Shown here in pieces: positions 1 through 64,000 of a stretch of 64,000 nucleotides of DNA; the stretch's first letter is position 1; every line of letters starts with the position of its first letter. Origin of the DNA: Asterias rubens (Eukaryota); contig NC_047068.1 of the NCBI RefSeq assembly GCF_902459465.1, positions 1,674,001-1,738,000 of the forward strand, read 5' to 3'. The notes beneath the pieces were generated by a model, which was not told the DNA's origin, made no database searches, and worked only from the letters and a program-made list of their open reading frames with translations. A program made the translations under genes and the position numbers.

Positions 1-997
1 TTTTTTTGCCATTGAACTGGCTTTAGTCGCCCGAAAGATGATGCAGAGTAATTTTATGCAGGGCGGCACTTTTTGTTGACAAGTGTAACTATGGTAAATT
101 TATTGTAAAACGTGACACCCAAAATTGCTCTGTCCTTTCGGTGGAGCATGAAGCTATAGGAAAAGTACAATAGATATTGACAGAGATTGCCATGACCAGT
201 ATGCATGTCAAATCTTCATTTGTTATTTATGTATTTACTTTTTTCCTGCGGCGGGTATCATTTGGTGCTATCTTTACTTTCGTATCACACGCTGATATAT
301 TTGGAGCACGTGGTTTAACCATAAGAAACCCGCACCATATGTTCAAGTTGGACTTTGTCAATCACACGATCGAGGTTATATTAGCTTAGGCTTGTCTGTA
401 CTTTGATATTAATTAAGTTTCTACTTGTACCTGGGTTGGAGAGTCCAAACAGGTACCCGAACTGGCCCCGTACCACATGATTGCCATACAGGAGATATGT
501 ATGTTAATTTCCAAGCTCACACCAAAGGATTGGTCAAACTGGAAATAAAAGTTAGTCTGAAAATTCACAGCTCATGGTTGTACCAAATCCTCCAGTAACA
601 ATATTTCCACTTGATGTATAGTCGAGATGATCACATTTTATTCGAAGAAACCGAGGGAGGGAGGGGGGGGGGGGGGCAAGCGGGACAAAGACATAACGGG
701 GGGGGCCTAATTCATGATCGATCCGTGTCAACACAAAAACAAAAGTAAGTAATCTGACGTTTCGACCCACGCAGTGTATTTCTTGAAGGCTAAATGGCTA
801 CAAACATATACAGGTATATTGTTGTAACCGCAGTCAAGTTGACATGATAGAGACGATTATCAAAGAGGATACAAAAAAGGAGAGATGGAAGGGTCTGGTT
901 TGATCACAGCAGGTCGGGAAAAGACAAATTAATGATGGGCAGAGGGAGAACAAAGTAATTCTTACGGAATAACTTTGAGGAAAACAACCATAAAGAA

Positions 998-1105
998 TTC
1001 TCCACGGTCAGAGTACACTGATCGAAACATCGAGCAGAAACCGGCTCTTCTCAAAGCCACCATTTCTCACAAAAGAGATGGTGCTAACGTAAACATTACT
1101 AACTT
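998..1105 (+). mobile_element. Second copy of the same Penelope-like terminus (core decayed)
   Basis: GAGTACACTGATCGAAACATCGAG...ACCGGCTC...GCCACCATT aligns with 41604-41660. Confidence 0.55.
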
Positions 1106-1713
1106 AGTAGACCTATGTTTAACCATGCATCACAAAAAAGAAACTGTCTGTGAACATTGAAAATATCGGGTAGAGGCGTTGAATGAAATGCTTGCTCATC
1201 AACTTTGTACCGAATATTCTCGTACGTGAGATTAGCCTCAAGACCTAAACATAAACCCTCCACGTTTTGCTGACGTCATTGCGAAGCGAGGGGCAAAATC
1301 CTATAGTATTGTTGTACATTGTATATATAGAACGTTGTCAAAACGCTCGGTTACAGATTAAAAGACCATTACCCCTCAGTACAACTTGCCAGAGTTTCAC
1401 AGTAATTGGATATGTAACGCATTTCAACACTGTGTTTAATTGTGTCTGTTAAACCAAAACTGTCGAATCGACAGTTTGGTTGCATTTATCAAGTTTCTGA
1501 TCGTGCTTTCAACTACGCATGCAGTTGAGAAGATCGACCTGTTCATTTGTTGTGGTGTAATTTAGCTTTCGAGAAAAACTCCATTAGCATTTTAGAGGAC
1601 ACTATAAGGGTGCACTGTTGTTGGTTTGGGTTTATTTAAAAAAGTTTACCCAAACCAAACAGTGCCCTATATTATGCCCTATATGTGTCCATCAAACTGA
1701 AACTGAAAATGGC

Positions 1714-2053
1714 TTAAAGGGAATGTCCACGTTTGGTAATTACTCAAAACAAATAATAACTTAAATACTGACTTGGTAATGAGCATTGGAGAGCTGTTGA
1801 TAATATAATAAAATATTGTGGGGAACGACTCCCTCTGAAGTAACGTAGTTTTTGAGAAAGAGGTAATTTCTCACTAAAATAATAAAAGACTTCTAGCTAG
1901 AAGTCTTTAATTCTTATCTGAAAGCACACAAATTCGTCCGACAAGGTTGTTTTTTCTTTCATCATTTTCTCGCAACTTCGATGACCATTTGAGCTCAAAT
2001 TTTCACAGGTTTGTTATTTTATGACAATTACCAAAGGTGTACCCTCCCTTTAA
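1714..2053 (+). mobile_element. Kolobok-like MITE family A
   Basis: TTAA at both ends, AGG-type termini, family A body. Confidence 0.8.
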
Positions 2054-2542
2054 AGGGTCGAAACGTCAGGCCATTTACAATTTGTTGGCATTTATACCAT
2101 TGTCATTTTGGTTTGTAAAAAAGTCAAAACATTTTCTTGGCAGTCGTCATGAGAACTTCATTGGTTTCTATACCGTGGTAAGAGTCCGGACTACTTGACC
2201 CCTTTCAGACGCTTTCCTTGGGCGGGAATTTGAGGCTTCCGTTGAGGGTCCCTGATTCCCGGGTATGTTGTCCCCGGGCATATATGAAGGGGGTACCTTA
2301 AAGAACGCCGGAATCGTAAACCCACAAAAAGTTATCTAAAACGTTTTATAATCATGCAATGGGGACATTGAAAACTGGTCAGATATTGTCTGCATTCACC
2401 CATCATGTAATGTTGAATTTAAATCTTCAAGTATATGGTTATCGTAGGTGCAAAGTTTGTCTGTAAGCATGCAGAGCCGTGACATTGTGCCTTGTTATTA
2501 ACGTAAACTTCTTTTACTGTATATTCCATACAGGTAGACCAG

Positions 2543-2782
2543 GGGCCAATTTCATCGAGCTGCTAAGCATAAAAATTTGCTGAGCATGAAATTTCTTCCT
2601 TGATCAAAACAGGATTACCAACCAAATTTCAATTTGTTGCATATTGCTTGTTACTGGTATTCAGCTGTTGTTTGCCTACCCTGAAAATCATGTGGAAATT
2701 TGGTTGGTGATCCTGTTTTCATCAAGGCAAAAATTTCATGCTAAGCAAATTTGTGTGCTTAGCAGCTCTATGAAATTGGGCC
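2543..2782. mobile_element. PIF/Harbinger-like MITE family H1 (CAG TSD)
   Basis: CAG|GGGCCAATTTCAT ... ATGAAATTGGGCC|CAG; long imperfect inverted arms. Confidence 0.85.
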
Positions 2783-2983
2783 CAGGCAACAAGCTCTAGG
2801 ATTCAAGGTTCATTTTTGGAAACCTTGAGTTATGTCGTCATAAATTGTACAGCCCACGTGACCTTGTTTATGAACTAAACAACACTCAGGGAAGATTTTA
2901 AATTGGATGGGCCTTGCTTAAAAAAATATACACCGTTAGGCATCCCTGGAAAAAATTGCAATTTTGAAAATCAAGTGCAATGG

Positions 2984-3303
2984 TTAAAGGAAAACGTTGC
3001 CTTTGATCGGTCGAGTTGGTCTATAAAAAGCGTTTGTAACCGTTTGTTATAAATTGCATATAAGTAAAGATGTTGTACAAGTAGAATACAATGATCCACA
3101 CAAACATTCCTCGAAATTGCACGGTTTTCCTTTAACCTCGTCGACTAACACGGTCGGCATTTATGGGAGTCAAATTTTGACTCCCATCAATGGCCGACCG
3201 TGTTAGTTCGCAAAGTAAAAAGAACCATATGCATTATAACAAACGGTAACAAACGCTTTTCAAAGACCAACTCGGCCGATCCGTAGGCAACGTGTTCCTT
3301 TAA
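2984..3303. mobile_element. Kolobok-like MITE family B (long TIRs)
   Basis: TTAA|AGGAAAACGTTGCC...GATCGGTCGAGTTGGTC ... GACCAACTCGGCCGATC...GGCAACGTGTTCCT|TTAA. Confidence 0.85.
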
Positions 3304-3525
3304 TGTTGGACCAAAAATAGCGATGTGTTAAATAATAGGATAATTACGGTTAACGACCTTTCACATAGGGGAAAATTAGTAAATCAACCCCAAATCCAAT
3401 AAAAAAAATACATAAAAACAAGAGTAACGAATGCCTTCAGTTTACCAGGCTAACCTCTCAATTAGGCGAATAAAGTCAGTTCCCGTCTCACTAAGTCCAC
3501 CAAACGCCCACCACTATAGACCTTG

Positions 3526-3913
3526 TTAAAGGCAGTGGACACTATTGGTAACTACTCAAAATAATTATTAGCATAAAACCTTACTTGGTAATGAGTAATG
3601 GGGAGCAGTTGATCATATAAAACATTGTGAGAAACAGCGCCAGTAACACAGTTTTCAAGTAAGAAGTAATTTTCCACGAATTTGATTTTGAGACATCAGA
3701 AATAGATTTTGGGGTCTCGAAATCAAGCATATGAAAGCACAAAACTTCGTGTGATGGTGTGACCAATGTGTTGTTTCTTTCATAGTTATCTCACAACTTT
3801 GACGACCAATAGAGCTAAAATTTTCACAGGTTTGTTATTTTATGCATTCGTTGAGATACACCAAGTGAGACGACTGGTCTTTGACAATTACCAATAGTGT
3901 CCAGTGTCTTTAA
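3526..3913 (+). mobile_element. Kolobok-like MITE family A (near full length)
   Basis: TTAA|AGGCAGTGGACACTATTGGTAA ... TTACCAATAGTGTCCAGTGTCT|TTAA; internal GAGACxTCAGA...GGTCTCGAAATC hairpin. Confidence 0.9.
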
Positions 3914-4155
3914 TAGGGCAGGCAACAAACAGGAAAACCGAGCTGTACAGACCAGACGCATGGTGAATAATAGGTAAAGTAAATGGAATTGGTCAGAGCG
4001 TGGGTTGAACGTACATACAAACAAGCAACTAGTGTTTACCCTTTCAGTCAGTCAGTGCCAGTGTATCATTCAGTCGGTCAGTTACAATCAGATCAATACA
4101 GACCAGACAGTGAGTCACAGTTAGCATCAACAATATCTCCTATTGAAGTGTAAGG

Positions 4156-4511
4156 TTAAAGGCACTGGACACTATTGTTATAAATTACTTAAAACAATTG
4201 TTACCATAACAACTTACTTGTTAACGAGCAACGGAGAGCTGTTGATTATAGTATAACACATTTAGAGAGACGGCTCCCTCTCAAGTAAGGTCGTTTTTGA
4301 GAAAGAAGTAATTTCAGACTGCAGCCTTTTTTATGCATCTTAAAGCACACAAAGTTGTGCAACAAGTATGTTTTTTCTTTCTAGACTATCTTGCAAATCA
4401 GATGACCAATAGAGTCAAAAAGTTCACCGAGGTTTTTTTAATGCATAATTATGTTTGTATATACCAAGTGAGAATACTGGTATTTGTCAATTACCAAAGG
4501 TGTCCAGTGCC
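4156..4511 (+). mobile_element. Kolobok-like MITE family A
   Basis: TTAAAGGCACTGGACAC left end; right end GTGTCCAGTGCC. Confidence 0.8.
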
Positions 4512-4974
4512 GTTCAGGACGACTTTTTTAAAAAACTTGTCAACGTATAAAGGCTATCCATTGATAAATGCATCAGTCTAAATGTAAATAAATGGTTTGA
4601 AATAAATCATTCAAAACAAATGCGATTTCATTTCCATTCCCAACATACATTAAATAATTCTTTCCTTTGGCTATCGTATAAATCTATACTGATAACGTGC
4701 ATCTTCCCGAGGATGTTTTTTCGGGCTTCGCACCAGCTTGGCTTCGACTGACCGTTCAAAGCCTCGCAAGGAAGGCGCACATTTTCGAACTAACTGGCGC
4801 AGCCAAAACCCAAGTCGTGGTTTTGAAATCGGACGGTGATGCAGCTCTCACAGCTCTAACTGATAGCTACCCCACAGTCATTTTCATTGGTCTCTAGCAA
4901 ATGTATTTCACCATTTCAGGGACAAGGTCGTGTGTCTTGCATGAGTGGGATTAGATGGGTCAAACAAACATTAA

Positions 4975-5035
4975 GCCTTCGAGATGACTCTGCTAGGGAC
5001 GAAATGTCAGGCCATTAACTATTTTGTCAAACAAA
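4975..5035 (+). mobile_element. Penelope-type hammerhead-like motif, family 2
   Basis: GCCT-TCGAGAT-GACTC(tgcta)GGGAC-GAAATGTC-AGGC; related copies at 754-790 (minus) and 2054-2075 (3' half only). Confidence 0.5.
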
Positions 5036-5914
5036 AATTATCACAACACAAAATACTATTGGTCTTTTAGCACGAGTCAATTTGGGATTCCCGCCCCCCC
5101 CCCCCCGAGACAGCGGACTTGTCTATGTTGTAACAAATCTAGCAGATAAGCGACCTTGCCTGGCCACTCAAACAAGTTATGACAGTCTGAATAAGACTGT
5201 GAATGATGCCAGCTGATTGTTCAAATTCAAATATGTAAAAAAAAAGATCTGAAATACATTATTGTCAGATATGTTTCTCGTATTGTGCATCCACATTCAA
5301 GGATTATTTTTCCTTCGTGGACATAACCGCTCCAGACTTCTGGCGAAATATTCGCAGCTTAGCTTTATTATAGGATTAATACAAGAGACCGGCTACAAAA
5401 AACCAAAGGTATACTTTGCCTTTAACTGTGACAAACCTATAACAGCATTCAAAATTGCATTCAACAGGTCGAGAAATAACGAAATTTATATTTGTTAACA
5501 AAAAATACAATGGTGTGTGAGATCTGCCAGACGGTACAAAAGAGGATCCTCAAATGGATTGATACTCCTTCAGCCAACGAAAACTAATTTCCCCTGAGGG
5601 GAAACCGAAATCGAAATAAAGCGTACATCCGCATTCCCTTTTGTACTTTTCCTCAGAATTTGTAGAAAAAAAACGGATCGCCCAACCCTTTTTAATACTA
5701 CAAATTAACTCTGTACATTACAATCAGGCAAGAAATATACTGTAAAAGACAATTCCGTCGGCTCGTTTGACATTTTCTAGATTAAAGACAAGGTAGAAGT
5801 CGCAGGCGGAACACTCGAGTATAATTATATTGGGATGTACACAGCATAAGAGATTGTTGTCGGAGCGAACGACTCTAAGCACCGAAGTGCGCTCGCCAAC
5901 GCACGTAAAATAAT

Positions 5915-7020
5915 CTATGTAGCCAGAGATGCTTAAATGTACCCCTATCCAGGTTCAGACTTTGTTTAGGTACTCGATTGGGGTATGTAGCCAGAGACCA
6001 CATGTACCTCCCCGAACTGTATCAAGGTCTCGCATTATTGAACCTAAACCTCAACCCTAAATGTACCCCACTTAGGGGCAGGTTACGTTTGGGTACACAT
6101 TTAGGGTATGTAACCAGACATGTACCTAAACACTGTATGTAGCCCGATGTGTATCAAGGTAGCCTCAACAGTGAATCTAAACCTCAACCCTACATTGAGT
6201 ACCCAGATAATATGTGATCAGATAACCGTTACGTACATGATTTGGGTATTTAGCCAGATATACATGTACGTCGGCCCTCTATGTAATCCACATGTTTATG
6301 CAGGCATTTAGCCACAGGATACCCAAATGTACCCGTGCTTATGAATATAGCTACAACCTTAGCGGAAAACAATACCTCAATGCAGCACCAACCCGGAAAC
6401 TAAATATAGCCAGATTCAGGTTGGGCTACATTTACGCACAAGATTTGGCCATGAAGCCAGAAATCTTAAATTACCTCGGCCTTAAAGGCAGTGGACACTA
6501 TTGGTTATTTCGAGACCTCAGATTTAGAATTTGAAGTCTCGAAATCAAGCATCTGAAAGCACAAAACTTCGTGTGACAAGGGCGTTTCTTCTTTCATTAT
6601 TATCTCGCAAATTCGATGACCGATTGAGCTCAAATTTTCACAGGTTTGTTATTTCATGCATATGATGAGATACAGCAAGTGAGAAGGGTGGTCTTTGACA
6701 ATTACCAGTTTAATAAAGCCCGAACCCTCTGAATAAACGTAGCTCCAACCTTGTACTTAACAGTTATTACAGACTTCAGTACAGCATCACCATGTAACTT
6801 AATGTAGACGGAATTAGGTTTGGGCTACGTTCAGGTATAATGTCTGGGCATGTTGCAAGAGACGTCGAGCTGATTAAGCCTTAAATAAAGTCTCAACCGT
6901 TCATACATGTAGCCACAACCTTGTTTCGAAATACAGCCCAGACTTAAATGTAGCTACAACCTCGTACTTGTATAGCCCGATTTAGATACAATATTGTGGC
7001 TACATTGGTTCAGGGCTAAG
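5915..7020. repeat. Complex degenerate tandem/inverted repeat region split by a MITE
   Basis: Recurrent ATGTAGCC, ATGTACCC and AACCTAAACCTCAACCCT modules at 5915-6480 and 6715-7020. Confidence 0.7.
6482..6713 (+). mobile_element. Kolobok-like MITE family A, internally deleted
   Basis: Left TIR joined directly to the internal hairpin; right end partly deleted. Confidence 0.8.
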
Positions 7021-7394
7021 ACTATATATTTATGGTCGGGCTTTTATTGTTAGTAGATCCAAATATCAAAGACTTTCCACAAAGCATTGAATACAAATCA
7101 ACATATAATTTCAATTGACCCTTTGTATGCATTTTTTAAATCCCATTGTTGTACACTCATTCTCAATAAACATCCCTGGGGACATCTTTTGTTCTTTCTA
7201 TTGTCTCTGGATTTTCCCATAGACTTTGTACACAACATATTTTGTGGAGCGATGTTTGCAGGAGAATCGTGTAAAAGCACTTGTCAATACGTTTTACGCA
7301 TCTGTGCATGCTATATTTCGTGACATTGTTTTACTCATTAAAAAAACTACAGCACCTTAGCTAGTAATATTTTAAGGGAAGCTTTCTACCATCG

Positions 7395-7756
7395 TTAAAG
7401 GATTTGGGTACCTTTTCAAAATGTCCATAGATTTACATTAAACTTACAGGGTTTGAAGATAATGATAGTGGAAAGCTTCCCTTCAAATATAACTTACTGA
7501 TGTGCTGTAGTTTTTGAGAAATGAGTAAAACAATGTCATGAAAATATGTTTGTAAATGATTAAAATGATTTTCGTCTCATGAGACGGAAATTATTTTCAT
7601 GACATTGCTTTACTCATTTCCCAAAAAATACAGCACCTCAGCACGTAATATTTTCAGGGAAGCTTTCTACTATCATTATCTTCAAACTGTGTAAGTTGAG
7701 TGTAAATCTGTGGACATTGTGTTTTTTGTCCTACAAAAGTTACATAGACCCTTTAA
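7395..7756. mobile_element. Foldback TTAA-flanked (Kolobok-like) MITE family C
   Basis: TTAA|AGG...; arms of about 140 bp in inverted orientation (GAAGATAATGATAGTGGAAAGCTTCCC vs GGGAAGCTTTCTACTATCATTATCTTC); ...CCCT|TTAA; an extra partial arm at 7320-7394. Confidence 0.8.
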
Positions 7757-8789
7757 CTTAAAACCATTTACATTTAACGTCGTAAGGAGAGTACCCCAAA
7801 CCCCTTTAAGCAGGACAAGACTCAATAATCACTTTCACCTGAGACAGGGAAACGTTGACTGAGCTACATCCAGAAAAACTGACAAACGATGAAAGAGCTA
7901 TTCAAGTTATGTCGCCATCTCCTAAGAACAATATACCGTACAGTAACATGATTTTTTTTTCTTCTTATAAATGTGGAATGCCAGTCGAAACATTCCATGT
8001 CGTTTGTTTATGTCTGCACTCTATTCACTGATTGGTTCAGTGCAAAGAAAGCAACTAATTCTAAAGAGTTGTTTACTATTTTTAGATTTTTTCCGGCAAA
8101 TCTAGGAAAAGTTTAATCATCTGGAAGCGTTTACCATAACGTTCATCAAAACCAACCCGATCTAGGAAATATTAAAATAATATGTAAACTGATTCATATT
8201 TTTTATAGGGGAGTTATGCATTGGGTTATCAATCTTAGAAGTTGAGGCAAGAAAAACTTTTATTCGCAGATTTCGATAAATGTGTTTCAAGAATTATTTC
8301 ACTTCGAAGTAATGTGGTTTTGGAAAAATAAAAAATAATCTTTATCTCCGGAAATTTGAACCTGAGAAACGTTTCTGTGTGATACGTTTCTCAGATTGTG
8401 TGTTATTCATCCTGTGTGGACATTACCGCTCAGGATTTTCACGATTTCTCAAAAACGCAACCAACTTGTTAAAAAAGAAACTTTGGCAGGTTCGTTTGAT
8501 TGTATATGTCTATTTGTGTTTATATAGGATTAGAATAATCGAACGGTTCCGAAAAACAAGAGAATTTTGCCTTAAAATAGTTCTTTACAAAATTGTTTTT
8601 TTTTTAACATTAAATTTTAAATTGGAAAATTAGGATTGCCGTCATTAGGTATTAAGTGATTACAAAAGTGGTGACTTCGTAAAAATAAGAAAGTTTTTCA
8701 TTCATACAATATTTGGATTGCGGTAGCACCATGTGAGCATCTACTTGCCAGGTTGAGTTTGTTCTTAAAGAACTGTCTTGCTTATTCAT

Positions 8790-9200
8790 TAATAATAATA
8801 ATAATAATAACAATATCGCAGTCTTATATAGCGCACGTATCTACCAAACAAGGTATTCAAGGCGCTGAGTATATACAAACTTTCAGAAAGATAGGTTGTT
8901 GCAGTGATGAATTTTGAGACCCAATTATTTAGCAACTTATAATGTGCTACGGCGCATTAAGCAGCCACAGCCAGGAACACCGGGGCGAACCCCTTCTCTT
9001 TTCGATAAGTGCACTGGGTTCTTTTACATGCGTTACACATTGGACCAACGGCTTTACGTCCCATCCGAAGGACGAAGCAATGGTCAAGTGTCTTGCTTTA
9101 AGGACACAAGTGTCACGGCTGGGGATTCGAACCCACACTCTGCTGATCAGAGACACTAGAGTTTGAATTCGGTGATCTTAACCGCTCGGCCAGGACACTT
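8790..9200 (-). mobile_element. Full-length tRNA-derived SINE with L2/CR1-like tail and (TAT)n end
   Basis: Minus strand starts GTGTCCTGGCCGAGCGGTTAAG (A-box), has B-box GGTTCGAATCC (9123-9133) and a body motif GTGTCCTTAAAGCAAGACACTTG resembling Deu-type SINE bodies, and ends GCGCCTTG...GCGCTATATAAG followed by (TTA)n. Confidence 0.8.
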
Positions 9201-10522
9201 TCCATTCATGTATTGTCAACCTTTATTCAGTCACTCAATTACATCCAAGTTACATGACATTTATTTAGTTCCCTCCTCGGCTAAACATCAAAACAAAATC
9301 GTTAAAATGATCTCCTTCATAAACTTTCTGGCCAGTGGTTTTTAGTGTTAATTAACTCTCTCCCTTATGGACACATCCATTATGCAACGTGATACCGGCC
9401 TTGACAAACAAAGAGAAAGAAGTCGAATCCTCAGAAATCCTACACCTGTTATACTTTATCTTATACAGCATTGCACTTACATCATTCTCTTTCATTTCTG
9501 TTTGATTTATGTGCATTTATTTAAAACTCATTGGTGCAATGTCAATTGACTCTATTTGTCAAACGTCATTCGCAAATTAATGACTCTGGAAATCCAACTA
9601 AAAAATATGTTAAAAAGTAGATCAACGGTATTATTACAAACTAATTAGTGTGCTAATTACATACTGGTTGAAGCTTTCTAATAAAAGCAGTTGTTTATTA
9701 TTGTAAATGCTGGCAGTAAAGCATGCATTTATATTTCCGGTTAAGAACAATCTTCTTCTTTTGCGATATTTCCTAGTAATTGGTTTTTCCCAACGTTGCT
9801 GTACAACCCTGGCAACCAACCCTTTATTTGATCCTCAATTCAATATACAGACATTATAAATCATGTTTATAGCTCCAGAAACTAGCAGTAAAAATGCCGT
9901 TGCCATGCACGCCACATGGTCGTTTATTCTGAAAATATTTAAATTGGGCTCCCTTGTTCTTTTTTTGTTTAAAAATTATATGCCTTTTGGATGTGAGCGA
10001 AATTTTTAAGAAACAAGATTGTGAAGGAACACGTACACTTATTGTAATATTATTTATTCTGTATTTAATCGACCTTTGTTTGGTATTTTTTTCCAACTGG
10101 GCCATTCCATTACAATTTTTTTTTTAAATGGTTGTATTTTATGCTAAAAAATTACAGATTTCTTTTGTTTCAGCCATGACCACATGGTTGATTGGATAGG
10201 ACTAAAAGTTCATCAGGACCTACAACAAGTACAGCAATTATTATCAAAATCTTAAGACATGAGGTAAACAAGTGCGTTGGTCTAATGACCCAAATTGGAT
10301 TTTGATGTAGCTGAGGACGAAATACATTCAACCGATATCTAGCCCGATTCTCCACTCGAACAACTTAAAAAATTTACCTAAATTTCGGGTCCCAGGACAC
10401 CCCACAAAACTGTTAGTCAGATTGACCTGGAAATAGTTATAAAAAAATGAGACTTTGATCTCTAAATCAGCTTTTTTTCTTTGTATCTTTGACACAGACT
10501 CTTGGTCCTACTAAATACAGCT

Positions 10523-10756
10523 AAACTTTGCGGTACCCGCTGCCAAAACATATGATTCGAACTTCCTCTAGCCACCGGGCAACCTCGGTAGTCTAGTTGG
10601 CAAGACACTGCTCTAGAATTGCAAGGGTCGTGAGGTCGAATCCCACCCGAGTAACATGGACTCGGGAAAGTACTGAGTATACAGTGCTAACATACATCGG
10701 TGTATGGGTAAAAACCAGAATTAATATTCTTTATCCCCGATGCAAATTTAACATCT
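10523..10756 (+). mobile_element. tRNA-cored structured repeat (SINE-like), solo full-length copy
   Basis: Leader AACTTTGCGGTACCCGCTGCC...GATTCGAAC, tRNA-like core 10584-10651 (A-box TAGTCTAGTTGG, B-box GGTCGAATCC), body AACTCGGGAAAGTACTGAGTATACAGTGCTAAC, 3' end CCCCGATGCAAATTTAACATCT; homologous to the array at 12.7-13.5 kb. Confidence 0.8.
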
Positions 10757-12719
10757 CTTAGGTATATAATGTCACAACTTTGGTTTGTTTCTGTCTCTTT
10801 CTGTTACCCTCTGATCACATCAGTACTGCAGCCAGTAGAGCCATACAAAAATCGTTATCTTGGGTATTGATTTGAGTATCATCTAACATGTGGGTTTCTT
10901 ATTTTAAACTATGTTTAAATTCCACCCAAACTATGTAAAAACAAGTTCTATCTGTCAAAATTAATGTCATAACTTGCCGGCCAACCTTTCACTGAGAAAA
11001 CAAAAATGATTTTCGACCCCTTTGATTCTCTTCAGTTTCTATGTTATTCCCATTGCAAATCTGCAATCCAGCCTTGCTCTTGTGTATGTTACCAATATTA
11101 TTTAGTCCACACGTTCGAGTGCGTCCCACCCAAGGCGTTAATTTCGGGAAGCTATGTATCCTAACCATGACCCACACTGGTAAAAACTGTGTGTACCGGT
11201 ACTCAACCCAGTTTCTAATGCAGGTGTTACACACTGCAAATGCAAACAATACTGAGGAAATCCTATGTCTGATCGAAATATATATATATACAGTTAAATC
11301 AAACTAGCCCCCCCCCCCCCCCCCCGAGGTTGCGAAAAACTCGTTACCAACCCGGGGATGAAATATGAGGAAGCTTTTTCTTCTCCTTCACCTTTGCTTG
11401 AGCAAAGCAGGAACAAACATTCGCAAAATGACCTATGTTTGAGGAATTGTTTATTTAAGACGTCACTGGAAGGGCCAAGTTAGCAAAGTACAGAGAATTC
11501 TAGAACGCCCTGAGGAAATTTGGAAAGTAGGGCAGAAGAACGGTTTGATAGAGCGCTCTGCTTTGGGCTGAATCTCAAAAATAAATTTGTATATTTTAAA
11601 AACTGGTCGCACAAAAATATCTTACAAAATCATGATTAAAAATTGTCAGGTTTCTCTGGGATTTGTCAACAACTTCTTGTGGCAGAACTTAATGTTGTCT
11701 TCTTTTTAAGATTTGTTTTCATTTTCTTGCTGGTGTAGATGTGGTATTTATTTATATTTATTTGTTTTGATGATTTCTTAAATTCTTAGTTGTTTATTTC
11801 TTGTTTGTTTGAAGGAACTGTAAAAGTTTAAGATCGATCGGCCATCTGGGTGACGAGAGAATAGTGAAAAACCGATTACAAATTTTACATTGCATCAATG
11901 TCAAAGCAAAAATGAATAAAACGCTCACTGAGCGATAAACTCCAAACGCGAAATATGAAATTTCAGTTTTATGTAAATTTATGATCTTCACAATTTTTGT
12001 TTCTCACAAATTTTGTAACGTTCCTTTAATGTTTAGCCTTTGAGAAAGACTGGTATTAACTAATTTCTGTCGCAAACTTCTGTTGAAATTCTTCACTAGG
12101 CATAACATGTAAATTCGAACAGTGACGATCTTTGGGTGGTTTTATAATTCATAACTAAACCATTTATATGGTATTAATATATTTGTATATTCTGAAATAT
12201 TATTGATCCCCAAATAATCTTTAAAATAGTCGTCTATAACTAAATAACTGACTTAAAGTCACACCATTTTGATGACGAATTTATCTTACTCTAATGTTAA
12301 TGTTGATTTTGTTTCATCAAGGTGTTAAAAATCGACGGCATAGGTTTTGTTGACGCTGTTTCGGAAGTCCCTCGAATGTGTTTTAGATGTTGCCGCTACA
12401 GCTGTATCAATAATACTTGGAGTCAACGACGATCACTGTGTACATGATGTTGACCATGTACAAGTCACATACAGTGTATGTAGGTGAAAACAAATAAGAA
12501 CCACTTGGAGACTCTAAAAACACAGCCAGCCTTCACTATGTTGTCATTTGATCAACCGGAATCAATATTTTCAAAACAGCTGTGCATAGAATGGCGTCTA
12601 AGTTGGGAATCTTATGGGCTTTAACAAACAGAATGATTAACTGCATTTTTACAATGAGCGATGACACTTTACATGTACTTTTTATTAGCAATGTGTTATT
12701 GCATGTAGGTCTATTACAC

Positions 12720-13530
12720 TCCCTCTGCTAAAATATAGGATTCGAACACAGCATCTATAGCTACCAGGCAATCTCGGCGGTCTAGTTGTAAGACAGCTGC
12801 TGCTCTAGATTGACAAAGCTGATGGGTTCGAATCCAACCCGAATTGCCGTGGAAATGTTTTAACAGAACTCGGGAAAGTACTGAGTGCTTACACACATTA
12901 GTGTGAGGGTAAAATCAAATTAATCCCAATGTAAATTCAACATCTATTAAACCTTTGCGGTACCATGCTCCTAAAACATAGGATTCGAACTGCATCTAGC
13001 TACCGGACTAAAAAGGTTGCCTAAGACATCTGCTCTAGACTGCCAAAGGTCATGGGTTCGGATCCCACCCGAGCAAAATGCATGTGATTTGTTTTCACCG
13101 AACTCGGGGAAAGTACTGATTCGAACTGCCTCTAGCTACCGGGCAATCGCGGTTGTCTAGGTGGTAATACCTTGCTCTAGATTGGCAACATTCGTGGGTT
13201 CGAACCTCACCTGAGTAATATGCCTGTGATGTTTTGTTCACAGAACTCGGGTAAGTACTGAGTATACAGTACTAACACACATCGGTGTATGGGTAAACCA
13301 AAACATATATTCTTTATCCCAGATGTCAATTCAACATCGTTGCAGTACCCACTGCTTAAACAGGATTCGAACTACCTCTAGCTACTTGGTGGTCTAATTG
13401 GTGAGACATCTTATCTAAATTGGCAAAGGTCAGGGGTTCGAATCCCACCCGAGTAATAATGCCTGTGATTGTTTTCACATAACTCGGGAAAATTCTGACT
13501 ATACACAGTGCTTAAAAACGTCGATGTAGG
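12720..13530 (+). mobile_element. Head-to-tail tandem array of four tRNA-cored repeat units
   Basis: Units at about 12720-12947, 12949-13118 (3' truncated), 13119-13338 (leader truncated) and 13339-13530, each with GGTTCG(A/G)A(T/C)C and AACTCGGG motifs. Confidence 0.85.
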
Positions 13531-14361
13531 CCATAGAGTAAAAGCAAACAGTAATAAGGGAATAACGAGTTCTTCAACAAAAGGTTTATGCACACCCACG
13601 TGACGCGCTCTCCACCAATAGGAGTAGAGAAACTGTCTGGGGTATTTATGAATACATATTTGAGATTATAGATTCACAGTTAGGCTCTCATACTCAATAG
13701 GCCTTGGGTAAAGATTGTATTTTAATAATTACAATACAATCCCTTAACACGAAACAGGAGTGAGGACGTTTGTTAATTTGATTATAAAATTAGGTCCACC
13801 GGCATGTTTTGAAAGCGAGTTAAAATGGAAAAGGGGGTTTTCTCTTTCACTGGGGAATAATTGTTGTTGAAGGAAGGCATTGAATAGCATTAATTTGTTT
13901 GCATTTATGAAGTCGAGTTTTATATTTTTCATCACAGGACAGGCAATTGTTCATTTCAATTTTAATTTTAAGGGAGAAAGTGTTCTTCTGTTTAACGTCA
14001 AAATTCGCTTTAGCTAGCTTCCTGCTATAAACGCAATAGGTACACTTTAATGCAATCGAACGAAGTCTAGTCTTGCTGTGTGAGTGTAAATGGTATCCAT
14101 TAATACCGAACTTGATACGTGATATACGCACTATTTATCCGAGGCTTTGCCGCTAGACCACTCAATATTATGGAAATGGGTTTCGTTATGTACTTTCTCA
14201 GCCAAAAGGCATTTTCACATTGGTAGTGTTACTGTATACGGTCTTCTATATGTTTTGTTTGTCATAAAATTAATTCCTATCTAAGCCTAGTTTGAAGTGC
14301 TCTATAAATTCTAATTATTGAATTATTGATGATACACATATTTCCCAAAATAATTGATTGA

Positions 14362-14657
14362 TTAAAGGCAGTGGACACTATTGGTAATTACTCAAAGTAA
14401 TTATTAGCATAAAACCTTACTTGGTAACGAGCAATGGAGAGCTGTTGATAGTGAAATACATTGTGAGAAACGGATCCCTCTGAAGTAACGTAGTTTTCGA
14501 GAAAGAAGTAACTTTTAACGAATTTGATTTCGAGACCTCAGATTGAGAATTTGAGGTCTTGAAATCAAGCATCTAAACGCACACAACTTCGTGTGACAAG
14601 GGTGTTTTTTCTTTCATTATTATCTCGCAACTTCGACGTCCAATTGAGCTTAAATTT
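14362..14657 (+). mobile_element. Kolobok-like MITE family A, right end missing
   Basis: TTAAAGGCAGTGGACACTATTGG followed by a canonical body. Confidence 0.85.
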
Positions 14658-15102
14658 AACTTTCGTCTACAGTTTTCAGGGATAAAAACGTACATACTTA
14701 GAAGTGAAATGTTTCTCGTTATACTATGGAACGCTTACATAAGTTAAGGAGATTATAATGCGCCAAAACATATCCACCCGATTCTATTGTGTACTCTTCT
14801 ATTCAAACGATTTTATTGTCATTAGTTTTAAGACCACCAAACGCATATCTTCCCTTTAGGGAAGGTTCGGCAGTCATACTTGGTGGGGATTGCTTTTTAG
14901 AAACCAATTGGCGTAGGTCTAAAAGAGTGGCCCATTTAGATGTAAAGTGCCCTAACGTTTTATGTTGTTCAGAGTGACTGAGTTTTGAATGACATAGTGC
15001 TGATGCTTTTTAGAGGATGATTTCTGCTCTCGTTTGACGATGTCATGGACATGACAATAAGGTCACGTCGATATGCTGAAGGCTAGCTCCAGACTGAGAT
15101 CT

Positions 15103-15542
15103 TTAAAGGCACTGGGATGGATTTCACAAAGAGTTAAGACGAGTCTTATCTAGAGTTAGGACGAGTTACTCGTCATAATTTATGACTAGCCTTACGTTTT
15201 GTATATCTCCTAGGACTAGTCCTAACTCTTTGTGAAATCGACCCCAGGTAACTCAGTTGGTCGTCGAAGTTGCGGGATAATGAAAGCAAAAACACCCTTG
15301 CCGCACAAGTTGTGTGCTTTCAGATGCTTGATTTTAAGACCTCAAAATCTAAATCTGAGGTCTCGAAATCAAATTCAAATACTTGAGTGAGAAACTACTT
15401 CTTTCTCAAAAACTACGTTACTTCAGAGGGAGCCGTTTCTTGCAGTGTTTTTTACCATCAACAGCTCTCCATTGCTTGTTAACAAGTGAGTTTTTATGAT
15501 AACAATATTTTGAGTGATTACCAACAGTGTCCGTGCCTTTAA
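15103..15542 (-). mobile_element. Kolobok-like MITE family A with nested Harbinger-like MITE
   Basis: TTAA at both ends; insertion at 15115-15244. Confidence 0.8.
15115..15244. mobile_element. PIF/Harbinger-like MITE family H2
   Basis: CTG|GGATGGATTTCACAAAGAG ... CTCTTTGTGAAATCGACCC|CAG. Confidence 0.8.
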
Positions 15543-15620
15543 GCATCTCTTCCCAACACGACTTCTTGAATCGTCAGTCAGTTGGAATATCGCAGCTGCC
15601 ATAGCTGGATTCCCTTGAAT

Positions 15621-15955
15621 AGATGTTAAATTTGCATCGGGGGAAAAGAAAAAAATTTTATATATATTTTTTTTAACTCTACACCGATGTGTGTTAGCTC
15701 ATGGATTCCTTTTATTGACTGGAAAGCCAAACATGAAGGGGATGTACGAACGGGTATGAGCTAATCGTATAATAATTTAATCATTATGTCTTAAGGTGAA
15801 TGTTCTTGGTGGGATTGGTGGTTTTGTTTTAACAAAACATCAAATAGCGTTCCGATGATTTGTAATTAGTGTGTTGTGCATAGATGTACAATAGATATTA
15901 AATTTACATCAGGAATAAAGAATATTAGTTTGGGTTTGACCCTTACACCGATGGT
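15621..15955 (-). mobile_element. Two 3'-end fragments of the tRNA-cored repeat
   Basis: AGATGTTAAATTTGCATCGGGG...ACACCGATGTGTGTTAGC (15621-15710) and AGATATTAAATTTACATCAGG...ACACCGATG (15894-15955) are reverse complements of the element 3' end. Confidence 0.7.
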
Positions 15956-18900
15956 CTAACAGTACAATCAAAATTTATATTGCAATACTCGTTCGTGCGT
16001 ACATAGTACTTTATTATTTTTTCCCCCAAACTTTAAACCACAAAGAGAAAAAAAAACACACACAATGAAACAAATTAAATGCAAAAATACAAATTGAAAC
16101 AGAACAACCAAATAAGAACGATGACTATAGATAAATATTTCAAATGGAAGTAGTTGGCACTGTTCTACTTTGTACGTGCGAATCATGACCATAGATGAGC
16201 AAATTATTGTCTCTGCACACCGGAGTTCTTTCATGTTTTTTTCAAAAATTTGAATATTTTGTAAAGTTGTAAATTTCAAGTAATTTGGGCTTTAAGAATG
16301 ACAAATTTACTACAGAGCGGGATTTGAACCTGTGACCCCTTGATTGCCCGCGAGTACTATCTCATGACAGTTCGAAGAGACAGTGGGTATACACGGGTTG
16401 CCCTTATTCAAAACTTTATCAAAGCAAGTTTCACTCCTATAATTTTCTTTCCACTTACGAAAATTGATTCGTGTTCATTTCGTCACCGTTTTTTTTTTCT
16501 TGATCAATGTATCCGTGCCTTCTATCCGTGCCTCCGTATCCCTTACTTGCCTGGTCAATGTATCTTGAAAACCCAATCCATTGAATACCTTTCCTAAACA
16601 TGTATAAATTGTGTACCGTCCAGTTTCGAAACAAGGTGTTCTTTTTTTCTTTCGTTTCGTGGATTCGTGATTTAGCATTCTGAGTAACAATCAAAGCTTT
16701 ACTTGTGTTCTTTAATACGATTTCAGATCGCAGGTGTTGGTATGTTTGGCTCTGATTTGTCGTCCGTTAACCTTTAAGTATTTGAATACACTTGGTGTAA
16801 TTCAGTTAGTACTACGTAATGGGAACGTGACGACAACACTGTGCAAGCAATCAGAGTCTGGTGCCGTACAGATGCGGTTGCTCTATGTTATGACCAAGAC
16901 ACTAGCTTCTGAATTAATTTAGTTCATGGTGCCATATTGTTTTTTGTTTTGTCTTGTTCTGAATTCAGACATATCCACTCAGGGAGAATTAAATAAGAGA
17001 ACCAACTTTGCAAATCGCAATTACTTTAATGAAAGTGTCTGCGAATACTGCATGAATACTGCATGTGTGCCTCACCAACCACACGTTAGAAACCAGTTGA
17101 CTAGAGTCTGAAGCCTATTGATGTGGGATCGACCCGTTCAAATAGCGAGTAAACACCTCATAAATAATTGTGCGTCTGATTTGATGTGTAATATAGACTA
17201 AAGGGAACAGAATATCTTAAGTTTGCGGAACTGCGATTGTTTTTATCCTATATAATATAAATGTAGATAATACAATACAACTAACTTCTGAAAATTTAAT
17301 TTCAAAAATTTGAACCGTTTTTTCGATACCGCTGAACATCCAAAAAGGTTTTGTTCACGTTGGAATAATATAGTTCATAATTGGGGTACATATGAGGAAT
17401 GTATCAACACATTCACATCAACACGAGTCCTTCCATATAAACACCATTATTAAATCATGTTATAATAGATATTGCTTGACCGAGTATTTCATGCGAAACC
17501 CAGCCTTAATGTACGGAGTTTTGCAAGATCATTTCTCTCGCAAAGTTTTGCAAAATAATAAGTCGACTAATCATCTTAATTCATTAATTTACCTTTTTGG
17601 CTTTTGTTGATACATACGTCTCAACAGTCAACATAGGTTCCACGCACGCAAGCAGTTTCACCAAAGTCAGTCGACATCTTATATTCGGTAATTCATCTAT
17701 AGGCATGATAAATAATACTCGTTAAAAGAGAAAACATGCATGGCACACCTGGAACTCCGTATCCTTGCACTTTTTGCACAATAACCTTATCCTGAAAAAC
17801 AATTATATGAAGGAATAAGATGGCACTAAATCATTCAGTTTACTCTTAATGTTTGTCATCGGATGAAATATGGAAGTAACAGGTGACGGTAACCACGAAA
17901 GCAATCAGTGGCTTGCTTATCCAGACGTGTGTTTTTATTTTTTATTATAAGTACTTATTTTGTATGATATTTGTTTTGAGTGAAAACAATTTTAATGTTG
18001 AGAATGCACTCTCTTAACGAATCCAGGGTCAGAATTTACCCGTACCAGGGTCTCATGGGGCTTGACTCATTTCTGGGTCAGTATGACTTGGAATGTCCCA
18101 GTATTTGATCAACCTGTCGCAGAATATAAGTTGAAATCAATCCCATTTTAAACCAGTTTCCGTATGGGTCAGGCTGATCGAGAAAGGGCCAGGCTGACAC
18201 CGAACGGGTTATGCCCACTGGGACGGGAATCCCGAAAAATTTTGATCCGAGATTTGTGCAAGTGCAACTCAAAAGTGAATTGCACAATGACCGGTTAAAT
18301 TGTTGATTGGTTCTTTAATAGTGTTATTTGCAGGGACATAACACCTCACACATACCAAATATGCAGTCACAGATGCGGCAATAAACAAACTACATAAATA
18401 AATTGACAAACAATCTCTATTTAACGCAATCAAGTCCGCTTGATATCCCCCGAATGTAGGAGCAGAAAGCAAATGTCTTGAGATTTTGATGAGAAACAAA
18501 TATATTTAAAAGGTTTGCAGGCGATACATTTTGGATTTTGGTTTCATGCACTCGTTTTTTCTCCACCACAAACTTCAAACAGACTACTGCACAAAGGTCA
18601 TCTCACACTTTATATCTGTCAAATAATATACCATAAGTGAAACTGACTGAGTAAATGTAAAGGACTTTGTCTATCTTTGTGCATAAAAAAAAACCAGTGG
18701 AGTAGACTTTAGAAATACATTTAGAACTGTACAAGCTTCCATACAGTAGTAGTGCTTTTCTCGAAACCCTTTGATTTATTCTTAACAATTTATAATGGAA
18801 TCAAGCTTATATACAATATGCAGTGGCCAAAGGTAGTAGCCCCCCCCCCCCCCATAGACAGTTCTTTGCAAGATTAGATTGATCATCAAAAAGAAACAAG

Positions 18901-20927
18901 CAACCCACGCGTTTTGATGGCACTGCGTTTAAAGTGTAAAAGTAGTTATTCTGTGATGACCGCCGTAAAGTAAAGTAATAGGTGACTTACGACTGATGCC
19001 CAAGACTAACTCTGTTAAGATAGTGTTCAACTGTCAACTAAGTACGGTCGAATAACCACAAGAACAAAGAGGAATAAAATAACAAATGGATTTTTTTACC
19101 TCTCGACCCTTCAAAAAAGAGCACCCCCTTGTCGATTACTATTCAGAAACCATGATTTCTGAGTCGCTGTCTGTCAGTGCAAGCAATAATACGTTTACCT
19201 TGTCTCGTTTATTGGTTTTTAAATGGATTGCATTAGACGTCATTGATGACTTGTGCACACGTGAAAAGCTACCATTGGCTGAGAGTCGTGCGCAGTTCCA
19301 TGAACGTGTGCACTTGTGCAACGTTTAACATCAAACGTGGCGGTCAATGACGCTTAGTGCGACCCATCTATTGACCACTGCGTATCCCCCACCCCACGTG
19401 ACAAGATTTCAAATATCAACCCCTTCTCATCCATCAGATATCTAAAGAAATACCCAGTGATTTTACAAGTTCATCTTTGTGGAAAGTCAAAACATTTAGC
19501 CGGGAGCTTTTAGCAACAGAGTCTGTTTATGTATAGAAATATATGCCAGTTGGTCGGTCGTCATTATTCTTTCCGAGTCCTCACACCGTTCCACACAGAC
19601 TCAGATGGGATGGGACTTGCTTATATGGTACACATCGGTGTCCGAGCGAACTAACACAAAAGCCTTTATTGTATTCTTTGAGAAAGTAACTGCACGACAA
19701 AACGAGCTGTTTATTTCGTATAATGAGTCACAAGATTTCCCATGTACCGTTCTGACTGTGTATTTCAATTCCAAAATCATCACCCAAATTAAGTTTTTAT
19801 CAAGTACTACACCATAAGTGACCATAAGGGAAACTGACTTTGTAAGATTTTGGAGCGACCAAAGAATTATTGACTGGAGCGGGACTTTAACCAAGACCTA
19901 TGGATTAACGTTCTGCTTACCCAACTGCGCAAACTACAGCCCTTTGTTGGCGGTCTTCCTATATTAGTCAATAACAGTTTTAAAAATGTTACTTGCACAG
20001 CATCTTACCTTTAACGTGTTTTCCCACCAAACATCTGCCTTAAATTTATTGTTCACTTCTCTTTTGCATTTTAAGATAACATTTCAACCAAAAAAAAGTC
20101 TTCAGGCGATATCAGAATAGACATTGATAGTCCAACTCTTACTCGTCAAAACATCTCGAGAACGTTGTGTACCAAACTGTGAAAGGATAACAAAAAGTGC
20201 ACTCTAACGGGCGCAATTTTTCAAAATAGACGTGCGCCTTGCACGGTCTATTCTTCATTGTTTTCACGAGGGGCAAATTTAGCCACTGCAGCCAAACTTT
20301 CATGTTTGGAGAAAACCGCGTTTGAAGTTAAACTTTTTACGAAATCATTGTTTCGGAAACTGTTTGCCAATAAAACGTTGAAATTTGAGAATGTGTACCA
20401 AACCGCGCAAAGTAAAACAAAACAGTGCACTCAATCGGGCACAATTTTTCAAAATACACGCGGTCTATTGACTCAACTCGAATGACGTCATACTCTCGGT
20501 GATGGCGTTTTGGCAATGAGATTTCCCTGGTGTTCATGTGCTGTGTGTGGTTTATGCACAGCATAGGGAGACGCGCACCATGTCAATATTTACTGGCAAT
20601 TTGGACTGACAAAATGGCAGATCGTGGGCAGTTTGTAGCTACATTGCGAAAGTAGCGGAGGTCTGTACTGAAAAACCATCTTCTAAATAAGTTACGTGCA
20701 CTTAGGACTATCTGGCTATATTCTTTGCGTGATGCGTTAGGAAAACTAGATCGGGATGTTTTGACAAAGCGAGACTCACATTGCTGTCATGGAGAAAAAC
20801 AAAGTGGTCGGCAAACGTGTGTTGGTGGATAATTAGTTTGTTTCGTCGGGAGACGTAGACGAGGTTACACAAGCGAGGTGGTAGTGACCAAAGTGTTTTG
20901 TTTACACCGAACGCTTCACTTACTTCT

Positions 20928-21074
20928 AATGGGAGACTTTCAGGACGCTTGGTGGCAGCAGACTTACAGGTAAAATCCATTGTTCTCGGTAATGTGCGCA
21001 TGCTCAGAACTACGTAAACAATGGAAATTTACTCGGTAAGTCTGCTGCCACCTAGGGTTGGAAAGTCTCCCATT
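20928..21074. mobile_element. Palindromic mini-MITE
   Basis: AATGGGAGACTTTC..GGTGGCAGCAGACTTAC..GTAAA.TCCATTGTT / AACAATGG..TTTAC..GTAAGTCTGCTGCCACC..GAAAGTCTCCCATT. Confidence 0.75.
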
Positions 21075-21968
21075 GATGGGATACGCTCCTACAAGCAAAT
21101 GTGCTTAAAAGAGTCTGTATATGTTTACATACGGTTAGTTATGACTGATAAGAAATGGCAAAATTATAAAAACAAATACTTGGTAAGAAGTACAGCAGCT
21201 TTGAATAGTATAATGCTTTTTGCAAAACACAATGGGCTATTGTAATATTTATACGGAAACATATATTTACTTTTTATACCCACTAATTTGAATCTGAGAA
21301 GCATTTCTGACTGTAACGTTTCTCAGATTGTGTATTCCAATTGCATTTTATTCTTCCTGCGTGGACATAACCCCTTCTGATTTTCGCCAATATCTCAAAA
21401 ACACTACCACATTTTGAAAGCTACATTAATATTGCCATAATGGTGTAAAATTTTTCCTTTCTTTTTTGGGTATAAAAAAATGCTTCACCCATGGTGTCAA
21501 TTTTAACACCACAGCTTTAGCAGAATGAAGCCTTCTGGAATCATGCGAGTGACAACTGAACATAAATATACACCATAACAAAAATATAAACAGACACAAT
21601 AAATTGCGTGCTTAAAGATAATATATTTATTCCATATACAGCTGATCAACAAGAGTAGCATTTCAAAGCAAAATTCGTATACAACAAATAAAACATTAAT
21701 ATATCCGCATCATCAGTTATTTTCATTTTAATATGTTAATCATGCATTGTGATAATAATATTTCAAATACATAACATTCAGCGAGGCATTGTTATTTACA
21801 TCGTGTGGATAGTCGTTAATTAAACTATTCTATCATATTTTGAAGGCAATAGTATCCTAATAAATGGTTACCACCTCCAAAAATAACTCTGTCAGAAAAT
21901 CTGTTCTATTTAATATAACGCATCTGTTTTATTAATTTGTTATTCTTGTGCCTGCAAATATCATTGTT

Positions 21969-22343
21969 TTAAAGGCACTGGACACCTTTGTTATTTTCAG
22001 ACAAGTATTCGTACTTGGTATATCCTAACATATTATGCATAACCAAACAAATCTGTGACAATTTTGACTCAGTTGGTCATCGAAGTTGCCAGAAAATAAT
22101 GAAAGAAAAAACGCCATTGTTACACAAATGTGTGTGCTTTCAGATGCATAATAAAAAGACTTCAGCTGAAGTATTTTATTATTTTAGTGAGAAATTACCA
22201 CTTTCTCAAACACTACATTACTTCAGAGGGAGCTGTTTCTCACAATGCTTTATACTACAAACCTCTCCCCATTTCTCATTACCAAGTTAATGTTTATGCT
22301 AACAATTATTTAGAATATTTACCAATACTGTCCAGTGCCTTAA
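21969..22343 (-). mobile_element. Kolobok-like MITE family A
   Basis: TTAA|AGGCACTGGACAC ... CTGTCCAGTGCC|TTAA. Confidence 0.85.
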
Positions 22344-23538
22344 CTGAGCCTATTTACTATAATGTATTTACATTTTGCAAAATGCATATAAATTTTGAGG
22401 TGCAAGAAAGAATAAAGTGGTCAGTTTTCTTATCTCAGTTTCACAAGAATTCTCGCTAGCTGGGTAAAATTATGGTACGGGTCAGTTTCAGTCAAAACAA
22501 CTCAAGTCCTTTCAAAATAGGCTTCGCTTCCCGGCAACTGATTAAACATTTCAAGAGTGTTTATTCAATACTTGTGTCTGGTAATATTATTAGAACAAAT
22601 TGTCAGTGGTTGTGTTACTTTTTGCGTGGTTTGGTGGGCTAGGTAATTATGTTACATAAATCTTTTTCAACAGCTTATTTTTTATGATTACAGTGACTTA
22701 ATGGAACAGGTCAACCTTTAGAAACTTTGATTTTGTTATCAAAGTTTGAACCCCCAAAAGTGTTTTAAATACAAATAGTTACAATTTTTTTATTGATACA
22801 ATTTAGTGGTACCTTCGATCGCCAACGCCAATTAAAAAATGTGCCAGTCTTCGTTCATTTGAATTGACCCTTTCGACGTGTGATTTTTCCCACAAGGCAC
22901 ACTCGAAAAGCACCTGACCCGAAAACTGATCAACAATTGGATTTTGACAGGGACTCTGCGTCAAAGTAACCATTTTATGTGACATTTTGACAATTTGTGA
23001 CCCCAAAATGAGCCTGGCCCGTCGGGCCCCATGACCTGCATCCAGATAAATTTTGACTAGGAGTTGTTATAAAGTCAAAGGCTTTACAACCAATGCCAAC
23101 TTTAAGGTGTTTCTATACCATGTTAGATTCCGGGGCTTGTGGATCATGTCAAATGAGCAACGGGTACTAAAATTGAGATAGGAAATTGACAACGGTGCCT
23201 AGCATTTATCGTACATGCAACAGTCGTTGACATTTAGTCACCGTTCCGAAAGAGAATTAACAAACCACAATAAATGCATCCCATAACTCATGGTATTTTG
23301 CGACATGTTTTTCGGAAAGTCTGAGAGCCACTTGAAAAGCCGCTGCGTGAGTGCACACACGCACCCATAATTAATCATGGACATTGTTGATTTCTCACAC
23401 TTTATGTGATAGGCTCACAATGTCCTTTTTCGATTGGAAAAATGCAATCAAGAGAGCTCAAATCCACCTGTTTTAATTTAGCACAAATGTCTCAATGACA
23501 GACTGCTGAGAGATGTTTGGGGGGAAAGCTCAAATTAA

Positions 23539-23780
23539 GCTCTTTTCACACGGCAGCAGTTTAGCATGGGTCCCCAGCTAAATCTGAGCAAGGTTGTACA
23601 TATACTTCTTGTGAAAGGACAACAGTGTTTGAACTCTCCAAGTTCCCTAAAGTGAGATCTTCTCAAAATGTCAATACTTTATTAGCAGAAACATTAAATG
23701 TATTTCACACGAGGTGCATTTGGCAATTATTTCACAAATAAGCAAGGGACCATTGTTAAATTGATACCGTGTGAAAGGGC
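23539..23780. mobile_element. TIR MITE (GCYCTTTTCACACGG termini, Harbinger-like)
   Basis: GCTCTTTTCACACGG ... CCGTGTGAAAGGGC; partial relative at about 38263-38355. Confidence 0.6.
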
Positions 23781-25157
23781 TTCCCTGCTTAGGTTTTCCA
23801 TTATAGCATGGTAACCAATGATTCTAAAATAAAACTGGTGTGAACCAAAAGCCTTTTGAGATGATGGCAGACACAATGTTACATACAGTATTAGGTTTTG
23901 GTAATTATGTCTGAATTACACGTTAACTATACAGTGCACTCCTATCGACCTTTATCACGCTGTCACATGTTCCCTGTTTCCAATAACAGTAATGAATGCT
24001 GAAATATTCATTGAGCATGGCACCAGACTATTTCGTCCAGCCTCAGTTTGGTTACAATGAGTTGGAGTAAAATCAAGATGACCCCACCGTGATAAAGGTA
24101 TTGCGTCCGCCATACCTCAAAAAGGCCAATTTGGTTGATAATTAGGCACAATGGCCAGCACTTTCCATCGAACGTAACAGTGTATTTTACATTACAATAA
24201 TTCACTTGAAACTGGTTTTTATCACAGTTAGATAACATCAATATACTTCTTTAAAACGTCTACTCTACAATACAAACTCTACAGTTGAAGAATATCTATA
24301 CAAATACAAGATTTATTCGAACAAACGAATTCTCATAATCGTTAATTCTAAACCTGTAGGTATAACTAACTCACTGAAATCAAATAGAAATGGTATAGAA
24401 TCCAGCATGTACAAGCATTATAAAGTTCAGCGATACTGATATGGTTGTTTATCCCATTTCTTCTATCTTTATTATTTCCTGGAGACGCACCTGGCCTAAG
24501 TCACGTGATGATAACCAACAGTGCTGATTGGCCAGTAACTCTATACACGTGACTATTTGCTACATGCAACATTCGACAAGAACCGCCTAAGGTGTTTTAC
24601 TTAACTGTTTCGTTGATTTGTGGTTTCAATTTCGTTCAGTTCAAATTTTTAAACCGTGGTTTAAAAACAAATAATTGATGAATTGTTGACTGGATCGAAA
24701 GAGAGAGCCCCAGCAGTTTAACGGACATTGTGTTAAGTTTAGGTGAATAGATTTACATCGGCCAGTTTCACTGTGTTTACTTTTGTTTTTTTAACTATTC
24801 ATTAATCACAACGACTGGTTAATAAATCATTTTCATCAATGGAAATAGTGTTCAATGAAATCATGACAAGAAGGTGTGAGACAGAAGCTTTTTCTTAGAG
24901 AGACCATAACAAGACAACCAATGATAAGTCGAAACAATAACTGTCTTTCATGTATTCTAGTAATCTCATGCTACTTCCCGATTGGTGGGAAATGGATTGT
25001 TTATTTTGTATGGTTCGTTTGCAATTCCTCTTTCGTTGCCTTTATAGATTTCTAGGATACACCGATACTTTGCTGTACTTTATTCTATACGTTAAGATCA
25101 ATAGGTACGGAAGTTTATTGTTGCGACATTAACAAAAAAAGTCTTATCTTGTTCGTA

Positions 25158-25475
25158 CACGATACGTCCAAAGTTATCATGTACTTACACGATAAAGTAT
25201 TGCGTGATCACGATACGTCCAAAGTTATCATGTACTTACATGATAAAGTATTGCGTGATCACGATACGTCCAAAGTTATCATGTACTTACACGATAAAGT
25301 ATTGCGTGATCACGATACGTCCAAAGTTATCATGTACTTACATGATAAAGTATTGCGTGATCGTGTACGTACACGATAAAGTATTGCGTGGTCATGTACG
25401 TGCACAATAACATATTGCGTGATCATGTACGTACGCGATACTTTATCGTGTACGTATCGTGTACGTACACGATAA
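25158..25475. repeat. 51-bp minisatellite (4 full units) with 31-bp degenerate subunits
   Basis: Unit CACGATACGTCCAAAGTTATCATGTACTTACAYGATAAAGTATTGCGTGAT starting at 25158, 25209, 25260 and 25311. Confidence 0.95.
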
Positions 25476-26574
25476 GAGTAATTTATTATTCATGTGGCAG
25501 CAAGTACACGTTAGTAAATATTTACCGAAATTTACTTCATTAAGTATATGTTTGAGTCGAAATGACTTGTCAAAAGTAAATTAAACATAGTTCAATAAAA
25601 GTGAATCAAATTTGATTGAATCGAATTAAATTTAAAAAAAAAAAAAATAAGTTTGTTGTACCTATATCCTTTACGAAATATTTGTAAAAGGGTTTAATTA
25701 AATGTGATTGTGAAAGTACCAACACTTTTATTTGAAGATGAAAAGAATGCAATCAAGTATGAGATGAACGTGATTTTGAAGGGAATTGACCGCAACTCAT
25801 TACGAATTTGAGTTGACATAAAATTTGAATTATGTCACTTAATAATAAAAGGTCTTTATATTTGTACATCTAATCAAAACAAATCAATAATGACAATATA
25901 TTCTTCGAAGTTGCAAAACGTTATATACAAGTAACTTTTTTACAAATCACTTCTCACAATAATACCATTCCCTCCTATGCCATTTGGCAGGAACGCCCAA
26001 CGTGTTATTCAATTGAACTTTTCGATTGATTGGTTGGGTCAGGCCAAATGTTTAAAGTCACAATAAATCTTTCTCTTCCCCGTAAACTGATGAAATGATA
26101 TCGACGTTTTTATACATCTACAACTGTAATGAGCGAACGGGTAAACTTGAAGTGCTGTTTTCCATCAATCATTCGGAAAGAAGTTTGAATAGAATTTGTC
26201 AGTGGAGCATATATTCCCAGCTGGCAATTTAATTTGACGATGCTAAATTGACGTGGACCATGAATCACTTTGGCTCATTCGACAGTATCACATTACCAGG
26301 CCAGCCTCGAACATTTATGAAGTGCAGACAAAACTGTTAACAGTTTACATTGTTTTAACTACTGTGAAGATTGATGGTGGCGGCAACTATTAAGCATCAG
26401 AATGAAGCTGTCTGCTTAAGGCGTTAAAATAAAGTCGTTAACGCGATATTTATGTGTTATTCATGTAAGGGAGGTGTGGTCCGAGACCCTGGGTGCATGT
26501 AATCGTAAACAATCAAGTACAACCGGTCACAGAGAAGATTTGAAGAATTGGAACGGTTCAAATGCATGTTGTTT

Positions 26575-26702
26575 GGGTTAACCCTCGCACGATGTGTTAG
26601 CACCGTATGCTCAGTACTTTCCTGAGTTATGTGAGAGAAAAAAAATCACAGGCATATTACTATGGTGGGATTCGAACATAACACCTTTGCCAGTCTAGAG
26701 CA
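26575..26702 (-). mobile_element. 5'-truncated tRNA-cored repeat
   Basis: Reverse complement has GCTCTAGACTGGCAAAGG...TTCGAATCCCACC...AACTCAGGAAAGTACTGAG. Confidence 0.75.
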
Positions 26703-26756
26703 CCGATATGCACTTTCAAACGGCTTCAGTTATGCACTACATTAAAACCGGTGAAT

Positions 26757-27100
26757 ATTCGGTTTGCGGTAACACCATGACAGCAACTTTGCTGTGTAGA
26801 GTTTTGTTCTTGTGGAACTTCAAGTGTCTTGCTATTAAATTCTACTACAGCGGAATAGATTAGGGAATTCGGGAGACTGCTTATAGTTGTGAAAAGAACT
26901 GTCCTGCTTAATAGTCCTAAAAATGTGTACATACAGAAGCTGCTAAAATGAATAGCAGTAAAACATAAATAGGTTATGAGGCATTGCATAGTGAGGTATC
27001 AATATACATTTGGTTTGCGGTATGTGTGTATCTACTAGGTAGAGTTTGTTCTTAGAGAACTGTCTTTCTTTATTCTACTACCGCGGAGTAGATTTATCGG
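26757..27100 (+). repeat. Dispersed repeat family (two adjacent copies)
   Basis: GGTTTGCGGTAACACCATG...TAGAGTTTGTTCTT...GAACTGTCTT...TTCTACTAC.GCGG at 26757-26880 and 27008-27100; also at about 8712-8785 and 29232-29260. Confidence 0.7.
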
Positions 27101-27821
27101 AATAAAACATAACTTTAACAAATTGTGGCAATACTGACTGGTATTGTGGTACACATGTACACGTTTTTAGTCCCGCATATGCAATGTCTCAAATCACAAC
27201 CGGTGATTAATGCCGTGAAATACGAATAGAGGCTACAACACTACGAAACACCAAGCCCAAGAAAGACATCCATGAAAACTGACATGGGCCTACTTTGAAG
27301 TAAATTACTCAAGAACTTCATGATATGACCCTATTCGGTTATTAACTCCAAGCCTCGTATGTAACCTGATAGGTACAATTAAATTTATCCACTGATGTCA
27401 GCCACATATGGACCCAAGACCCACGTGGTAATTCAATCATTCCCTGTGCGAGTTTTAATTTTGTTTTCCTTTTAACGAGTGGTGATGTAACGTTGTTGAT
27501 ATCATTAGTTATAGTACAGCCAATATTGTTACGTCATTAATGTCATAAGAGCCAAGGATAACCGTATAATTTCCGACGCCATTCTGTTGTGTAAAACTAT
27601 TAGTTCGCTTCGAGTCTGCAGCCAGACATGTAACCAAGTACGTCATCAACTACTGGTTATGTATTGGCTACCGTCAAAGTGGCGCACTTCAAGCGTGTAG
27701 GCCAACTGTTTGTAACAAGTGGTTATTACAAAGTTCACTCACACAAACATTTACTAATATTTTTAAGTCCTCACCACACGAACAATCTGAACAAGTCAAA
27801 ATGAGAAGCAAATCTCCGAAC

Positions 27822-28147
27822 TTAAGGGCACTGGACACCTTTGGTATAAATTGTCAAAGACCAGTATTCTCACTTGGTGTATCCCAACATATGCATGACA
27901 TAACAAATCTGTGAAAATGTGGACTCAATGGGCCATCAAAGTTGCAAAAGAATACAAATGAAAGAAAAAACACCCTTGTTGCACAAATTAATATGTGTGA
28001 TTTCAGATGCCTATAAAGCGCATTAATACGGTTATTGTGAAATGCGCTTAATAGGAATTTGTTATTATTACAGCCCTCCATTGGTTCGTTACCAAGTAAG
28101 TTTTTATGCTAACTTGAGTAATTACCAATAGTGTAATGTGCCTTTAA
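27822..28147 (-). mobile_element. Kolobok-like MITE family A
   Basis: TTAAGGGCACTGGACAC ... GTGCCTTTAA. Confidence 0.8.
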
Positions 28148-29589
28148 TGGGAAGCATCATTATCCGAGTCTCAAACAGTCTGATTTTCAGAACTTTAAAC
28201 AGCTACCTGAGCGGAATGTTTTCAACAGAATTGGTATTTTTACTTGTTTATAATGCACTTGTTCACCATTTTAATGTAATTTTGATATGTGTACACTTCT
28301 GAACTTTTCGTAATTATCGATTAAAAAATCAGGCCCCTACCTAAAGGGTTTTTGAAAAACTAAAAACACTTCTGCCGTTGAGAGCGGGCGTCAAAGGACA
28401 ATGCCGCTGACGTCATTTGTGGGAGTTTGCTTTGTTATACATCCACGCGGCAACAAAGCGGCTTTATCTACTTATGACGTTTTGAGAGTGATTACGTAAC
28501 GGGGCTTTTCGCCAATCTCGCAGAAAAGCTCTGGACAAGGGCATACAAAATGATTGTTTTTTTTACACAATTGAAACCTATTTATAATCATATGACTCGA
28601 TTTCCTTATTTATCGAAAAAAATTTAAGTGGAATTCAGCAAAGTTCACGACTTGACATTTTCGTTCAAGCAGGTCTTTAAGACTACAAGGGTGCATCACA
28701 GTTTAGCAAGAGAGTTATAGCCGACCCCGAAAAGCCAATTACACTGGCGGAAATGAAGTTCTGGTTATAACACATTGGATATGTGTGTCTTGGTAAACGA
28801 AGCCAACAAATCTGTGTACCTCAAACACCCACTGTAGAACCCCAGGGTGCCTTTAAAGAGAACACGGTGAGGTGAATGTGAATGTTCATTACAGCAGAGG
28901 TGTAGAGTCTACATTGCGTTCGGCTTTCTATATTCACTCGGTTGTGCCATGGAGGATTGAAATGTAATAGGTCGAAAGCACTGTTTGCCAACATGTCAAT
29001 TACAAGAATCGCATTACTTTCTTAACTAAATAGACTCTATACCTACTAATGGGATGGATGATTTCACGTAAAGGATGCCGTGGAATCAATAATATGTGTT
29101 TTTAAGTGCCGAATATAGTTTGATGGATTTGAGGTATTGCATGCGGTATCAATACATGACTTTCTTACGCTTGCTCAACCTTATAAAGTTTGTGTATTGC
29201 CATGTAACATTGCATGGTGAGGTGCAAATGTATATTCGGTTTGCGGTGTTACCGAAAACCTTGTATTTATCGTCTTGTATTTATTGTGTAAAGTATCGTA
29301 TTTGGATCATTGTTTTTGTGGGTTTTTTTTTTTCACTTTACGGATGGGCCATATTAAATCGGCTACTTCACAGTCTCAGTGCAATTATTATTGACCATGA
29401 TTTTAAGATTTGGATGTACAGAACAAATCTGCTCTGAGCTCCCGCGTTTAGATTCCCCCGGAATGTAAATCAACTGTAAAATTGCCGTCAATACAGTACA
29501 AAAGAGGAAGATCCTTTAGTGACAAGTTCAGATCAACCAATCAAATATAGGATATTATTACTAAAGTGTTCATTACGGCCATTTTCGAA

Positions 29590-29725
29590 ACCACGGCTTC
29601 GGCTCCAGATTCCGGCTCAGGCTAGCTTGGCCCCGCGGTTCTTTTTGACAACTTCGCGTGCTTTGCGTACGTGCTCGGGGTTTCAGGGCTCCAGACGAGA
29701 GAACGGAGCCGGAAGCCGAAGCCGA
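29590..29725. mobile_element. GC-rich inverted-repeat mini element
   Basis: CGGCTTCGGC...TTCCGGCTC / GAGCCGGAAGCCGAAGCCG. Confidence 0.6.
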
Positions 29726-29955
29726 TTTTACATTGCTTGGTTTCCGTAGCGTGTGGGAAGATGGATTGTGCTTCTTGACACACGATCAGACAGTGTAACA
29801 ATTCCATCCAGGCTCGCGCTTCGTTGGGGTTCATTTCAGACTATCGACTCGTTTGACAATGAGCGTCATTAAAGCTCTTTTGAGCAAGCTCGTGGACCGG
29901 AAAGTGGCAGTTTGCCCCGCAGAGCCTAGCTAGCTGCTGCGCTCGATTTCACCAT

Positions 29956-30442
29956 TTAAAGACACTGGATACTATTGGCAATTACTCTAAATAATTGTTA
30001 GCATAAAAACTTATTTGGAACGATTAAAAGAAAGCTGTTGGTAGTATAAATCATTATGAGCTATGAAGTAACGTAGTTTTTGAGAAAGAGGTGATTTACC
30101 ACTCAACTTAATTACAAAAGATTTCAGCTGAAGCATTTTATTAGACAGATAAAAGCACACAAGTTTGTGGAACAAGGGTGTATTTTCGTTCATTATTCTC
30201 TTGCAACTTCGATGACCAATGGAGTACAAGTGTTCACAGGTTTGTTATCGATTAGTCGTCGATTTCACCAAACTCTTTTTAACTTAGGATAAATCTTAGG
30301 ATTTAAGACGAGCTCAGTTCCGTATCCATAGACGTATATATAAGGACGCATTGAACCCATCCGAAGTTAGAACGAGTTACTCGTCCTAAGTAGAGATGGG
30401 ATTTTTCCTAGCGTTTCGTGAAATCGGTCGCAGTGCCTTTTA
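29956..30442 (+). mobile_element. Kolobok-like MITE family A with nested Harbinger-like MITE
   Basis: TTAAAGACACTGG left end; insertion at 30256-30430; CAGTGCCTTT right-end remnant. Confidence 0.75.
30256..30430. mobile_element. PIF/Harbinger-like MITE family H2 variant
   Basis: GTCGATTTCAC ... GTGAAATCGG; shares GACGAGTTACTCGTCCTAA-like internal motifs with 15115-15244; CAG at the right end. Confidence 0.7.
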
Positions 30443-31850
30443 CGAAGAAGACAAACGTGCGAGGATTGGAGTCATGGGGCACAGGCTGCAGTAATAAGCA
30501 TCACCCCGTGCATGATACACCATGGACTGACGTCCGTAGATCGATTGAAGACGAGATAGGGTAACGGTGTGTATTGCGTGGCCAGCTTGAATGCCCTCTG
30601 GTTCAGATTGAACCTATGACGTTCTGTGGCTCTCTGACGACTCAACAACTTCAGATCGATTGACTTTTCAACCCAACGACAAGTTATTGTACGATCTAGT
30701 GTGAAATTCCTCCGGCGACTCAGATCATAAGATGACTGCATGCATGACTTTGTGCCTTCTTGCGACTGCAAAGTGCACGGTATAATAAAACACAACTTAA
30801 ACCATACACAAACCCACAACAAACACTCAACCATTAATCATATACCAATGAATCGATATGTACACCCATGACACGAGCATTGACGGTAGTTTGGTCATTC
30901 AATGGAAAAACTTCATATCACTTTAAAGCTAATTTCAAAAATATATACTTTGTTGATGACCCCGATCAAATTGTGTAACTTCAACCTGAAAGTCTCCTTT
31001 AGAAAGATGGTTCTGGTATGGTCTAATGTAAGTATCTTGCGAAGTAATTGATGCTGCCGTCAATAAGAACATTAAAGGACTAAATGTTTGTCGAAATTTC
31101 TATGGTCTCGGATGCGGCTAAAGATTCAGTTGGTACCCACTGTCACCTCGCTATAAGCGTTGGTGAAAATACTTACGTATTTGCTGCTTTCTCAAAAAGT
31201 TGGCCTAGAAACTGTATTCAGCTAAAACTTTCACATGTAAATTTTAGTGTAACTTTCTTGATTACTGGTTCCGATCAATCAAGGTTGATAAAAGCCAAAC
31301 GATGACCCCTATTACAAAATACATGAACATAGTGTCAAATGTCATAATAAAACAAACTGTCGCTTGTCACAATTTATCGTGTTTATCGTTAGTCCGTCCT
31401 GTATACTTAAAGATAAAATAATAAAAACTTCGTATTTGTATTATTATTTATTTCTGAACAACCTTTCAAAAGATTGAACAAACAATTTTCAAATAAGCAT
31501 ATTTAAGTTGACTCATCCTCTAAATAAGTTCTAATTGAAAAAATATCTCAAAAATATCTCCACTTGTACAACTGACGGAATATTTTCAAATAGGCTTTAT
31601 TGAAATGAAAATAATAGTGTTAATACAAATGATAGATTTGTCTTTCTGTCGTGTCAAAGATGATGTCTTAGTCCATAGTCAGTGTTTACTTTGTGCCAAC
31701 ATTACTCTAGCTGAACAAGGTAAGCCGGTGGCTACACAAATATCGCAGGCTCAATAATAACCAAAGTGGACAGGGTTTTAAAGACAAACTGTGGTCGGCG
31801 AAAGCGTAGCTCGAATCCACAAACCTCATTGCGCGAGTCAAACAGTATAG

Positions 31851-32161
31851 TTTAGAGACAATGATTGGTAAATGTCAAACACACTCTTCTCACTTGGTGT
31901 ATCTCAACCTATGCATAAAATAACAATCCTGTGAAAATTTGAGCTCAATTGGTCGTCGAAGTTGAGATAACTATGAAAGGAACAACATCCTTGCCACACG
32001 AAGTTGTGTGCTTTCAGATGCTTGATTTCGTGACCTTATCGAATTTTGAGGTCTCGAAATCAAATTTGTGGGAAAAGTACTTCTTTATCGAAAACTACGT
32101 CACTTCAGAGGGAGCCGCTTCTCACAATTTTGAGTATACCAATTGTGTCCACTGCCTTTAA
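31851..32161 (-). mobile_element. Kolobok-like MITE family A
   Basis: Family body; ends GTGTCCACTGCCTTTAA. Confidence 0.8.
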
Positions 32162-33470
32162 GGATTTCTTTGGCACCTAAGGCCCCGAAGTTGCTTTATT
32201 GTACATAATAACCCCATGAATCCAAAGCTTCGTTTGGGAAGTCGTTGCAAAAATACCCCGCGGTTGTCATCTGCAGACAAATTGCGGGGGAAGCCATAGT
32301 GAACCGTTTACCTTAGTTAGAATTAACCAACCTTCACAAGAGTTTACTACAACCAACTAGTAGTTTAACGCGGTAAACGGTTCAAGAGTACCTAAATTAC
32401 TGTGATTCAAGTAAGTATGCCCACACTGCCTCTTTTAAGATCGTTAACCTCAGTTTGTTTGATTAGATGATCTTCCCGTCAGGGAACTCGGCAAACTCCC
32501 ACAAGGGGATATAAACACCAAGCTGGCAACAACCAATCTTTCTCATACAAACATTGTTTCACGTCTAAGATTATGAACTGCCACAAATCAATCAATTTTG
32601 AATCAGTGGATTATGGCTTATATGGCTTATATCTAAAAATTTACACTGATATGAGCTCAGTTTTTGCCGAGATCTGTCACTAAGCCAACTCCCTTAATTT
32701 GAAAACACAGAGAATGAAATTTTAAAAAATAAAGAAAGAGCTTGAATGACGGATTACACTTTATTTAGTGTTTCGGCAACGAAACCTTTTTAGGGAAAAG
32801 TGCGTTTGACAACCTGTTTGAATTGGTATTATTTTATGTTCAGTGCCCTTCGTCAAAGATGAATTATTAATTGACTTAGGTAATTTACTAGTTTCTTGTT
32901 TAACTAGCAGTGCAGTAATGCCACAGTTTTGAACACTATTTTCTGAAATGTTCAAAACCACCAATGACGTTGTTGCAAATCATGTTATATTACTAGTATT
33001 TTAGCATCACTTTGAATAATTTATTGCGATGGGCCCCTTGATTAACAGCATGCACTTAGCGGTACGCTTTCATGTATACAATAAAGGTTGAAGTGTATAG
33101 GTTCATCGTTGGGGAATATATTCCCGGTCTTTTGATATTCTGTCCAGTGACAAATCACAATACATATAAACAATCGAGCAAGATTCCATCAAGTATGTTG
33201 ATCATCACTTTGTCAACTGTATACATGTTGTGCTCGTATTTCCATAAAACCACAATGTATGCCCTTTTTGTGTATACATAGTATCAGTATTGAAGACAAA
33301 AATATATTGGCACATATAAGGGCCGAGTCGCCTTAGATTGGGCAATTTGGGCTAGAGAAAACTTTCGTTATGGAATGAATATGATTGGAAAGATTTTCAA
33401 AAGTAGAATATGACAATCCGCACAAAACGCCTCTAAATTGAGTGATTTTCCTTGTACTTTGTGCAAGTTG

Positions 33471-33552
33471 ACTTTGTGAACTAACACGGTCCGCCATTTT
33501 GTAGAACGATGCCTCCACAAAATGTCAGATCGGCAAGGTTAGTTCACAAAGT
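33471..33552. repeat. Short inverted repeat (MITE remnant)
   Basis: ACTTTGTGAACTAAC...CCATTTTGT / ACAAAATG...GTTAGTTCACAAAGT. Confidence 0.6.
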
Positions 33553-34094
33553 AAAATGAAAACAACACAAGTTCGAACCATGTGTGGATCATTATAAAAC
33601 ATGTGTTAAAACATCCATATTACCTGTTATGGTTCTTTATAAAATTATTCTTTTCCACTAATTATTCTCTATATAATGTTGCTCCTTTTGAATATTATTC
33701 TTTTATAACGGGCACTTTTTGGTGGCGCCAAATCCAAGTTCAGAAAAAAACGTTCATTCATTCTTCAACTACAATCATCAATCATAGTGTCATGTATTCA
33801 CCACTTTCCCCAAATAACCAAAGAGGTAGACCTATGATTGAGGTTTCATTTGAAAGCATTTCATCAAGCAGGAATAAAAGAGATGTACAATCTAGACGCC
33901 TTGTTCCATCATGAATTATGATATGCATCAGCATTGATTCCCCTTGGGGGTTTTGCACGGTTCAATCATTCTGCCACTGTTTTTTCGCCCAGTGAATAAT
34001 TTAATTTCAATTCTGAACCGTAACCGATTTGCAATTTTTTTTCTTCTGCATATTAGAATTGCCATCTTCAAAAAAAAACCTGATTGGTTTTTTT

Positions 34095-34473
34095 TTAATG
34101 CACTGGACACCTTTGGTAATTGTAAGACCAGTCTTCTCACTTGGTTTATCCCAACATATGGATACAATAACAAGCCTGTAAAAAAATTTACTCAATTGGT
34201 CGTCAAAGTGGCGAGAGAATAACGGAGGAAAAAACGCCCTTGTCGCACAAGTTGTTCTCTTTCAAATGCCTTGATTTCGAGACCTCAGCTGAGGTCTCTT
34301 ATTAAGTTCAAATATTTGAGTGCGAAATTACTTTCTCAAAAACTACGTTACTTCAGAGCTAGCCGTTTCTAACAATGCGTTATAATATCAAAAGCTCTCC
34401 ATTCATCGTTACCAAGTAAGTTTGTATGCTAATAATTATTGTGAGTAATAATCGATGTGTCCGGTGCCTTTAA
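34095..34473 (-). mobile_element. Kolobok-like MITE family A
   Basis: TTAA...GCACTGGACAC ... GTGTCCGGTGCCTTTAA. Confidence 0.85.
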
Positions 34474-34801
34474 AGATTCCCTTTTAATCGATGTTAGATT
34501 TCCCCATTGAAAAGCACTATACGACAGTGGCAATTCTAATGTATAGGGGGAGAAAATCCCGTTTGGGGTCAGGAGTCCACAGTGCGTAAGACTAGTAGCG
34601 GAAATGTTTGATTATCAGAATTGCATATTGTAGCATGGAAAGTGAAGCAACTGGTAAAAGTCCCTGCATTAGCGTAAAGTCATTCCTAATACATCTGCAC
34701 TACTGAGATTGAATTATGCATTAAAGTAACTTAAAGGGGATTCCATTGTTGTCTGGTCTGTTCTTCAGTATGTCCAAGTCAAAAAGTTTCAGTCTTACCT
34801 G

Positions 34802-35045
34802 GGCCCAATTTCATAGAGCAGCTAAGCACACAAATTTGCTTAGCGCTTGTTAGCATGAAATGTCTTCCATGATAAAAACAGGATTACCAACCAAATTTGA
34901 ATTTGTTGCATGTTACTTCTTAATGCAAATTCAGCTGTTGCTTGCTTGTCCTGAATATCACGTGGAAATTTGGCTGTTTTTATCAAAAGGGAGAAATGTC
35001 ATGCTAAGCAAATTTGTGTGCTTAGCAGCGCTATGAAATTTGGCC
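34802..35045. mobile_element. PIF/Harbinger-like MITE family H1 (CTG TSD)
   Basis: CTG|GGCCCAATTTCAT ... ATGAAATTTGGCC|CTG; homologous to 2543-2782. Confidence 0.85.
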
Positions 35046-35359
35046 CTGGTGTTTTTTTCGCGGTCTTAACCAATACCTGTTTCGGTCAATGGGCAGTGAC
35101 TAAGCAATGACCATTTCAACCGAAACATTATTGGTTACGACCGTGAAAACGCACCCGTAGTACATGTACGTCAGTTGTCACGATCAAACAAATTACAAAT
35201 AAAATTCTATCAGTATCGATACCAGTTACATAAAACCGAAATCATTTGAATAATTATTGTCACATAATTTATTTTGTCACACAATTCATTATTGTCACAT
35301 AATTCAAAGAGTAGCTCGCCAGAAAGGGATGGTCATCTCAACGATGCAAGAGGTGACTG

Positions 35360-35710
35360 CTCTCTGTTCCAAAAACCTAATGTTCCGACAACCCTTGTTC
35401 CGACAAAAAATTCAAAACAACCCTATACTGACAACCCTATAGAACCGAAATGTTCCGAATACTCTTTGTTCCAACAACCCTATTTTCCGGCAATCCTAAG
35501 TTACAACAACCATACGTTCCGACACTCCTATGTTTCGACATTCCTATGTTCCGGCTATCATACAGATTCTGGCAGCCCAATGTTCCGACAACCCTATGTT
35601 CCGACAGCTTTTTGTTTCAACAGCCCTATATCATGCTACCCTTTACATGTCGTGACAATGTTCCGACAACTCCATAATCCGACAACCCTTTTGTCCGTCA
35701 ACCCTAAAAG
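35360..35710. repeat. Degenerate ~20-bp module array (AACCCTATGTTCCGAC)
   Basis: More than ten variants of ATGTTCCGACA / CAACCCTA; this array explains the ORFs at 35274 and 35450. Confidence 0.8.
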
Positions 35711-36091
35711 TTCATGGCTGTAAACCGATCAATTTATTCCACTTAATACTTAATTTTGAATACAGAAATTAGCTGTTCCAACGTAGTATACATTTAACCA
35801 TATGCCTAATCATCATAATAACGAGAAGAGTCTATCCCCCCACCACCCGTAATATTAGCCTTTACCATCAATACACATGACAACAAATCAATTAATACTA
35901 CAAACTAGACTCACACAGGGGCTTGTATTGCCTTCATTACTGTCCCATAGTTTGTTGATACTCTATTCACCGAATCCCAATATTAACAGTATTCATCAAT
36001 AACGAATACTTCACGAAACACATCCAGGAAAAACTACGACTATACCCAGTAATGGATCTCAAAGTACATGCGGTTTATAGCGGCGAAGATC

Positions 36092-36431
36092 ATAAAGACC
36101 ACTTGACAGTCTTCTCACTTGGTGTCTCTCAACATATGCACAAAATAACAAACTGGTAAAACTCAATTGGTCGTCGAAGTTGCGATATATGGAACAAAAA
36201 ACACGAAGTTGTTTGCTTTCAGATGCTTGATTTCGGGACCTCTAATTCTGAGGTCTCGTGATCAAATTCAAATATTTTCGTGGACAATTACTTCTTTCTC
36301 AAAAACTTCGTTACTTCAGAGAGAGCCGTTTTTCACAATGTTTTACCAACAGCTCTCCATTACTTGTTACCATGTAAGTTTTTATGCTCACAATTATTTT
36401 GGGTAGTTACGAATAGTGTCAAGGGCCTTCA
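36092..36431 (-). mobile_element. Kolobok-like MITE family A inserted in a short tandem repeat
   Basis: Family body, degenerate ends, flanked by ~33-bp repeat units. Confidence 0.75.
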
Positions 36432-37827
36432 AAGTACCCGCGGTTATAGCGGCAAGGATCTTAAAGTACAAGCTTACAGCGGAGAAGTGTGTGAGGTGTT
36501 ATCACATACACGGCATTGGTCTTTTCGCTATCAGCCACCTTGATAGCTGTCTAAACCCTCGCGAGGTTTACGCTGACAGAGAGGTGGTCTCGCGAGATTG
36601 GCAACGTGAGACACCAAGACTACCTACGGGTTTGATGCGATAGAGGATAAGAATTGAATAAAGTTAAATATACTGTAGTTGTTGTCCTTATTTCTGATTA
36701 TAGCGCCTTGATGAAAGACTAGAGAAAAGTCAATGGACACGTCGTGTTCAGTAAACGTAGGAGTGGGTGGGAGTAGCGAAACACACACTCGAATACACTG
36801 TCGCTCCTAGGTAAGCTGCGGGTAATCCTTGTTGAACGATGGGGGAAATCGCTTGAGATGACATGTGACAAGTTAAGTGCTTCAAATATTCAGGTGATTT
36901 TTGAAAAGAGGGCACTAAAACGTGATCGGGATATGTTTGGCGGCTATTTCCCTGCAGCAATATATAACCTGATGCTTGGATCAATGCATGTTATTTCCCT
37001 CTCATATTATAATATCCCCACAGCCGTAATAATTTGTTGGATAAGCAGACTTTCGAGTTACAGTGTTTGAGTACACTTTTGGTTATCCTGGCCAAACTTG
37101 ATAGAGGGCATTTATTTTATTTACTTTATGTTATTTTTCACAGACTATTTTGATACTGTGTACTCTTTTGTTTTAAGGCCGAGTAAATAATAATAATAGT
37201 AATATTAGGCTCTATAATAATCATACTTGAGTTCAAAATTATTACAAAGATTGGTTTACAAAAATCAGTGATCAGAATGATCAGTCCTTGGAAAGCCTTC
37301 ACTATTGTTCATCTTCTGAGATGCTACCAGTACAGTTCGGCCCAAACGGTAGGCGTTCCTTTACCAAGTGAAGTATGCAGAATCGGCAAGGGGCCGACCA
37401 TTTTTGAGAATAACCAAAGTGCCTTCACCACAAACTTGTCATGATGCACAACAAATTTGAGCAATATATTGTGAATTGAAGCAACGGGTATTACACCCGT
37501 TGCCCATGGCTTGAAGAGTTTTCTAAATTGACATACAAAGACAGCAGGTGCACAATGCACATATCATAATTCTTGGTCAAAGCATAGAATCCCACGATTG
37601 CTTGCAAACGTATACCCCGCAAACCAAATATGAATTGATACCTCACGCATGCAATGCCTAAAATACCGTACAAATATTATTTGAAATACTGGACACCACG
37701 GGCGAATTTATACTTTTAAAAGTGTGACTTCCAAGCGTTATCAAAATTATGAGAGATATAAGAAATCTGGAAAATTACTGACAGATTAAAAATGATGTGA
37801 AGTACAAACATATATTTGGTGTGCGTC

Positions 37828-37960
37828 TTTTCCAAGGGTTCGAATCCCACCTGAGTAATATGCCCGACTTTTTCAAAGAACTCGGTAAAGTACTAAGTAT
37901 GGTGCAAGAGCAAAACCAAACAATATTCTTATTCATCCCCGATGCAAATTAAACATCTAT
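37828..37960 (+). mobile_element. 5'-truncated tRNA-cored repeat
   Basis: GGGTTCGAATCCCACCTGAGTAATATGCC...AACTCGGTAAAGTACT...CCCCGATGCAAATTAAACATCT. Confidence 0.75.
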
Positions 37961-39060
37961 AGGTACAGCTTTGACTAGATTGACCGTGTTTGCTTTTATC
38001 ATAGAGCAATTAAACAAACGTCAAACTCAAGTGCCTGTAATACTTTGATCAGAATCGCAGTTATTGAATCTTAGGTCAATACCCTTTTAGCAGGTATTTA
38101 GGAAAGTTAATTAAAGGGGAAATATTCTTGACACGAAGCAATTCACAGCTCTGAGGTGTTTACTTATCAAACGCGAGTATGTCATTGACGCGTGACGCAT
38201 ACTGTATAAGATGAAACAGCCCTTAGTGACAAGCTACGGTCAAATCGTAAACGTTTATACATTAAGCCCCTTTCACATGAGAGCAATTTAGCAAGGGTCC
38301 TGTGCTTAATTGCAGCAAGGTTGAAAAATTGTACAAAACGCACCTTGTGTGAAAAGACAGCATTGGATGACGTCGGCTTAGCGCGGGTAAATTGTCATAT
38401 GATGAAAATGGAAATTCAGGGCTGGGAGTCGGTGCTGACAAAATAAATGGGAATTGTATGCAACAGTTAGTTCTTTGAACTGAAATGTTTACGATGCAAA
38501 CAACCATTCCAGTGAGCTGTGATCAAATTGAGCTCTCAACGAAAAAGAGGTGCGACAATTCTAGTTGATCAAACAGATGCATCATTGTGTCACTTGCAAA
38601 CAAAATTACGTCCAAAGACCGGTTATATTTAAACACCAATTGTGACGTGATAACACAAATATTGTCCCAATCAACCGTTTAACGGTCAGCCAACACACGC
38701 ACAAAATGTAAATGTTACCGAGAACCACTTTAGTTCAATTTTTCTTCTGGTCACGTCGCAACTAAAGTAACTCATACTTTACAACAGCACATGTTGATAC
38801 GCCCTTGAAGTTTTGATATAACATTGGTGACAGTTTGTCCGTATCAATGTGGCATATTGATCATTCCAATATTGGCAAAGCTTCAATATAAAATGGAAAT
38901 ACAATGGTCGCTAAATATAGTTCTTAGATTGCCATAAATATTGCAATAATGCCAATAGATTGCGTCCGGACACAAAACTTTACTTTGATGCCGCTTTAGG
39001 ACTCGTTTTGCATATAACAACGACAGTGACCGATCGGGTCTCTCTTATCTACAATGAGCC

Positions 39061-39451
39061 ATAAAGGCACTGGACACCTTTGGTAATTGTCAAAGACAAG
39101 TATTCTCACTTGGTGTTTCCCAACATATGCCTAAAATAAAAAACCTGTGAAAATTTGAACTCAATTTGTCATCGAAGTTGCTAGAGATTAATGAAGGAAA
39201 AAAAACCTTGTTGAAATGCTTTGTGCGCTTTCAGATGCATAATAAAGGGCTTTAGCTGAAGTCTTTTATTATTTGAGTGAGAAATTACCTCTTTCTCAAA
39301 AACTACGTTACCTCACAAGGAGCCGCGGCTGGGCTAGCCGTTTCTCACAATGTTTCATACTATCAACATCTCTACATTGCTCGTTACCATGTATGTTTTT
39401 ATGCTAAGTATACAATTTTGAGTAATTACCAAACGTGTACAGTGCCTTTAA
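39061..39451 (-). mobile_element. Kolobok-like MITE family A
   Basis: AAAGGCACTGGACAC ... CAGTGCCTTTAA; a further right-end fragment at about 39780-39896. Confidence 0.85.
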
Positions 39452-40616
39452 ATTGGACTATAGATACTGCATTAAGGATATACACGAACCAACTCTATAA
39501 TAACGTGTACGTGTCCAGCAATATTCGCAATATTAAACATAAAGTATATTACTCGTAATAACGGTTGCTTCCAGATATCAGGATAGGGACACTGTGTTCA
39601 CTGGACCGTTATAAGTTATACGCACACATGTAATGATACTTGTCTGTCATATTTCGTTGAATACAATGCAGAATTTGAATAATATATTAATATTATGCAG
39701 CGTGTATATCTAGCATGTTGAAACGTTATTACCACTTTGACTTAGTGCTGCATGGCTGATTTACAATGACGCTTCATCATTAGGGAGTGTTTTCAAGAAA
39801 CAACGGAAAGAGTGGAAATGAGAAACACTTGTTGAAGATTACATCAACTGTGAAGGCTAGTCTTTTACAATTACCAATAGTGTCCACTGCCTTTAAACAG
39901 TTGTATTTATGTTATGTATTTATGTATTTTTTATTATGTTTGACAATCATCCTAGAGGCATGACATAAACCACAGAAATAAAAACCAATGAAATATTTCA
40001 TTTTAGCTTTTATGAAAAACCAGGTTCGCAAAAGGGTGTGACATACATAACCATATTTTGCCAAAGACTTAACTCTATACATCAACTTTCCAAACGAACT
40101 CAATTTGTGAAATTGCGCTTAAATTTGTTGTAATCAAACCCCGGAAGACAGAATTTCATTCGGGAACTAAAAATGTATTAATATATCTACAATAATATTA
40201 CAGCACTCAGGGTAGGCTAAACTCCCATCAGTTTTTATATTTTATGGTGACTACCGATATACAAAGTTTGCCTGTGGCAAGAAACTCAAATGTTGTTATA
40301 CTTGAGCAGTGTGCTAAAAGTCCCCGTCAGAATTAAGACATTTTACAGGGCTGGAATTTAACACTTGACCACAAGCCCGAGGCCAGTGATTTTAGTCCCG
40401 GGTCAGTTAGCCAATGGCAGGACAAGTCCAGTAGTCTTATGTTTATTTTTGATATTTTTTTTTTCAACCGAATAATAACACCCTACTGTGTAAATATCTT
40501 TAATAAGACAAAAGTGATAATGAACATTTGGCGTTGAGTCTATAGTAAAAATCAAGTCTGTTGAACATCGAAGTATAAGAAAATACTTATACGGCGAATG
40601 AAATCAATCGTTTATA

Positions 40617-40715
40617 GATGGTAGTTTTACATCGGGGCTGAAGAATATACTTTTGTTTTACCCTTACATCGATGTGTAAGCACTTATCCAGTACTTTCCA
40701 GAGTTCTGTGAAAAC
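40617..40715 (-). mobile_element. 3' fragment of the tRNA-cored repeat
   Basis: AGATGG...TTTACATCGGGG...TTTACCCTTACATCGATGTGT...CAGTACTTTCCAGAGTTCTGTGAAAA. Confidence 0.7.
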
Positions 40716-41592
40716 ATGTTAAGCTAAATATTATCTATTATGGCGCTTGTTCAAAATCAAAACAGTTTACAATGTTCAACTCTGTAAACGGTTCTTTCTC
40801 GTTACGATTTTTGTCTTCGGGTCCGGTAAAAAAAAAATGGAGCTATAAAGCTCTGCGGTCTTATGGAACTGTACACTACATTTGAGCCGTGAGTTTTACC
40901 AGTCTATATAGTTGCAGTGTTACAGCGCGAGTAGAAGTAATAATTGTCGTACTTGGTAGCAGGCACAAAGATAATTATACCACGGCCAATCTCCTGTGCA
41001 TGCTTATTGGTGATTGTCTAAAAGCATTCCTTTTAATAAAACCAGGAATTCGCCTATTTACAAGACCGTCGCTAGGTAACCACAACAATGCATTAGAACA
41101 TAAACAAAATGTCAAGTGGTAAGCCGTGCAATACACGCAGTGCTAATTAATACTGCTGTATTTAAATTACACCAGTATTACGTCTGCAGTGGTCAATAAC
41201 ATACATAATGCGTTGTAGAGTAATGGCCTGTCAGAAATAGTAGACCTCAGTCCAATAATTTACAAGTTGTCAAATTGTACATAGTATTATCTTATAGCGA
41301 TTGTTTAAACGGTATTTTTTCCAGTAAAATAAACTGATTAGGCCAATTCTTATAGCCTATGGCTATGGCTATTACATTGGCCTAAGACATTATCAACCAC
41401 ATTATTCACAATACATGATAAGCTATACTGTTTAAAACCAGCTCTCATTTTACACATACTGCTTGATATGGTAGCGAAGCATGATTTATACGTGAGGAAA
41501 CGATTGTCCGTCAATCTATGTTCAACAGTTCAACGAAACATTCTCCCTAAATTGACAAAAGTTAACATTATTTCCAAAATGAACGAACACTA

Positions 41593-41720
41593 TTCCAGCT
41601 GATGAGTACTGTTCGAAACATCGAGACCACACCGGCTCATTTCCAGTGCCAACATTCCCACTAAAGATATTTACACATGGTTGGTCCCGCAAGTTTACTA
41701 TTTGTTTATAGTTTCTCCCT
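41593..41720 (+). mobile_element. Penelope-like terminal repeat fragment with minimal type I hammerhead-like motif
   Basis: CTGATGA-G(tactgtt)C-GAAAC-ATC-GAG at 41599-41625; the downstream ~90 nt is homologous to 1034-1105. Confidence 0.6.
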
Positions 41721-42360
41721 ATTTATACAGTGTTTTGTTTTCTTCCTATGAACACTATTTCGTTAATTGTTTAATTTGATAAAGAGTTGCCGTACAGAAC
41801 AGTTTCGTCAATATAACCAATGCTTTTTACCGTATCTTTGTTAACAACCATGTTTTCATACAATATATAGTGTTATATTCCTCAAAACATTTTAAAGAGA
41901 ATGCTCAATTTCTGATTCTGGAGAATGCTCAATTTCTGATGCTGTCAGGGGAAAGAGAGTTGTGTAAAAAGTTGGGTTTTATTAGAAACGAAATCGTATA
42001 ATTCTCAAAACATGTGCCACCTGTGAACATTCCAATGTGGTGTATGTTTATATTATTACTCCAAAATGTGTTTTATGGTGAAAAGTTCAATTTTTTATTA
42101 TTGGAGAAGAAAAACCACTAGGCCATTCTTCTTCTTATCATTGCAAATCATGTACATTGCCTTTAAACTTGCCCGCTAAATAAAAACTTCGCAGATTGCA
42201 AGCGAAATTGAGCATACTATAAAGTTTTCCAATAAAAAAAAAGAAAATGCCTACCAGTGACTCAAATAAAGAGCAAATTATGTAAGATACTGCGCCGTAT
42301 TAACAGGGATTGGTGCCCCCTTCACATCAATCGTGTGAATAATCAAAGTAAAGTTAATTT

Positions 42361-42665
42361 TGTCATTGGACAATGGAAATTTACATACATGTAGGGTTGT
42401 ACAGCGAATATCATCGTTACTTTTTTCGATATTGGACTGTGGACATTCACATGGGTTTGTACAGTGTCCAATGTCCAATATCGATGTACGAGGTAGGCAT
42501 CCACTGACAAATATATGTGAATATCCAATGTCCAATATTGATGTACAAGGTAGACATTCACTGTAGAAACATATGTGAGTGGCCAATGTCCAATATTGAT
42601 GTACGAGGTAGACATTCACTGTACAAACCTATGTGAATGTCCAATGTCCAATATCCAATGTCACA
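42361..42665. repeat. 57-58-bp tandem array with inverted partial unit
   Basis: CCAATGTCCAATAT.GATGTAC units start at 42468, 42525, 42583 and 42641; 42428-42466 is an inverted unit fragment. Confidence 0.9.
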
Positions 42666-42819
42666 CTGGCTTTACTTTGAAGACACAGTCTGACACCCAA
42701 AGTCCCACCAAGCACTACGTCGATGTGCCGGACAGGGTTGGTGTAGAATTAGACTTGTCTTTTAACAGGACACAGTTTGGATCAAAATACTTCGTTCAAA
42801 TTCAAACAAACTGATTGAG

Positions 42820-43130
42820 TTCAAAGCACTGGACACTTTTGATAATTGTTAAAGACCAGCATTCTCACTTGGTGTATCCAAACATATACCTCAAGTAACA
42901 CACCTTTGACAATTTGGGCTCAAAGTTGCAAGAAAATAATGAAAGAAAAAACACACCTTTGTTGCAAAAGTTTGTGTGCTTTCAGATGCCCAATAAAAGG
43001 CTTCAGACCTGATGAGAAATTCCCTATATCTGTAAACTACTTTACTTCAGAGGGAGCCCTTTCTCACAATGTGTTATACATATCAACAGCTCTCAATTGC
43101 TTGTTACCAAATGTGTCCAGTGTATTTTAA
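42820..43130 (-). mobile_element. Kolobok-like MITE family A about 210 nt downstream of the GPCR stop codon
   Basis: GCACTGGACAC ... GTGTCCAGTG...TTAA, family body. Confidence 0.8.
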
Positions 43131-43340
43131 AAGGGTACCTTTTTAATAAAAACACTTTGTTAAATTATAAAAACAAACTGATTGAGTTAGTAACTATATT
43201 GTCAAAAGAAGTTGAATTTTTTTTTCGCAACTTTGTGTACGAAAGTTTTCTTTACGAAAGCTTTCTTTTCTAGGTGTACGATTTTATAAGGCTTTTTAAT
43301 ACTAATTTTGTAGAATGACTTGGCTTTACAGCACAGCCGT

Positions 43341-44597
43341 TTATGCCTTCGCTACGGCTTGTTTATCCAAATTAACTTGACTCATCTCACCATTCCTTGG
43401 GTAGGACGATTCCGAAACGACAGAAGTTACTGCAGTAGCTGTGAGCGGGTACTGGTTGTTATACCCGGAAACATTAGTGTCGTCTCCCTCATCATCGTGT
43501 AAACGAAACCGCTTCCCCTTTTTGTTAAACTTGCCCTTGCCTCCGCTCTTACCGAACTTCCACCTGCTCGCATAGGAGGTCTGGCTCACCTCAGCCTGGT
43601 TTCTTGAGTGGCACAACCACGCCTTCCGGAAGCTCTTTCTGAAGTTGTCGCTAAAGAACGCGTAGAGGAAAGGATTGGCGCAGCTGTTGATGTATGTCAA
43701 CGACATGGTTATGTCCGAGAGGATCCAAGTCTTGTTCCATCTCCTGAAGGTATCCACAAAGACGAAGAGAATCTTTACAATGTAGAAAGGAGCCCAGCAG
43801 ATGACGAAGGTGATCACGACAATCAGGACCAGGCGATTTACCTTTCGTGATTTCTCCGGTTTGCCTGTCTTTTTGTTCATATCTCGTAGCCGCATGGTGA
43901 TGCTTGCGTAGCAGACTATGATGACAGTCAACGGAATGACAAAGTTGAATATAAACACACACATGGCCATTATCTGGCTCGACGTTTTGACCCGATCGGG
44001 TTCGAAGTAAAGATAACACACATCGTAGTTACCGCTGCCTGGTTCTAACTTGGCGAAATAGACGAACGGAATTGCAGCCAGAATGGACAGCAACCATGTG
44101 GAAGCATTGATAGCTGTAGCGATTGGTAGATTCCTGAAGCTTCGAGACTTCATGGCATGGCAAACAGCTACATAGCGATCCACACTCATAGCTGTCAAAC
44201 ACCATACACTGATGACCATGTTGAACATGTCGATACCAAAGTAAACTTTACACAAGAAAGCACCGAAAATCCAGTAGGTTTCCATAAAGTTGGATACGGC
44301 CATTAATGTCAAGAAGGTCACAAAGACTGCATCAGCTACGGCCAGGTTAAGAATGTAACAGTTTGTGACCGTTTTCATCTTAGCGAACCTTAACACTACG
44401 TAGATTACAGTGCCATTGCCAAGGATACCAACTATGGTGATAATCATATAAAGAGAACCGATGATTGTACCAGCTAGCTGGATATCAGAAAAGTTACCCT
44501 CCTCCTCCTCCTCCTCCTCCGTTAGGTTTAGAGTCGAGAAGTCTGTGACGTTCATCGGATACAAAGATGTATAGGTTTCTGTTACAGTTGGCTCCAT
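43341..44597 (-). CDS. SSTR: Intronless somatostatin/allatostatin-C-type class A GPCR (418 aa from MEPTV...)
   Basis: Only long ORF in the window. Seven hydrophobic segments with GN (TM1), LAVAD (TM2), DRY (TM3), W (TM4), FVIP (TM5), CWAPFY (TM6), NSCANPFLY (TM7) and helix 8 SDNFRKSF. ICL1/TM2 RFAKMKTVTNCYILNLAVAD is typical of SSTR/opioid/AstC receptors. Asp3.32 is conserved and there are N-terminal N-glycosylation sequons (NVT, NLT, NFS). ATG at 44597 has a strong AAAATGG context; the track start at 44657 is a GTG. The symbol is family-level only. Confidence 0.93.
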   Translation of the reverse strand: MEPTVTETYTSLYPMNVTDFSTLNLTEEEEEEEGNFSDIQLAGTIIGSLYMIITIVGILGNGTVIYVVLRFAKMKTVTNCYILNLAVADAVFVTFLTLMAVSNFMETYWIFGAFLCKVYFGIDMFNMVISVWCLTAMSVDRYVAVCHAMKSRSFRNLPIATAINASTWLLSILAAIPFVYFAKLEPGSGNYDVCYLYFEPDRVKTSSQIMAMCVFIFNFVIPLTVIIVCYASITMRLRDMNKKTGKPEKSRKVNRLVLIVVITFVICWAPFYIVKILFVFVDTFRRWNKTWILSDITMSLTYINSCANPFLYAFFSDNFRKSFRKAWLCHSRNQAEVSQTSYASRWKFGKSGGKGKFNKKGKRFRLHDDEGDDTNVSGYNNQYPLTATAVTSVVSESSYPRNGEMSQVNLDKQAVAKA

Positions 44598-44859
44598 TTT
44601 AGCTCCAATGGTCAACTGGACGAGTGAATGCAAAGTTAGTTTGTAAATTAGTCTCACCAGTAAAACACTGAGTTAGGAACTCATCCTCGTACAAAATACT
44701 CCAAGATGTTCCTATGGATGTTTCAATGTATACTCATTCTGCGTTTTCTCGCAATCGACGATGCAACTCACAGTTGAAGTTTTAAGTCAGTTCACCCAAC
44801 TCGGTTTCACTTTAGAAGGTGCATGTGGACATATGCAGGAAAATTGAGCCTGCGAGTGC

Positions 44860-45066
44860 TATATATATACCAGAATCGAGCCATTGGTACAACGTTGGGC
44901 ATCGTTAAATACAATTCTGAAGATGCAGACGGTGTGGCTAGCTAGAGTAGCGCCACCACACTGTACCGCGCATGCGTATCAGCCTAGCACTCACAAAGTG
45001 CTTGTGATGCAGTCATGGTAGTGTATGTCACATGCCATCAAGCCAGTATTGCACTTCGCCCATTGG
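44860..45066 (-). promoter_or_regulatory. Putative proximal promoter of the GPCR
   Basis: TATATATA at 44860-44869, about 270 nt upstream of the ATG; GCGCATGCG (NRF1-like) at 44968-44976; CCAAT on the minus strand at 45062-45066; locally CpG-richer. Motif-level evidence only. Confidence 0.45.
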
Positions 45067-46554
45067 CTGTTTGCTCTCACGCTTGCGTAGTAACAAGTCG
45101 TATCGGTGCTCACCACGGCTAAATAACGGAGGAATTTACCGCTGTTAAAATACGACAAAATGTTATAGTAAAAGGTATTTTGTCGGCAATGGTTCTCCAC
45201 TTATTTACAGTTATTTACACGCATTGATTTTATCCCATGTGGCTGCAAATATATCCCCAAATGTATGTTCTGTTTATTGAAATAGACCTTTGATATTTAT
45301 TTATAGATTGTAAATTTAAGGAGAGTTTCGTAAACAGGCTGGTAATACGATCAAATGGAGAAACAAGTAGGTTACTGGTACACATTATCCGTACCAAAAC
45401 AAACAATTTATTAACAAACAATTAACAAAATTCAAAAGATACAACATGCATGGTTTTTGTTTAACATCTTAGGGTGACAAAGCATTGGGTTGATATTAAA
45501 ATATTTTGAGTCTTTTTTCGAAAACTGATTGTGCTCTATTTTATACGGCGAAGTACATGAACAGAGTAGGCCTATAGACTAATAGACCCTATAAAATGGG
45601 GTTTATCTTAAGATATTTTTCACCATGGAGTAAAAAGAATTAACCAAACGAGGCGAGGTGGTATGGCTGTGTGTATATACGGGGGTGCTGCAGGGGACAA
45701 TTACATTTTTGAGGCATCCCCTCAAAACAAATCCCGGTCGAGAAGGAAATTAGAGACTAGCGTATAAAGAGGAGGGTCAACAACTGGGATCTTCAAAAGC
45801 TCAAACTAATCTATCGACCTCAATTTAGCTTGGTATCTCCAAGCTAGTTGGGATTGGCAGAACGCATCGTTATAATCATTTCCCATTGAAAGATTTTTAC
45901 AACCGGCATGGGGCATCGATCTTCTGCCTGCCCTAGGGGCCACTTTGATCGCACAGCTGCCCTTATTGAACCAACGCCAATCCCTGTAATTCCTACCTGT
46001 TTGTTTTGACTAAAGACCTTCCCGCTTGCAATTTTTTATATTGAAAAGCACAGGAAACATTTGTGGGGGAGGGGGACTGCCCGTTTGGGTTCGCCCCGTC
46101 GACAGACTCAAACTCGCGGCCTACGCGCATAGAAAAAAACAACGATGACATTTCTAATTTATTGGGTGTTATTTTTCAGACTGCTTCTGCGTCTATACAA
46201 TTAGCGTGAACTCGTGACTAGAATCCATTTTTATGGGATCGATGGGAAAGGGAAAATGGTTTGACAGTTTTGAAGGTTTATGGGTCAGTTTTTGGCGCCA
46301 AATGATTGTATAATTGAGTCAATATGGCATTTTGTATTCAGAAGGCGCAGTTATAACGATCCATTGAGGAAACTTACGTATACTGTTTGTGCAGGAAACT
46401 CTGGGCAATATGAAAGAACAGGAGCTACATGGAAAATCGTTCAAATTAAAAAACAAGTGGAAAGGCAAAGCTGTTTTGCGTTTCAATATTTATATCAACG
46501 TTTAGTTTTCCCATTAAGTTTGCGCAAAATGTATTTAGCTTCATGGACACTCGT

Positions 46555-46945
46555 TTAAAGGAGCACGTTGCCATGGATCGGTCGAGTTGGTCTTTGAAAA
46601 TCGTTCTGTAACCGTTTGTTGTAAAATGTATATGGTTAGAAAGATATTGTAAAAGTACAATACAATGATCTACACAAATATGCCTCGAAATTGCGTGGTT
46701 TTCTTTTTACCCTGTCGACTAACACGTTCGGTCATTTATGGGAGTCAAAACTTTGACTCCCATAATGGCCGACCGTGATAGTTCGCGACGTAAAAGGAAA
46801 ACCGTGCACTTTCGAGTGATACTTGTGTGGATCATTATATTCTACTTTAAAAACATCTTTCAACCATTTATGCATTTCATAAAAAAAGACCTCAAACGCT
46901 TTTAATAGACCAACTCGTCCGATCCAAGGCAACGTGTTCCTTTAA
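46555..46945. mobile_element. Kolobok-like MITE family B
   Basis: Same TIRs as 2984-3303; the right TTAA is shared with the adjacent family A copy. Confidence 0.85.
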
Positions 46946-47447
46946 AGGCAGTGGACACTATTGGTAACTACTCAAAATAACAAGTAATTGGTAACGAGTA
47001 ATGGGGAGAGGTTGATAGTAAACGGCTCCCTCTGAAGTGACGTAGTTTTCGAGAAAGAAGTAATTTTCCACGAATTTGATTTCGAAACCTCAGATTTAGA
47101 ATTTGAGGCCTCGAAATCAAGCATCTGAAAGCACACAACTTCGTGTGACAAGGGTTGATAGTATAAAACATTGTGAGAAACAGCTCCCTCTGAAGTGACG
47201 TTGTTTTTGAAAAAGAAGTAATTTTCCACAAATTTGATTTCGAGTCCTCAGATCTATTGAGGTCTCGAAATCATGTGAAAACACACAACTTCGTGCGACA
47301 ATGGTGTTTTTTCCCATTATTATCTCGCAACCTCGACGACCAATTGAGCTCAAATTTTCACAGGTTTGTTATTTTATGCATATGTTCAGATACACCAAGT
47401 GAGAAGACTGGTCTTTGACAATTACCAATAGTGTCCAGTGTCTTTAA
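46942..47447 (+). mobile_element. Kolobok-like MITE family A with internal ~150-bp duplication
   Basis: TTAA at both ends; the segment GCTCCCTCTGAAGTGACG...ACAACTTCGTG occurs twice. Confidence 0.85.
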
Positions 47448-49404
47448 GTTCATGCACCTTTCCTTATTAGTTCAAATTTTGTTTTCTTAAGCTTCAACGC
47501 ATTCTATTTCGTTTTCGTGCACGCATGATTTCTAGAACAGTATACACATTAACATTATCATGGTGTTAACACAAACCTATACCGAAAGCTCGCCATACAA
47601 TGCCTTTATTATAACTATATGATGTAAGTATGTTATCAAAACCTTTATTTGAAGAAGAAAACAAAACACGAAATTTAAAATGGGTAATCGACCGTTTAGA
47701 GACAACTTGCATCGAACTTATTGGCTGGATTATTGTTGCGGTTGTATATAATGTCATGTTCTGAGAACATCTTATCTGCATGTTTCATTTTTGCAAACAT
47801 CTGCAATCCGTACGGGATTGAAATTTATTGTCAGTGGAAGACGCCCTCTGTTGAAAAATATTTATATGCGGCAGGTTTTCCGTACAATTGCTCTCAATTG
47901 ATTTTGAATCGACCTTTTGAAGTTAAATTTGTATTACTTCTTGCAGGAAAAGAGGCTAAAACTGGTCTTAAAATAGCTCCCTTCAATTTAAGTTTTTTTT
48001 AGTGTGAGCTCTGGTATTTTGTATGCTCATAAACGTGAGCGAATCGTTCGTTTACACAACGGCATTTCAAAGGCGGTTACTTTAAAAGTAAAAATGCCAC
48101 TCGGTATTAAGAACCAAAATTCTTTAAATCAATTATTTGAAGCAAAAACGTGAATGCGTTGATAAAGGTTAACTTAATAGGTACGGAGGTTATTTTTTAC
48201 GTGATGAAGTAAAATACTTTGTAAAAATACAAATTTCACACACAAAAAAATACAATGATCTCTTGAATATAGGGGAATGTCTGCAATAACAAAATGTATT
48301 TTTATCTAGAAACCGTTATACTACTTCCTGAAAGTCTGGCAAAAATGTTTCCCAAAACAGAAACAATATTCGCATCACATTGAAACAAACATATTTTTGA
48401 CTTAATGGTGGAGACAAAAAAACCTGGCACGATTTAAAACTAGAGAGGTTCAGTTGTTTCTCGGCGAGGAATAAAAGCCCTGCAGCTAAAAGTTCCATCA
48501 GTAGTCACGTTTGGTATTCCATCTGGGCTCAGCCTTTTCGTGGTTTATTTGGCTGAGACCTCGCTCGCCATCTATCTTTGCATTTTGAGAAGACTTAATG
48601 TGTTTTTTGATACTGGAATCAGGTTAGGTGGGGATTGCATCCGGGACCGGTTTAGCCCGTGGTTGTCTTACAGACAACACAACCACGCCCAGGGGTACGT
48701 CCTTAACACTTCCCCCGTCTAAAACTCTCATCTCACCCACCTCCATTTCCCCCGTGTCGCCTGAGCTTCTAAAAAAGGGTTGAGAACTCGGTTCAGCATC
48801 TATAGTAATCCCCCATGAGGACATGCCACATTTTCAACTGCATCAGTGGGGGCTTAGCCTGCGTTGTTTACCCCTCACAAATGTGAATCCTTATTTGGGA
48901 ACTTAATCCAGTGGAACACAGAAACAGAGAGACCAAGGCGCGGGATGGTGTGCTCTTGCATACTGAATACGTAGCAAAACCGGCATTGCATAAAATTTGA
49001 CATTAATGTTAAACTTTGAATGTGCTGACTCGATGGCCGTATAAGAAAGCAGCAGTACACAGCAACAATTGTGGGTACACTTTTTGTTACAAAGACACAA
49101 AATAAACAACATATAAATATTGAGTGTATATACTCTTTAGATCTTGTATTCTACAAATTCGAACACCTTATTGAGATAAGTGCTACATCAGTAATTTCAA
49201 ACGGTTATTCATAATTAAAATTAGCACGAAAAACCAACAGCCACAAAAAAAAGGTTCACGTTATGTTACAAAGACAACAAAATAAAAACCCCAGATAAAT
49301 ACTGAGTAACTCTTTGAAATCTTGTAAAGGCCTATTCGACAAACTCAAGCATTTTTAATCATCGTTGACACAGCGGTTGTTAATTGACATATAACTAACA
49401 TTGA

Positions 49405-49500
49405 TATATTATTTGGTTTTTATCCTTACATCGATCAGTGTATCACTGTATACTCAGTACCAAATAATTTTCTTTATCACCGATGCAAATTTAACATCTA
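49405..49500. mobile_element. tRNA-cored repeat 3' part with internal inversion
   Basis: Minus-oriented body fragment (49405-49460) fused to a plus-oriented 3' end (49462-49500). Confidence 0.7.
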
Positions 49501-49914
49501 TTAAAACATTGATTATCTGCTACATCAGTGGTTTTCAAACTATTAAAATGGACACAAACAAAATGTACACATGATTGTGGCTGTGCATACCAGTAAACGC
49601 GTGAGCCTCGACAAACAAGCAATTTCACGCATCGGAATAAATCGATTCATTACGCAAATAATCCACAATGAATAAATTGCCCAGCATTGTATAAAATATC
49701 ACATAACCCTATAGCATATCTTAGACGCTCAGATTGAAAAGTTCATTGGATTTAGCTGGAAACAGTTTACATCGAGGTCAGTCAAGTACCCAATCTAATT
49801 GCATGGCCTTCCGTGGAATACAAGTACGTTCATGGTTCGCATAAAGATACAAATAAGAAGTCTGATTTTGAAGGAGCTATTTTCCATAAAACTCATTAGG
49901 AGGTTAAAGGATAA

Positions 49915-50335
49915 CGAAGGGAGATATGAAAAGGGCAGGGTGAAAGAATGGACACTCTCCGGGGAGATGGACTGATTTTACCCTTCAACGATGTGTGCTC
50001 ATCGTCGGTACCTCGTGGAGACCAAGGACGATGGCCAAAAAGGAGAACACAAAACAACTCCATGTTCTAGGAGAATTCTGAGACTGGGGTGCGCCACAAG
50101 GACATTTGTGCACAGTATCTAAGGGAAACTGTTAAGTGCATAGACAAAAGAACATGAATGTTTTTGCGAAATCGTAATGTGAAACATAGCGTGTATGCTT
50201 ATGTTTTTCCCCGTGGGTGTATGGGACCATTAGTGCACGTTGCACTGCTCATCCGTTGCTGCAGGGGTAAAACCGTAATGATTTTTTCGTTAACGCCGAT
50301 GCAATATTAATCACAACATCTACATGTACGATGTT
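49915..50335 (+). mobile_element. Possible highly decayed RTE-like LINE 3' end
   Basis: One frame reads RREI*KGQGERMD...PRGDQGRWPKRR, loosely like the RTE C-terminal LRWxGHVxRM...GxRxRGRPxxRW; the 3' end shares motifs with the tRNA-cored repeat. Confidence 0.35.
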
Positions 50336-50483
50336 GTGATATTCAATGTTAAAGGGAACATAGCTCCCCATCGATAGTCACATGGCAAGATTTGGTCGAG
50401 CTATCTGCTCTTTCGGGTATCATGCATGAGACTCGGAAATCATTTAATTGTGTGTATTGCCTCGGTATAATTGGAATAGAGCT

Positions 50484-50831
50484 TCCCCGTGGACACTATT
50501 GGGAATGGTCAAAGACTAGCCTTCACAGTTGGTGTATCTCAACATATGCAAAAAATAACAAACCTGTGAAAATTTGAGTTCAATCGGTCACCCTTGTCCC
50601 ACGAAATTGTGTGCGTTTAGATGGTTGATTTCGAGACCTCAAGTTCTAAATCTGAGATCTCGAAATCAAATTCGTGGAAATTTACCTCTTTCTCAAAAAC
50701 TATGGCACTTCGGAGGGAGCCGTTTCTCACAATGTTTTATACCATCAACCTCTCCCCATTACTCGTCACCAAGAAAGGTTTTATGCTAATAATTATTTTG
50801 AGTAATTACCAATAGTGTCCACTGCCTTTAA
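50484..50831 (-). mobile_element. Kolobok-like MITE family A
   Basis: GTGGACACTATTGG ... GTGTCCACTGCCTTTAA. Confidence 0.8.
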
Positions 50832-51820
50832 TCACAGGGCAATCTTTGCTCGAGCGGTATCTGCTCATCCAGGTAGTCGGTGTTCGGTTCAACTCTCACC
50901 TGAGGTGCCCCTGGACTCTGAAATCATGAACTCATATTGGATTCGAACGTAATAGGCCTACACGAATGCATTCATCATTTCATTGTTTGTTAAAGTGTTC
51001 CATAATAATGGGAATATACATTCCCTTTTTACATACAGGGCAAACTTTGGTCATGCGATATCTGATCTTTCAGGTAGTCGGTCTTCGGTTCAACTCTCAC
51101 CTGGGGTGTTGGACTCGGCAATAATAAACTATAGGATTCGAGCCAACGAATTGGACGACATTTGGGGAAACTTCTTAGCCAACTGTCAATAATTCAAAGC
51201 AACAATCAAAATTCTACCTTGAGTGCAGAACCGCTTGAGAGACACTTAACTCAAATAGGTGAACATTTTGGACGGGGGATACAAGACCCCCCCCCCCCCC
51301 AGAAAAAAAAAAAAATTAAAATTAAAAAAAATGCACATGCAAAGTGACACCCATAAAAACATAAGAATTGATTTCCCAAACTATCTAAGATGCATCAGTA
51401 AATTCAAGGAGGCAACAAATTATCTGAAATGTCCACAAAGAGATGGGATTTTGTGTTGTCTTAATCCATCTAATGCAAGGGGATGCTTAAACTGGACAAT
51501 CTCCTTGTTATTTTCGTCTTCCTACAAATCTTCAGACAGGAGGAGCAAGTCGAGACAACAAATTGCTCAGTTAATGGTTTTACATGTTCGGTAATAGATA
51601 TTCATTGGCCACTATTGTATCTTGCAGCCTTTTCCATCAATGTTGGAGCAGTTTACACATTGAACTGTATTTCCAACATCAAAATGAAGATGTTGGAACA
51701 AAGTTGTTAGCAATTAAACAACTGTTGTTTGCCTCCATCCTCTCCTTGTGTGTAAAGTCCAGCATACATTACGGAAAGTTAGGACTCGCTGAATTTGCTC
51801 CATCCACAAATACGAATGGC

Positions 51821-52209
51821 TTAAAGACAGTGGACACTATTGGTAATTGTCAAAGACCAGTCTTTTCACTTGCTGTACCTGAATATATGCATAAAATAAC
51901 AAACCTGTGAAAGTTTGAGCTCAATCGTTCGTCAAAGTTGCGAGATAATAATGAAAGAAAACAACACCCTTGTTACACGAAGTTGTGTGCTTTCAAATGC
52001 TTGATTTCGAGACCTCAAATTCTAAACTTGAGGTCTCGAAATCAAATTCGTGGAAAATTACTTCTTTCTCGAAAACTTTGTCACTTCAGAGGGAGCCGTT
52101 TATCACAATGTTTTATACTATCAACAGCTCCCCATATAGCTTGTTACCAAGTAAGTTGTTATGTTAAAAATCATTTTGAGTAATAACCAATAGTGTCCAG
52201 TGCTTTTAA
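51821..52209 (-). mobile_element. Kolobok-like MITE family A (near full length)
   Basis: TTAA|AGACAGTGGACACTATTGG ... CCAATAGTGTCCAGTGCT|TTAA. Confidence 0.9.
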
Positions 52210-52469
52210 CTATGCCATTTTAAAGCTTCACAATGAATACACCTTTCGTCAACTAAATGAATACACCTTTCGCCATCAAATTTAGTTGACGAAAGGTTTA
52301 TAATAAAAGCCGACAGCCAGGTCGTGTGGGACGTTATGTACGGCTAATTACAACGGCCCCTGCAATAATGTGTAGCACACGAACAAAAACACTTGATTTG
52401 TGCAAACAAGATTGCCAATGTTGAGCCATTACTTTGTAGTGCCAAGAGCAATGCCACGTTACTGTTGCT

Positions 52470-52665
52470 GGTATGATCCTTTTCGGTATACAAACTCTGA
52501 AATAAGCTTCCAAATCACATCAGGAACACAACATACTTCAACACATTTGAGACACTTCTGAAAGCCCACTTGTTTCATGAGGCCTACCATCAATGACTTT
52601 TTTGTTAATGTTCTCCTGTGCCTCAGCACCTTTGAGCAAACCTTTAATTGTATAGGCGCTTTAAA
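52470..52665 (+). mobile_element. L2/CR1-group LINE 3' end remnant
   Basis: Translates L*NKLPNHIRNTTYFNTFETLLKAHLF, matching the LWNxLPxxIR...FKxxLKTHLF C-terminus of L2/CR1-group ORF2, followed by a GCACCTTTGAG...AGGCGCTTTAAAA tail. Confidence 0.72.
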
Positions 52666-53486
52666 AAAAAATATATGATTGATTGGTTAACACGATCAAA
52701 ACAACTGTTTCATTTCAAATCATATAGGCCTAAACGTCTATTTCTTCATTTCCCTTTTTCGCGCAAAAGGCAATTTAATTGTAAAAACAGCCTTCATTAG
52801 ACAATTCGTGGCATTGATCTTCCAGCCCACAAAGTGTAATGACGTACTCTGATGGACTTAAATAGCTTATGAAGAGTAAATTGCCCCAGGGTACGAGGCA
52901 TCCGTTAGCGAATAATCACCGGCCAGGTCGTGGGGCTCCTAGTCCAAAATCCCCCGTCAGAGTATTAGGATCACTCGCTAGCTCCATCGTAGGCGCTTGC
53001 AGGATTTTGGAGTATAGTCCCCTTTCTATATCCAGATAATCTGTGGGATTTGCGATTTTTATTACAATTTAATGGAGAGGAATGGTCTCAAGAGGTCTGC
53101 TGGGGACTGCGAGGCTAGAGGAGGTCTCTATGTGCTCATATCACACCGGTTGGACTGCCTATTTGCTTGCTGGTCTTAGCATTAGTATGCGTGCACACGT
53201 GGGTATCTTTACAAGGTACTCGACTTTGTCATTAAGTAGGTTTACTGACCGATCTGTGTATTTGCTTCCTCTGTGAGGACGGTAGCTTCTTACTGAATAT
53301 AAATAAAGTATATCATGAACTTCAAATTAAGTTCCTTGGTATTGGGTTATTAACCTCCTATAAGCTCAGACTAAAAAACAAACAGCCATTGTGGGCTTTA
53401 ACGGTCGTGCAGGTCAAACTTCTTATAGTGCAACGAGCTTCATTGAAGTTTGTTCATCTTTTTAAGTGCTTTTTTTATAAGTCCAG

Positions 53487-53719
53487 GGGTGGATTTCACA
53501 AAGAGTTAGGACTAGAGTTAGGACCAAATTGAGAACCAAATGGTGTCTCAATTCAGCACCAAATTGCATCATGTCCATGATACTGCAGTGATTTCGAAAA
53601 CTGTTGATTATTTCGACTCATTTAATAATTTGATGGTGACATTAAATACAGCCACGCCATTCAACCATCTAATTTCACAAAGAGTACGAACTAGTCCTAA
53701 CTCTTTGTGAAATCGACCC
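53487..53719. mobile_element. PIF/Harbinger-like MITE family H2
   Basis: CAG|GGGTGGATTTCACAAAGAGTTAGGACTAG ... CTAGTCCTAACTCTTTGTGAAATCGACCC. A decayed relative lies at about 61080-61305. Confidence 0.8.
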
Positions 53720-55054
53720 CCGATAGTCTACAAAACATATTACACCACCCTTACATCATGCAGGTAGGGCATAAAGATCGAAAGTTGTTTTCAAATTTGC
53801 GATATAACTTACATGGTATACAGATCAGGGTAGGAATTCATATTGAAATGTTTTTGAGGAATTGGTAAAATGTTTAGTTTCGATCTTGCGAGGCCAAACA
53901 AAAGTACACAGATGTTTGAAAACTGTCAAAACATGGGTGTGTTTTCGCTATTTTCTATTAGTCCGATGACTGCCGAGCTAAAACTTCTATATATGCAGGT
54001 TTGACATTTATAGATTGTAAAATTTGACGATTGCCAATACGTGCTCAAAGTATTTACTCAAAATAAACCCATTTTAAACCAATGTACTCGACTTGTTAGT
54101 CGAAGGGGAATTTGTATGATTACGAAATTACTCCTATAATTTAAATTATTGACACGAGAAACAACATTTTGGTATAAAAACACGTCAGCTTACCACACAA
54201 TAATACCTCGTGAATGAGTTAAACGCAAGACAGACGATTAAACCATCTGGGAGTACGGATAAGTCACCAATTTGCGGCTATGTCTACGTTTAAGTGCCAA
54301 TGTGAATCATATGTAAACCAAACCAATTATTCTACATCTGAAAATTACGATTCCATTCCACAGGGCTCTAAACGTGAAAACAGTGTCCACTAATTATTGA
54401 TCAAAGATGAACAAAACAGTCAATAAAAAAAAGGAATCAATAAGTACAAAAACTGGCATCTAGCTAATTTCAACTCGAAGTTTGTCATAGATTTCCTTGT
54501 GAAACGACGATGATACTCCTTAACGCAAGTTGTCTGATTAAAATTTCTTAATCAATAAAGACAAAGTGGATATGACAACCAACGATGTTTTGAGTGTTAT
54601 CTCTTTAGTCCGTCTTTAACATCGTATCATCAGTATAACATCACCGCCGTTGATGTGTTGTCTTTACAGACTATAGCCTCCATGCCCAATCGCCCGAGCT
54701 AGTATCAACAATTTATACAGGCTTCAAATCTAATTAATTTGCTTCTCAGGGAAATTAAACGACTGCAATGTAGGTTAATTGACATTCGAGAACTACAGGA
54801 AAGGACATTAGAACCTTAATATGGAGCCTATGGGGATTTGCATGTCAGCCCATATAACAATAAAGGATGATCACATATTTTGGCATGTGATGGTTTTAAT
54901 TATTATTGGGGCCAAGACCTGGAAGTGAATTCAAGGTTATATTTGCACTCCTTTTCAGTTCAATAAACCTCCTTCTCATGCACCGTAAGCAGGCTTACTA
55001 GACCTGCTTACTGTCCTAGCTACATGAGAAGCAGCAACGGCATACACACATGTT

Positions 55055-55475
55055 TAAATTTGTAAGCAAATGAACGCAAAAAATACAAGACATGTGCCCC
55101 CACACATTTTACAATTTGTAAGCAAATGAACGCGAATAAACATAAAACGTGTGCCCCCATCCCATTGTGTATTTTTTTAATGAACTTACAAATCATCTTT
55201 AAACTTAAACTGGATTTAAAATACTCTATGTCAATTTGTTTTCTGGTACTTGAGTTCTTATCCTGTTAGCATATGTTTACATTAGCCCTGTTGTCTAATT
55301 TGTTTCGTGAACTTTAAAATCATCTTTACAACTTCAACTGAATGTTAAATACTCTATCCGGTACTGAAGTTGTTAACCTTTTAACACTGTAGATAGGTTT
55401 ACTCCATGGGTTTACATGGACCCCATTGTCCTATTTTTGTTTTTGTGAACTTAAAAATGATCTTTTTAACATATA
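55055..55475. repeat. Local short tandem duplications
   Basis: TTTGTAAGCAAATGAACGC...GTGCCCCCA twice; TGAACTT.AAAAT.ATCTTT...AACTG three times. Confidence 0.7.
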
Positions 55476-55732
55476 AACTGGATTTTGCTTTATCCCGGTT
55501 TTCATCGTTTGTCTGCTTCTGGTGCTCGTCTGTCGGCTGTTCTTTTTTTGTGTGTCTGTGTGTGTTTTTGTTGTTGTGGTTGTCATTGTCGTTGTTTTGA
55601 GGTTAGAGTATTTCACACCCGTGTGTTGATAAGGTTTTATTTCACTTTTGCTTTCTCTTATAGGCAGCCCTTGGTGCTCCTTGGTTTGTAGTCCAATTTT
55701 CGGGTTTATATATTTGGTATACTTTATACTTT

Positions 55733-55865
55733 AATAATAATAATAACCCGTTTTTATACAGCGCTTTTCACACCCGGAGGGCGTCCCAAAGCGCTTCACA
55801 TTATTACCCCTGGTCACTGGGCCTTAAATCACTCCTTAAACCATCTCAGCTCCCTGGTGGGGAGT
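55733..55865 (-). mobile_element. SINE/LINE 3' tail fragment ending in (TTA)n
   Basis: (AAT)n followed by TATACAGCGCTTTTCAC...AAAGCGCTTCAC, the reverse complement of an L2/CR1-type stem-loop tail. Confidence 0.6.
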
Positions 55866-56461
55866 ATACTTTGTATTCTTATACTACTACTAGTACTAGA
55901 CCTAAATGTATTTTGGTATACTGTGATATGCCAGCTGAATAATGTATGTCCTAAAAGTTTTGTTAATTATTCTGTAAAACAATCTTCAAACTTTTACGTC
56001 AGTCATCTCATTTCTCAATTTATTGAAACCGATAATTTTGTTGTACACGACACGAGAATAATTCCGCAAGTCTTATTGATGTCAAGTGATGCCGCGCTAA
56101 AGCAACTCTCTAACTTCCGGTCATACGGTGACCTGGAGTCCAGTTCCAAGGCTTGGCAAAATTTTAACACGTAAATTTCACAAATTTCTGGCTCATTTTG
56201 ACACGAATTCTGGTTCACACTAAACCCAGAAATAGGTCAGTCCCCTGGTGACCCAGAACCTGGTGACTCTCTGACCCAGCTGCAGCTAGCTGAGAGTTGC
56301 ACGGGTACCAGGGTATAAACTTTGTAATTTTGCACAATAAAACGAGTTCCACACGCTTTTATAGAATTCAGGAAAAAACATGCCCTCTTTGTTTAGTTTT
56401 AAATTACCCCAAGGCTCCAGGGTGTCAGTAATTTATAGGCCTACTTCAAGACTTCACTCAC

Positions 56462-56547
56462 CTTTGGTAAACTGGTGGCTTTCCGGGCTTTTCATCCTTC
56501 CCGCTCCGTTGGGGACCCCACGTGAAATTCATCCTGCCAAGGCTCAT
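56462..56547 (-). other. Candidate divergent first exon (possibly coding MSLGRMNFTWGPQRSGKDEKPGKPPVYQ) head-to-head with STUB1
   Basis: GC/CpG-richer segment ending in a consensus donor AAG|GTGAGT on the minus strand, starting about 165 nt upstream of the STUB1 ATG. No downstream exon identified. Confidence 0.4.
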
Positions 56548-56712
56548 GCGACTAAGATAATGTTCAATCTGACACTTGAGGGCGCCCTTAGCAGTGATGG
56601 CGAGTTTGACAAATCTGTCGAGATAAACAGTCACTGAACAATATTTACATGCAGAAAACAGTTGGTTTATGACAGTTTCTTTAGAGTTTTCAGCAACGGT
56701 TAAAGGATAAAC
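56548..56712. promoter_or_regulatory. STUB1 5' UTR / probable bidirectional promoter
   Basis: Short interval between the STUB1 ATG and the divergent exon candidate; no TATA box, consistent with a housekeeping promoter. Confidence 0.4.
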
Positions 56713-56802
56713 ATGAGTGCAGCAGATTTGAAGGAGCAGGGCAATCGGTTCTTTGGAGCTCATAAATACGAAGAGGCAATCGGGTGCTATTCAAAAGCAA
56801 TC
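56713..56802 (+). CDS. STUB1: STUB1/CHIP exon 1 (TPR1)
   Basis: ATG then MSAADLKEQGNRFFGAHKYEEAIGCYSKAI, matching the CHIP TPR1 pattern (LKEQGN...Y.EA..CY.KAI); 90 nt, phase-0 donor GTATGT. Confidence 0.93.
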
Positions 56803-57859
56803 GTATGTATTTAATCAACGTAATCGAATACACAAAAATAACCACCAACTAAGTTAACATGGTGGTTAATATAAGCAGTGGCAGTGCTGCATAGCTGCTG
56901 GCACAACCAAGTTGTCGTTATGGATAACTTTCCGTGGTGAACTTTATTTTGTATTCCTCCATGGTCAAAAGTAGGCTAAGTAAAAGTAAAACGTGAGATC
57001 TTGAAACCATGGATTCATCGTGGTTTATAAATAAAGGAAATCACATACAAAATTTAAGTAATTATTGCATTTTTGCCTTGTATTTGCACTTGCATTTCAT
57101 TCATTGGGTACCCATTTGGTGGGTGGGATGAAAAATGAAACGATGTATTCTTGAATAAACAAACAACCAGTATTTCTTCCCGTCACTCTGTATGGTCAGA
57201 GCAAGGTTAAAACTTAAACAATTCAAAATTACAATAATGAGGAGACCAACCACCAACTTTAAAAAAATATATATATTTGAGCTTGACTAGACTTTGAGAC
57301 CCAGTATCTGGGCCTGCGCTGTACTTCTTTTCATTCTTCTTGACATCTTCGGACTCGACCTCGGGCTAATAGCGCCCATATATCTTTTGTGGTTAATAAT
57401 GGGTATGGGCAATTTGCTATGATATACAACTCAACAAGCCAAAACAAAATGCCCCTAAATGACAAACACTACAGAAAATCCTAATTTTGGTTCAACTTGA
57501 TGATTTTAAAATCTACAATTGGAGAGATCCATATCGAGCCAAGTCTTTGCACTCTCATAAAGCCTGAGGTCAAGTGTCAGTTTGCCGCTACTGTATTATA
57601 TAGGTGGTGAATGTTTTTTTTTTTTTACATTGGTTGATTCACAATCATCCACTAGAGAAATACTATTACTGTCCGTCTCCCTTATACTTTGTAATATCAT
57701 GGAAGATTCTTCCTCCATGGTAGACTGTTCCCAGCGGACCCTGTTTACGTGCTAAAAATTGTGCATGTTTTTTCACTATATTCTCCTGACTTACACACAT
57801 CTAAGCCGAGATTTTCCCAGGTTTGTTATTTCATGTTCACGTTGAGCACACAAAACATG

Positions 57860-57985
57860 AACAGTGCAGGGGGCACTTCCCTTTAAAAAACAATGGGGAG
57901 ACCCTTGAAGGGGCACCAAGGCCAAGACCAGGGGCAAACAAAAGGCCATGGCCTCTGTGGCCTCTGTAAAATTCCAGGCCTGCTC
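57860..57985 (+). repeat. Dispersed repeat ending in CAGGCCTG (hAT-like end)
   Basis: GGGGCAC/GTGCCC-rich; a similar segment ending TTTCAGGCCTG lies at about 61325-61432. Confidence 0.35.
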
Positions 57986-58088
57986 CATATTTCCTGTTTA
58001 ATAATACCTTCACCTGACTGGGTTGAATAAACAAGGTGCTTTGAGGGTGCTTTAGCTTAGTAAAAGCGCATACAACTATACTTTCTTC

Positions 58089-58182
58089 TTAAAGTCATTG
58101 GACACTATTGGTAACTTTACTAAGTTAAGGTTTTATGCTAATAATTATTTTGAGTAATTACCAATAGTGTCCACTGCCTTAA
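58089..58182 (-). mobile_element. 94-bp mini derivative of MITE family A in STUB1 intron 1
   Basis: TTAAAGTCATTGGACACTATTGG ... CCAATAGTGTCCACTGCCTTAA with almost all internal sequence deleted. Confidence 0.8.
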
Positions 58183-58210
58183 ATGTATTTTTCTATTCTT
58201 TCTATTACAG

Positions 58211-58409
58211 TTAAAGAACTCTTCCGATGGAAAGTTTTTCACCAACCGGTCGTTATGCAAACTGAAGCTAAGACGCTTTGATGCTGCTGCAGAGGACTGT
58301 CGTCTGGCTCTAGAACTGGATCAGAATAACGTCAAGGCACATTGCTTCTTGGGTCATGCACTGCTTGAACAGGAGTTATATGACGAGTCCATAGCAAGTC
58401 TATCCAAAG
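58211..58409 (+). CDS. STUB1: STUB1/CHIP exon 2 (TPR2-3)
   Basis: Polypyrimidine tract plus acceptor TACAG; LKNSSDGKFFTNRSLCKLKLRRFDAAAEDCRLALELDQNNVKAHCFLGHALLEQELYDESIASLSK aligns with CHIP TNRALC...DCRRALELD...VKAHFFLG...YDEAI; 199 nt, phase-1 donor GTGCTT. Confidence 0.92.
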
Positions 58410-58420
58410 GTGCTTTGATT

Positions 58421-58640
58421 TAATAATAATAATAATAATTATAATAATAATTGTGGGTTCTTACAATAGCGCACATGTCTGTAACCCAGTGACGCTCCTG
58501 GCGCTGTAACATACAGTATTTCCTGCCAGATGTGGGACTACGTTTGAGTTTTGAGATCTAATTCTGATAGCACCATGCAATGCTTTACAAGGTGCTGTGG
58601 CGCAATTTACTTGTGAGAGTGAGAGTAACGGATTAACTCC
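58421..58640 (-). mobile_element. SINE/LINE 3' tail fragment in STUB1 intron 2
   Basis: (TAA)n from 58421, then ATAGCGCACATG...CTGGCGCTG, same tail architecture as 8790 and 55733. Confidence 0.6.
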
Positions 58641-58884
58641 CAACGTAGTGTCTTAGAGTCTCCAGTTTTTAAACTTTTTGGTTTGGTGATACATTTAGAA
58701 GCTCAATTGATAGGCCTAAACAGTGAAACCTATGTTTACATGTATGGTGTTAACGCCATCTGGAAGTACAGGTGAACAAGAAACTGTATCGCCCAGAATC
58801 TCAAAATAAGTTAGTGTAAGCTGGTGAGTTTAAAGTAGTAGGTGAAATGGTGTATTTACTACTGTACACATTTTTTGTGGAGTT

Positions 58885-59056
58885 AAAACTTTATGAAAAC
58901 TGGAAGAAAACCCCAGATGGGAGAGACACAAGATGTGACAGTAGGAAATCAAGTAAGGACTGTAAAACCCAATCCACATAGTTCCCCCTGTAGGATTCGA
59001 ACCGGGGTCCCCAGAGATGGAATGCAGGGCAAGACACCAGTGCGCCAACCTGACTT
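58885..59056 (-). mobile_element. tRNA-derived SINE head and body (second family)
   Basis: Minus strand GGTTGGCGCACTGGTG...GGTTCGAATCC (B-box at 58993-59003), then ATGTGGATTGGGTTTT...GGGTTTTCTTCC. Confidence 0.65.
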
Positions 59057-59917
59057 ACCAAAAGTATGCCTCCCTTCAACCACTAGCGAAATCCTCTTAT
59101 TGTAAAACTGTTATAGTTTTTTAAAGTTCTGGATGGGAATCACAGGCATTTGCGATAGGCCGGGCTTTTTTTTTTTTTTTTTTAGCCCTTATGCATACGT
59201 TCCTGTTCATCGTCCGTACAAGTATGTACATAAAGACTCTATCCATTAATGTAGCATACTTGAGTTGTTGTTCTCACCAACTCGGTATGTTGGCACAAGT
59301 GTATTTCTAGCCTCAGTGCTACCACTCTTACCTACTAAAGCACTTAGGAATTGTAGCTAGTGTTGGTTTTGACCATCGGGTAAACCCAAGTGCTCAAGGG
59401 TCAGGAAGTACCGTTCATAGAATGAGGTCATTGATAACGTCATATGCAGATCTAGCATGGTTGCTACATTGTACATCAAGCCACCAACAAGCAGAACACA
59501 CAATCACGGCCAAATCTCATTGGCCCTTGCAACAAAAAGCCCTTTTTTTGCTCACTCTTCTTTGATTGCCCTACTCTGCAAGCATTGAATGTTCATTGTG
59601 TGCCTTCTTTTTTATGTTGTATCACTATTATTTGAAATAAAAATTCTTCATGCTGAACAATTTCAGAAAATCCCAGCCCTGTCTTGTAAGGCCCCGCCCC
59701 CAGACCTCTGCTCCAGCTGGGGTTAACAATATTGAGCAGGGAACTGGGTTAGTTTATGTTTCTCATGGCCCTGGTAATTCGGCTGGAATTGTAGCAGTTA
59801 AACTGGTTGTGTAGCGGTCATAAGCAGTGACGGAAATTTAGCAATTGAAAGGAAATAAACTTTGGTGAAATTTACTTAGTTTTAACAGCTGACCTTTTTT
59901 CTTGATTTTTCTTATAG

Positions 59918-60083
59918 CTCATGATCTTGCAAAGGAACTGAAGCTCAACTACGGTGATGATATAGCATGTACTTTAAGATCAGCTAAAAAGAAAAGATGG
60001 TCTGCCATGGAAGAGAAACGAATCCAACAGGAAATACTGCTACAATCTTTCCTGAATAGATTGGTACTAGATGACAAAGAAAG
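59918..60083 (+). CDS. STUB1: STUB1/CHIP exon 3 (helix 7 / coiled coil)
   Basis: Acceptor TTTTTCTTATAG; (A)HDLAKELKLNYGDDIACTLRSAKKKRWSAMEEKRIQQEILLQSFLNRLVLDDKE(R) matches CHIP LAKEQRLNFGDDI...AKKKRW..EE.RI.QE; phase-2 donor GTGAGA; phases are consistent with exons 2 and 4. Confidence 0.93.
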
Positions 60084-60240
60084 GTGAGAAGTCTTACTAA
60101 TTCAGAAGGATTTGCCGAAAGATTGTACAAAGGATAAGAAGTGCAAACTAGAGATTCAGTTACATATAATCTGTTCCGTCTTCATTTTGAGGTTCAAATG
60201 TCTGACGAATTTCAAGGTTTAATTCAGTTTCAATCTTGAG

Positions 60241-60599
60241 TTAAAGGCAGTGGACGCTATTGGTAATTACTCAAAATAATTATTAGCATTAGACCTTACT
60301 TGGTAACGAGTAGTGGAGAGCTGTTGATAGTATAAAACATTGTGAGAAACGGCTCCCTCGGCTTAGCATAGTTTTCGAGTAAGAAGTAATTTTCCACAAA
60401 TTTGATTTTGAGACCTCAGAATTGGATTTTGAGGTCTTGAAATCAAGCATCTGAAAGCACACAACTTTGTGTGACAAGGGTGTTTTTCTTTCATCATTAT
60501 CTCGCAACTTCGAAGACCAATTGAGCTCAAATTTTCACAGGTTTGTTAGACGGTTTGAAGACTGGTGTGTGACAATTACCAAGTGTCCGGTGTCTTTAA
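60241..60599 (+). mobile_element. Kolobok-like MITE family A in STUB1 intron 3
   Basis: TTAA at both ends, canonical body. Confidence 0.9.
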
Positions 60600-61535
60600 G
60601 AAAAGAGTTCTAGGGGAAGAAGAAGTTCCAAGAAGAAGAAAAAGAGGTGTTCGTGCTTTTATGCACAAACACCTAATCATGGACGCCTGAGTAAGCCCCT
60701 AAATCCTCGCCCCTACAAAACGCAGAAGTTTCATTAAAACCCTGTTGCTATCAGTGGCCTCTCCTTGTTCGGCCACAAATTCCACAGAAGCCTGTGGGGA
60801 TTATCCAAAGGACGCATGCCATGGGATTTGGACATAATACCAGCCGTACAAATAGAAAAGGCCTCTACACCCACTACTAGCCTGGGATGTATGCACAACG
60901 TAGATTTCCTTCAAATATCATGTCCTGATTTCAGTGAGAAAAATGCAGTATATGAAAGGTCAGTTGAAGAAATAACAACACGAGGAGAGATTCTATGAAC
61001 TCCGTCCGACTTCCACATTTGTTGAAAAATCAGCAGACCTACAAAATCAGACCCGGAACTACATGTTGGCCACAGAGACCATGGCCTGCGTTGCCCTAGG
61101 CTCAATTTCACAAAGAGTTAAGATTGATCTTAACTGTGCATCCATCTTAGTAATAATATAAATTATGGCTTCTTGTATAGGCCTACAGTCCACTCATGGC
61201 GCTCCAACATTATTACACCTGGTCACTAAGTAAAGTTTAATATTACAATACAAATCACTATGGTGATACCACCAACTTATCTTAAGATGAATCTGAGTGC
61301 TTTTTGAATTCCCCTTGTCTTGGCATAGGTGCCCCTTCACAAGTTTTCAATGGCCTTTGAGAATTTTCCACTTGAAGTGCCCTTTGCAAAATAAAAATGG
61401 CCTTGCCCTCTCAAAGATGAACTTTCAGGCCTGAAACATGTAACTACAAACGCTGTTCACTTTGTATGGTATATACTTCAAATGATCATCACCAACATGT
61501 CCAGTTTATACCATTTGGATTGGTTTGTTTTTTAG

Positions 61536-61620
61536 GCAAATGGCAGAATTAAAGATAGACGACGAAAAGGACACTAAAGAAGAATCAGAAGATCAGAAAC
61601 AACAGATAGAAACAGATTAT
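61536..61620 (+). CDS. STUB1: STUB1/CHIP exon 4 (charged linker)
   Basis: Acceptor TTTGTTTTTTAG; (R)QMAELKIDDEKDTKEESEDQKQQIETDY; 85 nt restores phase 0; donor GTAAGT. Position corresponds to the acidic linker exon of CHIP. Confidence 0.82.
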
Positions 61621-62042
61621 GTAAGTGAACTTTACTGTTCTATCAGATACTGCATCAGTGACTTTTTCTAGAAAAAATAACAATTGCCACATTCAAAGGA
61701 TAAATGTAAAGTTGCCATTTTTATTTTGGTGTACTTGGCAATCAGTGATGCCACAAAGGGGCTTTTCTTTAACTACCCCCCCCCCCAAAAAAAAAAAACC
61801 CACCAATACAAACAAACAAACAACAGCAACTGAAGTTTAGTTTTTTTTTAAAGATATTTCATCAATGATCGACTGAATTTTGGTGTTGGTGGCCTCGATG
61901 GTTCTAAGCATACAAGAGAGATCCCGTAATGAGTGAAGCAAATGTAACTGACAAAGTACTGGTGTAATTTGCTCTAACCGATGTATTCAGTAACATTTCT
62001 GGCAGCAGCGTTTTGTATCCATAAAGTTGTTCACCCCGGAAG

Positions 62043-62310
62043 TAGCAGTTTCAGCAACATTACCATGTACCTTAACTTGATTCATAGAGACTAAGCAAAC
62101 CAGAAATAGCAGTTTCAGCAACATAACCATACCTTAACTTGATTCATAAAGACTAAGCAAACCAGAAATAGCAGTTTCAGCAACATTACCAAAGCTAAGC
62201 TATACCTTCTCTTTATTCAAAGATATTAAGTACACAAGAAGCCTGTTGTTTCAGCAACATTACCAAAAGTTATACATGTACCTTATCTTGATTCATAGAG
62301 ATTAATCACA
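62043..62310. repeat. ~63-bp degenerate tandem repeat in STUB1 intron 4
   Basis: TAGCAGTTTCAGCAACATTACC...CCTTAACTTGATTCATA units starting at about 62043, 62107, 62169 and 62246. Confidence 0.85.
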
Positions 62311-62620
62311 CCACATACATGTGTACGCGGGTAACGCCATCACGCCACAGTTTTATTGTCGTTCCATGTTTAATGGAATACACAACAGGAAGCAGCTGAC
62401 ACAAGTAGCAACAACATCACCAAGTGACACTAAGGTCTGGACCATTGAGTACTTCCCCATGTCCAGATTGACACCTAAGGGTTGAATTCTAAACATTGTA
62501 TAATGAGTTAATGTATAGCAATGCTGCTTGCTTGTTGTATATTAAGCACTAGAGAGTGGAACCAGATGGCATTGTAATGAGTTACGTAGACAGTCTGTAG
62601 TATAATTGTGGTGGTTCAGT

Positions 62621-62992
62621 TTAAAGGCAGTGGACACTGTTGGTAATTACTCAAAATAATTATTAGCACAAACACTTACTTTGCAACGAGTAGGCCTAAT
62701 GGGGAGAGGTTGATAGTATAAAACGTTGTGAAATAACGTAGTTTTCCAGAAAGAAGTAATTTTTCATGAATTTAATTTCGAAACCTCAGATTTAGAATTT
62801 GAGGTCTCGAAATCAAGCATCTGAAAGCAAACAACTTCGTGTGACAATGGTATTTCTTCTTTCATAGTTATCTCGCAACTTCAACAACAGATTGGGCTCA
62901 AATTTTCACAGGTTTGTTATTTTATGATGTTGAGATAAACCAAGTGAGAATACTGGTCTTTGACAATTACCAATAGTGTCCAGTGTCTATAA
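62621..62992 (+). mobile_element. Kolobok-like MITE family A in STUB1 intron 4
   Basis: TTAAAGGCAGTGGACAC ... GTGTCCAGTGTCTATAA. Confidence 0.9.
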
Positions 62993-63146
62993 AGGCAAAG
63001 TATGGGTATACCTTTAGTTTTTTCTTCAACTGTCTGATTGTTTGTCCTATGTAAAAGTAGATTAACCTTAATGTAGATGTACACATTGAAACTAATATAA
63101 AAATTTCTGCACCCCAAACGAAGATATTGACAAAATAGGGATATCG

Positions 63147-63225
63147 CCAACTTAGGGCTAGATAGCTCAGTTGGTAGAGCACTGGAGATCGTTTATTCAA
63201 ATCCCACTCTAGTCAATTCTCTGTT
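63147..63225 (+). mobile_element. Degenerate tRNA-derived SINE head
   Basis: GGCTAGATAGCTCAGTTGGTAGAGCAC (A-box) ... TTCAAATCCC (degenerate B-box); anticodon arm deleted. A related fragment lies on the minus strand at about 16295-16345. Confidence 0.5.
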
Positions 63226-63772
63226 CAACCTCAAAAATCATCTGAAAATTTCATTACAAAATGTGGTCGCGTTTTTGAGATATCGCCAAAAATTTGGTGC
63301 AAATATGTCCATGCAGGAAGAATTATCCCTAATTATATAGGAATACATAATTTGAGGAGCGTAATTTAGGCCGACAGTAACGCTTCTCGGATTCAAATTC
63401 GGGGATATAATTAATTTGCTTAAACATATCAGAGGCTTCTGTAGGCTTACCATTTGTTATTGCCATTAATTTTAAGAGAGATTACCAAACATATAAATAG
63501 ACCCTACCATCTCTTTTGATGGCCTGCTTCCTGAACTTAACATCTGAAAATGCTCTGTTTTAATAATGTTTTTACCGTTGGAACTTCAAAGAAACCTGTA
63601 AATATGTTGAAAGTACATTATGTCATTGACATGTACATTTAACTTAATGACATTTGCATACAAGATAAAGTGCTTGTTGATGCAACATTCTGCATGTGTT
63701 TCTTACTTTTCATTCTAATACAGGTTCGTTACTCCGCATTTTATAAGTAAGAAATTCTTTGTAACATTTCAG

Positions 63773-64000
63773 TTAAAGCCATTATACACTTTCGGTAAAC
63801 AGTACTGTCCAAGTCCCACACCTTATATATAAAATAACAAACCTGTGAAAATTTAGGCTCAATCGGTCATTGGAGTCGGGAGAAAATAACGGGAAAACCC
63901 ACTCTTGTTTCCGCACGTTTCGCCGTGTCATGACATGTGTTTAAAATAAATCCGTAATTCTCGCTATCGAGAATTGATATTGTTTTAATGTTATCTCAAA
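63773..64000. mobile_element. Kolobok-like MITE family D, running off the window end
   Basis: TTAA|AGCCATTATACACTTTCGGTAAACAG and shares AATAACAAACCTGTGAAAATTT with family A. Mutually similar fragments at about 8245-8470 and 21285-21410 may be internal parts of this or a related family. Confidence 0.7.

Follow-up and report, generated by a model that had tools for sequence, protein, structure and literature searches.

The window analysed here is a 64,000-nt stretch of Asterias rubens contig NC_047068.1, and it holds copies of a short repeat with a tRNA-like core. Features are given below in window coordinates, and unit positions refer to a 258-bp consensus. A reading of the sequence alone had proposed a solo copy, a four-unit array and six or more mostly 5'-truncated copies; the solo copy, the array and six truncated copies are present in the window and belong to one family.

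10528-10760, plus strand: solo copy, unit 1-253, with leader (10528-10581), tRNA-like module (10582-10654) and a tail running to ...AACATCT-CTTA
10582-10654, plus strand: the solo copy's tRNA-like module, which includes the A and B boxes (Rfam RF00005, 35.1 bits, E 7.7e-5)
12721-12949, plus strand: array unit 1, unit 9-253, with the trace of an upstream tail before it
12955-13119, plus strand: array unit 2, unit 1-169, without the tail
13118-13338, plus strand: array unit 3, unit 27-248, without the start of the leader
13340-13528, plus strand: array unit 4, unit 1-197, without the tail; tRNA-like module at 13383-13456 (Rfam, 28.9 bits)
15618-15698, minus strand: 5'-truncated copy, unit 179-252
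15887-15953, minus strand: 5'-truncated copy, unit 188-255
26593-26702, minus strand: internal fragment, unit 82-187
37836-37960, plus strand: old 5'-truncated copy, unit 105-251, beginning in the T arm
40614-40717, minus strand: 5'-truncated copy, unit 140-251
49406-49503, both strands: small head-to-head complex, with a minus arm (unit 163-220) and a plus arm (unit 207-253)

The solo copy has lost its trailer hairpin to a 20-nt deletion. The array proposed at 12720-13530 does consist of four tandem units (12721-13528), but none is intact, and with 73-86% identity to the consensus the array is old. The head-to-head complex has outer ends at unit ~220 and ~253 and is flanked on both sides by the 9-bp duplication AACATTGAT.

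Anatomy and abundance of the unit

The genome-wide survey confirmed that the family is a real, abundant, short non-coding starfish retroposon with a tRNA-like core. We estimated ~5,000-6,000 units in the 417-Mb genome, with 95-100% identity to the consensus in young copies. Pattern counts gave 5,355 tails and 1,172 unit-to-unit junctions, with no matches to the reversed patterns used as controls. In the 258-bp consensus, a leader of 54 nt is followed by a tRNA-like module of 73 nt, then by a trailer hairpin with a T6 run as its loop, and finally by a tail of ~105 nt that ends in AACATCT-ATTATA. As the earlier reading had it, the A and B boxes lie in mid-unit (module at unit 55-127). Young genomic copies score higher against the Rfam tRNA model (43-49 bits) than the solo copy of the window, and ARAGORN calls a 74-nt Ser(AGA)-like tRNA in them. 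The leader, which had been described as conserved, is joined to the tRNA-like part throughout the genome: a 22-mer across the boundary matches 3,662 times and one in the anticodon region 5,762 times, while their control patterns do not match at all. We also considered that the leader might derive from the tRNA part by direct or inverted copying, and rejected this, as its alignment score of 21 does not exceed that of shuffles (18.2 +/- 3.5) and is reached by 103 of 500 of them. Compared with a second tRNA-bearing family (316-bp unit), the unit is similar in the T arm only.

About 20 nt beyond the tRNA-like part, at unit 146-151, the consensus and 55 of 80 units carry a run of four to seven T residues; the remaining units have individual deletions at that spot. 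A short subfamily without the T run was considered and rejected, since the deletions in the hairpin region vary from copy to copy; such a deletion is common only to two small lineages, the window solo copy with L003, and L002 with L004. Because the T run is conserved so close to the tRNA-like part, the A and B boxes appear unlikely to drive synthesis of the template RNA. Together, module and T run resemble a complete Pol III gene, or a pre-tRNA, that has been captured.

Insertion ends, tandems and inversions

One target-site duplication of 8-13 bp encloses every insertion as a whole, be it a simple, a tandem or an inverted one. Tandem complexes (L002, L004, L025, L028 and L060) and inverted complexes (L005, L019, L026, L032, L039, L045, L051, L053 and window 49406-49503) have duplications of this length immediately at their outer borders. 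A single duplication around each complex implies that each arose in one event of target-primed reverse transcription. The sequence flanking the insertions is 65% A+T, against a background of 61%.

There are two fixed sites for the 3' ends, separated by 35 nt, a major one at unit ~255 and a second at ~219, which accounts for about a fifth and coincides with the most A-rich stretch of the unit. Terminal units mostly end in ATTA or ATTATA, with no poly(A), and the alternative end (219/220 in L020) likewise has a target-site duplication. In contrast to these fixed sites, the 5' ends are scattered along the unit and frequently lie within an upstream unit. None of about 75 insertions has its 5' end at unit 26-60; there is no accumulation of copies at the tRNA head, which supports the earlier reading. 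One cluster of 5' ends does exist, with 9 of 26 lying within 30 nt at the T arm and the 3' border of the tRNA-like module (p 0.002), which suggests that the module is folded or processed in the template.

Neighboring units meet at a constant junction, ATTATATCG joined to TTGCGG, across which about 22-29% of tails run on into another unit. About two thirds of full units have a truncated unit upstream, as a pseudo-LTR, with the constant junction and the same duplication. The longest array, at G000:C2:22614250-22616084, has at least nine units and adjoins an inverted arm. Head-to-head complexes are asymmetric: 13 of 15 combine an end at 249-258 with one at 212-223 (binomial p 2e-5 to 5e-4). In a test for rolling-circle copying, derived bases were common to units of one array in 10.7% of cases compared with 5.3% in controls, a difference that rests on few variants. 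As a separate observation, the leader/tRNA part of the family also forms head-only arrays with a period of 79 or 158 bp (G000:C2:24513183-24514545), which fit a SINE-derived satellite of the DNA-level kind.

Candidate routes of retroposition

Penelope-like elements (PLEs) produce a multi-copy mRNA. Their reverse transcription begins internally, at two adjacent sites by which a "tail" of 30-40 bp is delimited, and both target strands are cut and extended (PMC11167929). Head-to-tail multicopy insertions are known among non-autonomous PLEs (PMC8557442). The insertion anatomy of the starfish family matches this mechanism, which is why we consider it probable that the family is a retroposon of PLE mechanism, using multi-unit RNA, internal initiation and both strands, and most likely a non-autonomous parasite of a putative PLE. 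The template would be an RNA of two or more units, most likely produced by Pol II transcription through genomic tandem copies. Reverse transcription would begin inside this RNA at sites chosen by the protein, both target strands could be extended, and the enzyme would most likely be a PLE reverse transcriptase with its GIY-YIG endonuclease. The earlier reading had stressed that copying includes what lies upstream of the tRNA part. This point stands, with 5' ends often in an upstream unit, and a multi-unit template would account for it: if the template holds several copies, reverse transcription starts internally at two sites and both strands are extended, the "leader" would simply be the part of the unit after the start site of the previous unit, and not sequence upstream of a Pol III start. 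By our analysis, the published PLE mechanism explains the anatomy better than a new mode of propagation.

We found one young PLE family in the starfish sequence and considered it as a candidate partner. Its 921-aa reading frame contains RVT_1 and GIY-YIG domains (the N-terminal third and the 5' end of the element lie outside the sequence covered), and it has at least 100 copies, 10-15 bp duplications and recent activity. It carries a mini-hammerhead ~40 nt from its 3' end, which reads ...CATTATAT, and its terminal heptamer, ATTATAT, is common to PLE and unit. BLAST and Smith-Waterman comparison of the unit with the 560-nt 3' region of the PLE and with 30 PLE loci found no similarity beyond ATTATAT; for this one PLE family, local alignment scores were 19-23 versus 19.4 +/- 2.2 for shuffles. 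The targets also differ, with flanks of 82% A+T and TATA/ATAT in 15 of 27 for the PLE, against 65% A+T and the motif in 11 of 62 for the family (Fisher p 7e-4). All 27 PLE copies examined end at a single site, with no second site 35 nt away, and no PLE/family chimera was present in the DNA examined. The difference in target preference holds for the resident PLE only.

This mismatch with the resident PLE, in sequence and in target preference, counts in favor of the strongest of the rival explanations, that the family is an ordinary tRNA SINE mobilized by a LINE. A stringent or relaxed LINE RT would start at the ATTATA end or at the A-rich site ~219, tandems would form because the RT, on reaching the 5' end of one SINE RNA, often switches to the 3' end of another, and inversions would come from twin priming. 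The duplications of 8-13 bp with near-random target composition fit endonuclease-type LINEs, and the A-rich setting of the second start site also speaks for this explanation. If the RT jumped from a defined RNA 5' end, however, 5' ends would have to pile up at the unit start, and they do not; the 22-29% of tails that continue into another unit across a constant junction also count against it. The inner priming site is fixed despite varying targets, which microhomology-based twin priming does not predict. No LINE with the unit's tail was found in the 338 kb searched, and the literature calls such a combination of features not seen with non-LTR elements (PMC8557442). We therefore regard LINE mobilization as unlikely.

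The tRNA-like module could also have a function of its own. One proposal is that it is the working part of a ribozyme-free counterpart of a retrozyme, recognized in multi-unit transcripts by RNase P, RNase Z, modification enzymes, or a telomerase-like RNA-binding domain of a PLE RT. The two flanking hairpins would then sequester the acceptor strands of the module and toggle the RNA between a "template" fold and a "tRNA" fold. The minimum-free-energy fold of the unit has -87.4 kcal/mol (shuffles -59.8 +/- 5.2), and in the consensus fold the leader pairs with the T loop and the acceptor/D side. Pairings that the sequence-only reading had named, CCCGAGT/ACTCGGG around CCTGTGA/TCACAGG and AGTACTG/CAGTGCT, are found in the consensus and its minimum-free-energy fold; covariation supports none of them (0 of 36 predicted pairs), so that their basis is energetic. 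The alternative conformations it had envisaged likewise gained no support from covariation. We consider the proposal quite improbable; if true, it would mean that there are PLE parasites built around tRNA mimics.

A strict retrozyme-like cycle, in which unit RNA is cut from multimers, circularized and reverse transcribed by rolling circle, with a module processed by RNase P and RNase Z in place of the hammerhead, is less likely still. Arrays of at least nine units, the 5'-end cluster at the tRNA border, and the resemblance of unit size, low G+C, tandem form and duplications to animal retrozymes (PMC7229834) agree with it, and to that extent the retrozyme-like nature first proposed stands as a matter of architecture. 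The ribozyme does not. A permissive Rfam scan for ribozymes (E<=1) of window 10000-14000 and four loci with young copies returned only the tRNA-like part, in a scan that also missed the mini-hammerhead of the resident PLE. A search for the CUGANGA...GAAA hammerhead core, which does find the PLE core, had no match on either strand of the consensus dimer, bearing out what had been seen by eye. RNase P and RNase Z leave 5'-phosphate and 3'-OH ends, which are not substrates for RtcB, the ligase by which retrozyme RNA is closed. The insertion 3' ends, at ~255 and ~219, also lie away from the tRNA borders.

Three short-read RNA runs contained reads across the unit junction, as expected because the genome itself has ~1,170 such junctions, which account for these reads. 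Nothing in the three runs pointed to circular RNA, and no discrete transcript or RNA ends were present, at the tRNA borders or elsewhere. Both mate orientations were equally represented, 62-85% of the reads extend into unrelated flanks, and read depth tracks the 3'-biased profile of genomic copies. These data show that the family is present in RNA libraries, and not that the element has its own transcript.

Arrays made purely at the DNA level, by unequal crossing-over, as a SINE-derived satellite or as Helitron/MITE cargo with no retroposition of multimers, are highly improbable: tandem arrays derived from SINEs are known (PMC10702118), the head-only arrays are of this kind and very long arrays could have grown locally after insertion, but at dozens of independent loci the complexes share one junction, open with a unit truncated to a varying extent and lie as a whole within a single duplication, and inverted complexes keep the regular 255/219 asymmetry.

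Implications and comparison with known systems

SINEs are regarded as LINE parasites whose 5' end is fixed by the Pol III start, and the non-autonomous partners of PLEs have so far been known mainly as hammerhead-bearing retrozymes. If the Penelope-like reading is true, tRNA-bearing short retroposons are not all LINE-dependent SINEs, and the hammerhead is dispensable for such spread, consistent with hammerhead mutants that still insert in vitro (PMC11167929). A limited literature search found no description of a PLE-dependent element bearing a tRNA, which does not prove that none exists. For annotation, elements of this type are readily mistaken for SINEs, satellites or MITEs, and two alternative 3' ends with inverted pairs confuse repeat libraries. 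The family also offers a compact natural substrate, 258 nt with two mapped start sites, for PLE-type choice of internal start sites.

Among known systems, SINE-derived satellites grow locally and lack both retroposition scars and a duplication around the whole array, whereas in the family duplications flank multi-unit complexes at many independent loci. The family resembles tRNA-derived SINEs (SINE2/tRNA) in its A/B-box tRNA module, small size, thousands of copies, duplications and 5' truncation. SINE2 elements, however, have the tRNA head at the 5' end, and their full-length copies begin at a discrete site ~10 nt ahead of the A box. They lack an internal Pol III terminator, so that Pol III transcribes them in full, and have a poly(A), microsatellite or LINE-derived tail. 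The family has an internal tRNA part, no discrete 5' end, a T run after the tRNA part, and an ATTA(TA) end that is neither poly(A) nor microsatellite and is matched by no LINE tail in the 338 kb; a fifth to a quarter of its tails lead into a further unit.

Animal non-LTR retrozymes (PMC7229834; bioRxiv 10.64898/2026.07.22.740005) are like the family in unit length (150-450 bp), in an organization that ranges from dimers to long multimers, in low G+C, in duplications >4 bp and in their presumed reliance on PLE enzymes. They are defined by a type I hammerhead in each unit and by circular RNA; the family has the tRNA-like module instead of a hammerhead core. Likenesses to the resident PLE are the duplication length (10-15 bp versus 8-13 bp), the ATTATAT terminus, recent activity, and tandem and inverted fragments, whereas the A+T-rich (TA)n-type targets, single 3' end and hammerhead core of that element are not found in the family.

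Non-autonomous Chlamys PLEs of Chlamydomonas, MRC1 among them (PMC8557442), have 3' ends in common with an autonomous PLE, where the family has only the terminal heptamer in common with the resident PLE, and within the limited literature no tRNA-like Pol III module is reported for them. Like the family, they are short non-coding units with head-to-tail pseudo-LTRs, inverted 5'-truncated partners, an optional end extension of 30-40 bp and target-site duplications. In the starfish family the PLE-type insertion signature is joined to a tRNA-like Pol III module, in a unit where the scans found no ribozyme.

Copies in the window and across the genome

We derived a 258-bp consensus unit from 29 near-complete genomic copies, and unit positions refer to this consensus. 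On re-reading, the sequence agreed with the sequence-only reading's description of the region, confirming that the feature is real. The copies in the window and their tRNA-like modules are:

10528-10760, solo copy, unit 1-253
10582-10654, tRNA-like module of the solo copy, Rfam 35.1 bits
12721-13528, four-unit array (units 9-253, 1-169, 27-248 and 1-197), all old and incomplete
13383-13456, tRNA-like module in the array, Rfam 28.9 bits
15618-15698, minus strand, fragment
15887-15953, minus strand, fragment
26593-26702, minus strand, fragment
37836-37960, plus strand, fragment
40614-40717, minus strand, fragment
49406-49503, head-to-head pair

The unit is organized as follows:

unit 1-54, leader
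unit 55-127, tRNA-like module
unit 132-152, trailer hairpin CCTGTGA-loop-TCACAGG, with a T6 run as its loop
unit ~255, end of the tail (AACATCT-ATTATA); in arrays, TCG and then another leader come after it

An Rfam scan of window positions 10000-14000 (E<=1) found no match besides the two tRNA-like modules, and ARAGORN called no tRNAs in the window. In young genomic copies, ARAGORN identified a 74-nt Ser(AGA)-like tRNA, with Rfam scores of 43-49 bits. A T4-T7 run was kept in 55 of 80 units, and the other 25 carried a deletion at the trailer hairpin. The solo copy also lacks this hairpin, which is one among many distinct deletions there. The deletion hot spot spans unit 128-156 (10655-10665 in the solo copy) with borders that differ among the deleted units, and these deletions may reflect a reverse transcriptase skipping over the stem. 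The window also contains unrelated minisatellites with 51/31-bp, 58-bp and 62-bp units (25158-25480, 42465-42654 and 62039-62191) and a poly(C) tract of 18-19 nt (11308-11326).

To size the family, we counted patterns in the whole 417.6-Mb assembly, where all reversed-pattern controls gave 0. There were 5,355 tails (18-mer, at most 1 mismatch), 1,172 tail-to-leader junctions (22-mer, at most 2 mismatches), 3,662 leader/tRNA boundaries and 5,762 anticodon regions. Comparing the last two counts, we conclude that the leader is present on most tRNA-like parts. The first condition named as refuting the sequence-only reading, that most copies begin at the tRNA head and lack the leader, thus does not hold. 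Among the matches listed, array spacing was 258-260 bp, with up to 8 successive junctions. The biggest complex among them (contig C2, 22614250-22616987) has 8 minus-strand junctions at ~259 bp spacing and, ~100 bp past this array, 4 plus-strand junctions, making it a head-to-head pair of long arrays. Leader/tRNA-boundary and anticodon probes also matched at 79 or 158 bp spacing (C2:24513183-24514545, C2:24840975-24842153 and C1:585385-585485); these arrays are head-only minisatellites derived from the front part of the family.

Insertion scars and two start sites

We annotated 75 complexes in 338 kb, comprising the window, 56 loci fetched by unit or tail, and 30 loci of Penelope-like elements (PLEs); the 30 PLE loci held no copies of the family. 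Exact target-site duplications of 8-13 bp lay directly at the outer borders of simple, tandem and inverted insertions, at these loci (L numbers, genomic loci outside the window):

L012, L020, L023, L046, simple copies
L002, L004, L025, L028, L060, tandem complexes
L005, L019, L026, L032, L039, L045, L051, L053 and window 49406-49503, head-to-head inverted complexes

We conclude that each complex is a single retroposition event. The core inference of the sequence-only reading, an RNA template of several units and an architecture like that of retrozymes, is partly right. At L004, a long perfect-stem hairpin (3115-3224) scored far under the gathering threshold for the plant families MIR859/MIR841 and is probably an unrelated inverted-repeat element.

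The terminal unit ended 3' in ATTA or ATTATA, also CTTA or CTTATA, and rarely a few bases longer or shorter. The 5' ends were scattered over the unit with none within unit 26-60, and about two thirds of full units were preceded by a truncated upstream unit, with a constant junction between them. These positions were read from BLAST ends and are accurate to a few bases. Among loci selected by their tail, 9 of 26 5' ends fell at unit 101-130, which covers the T arm and the 3' border of the tRNA-like module (binomial p 0.002). The cluster, which includes inner joints of inverted complexes as well as ends of truncated copies, could mark a place where the tRNA-like part, if folded or modified, blocks reverse transcription, or else an RNA end of the RNase Z type.

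About one fifth of arm ends lay at unit 212-228 instead of ~255, mostly at 219/220 (between AAATTAATA and T), and simple copies ending there still had a clean duplication (L020). Of the 15 head-to-head complexes, 13 had unlike outer ends, with 249-258 on one side and 212-223 on the opposite side, a split with a p-value of 2e-5 to 5e-4 if both ends were drawn independently. The target duplications of these complexes were unrelated to one another in sequence, and thus microhomology with the target cannot account for the fixed inner start site.

The tRNA-like module, predicted fold and RNA

The tRNA-like module has A and B boxes, and a conserved T run lies ~20 nt further 3'. A Pol III transcript begun at the tRNA head would stop at such a T run, giving ~95 nt that exclude the tail, and could not include its own leader. 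These two properties point to a retroposition template that would be made by Pol II reading through tandem genomic copies. As for the module, we infer that the element captured it as a whole Pol III gene or as a pre-tRNA.

The sequence-only reading had also suggested that the element may fold into alternative conformations. The consensus fold has a predicted energy of -87.4 kcal/mol, compared with -59.8 +/- 5.2 for shuffles. In it, the leader is paired to two parts of the module, its T loop and its 5' acceptor/D side, and the 3' acceptor strand pairs with sequence past the T run; together these pairings exclude the cloverleaf in the consensus fold. The pairings named in that reading occur in this fold. 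Covariation supported 0 of 36 predicted pairs, as expected of young neutral copies, and the structure of the unit is therefore unproven.

In three raw RNA runs carrying the same species label, reads covered the whole unit deeply with equal mate orientations, and 62-85% of placed reads ran on into unrelated sequence. Depth increased towards the 3' part, parallel to the genomic copy profile, and no discrete RNA starts or ends were found inside the unit. Thus, the family is mainly a passenger in these libraries, which are neutral on circles and on a small Pol III product. Junction-spanning reads were seen, as expected from genomic junctions, and the circular RNA suggested earlier gains no support from them.

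A candidate partner and comparison with Penelope-like elements

A GIY-YIG scan identified one young resident PLE family of at least 100 copies, 91-99% alike, with reading frames that reach 921-930 aa and contain RVT_1 and GIY-YIG domains. It has a CTGAAGA...GAAA hammerhead core ~40 nt from its 3' end (...CATTATAT) and target-site duplications of 10-15 bp. The terminal heptamer ATTATAT is common to the resident PLE and the 258-bp family, with no further similarity between them. Flanks are 82% A+T for the PLE, often (TA)n, versus 65% for the family and 61% for the background. All PLE 3' ends (27/27) were at a single site, and no chimeras of the two were found in the sequence analysed. A second tRNA-bearing family, with a 316-bp unit consisting of a tRNA-Asn(GTT)-like module and then a T run, adjoins PLE 3' ends within (TA)n tracts (L065:2372-2900, with 1.3 tandem units, and L089:2385-2640) and also occurs at L009:2060-2300. 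It has no sequence in common with the 258-bp family beyond the T arm and is the better fit to the resident PLE. The resident PLE is only a candidate partner, the main reason why we hold the classification below as no more than fairly probable.

Three PLE copies (3' flanks at L068, L076 and L082, ~2330-2420) lie within the same ~22-bp minisatellite, of the GGAGCAAAACC-TATATATAA type; at L076 the duplication is 17 bp long. This suggests that the TATA-containing repeat is a favoured PLE target. At several PLE loci, among them L082 (2295-2365), a frame that runs through the hammerhead core to the PLE 3' end opens with an ATG immediately 5' of the core. By analogy with the anole PLE, the hammerhead may be where the reading frame begins, with the reverse-transcription start inside it.

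Frangieh et al. (PMC11167929) showed that a purified PLE uses multi-copy mRNA as template and begins reverse transcription within the RNA at two adjacent sites without homology to the cut DNA; these sites set the limits of the 30-40 bp genomic "tail". The PLE cuts and extends both DNA strands, and insertion persists in hammerhead mutants. Craig et al. (PMC8557442) described PLE-type insertion features absent from target-primed reverse transcription of non-LTR elements, and head-to-tail multicopy insertions in non-autonomous PLEs. Animal retrozymes, tandem units of 150-450 bp that contain a type I hammerhead, presumably depend on PLEs (PMC7229834; bioRxiv 10.64898/2026.07.22.740005). The retrozyme-like propagation proposed in the sequence-only reading holds for the architecture, namely tandem 258-bp units and duplications, while its ribozyme-like and circular-RNA parts found no support. 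In a multi-unit RNA, the leader would require no special cause, being simply the stretch that comes 3' of the start site in the unit before it. The family is probably best classed as a non-autonomous retroposon whose insertion signature is of the PLE type and whose unit includes a tRNA-like Pol III module; its insertion anatomy agrees with the PLE signature at every point.
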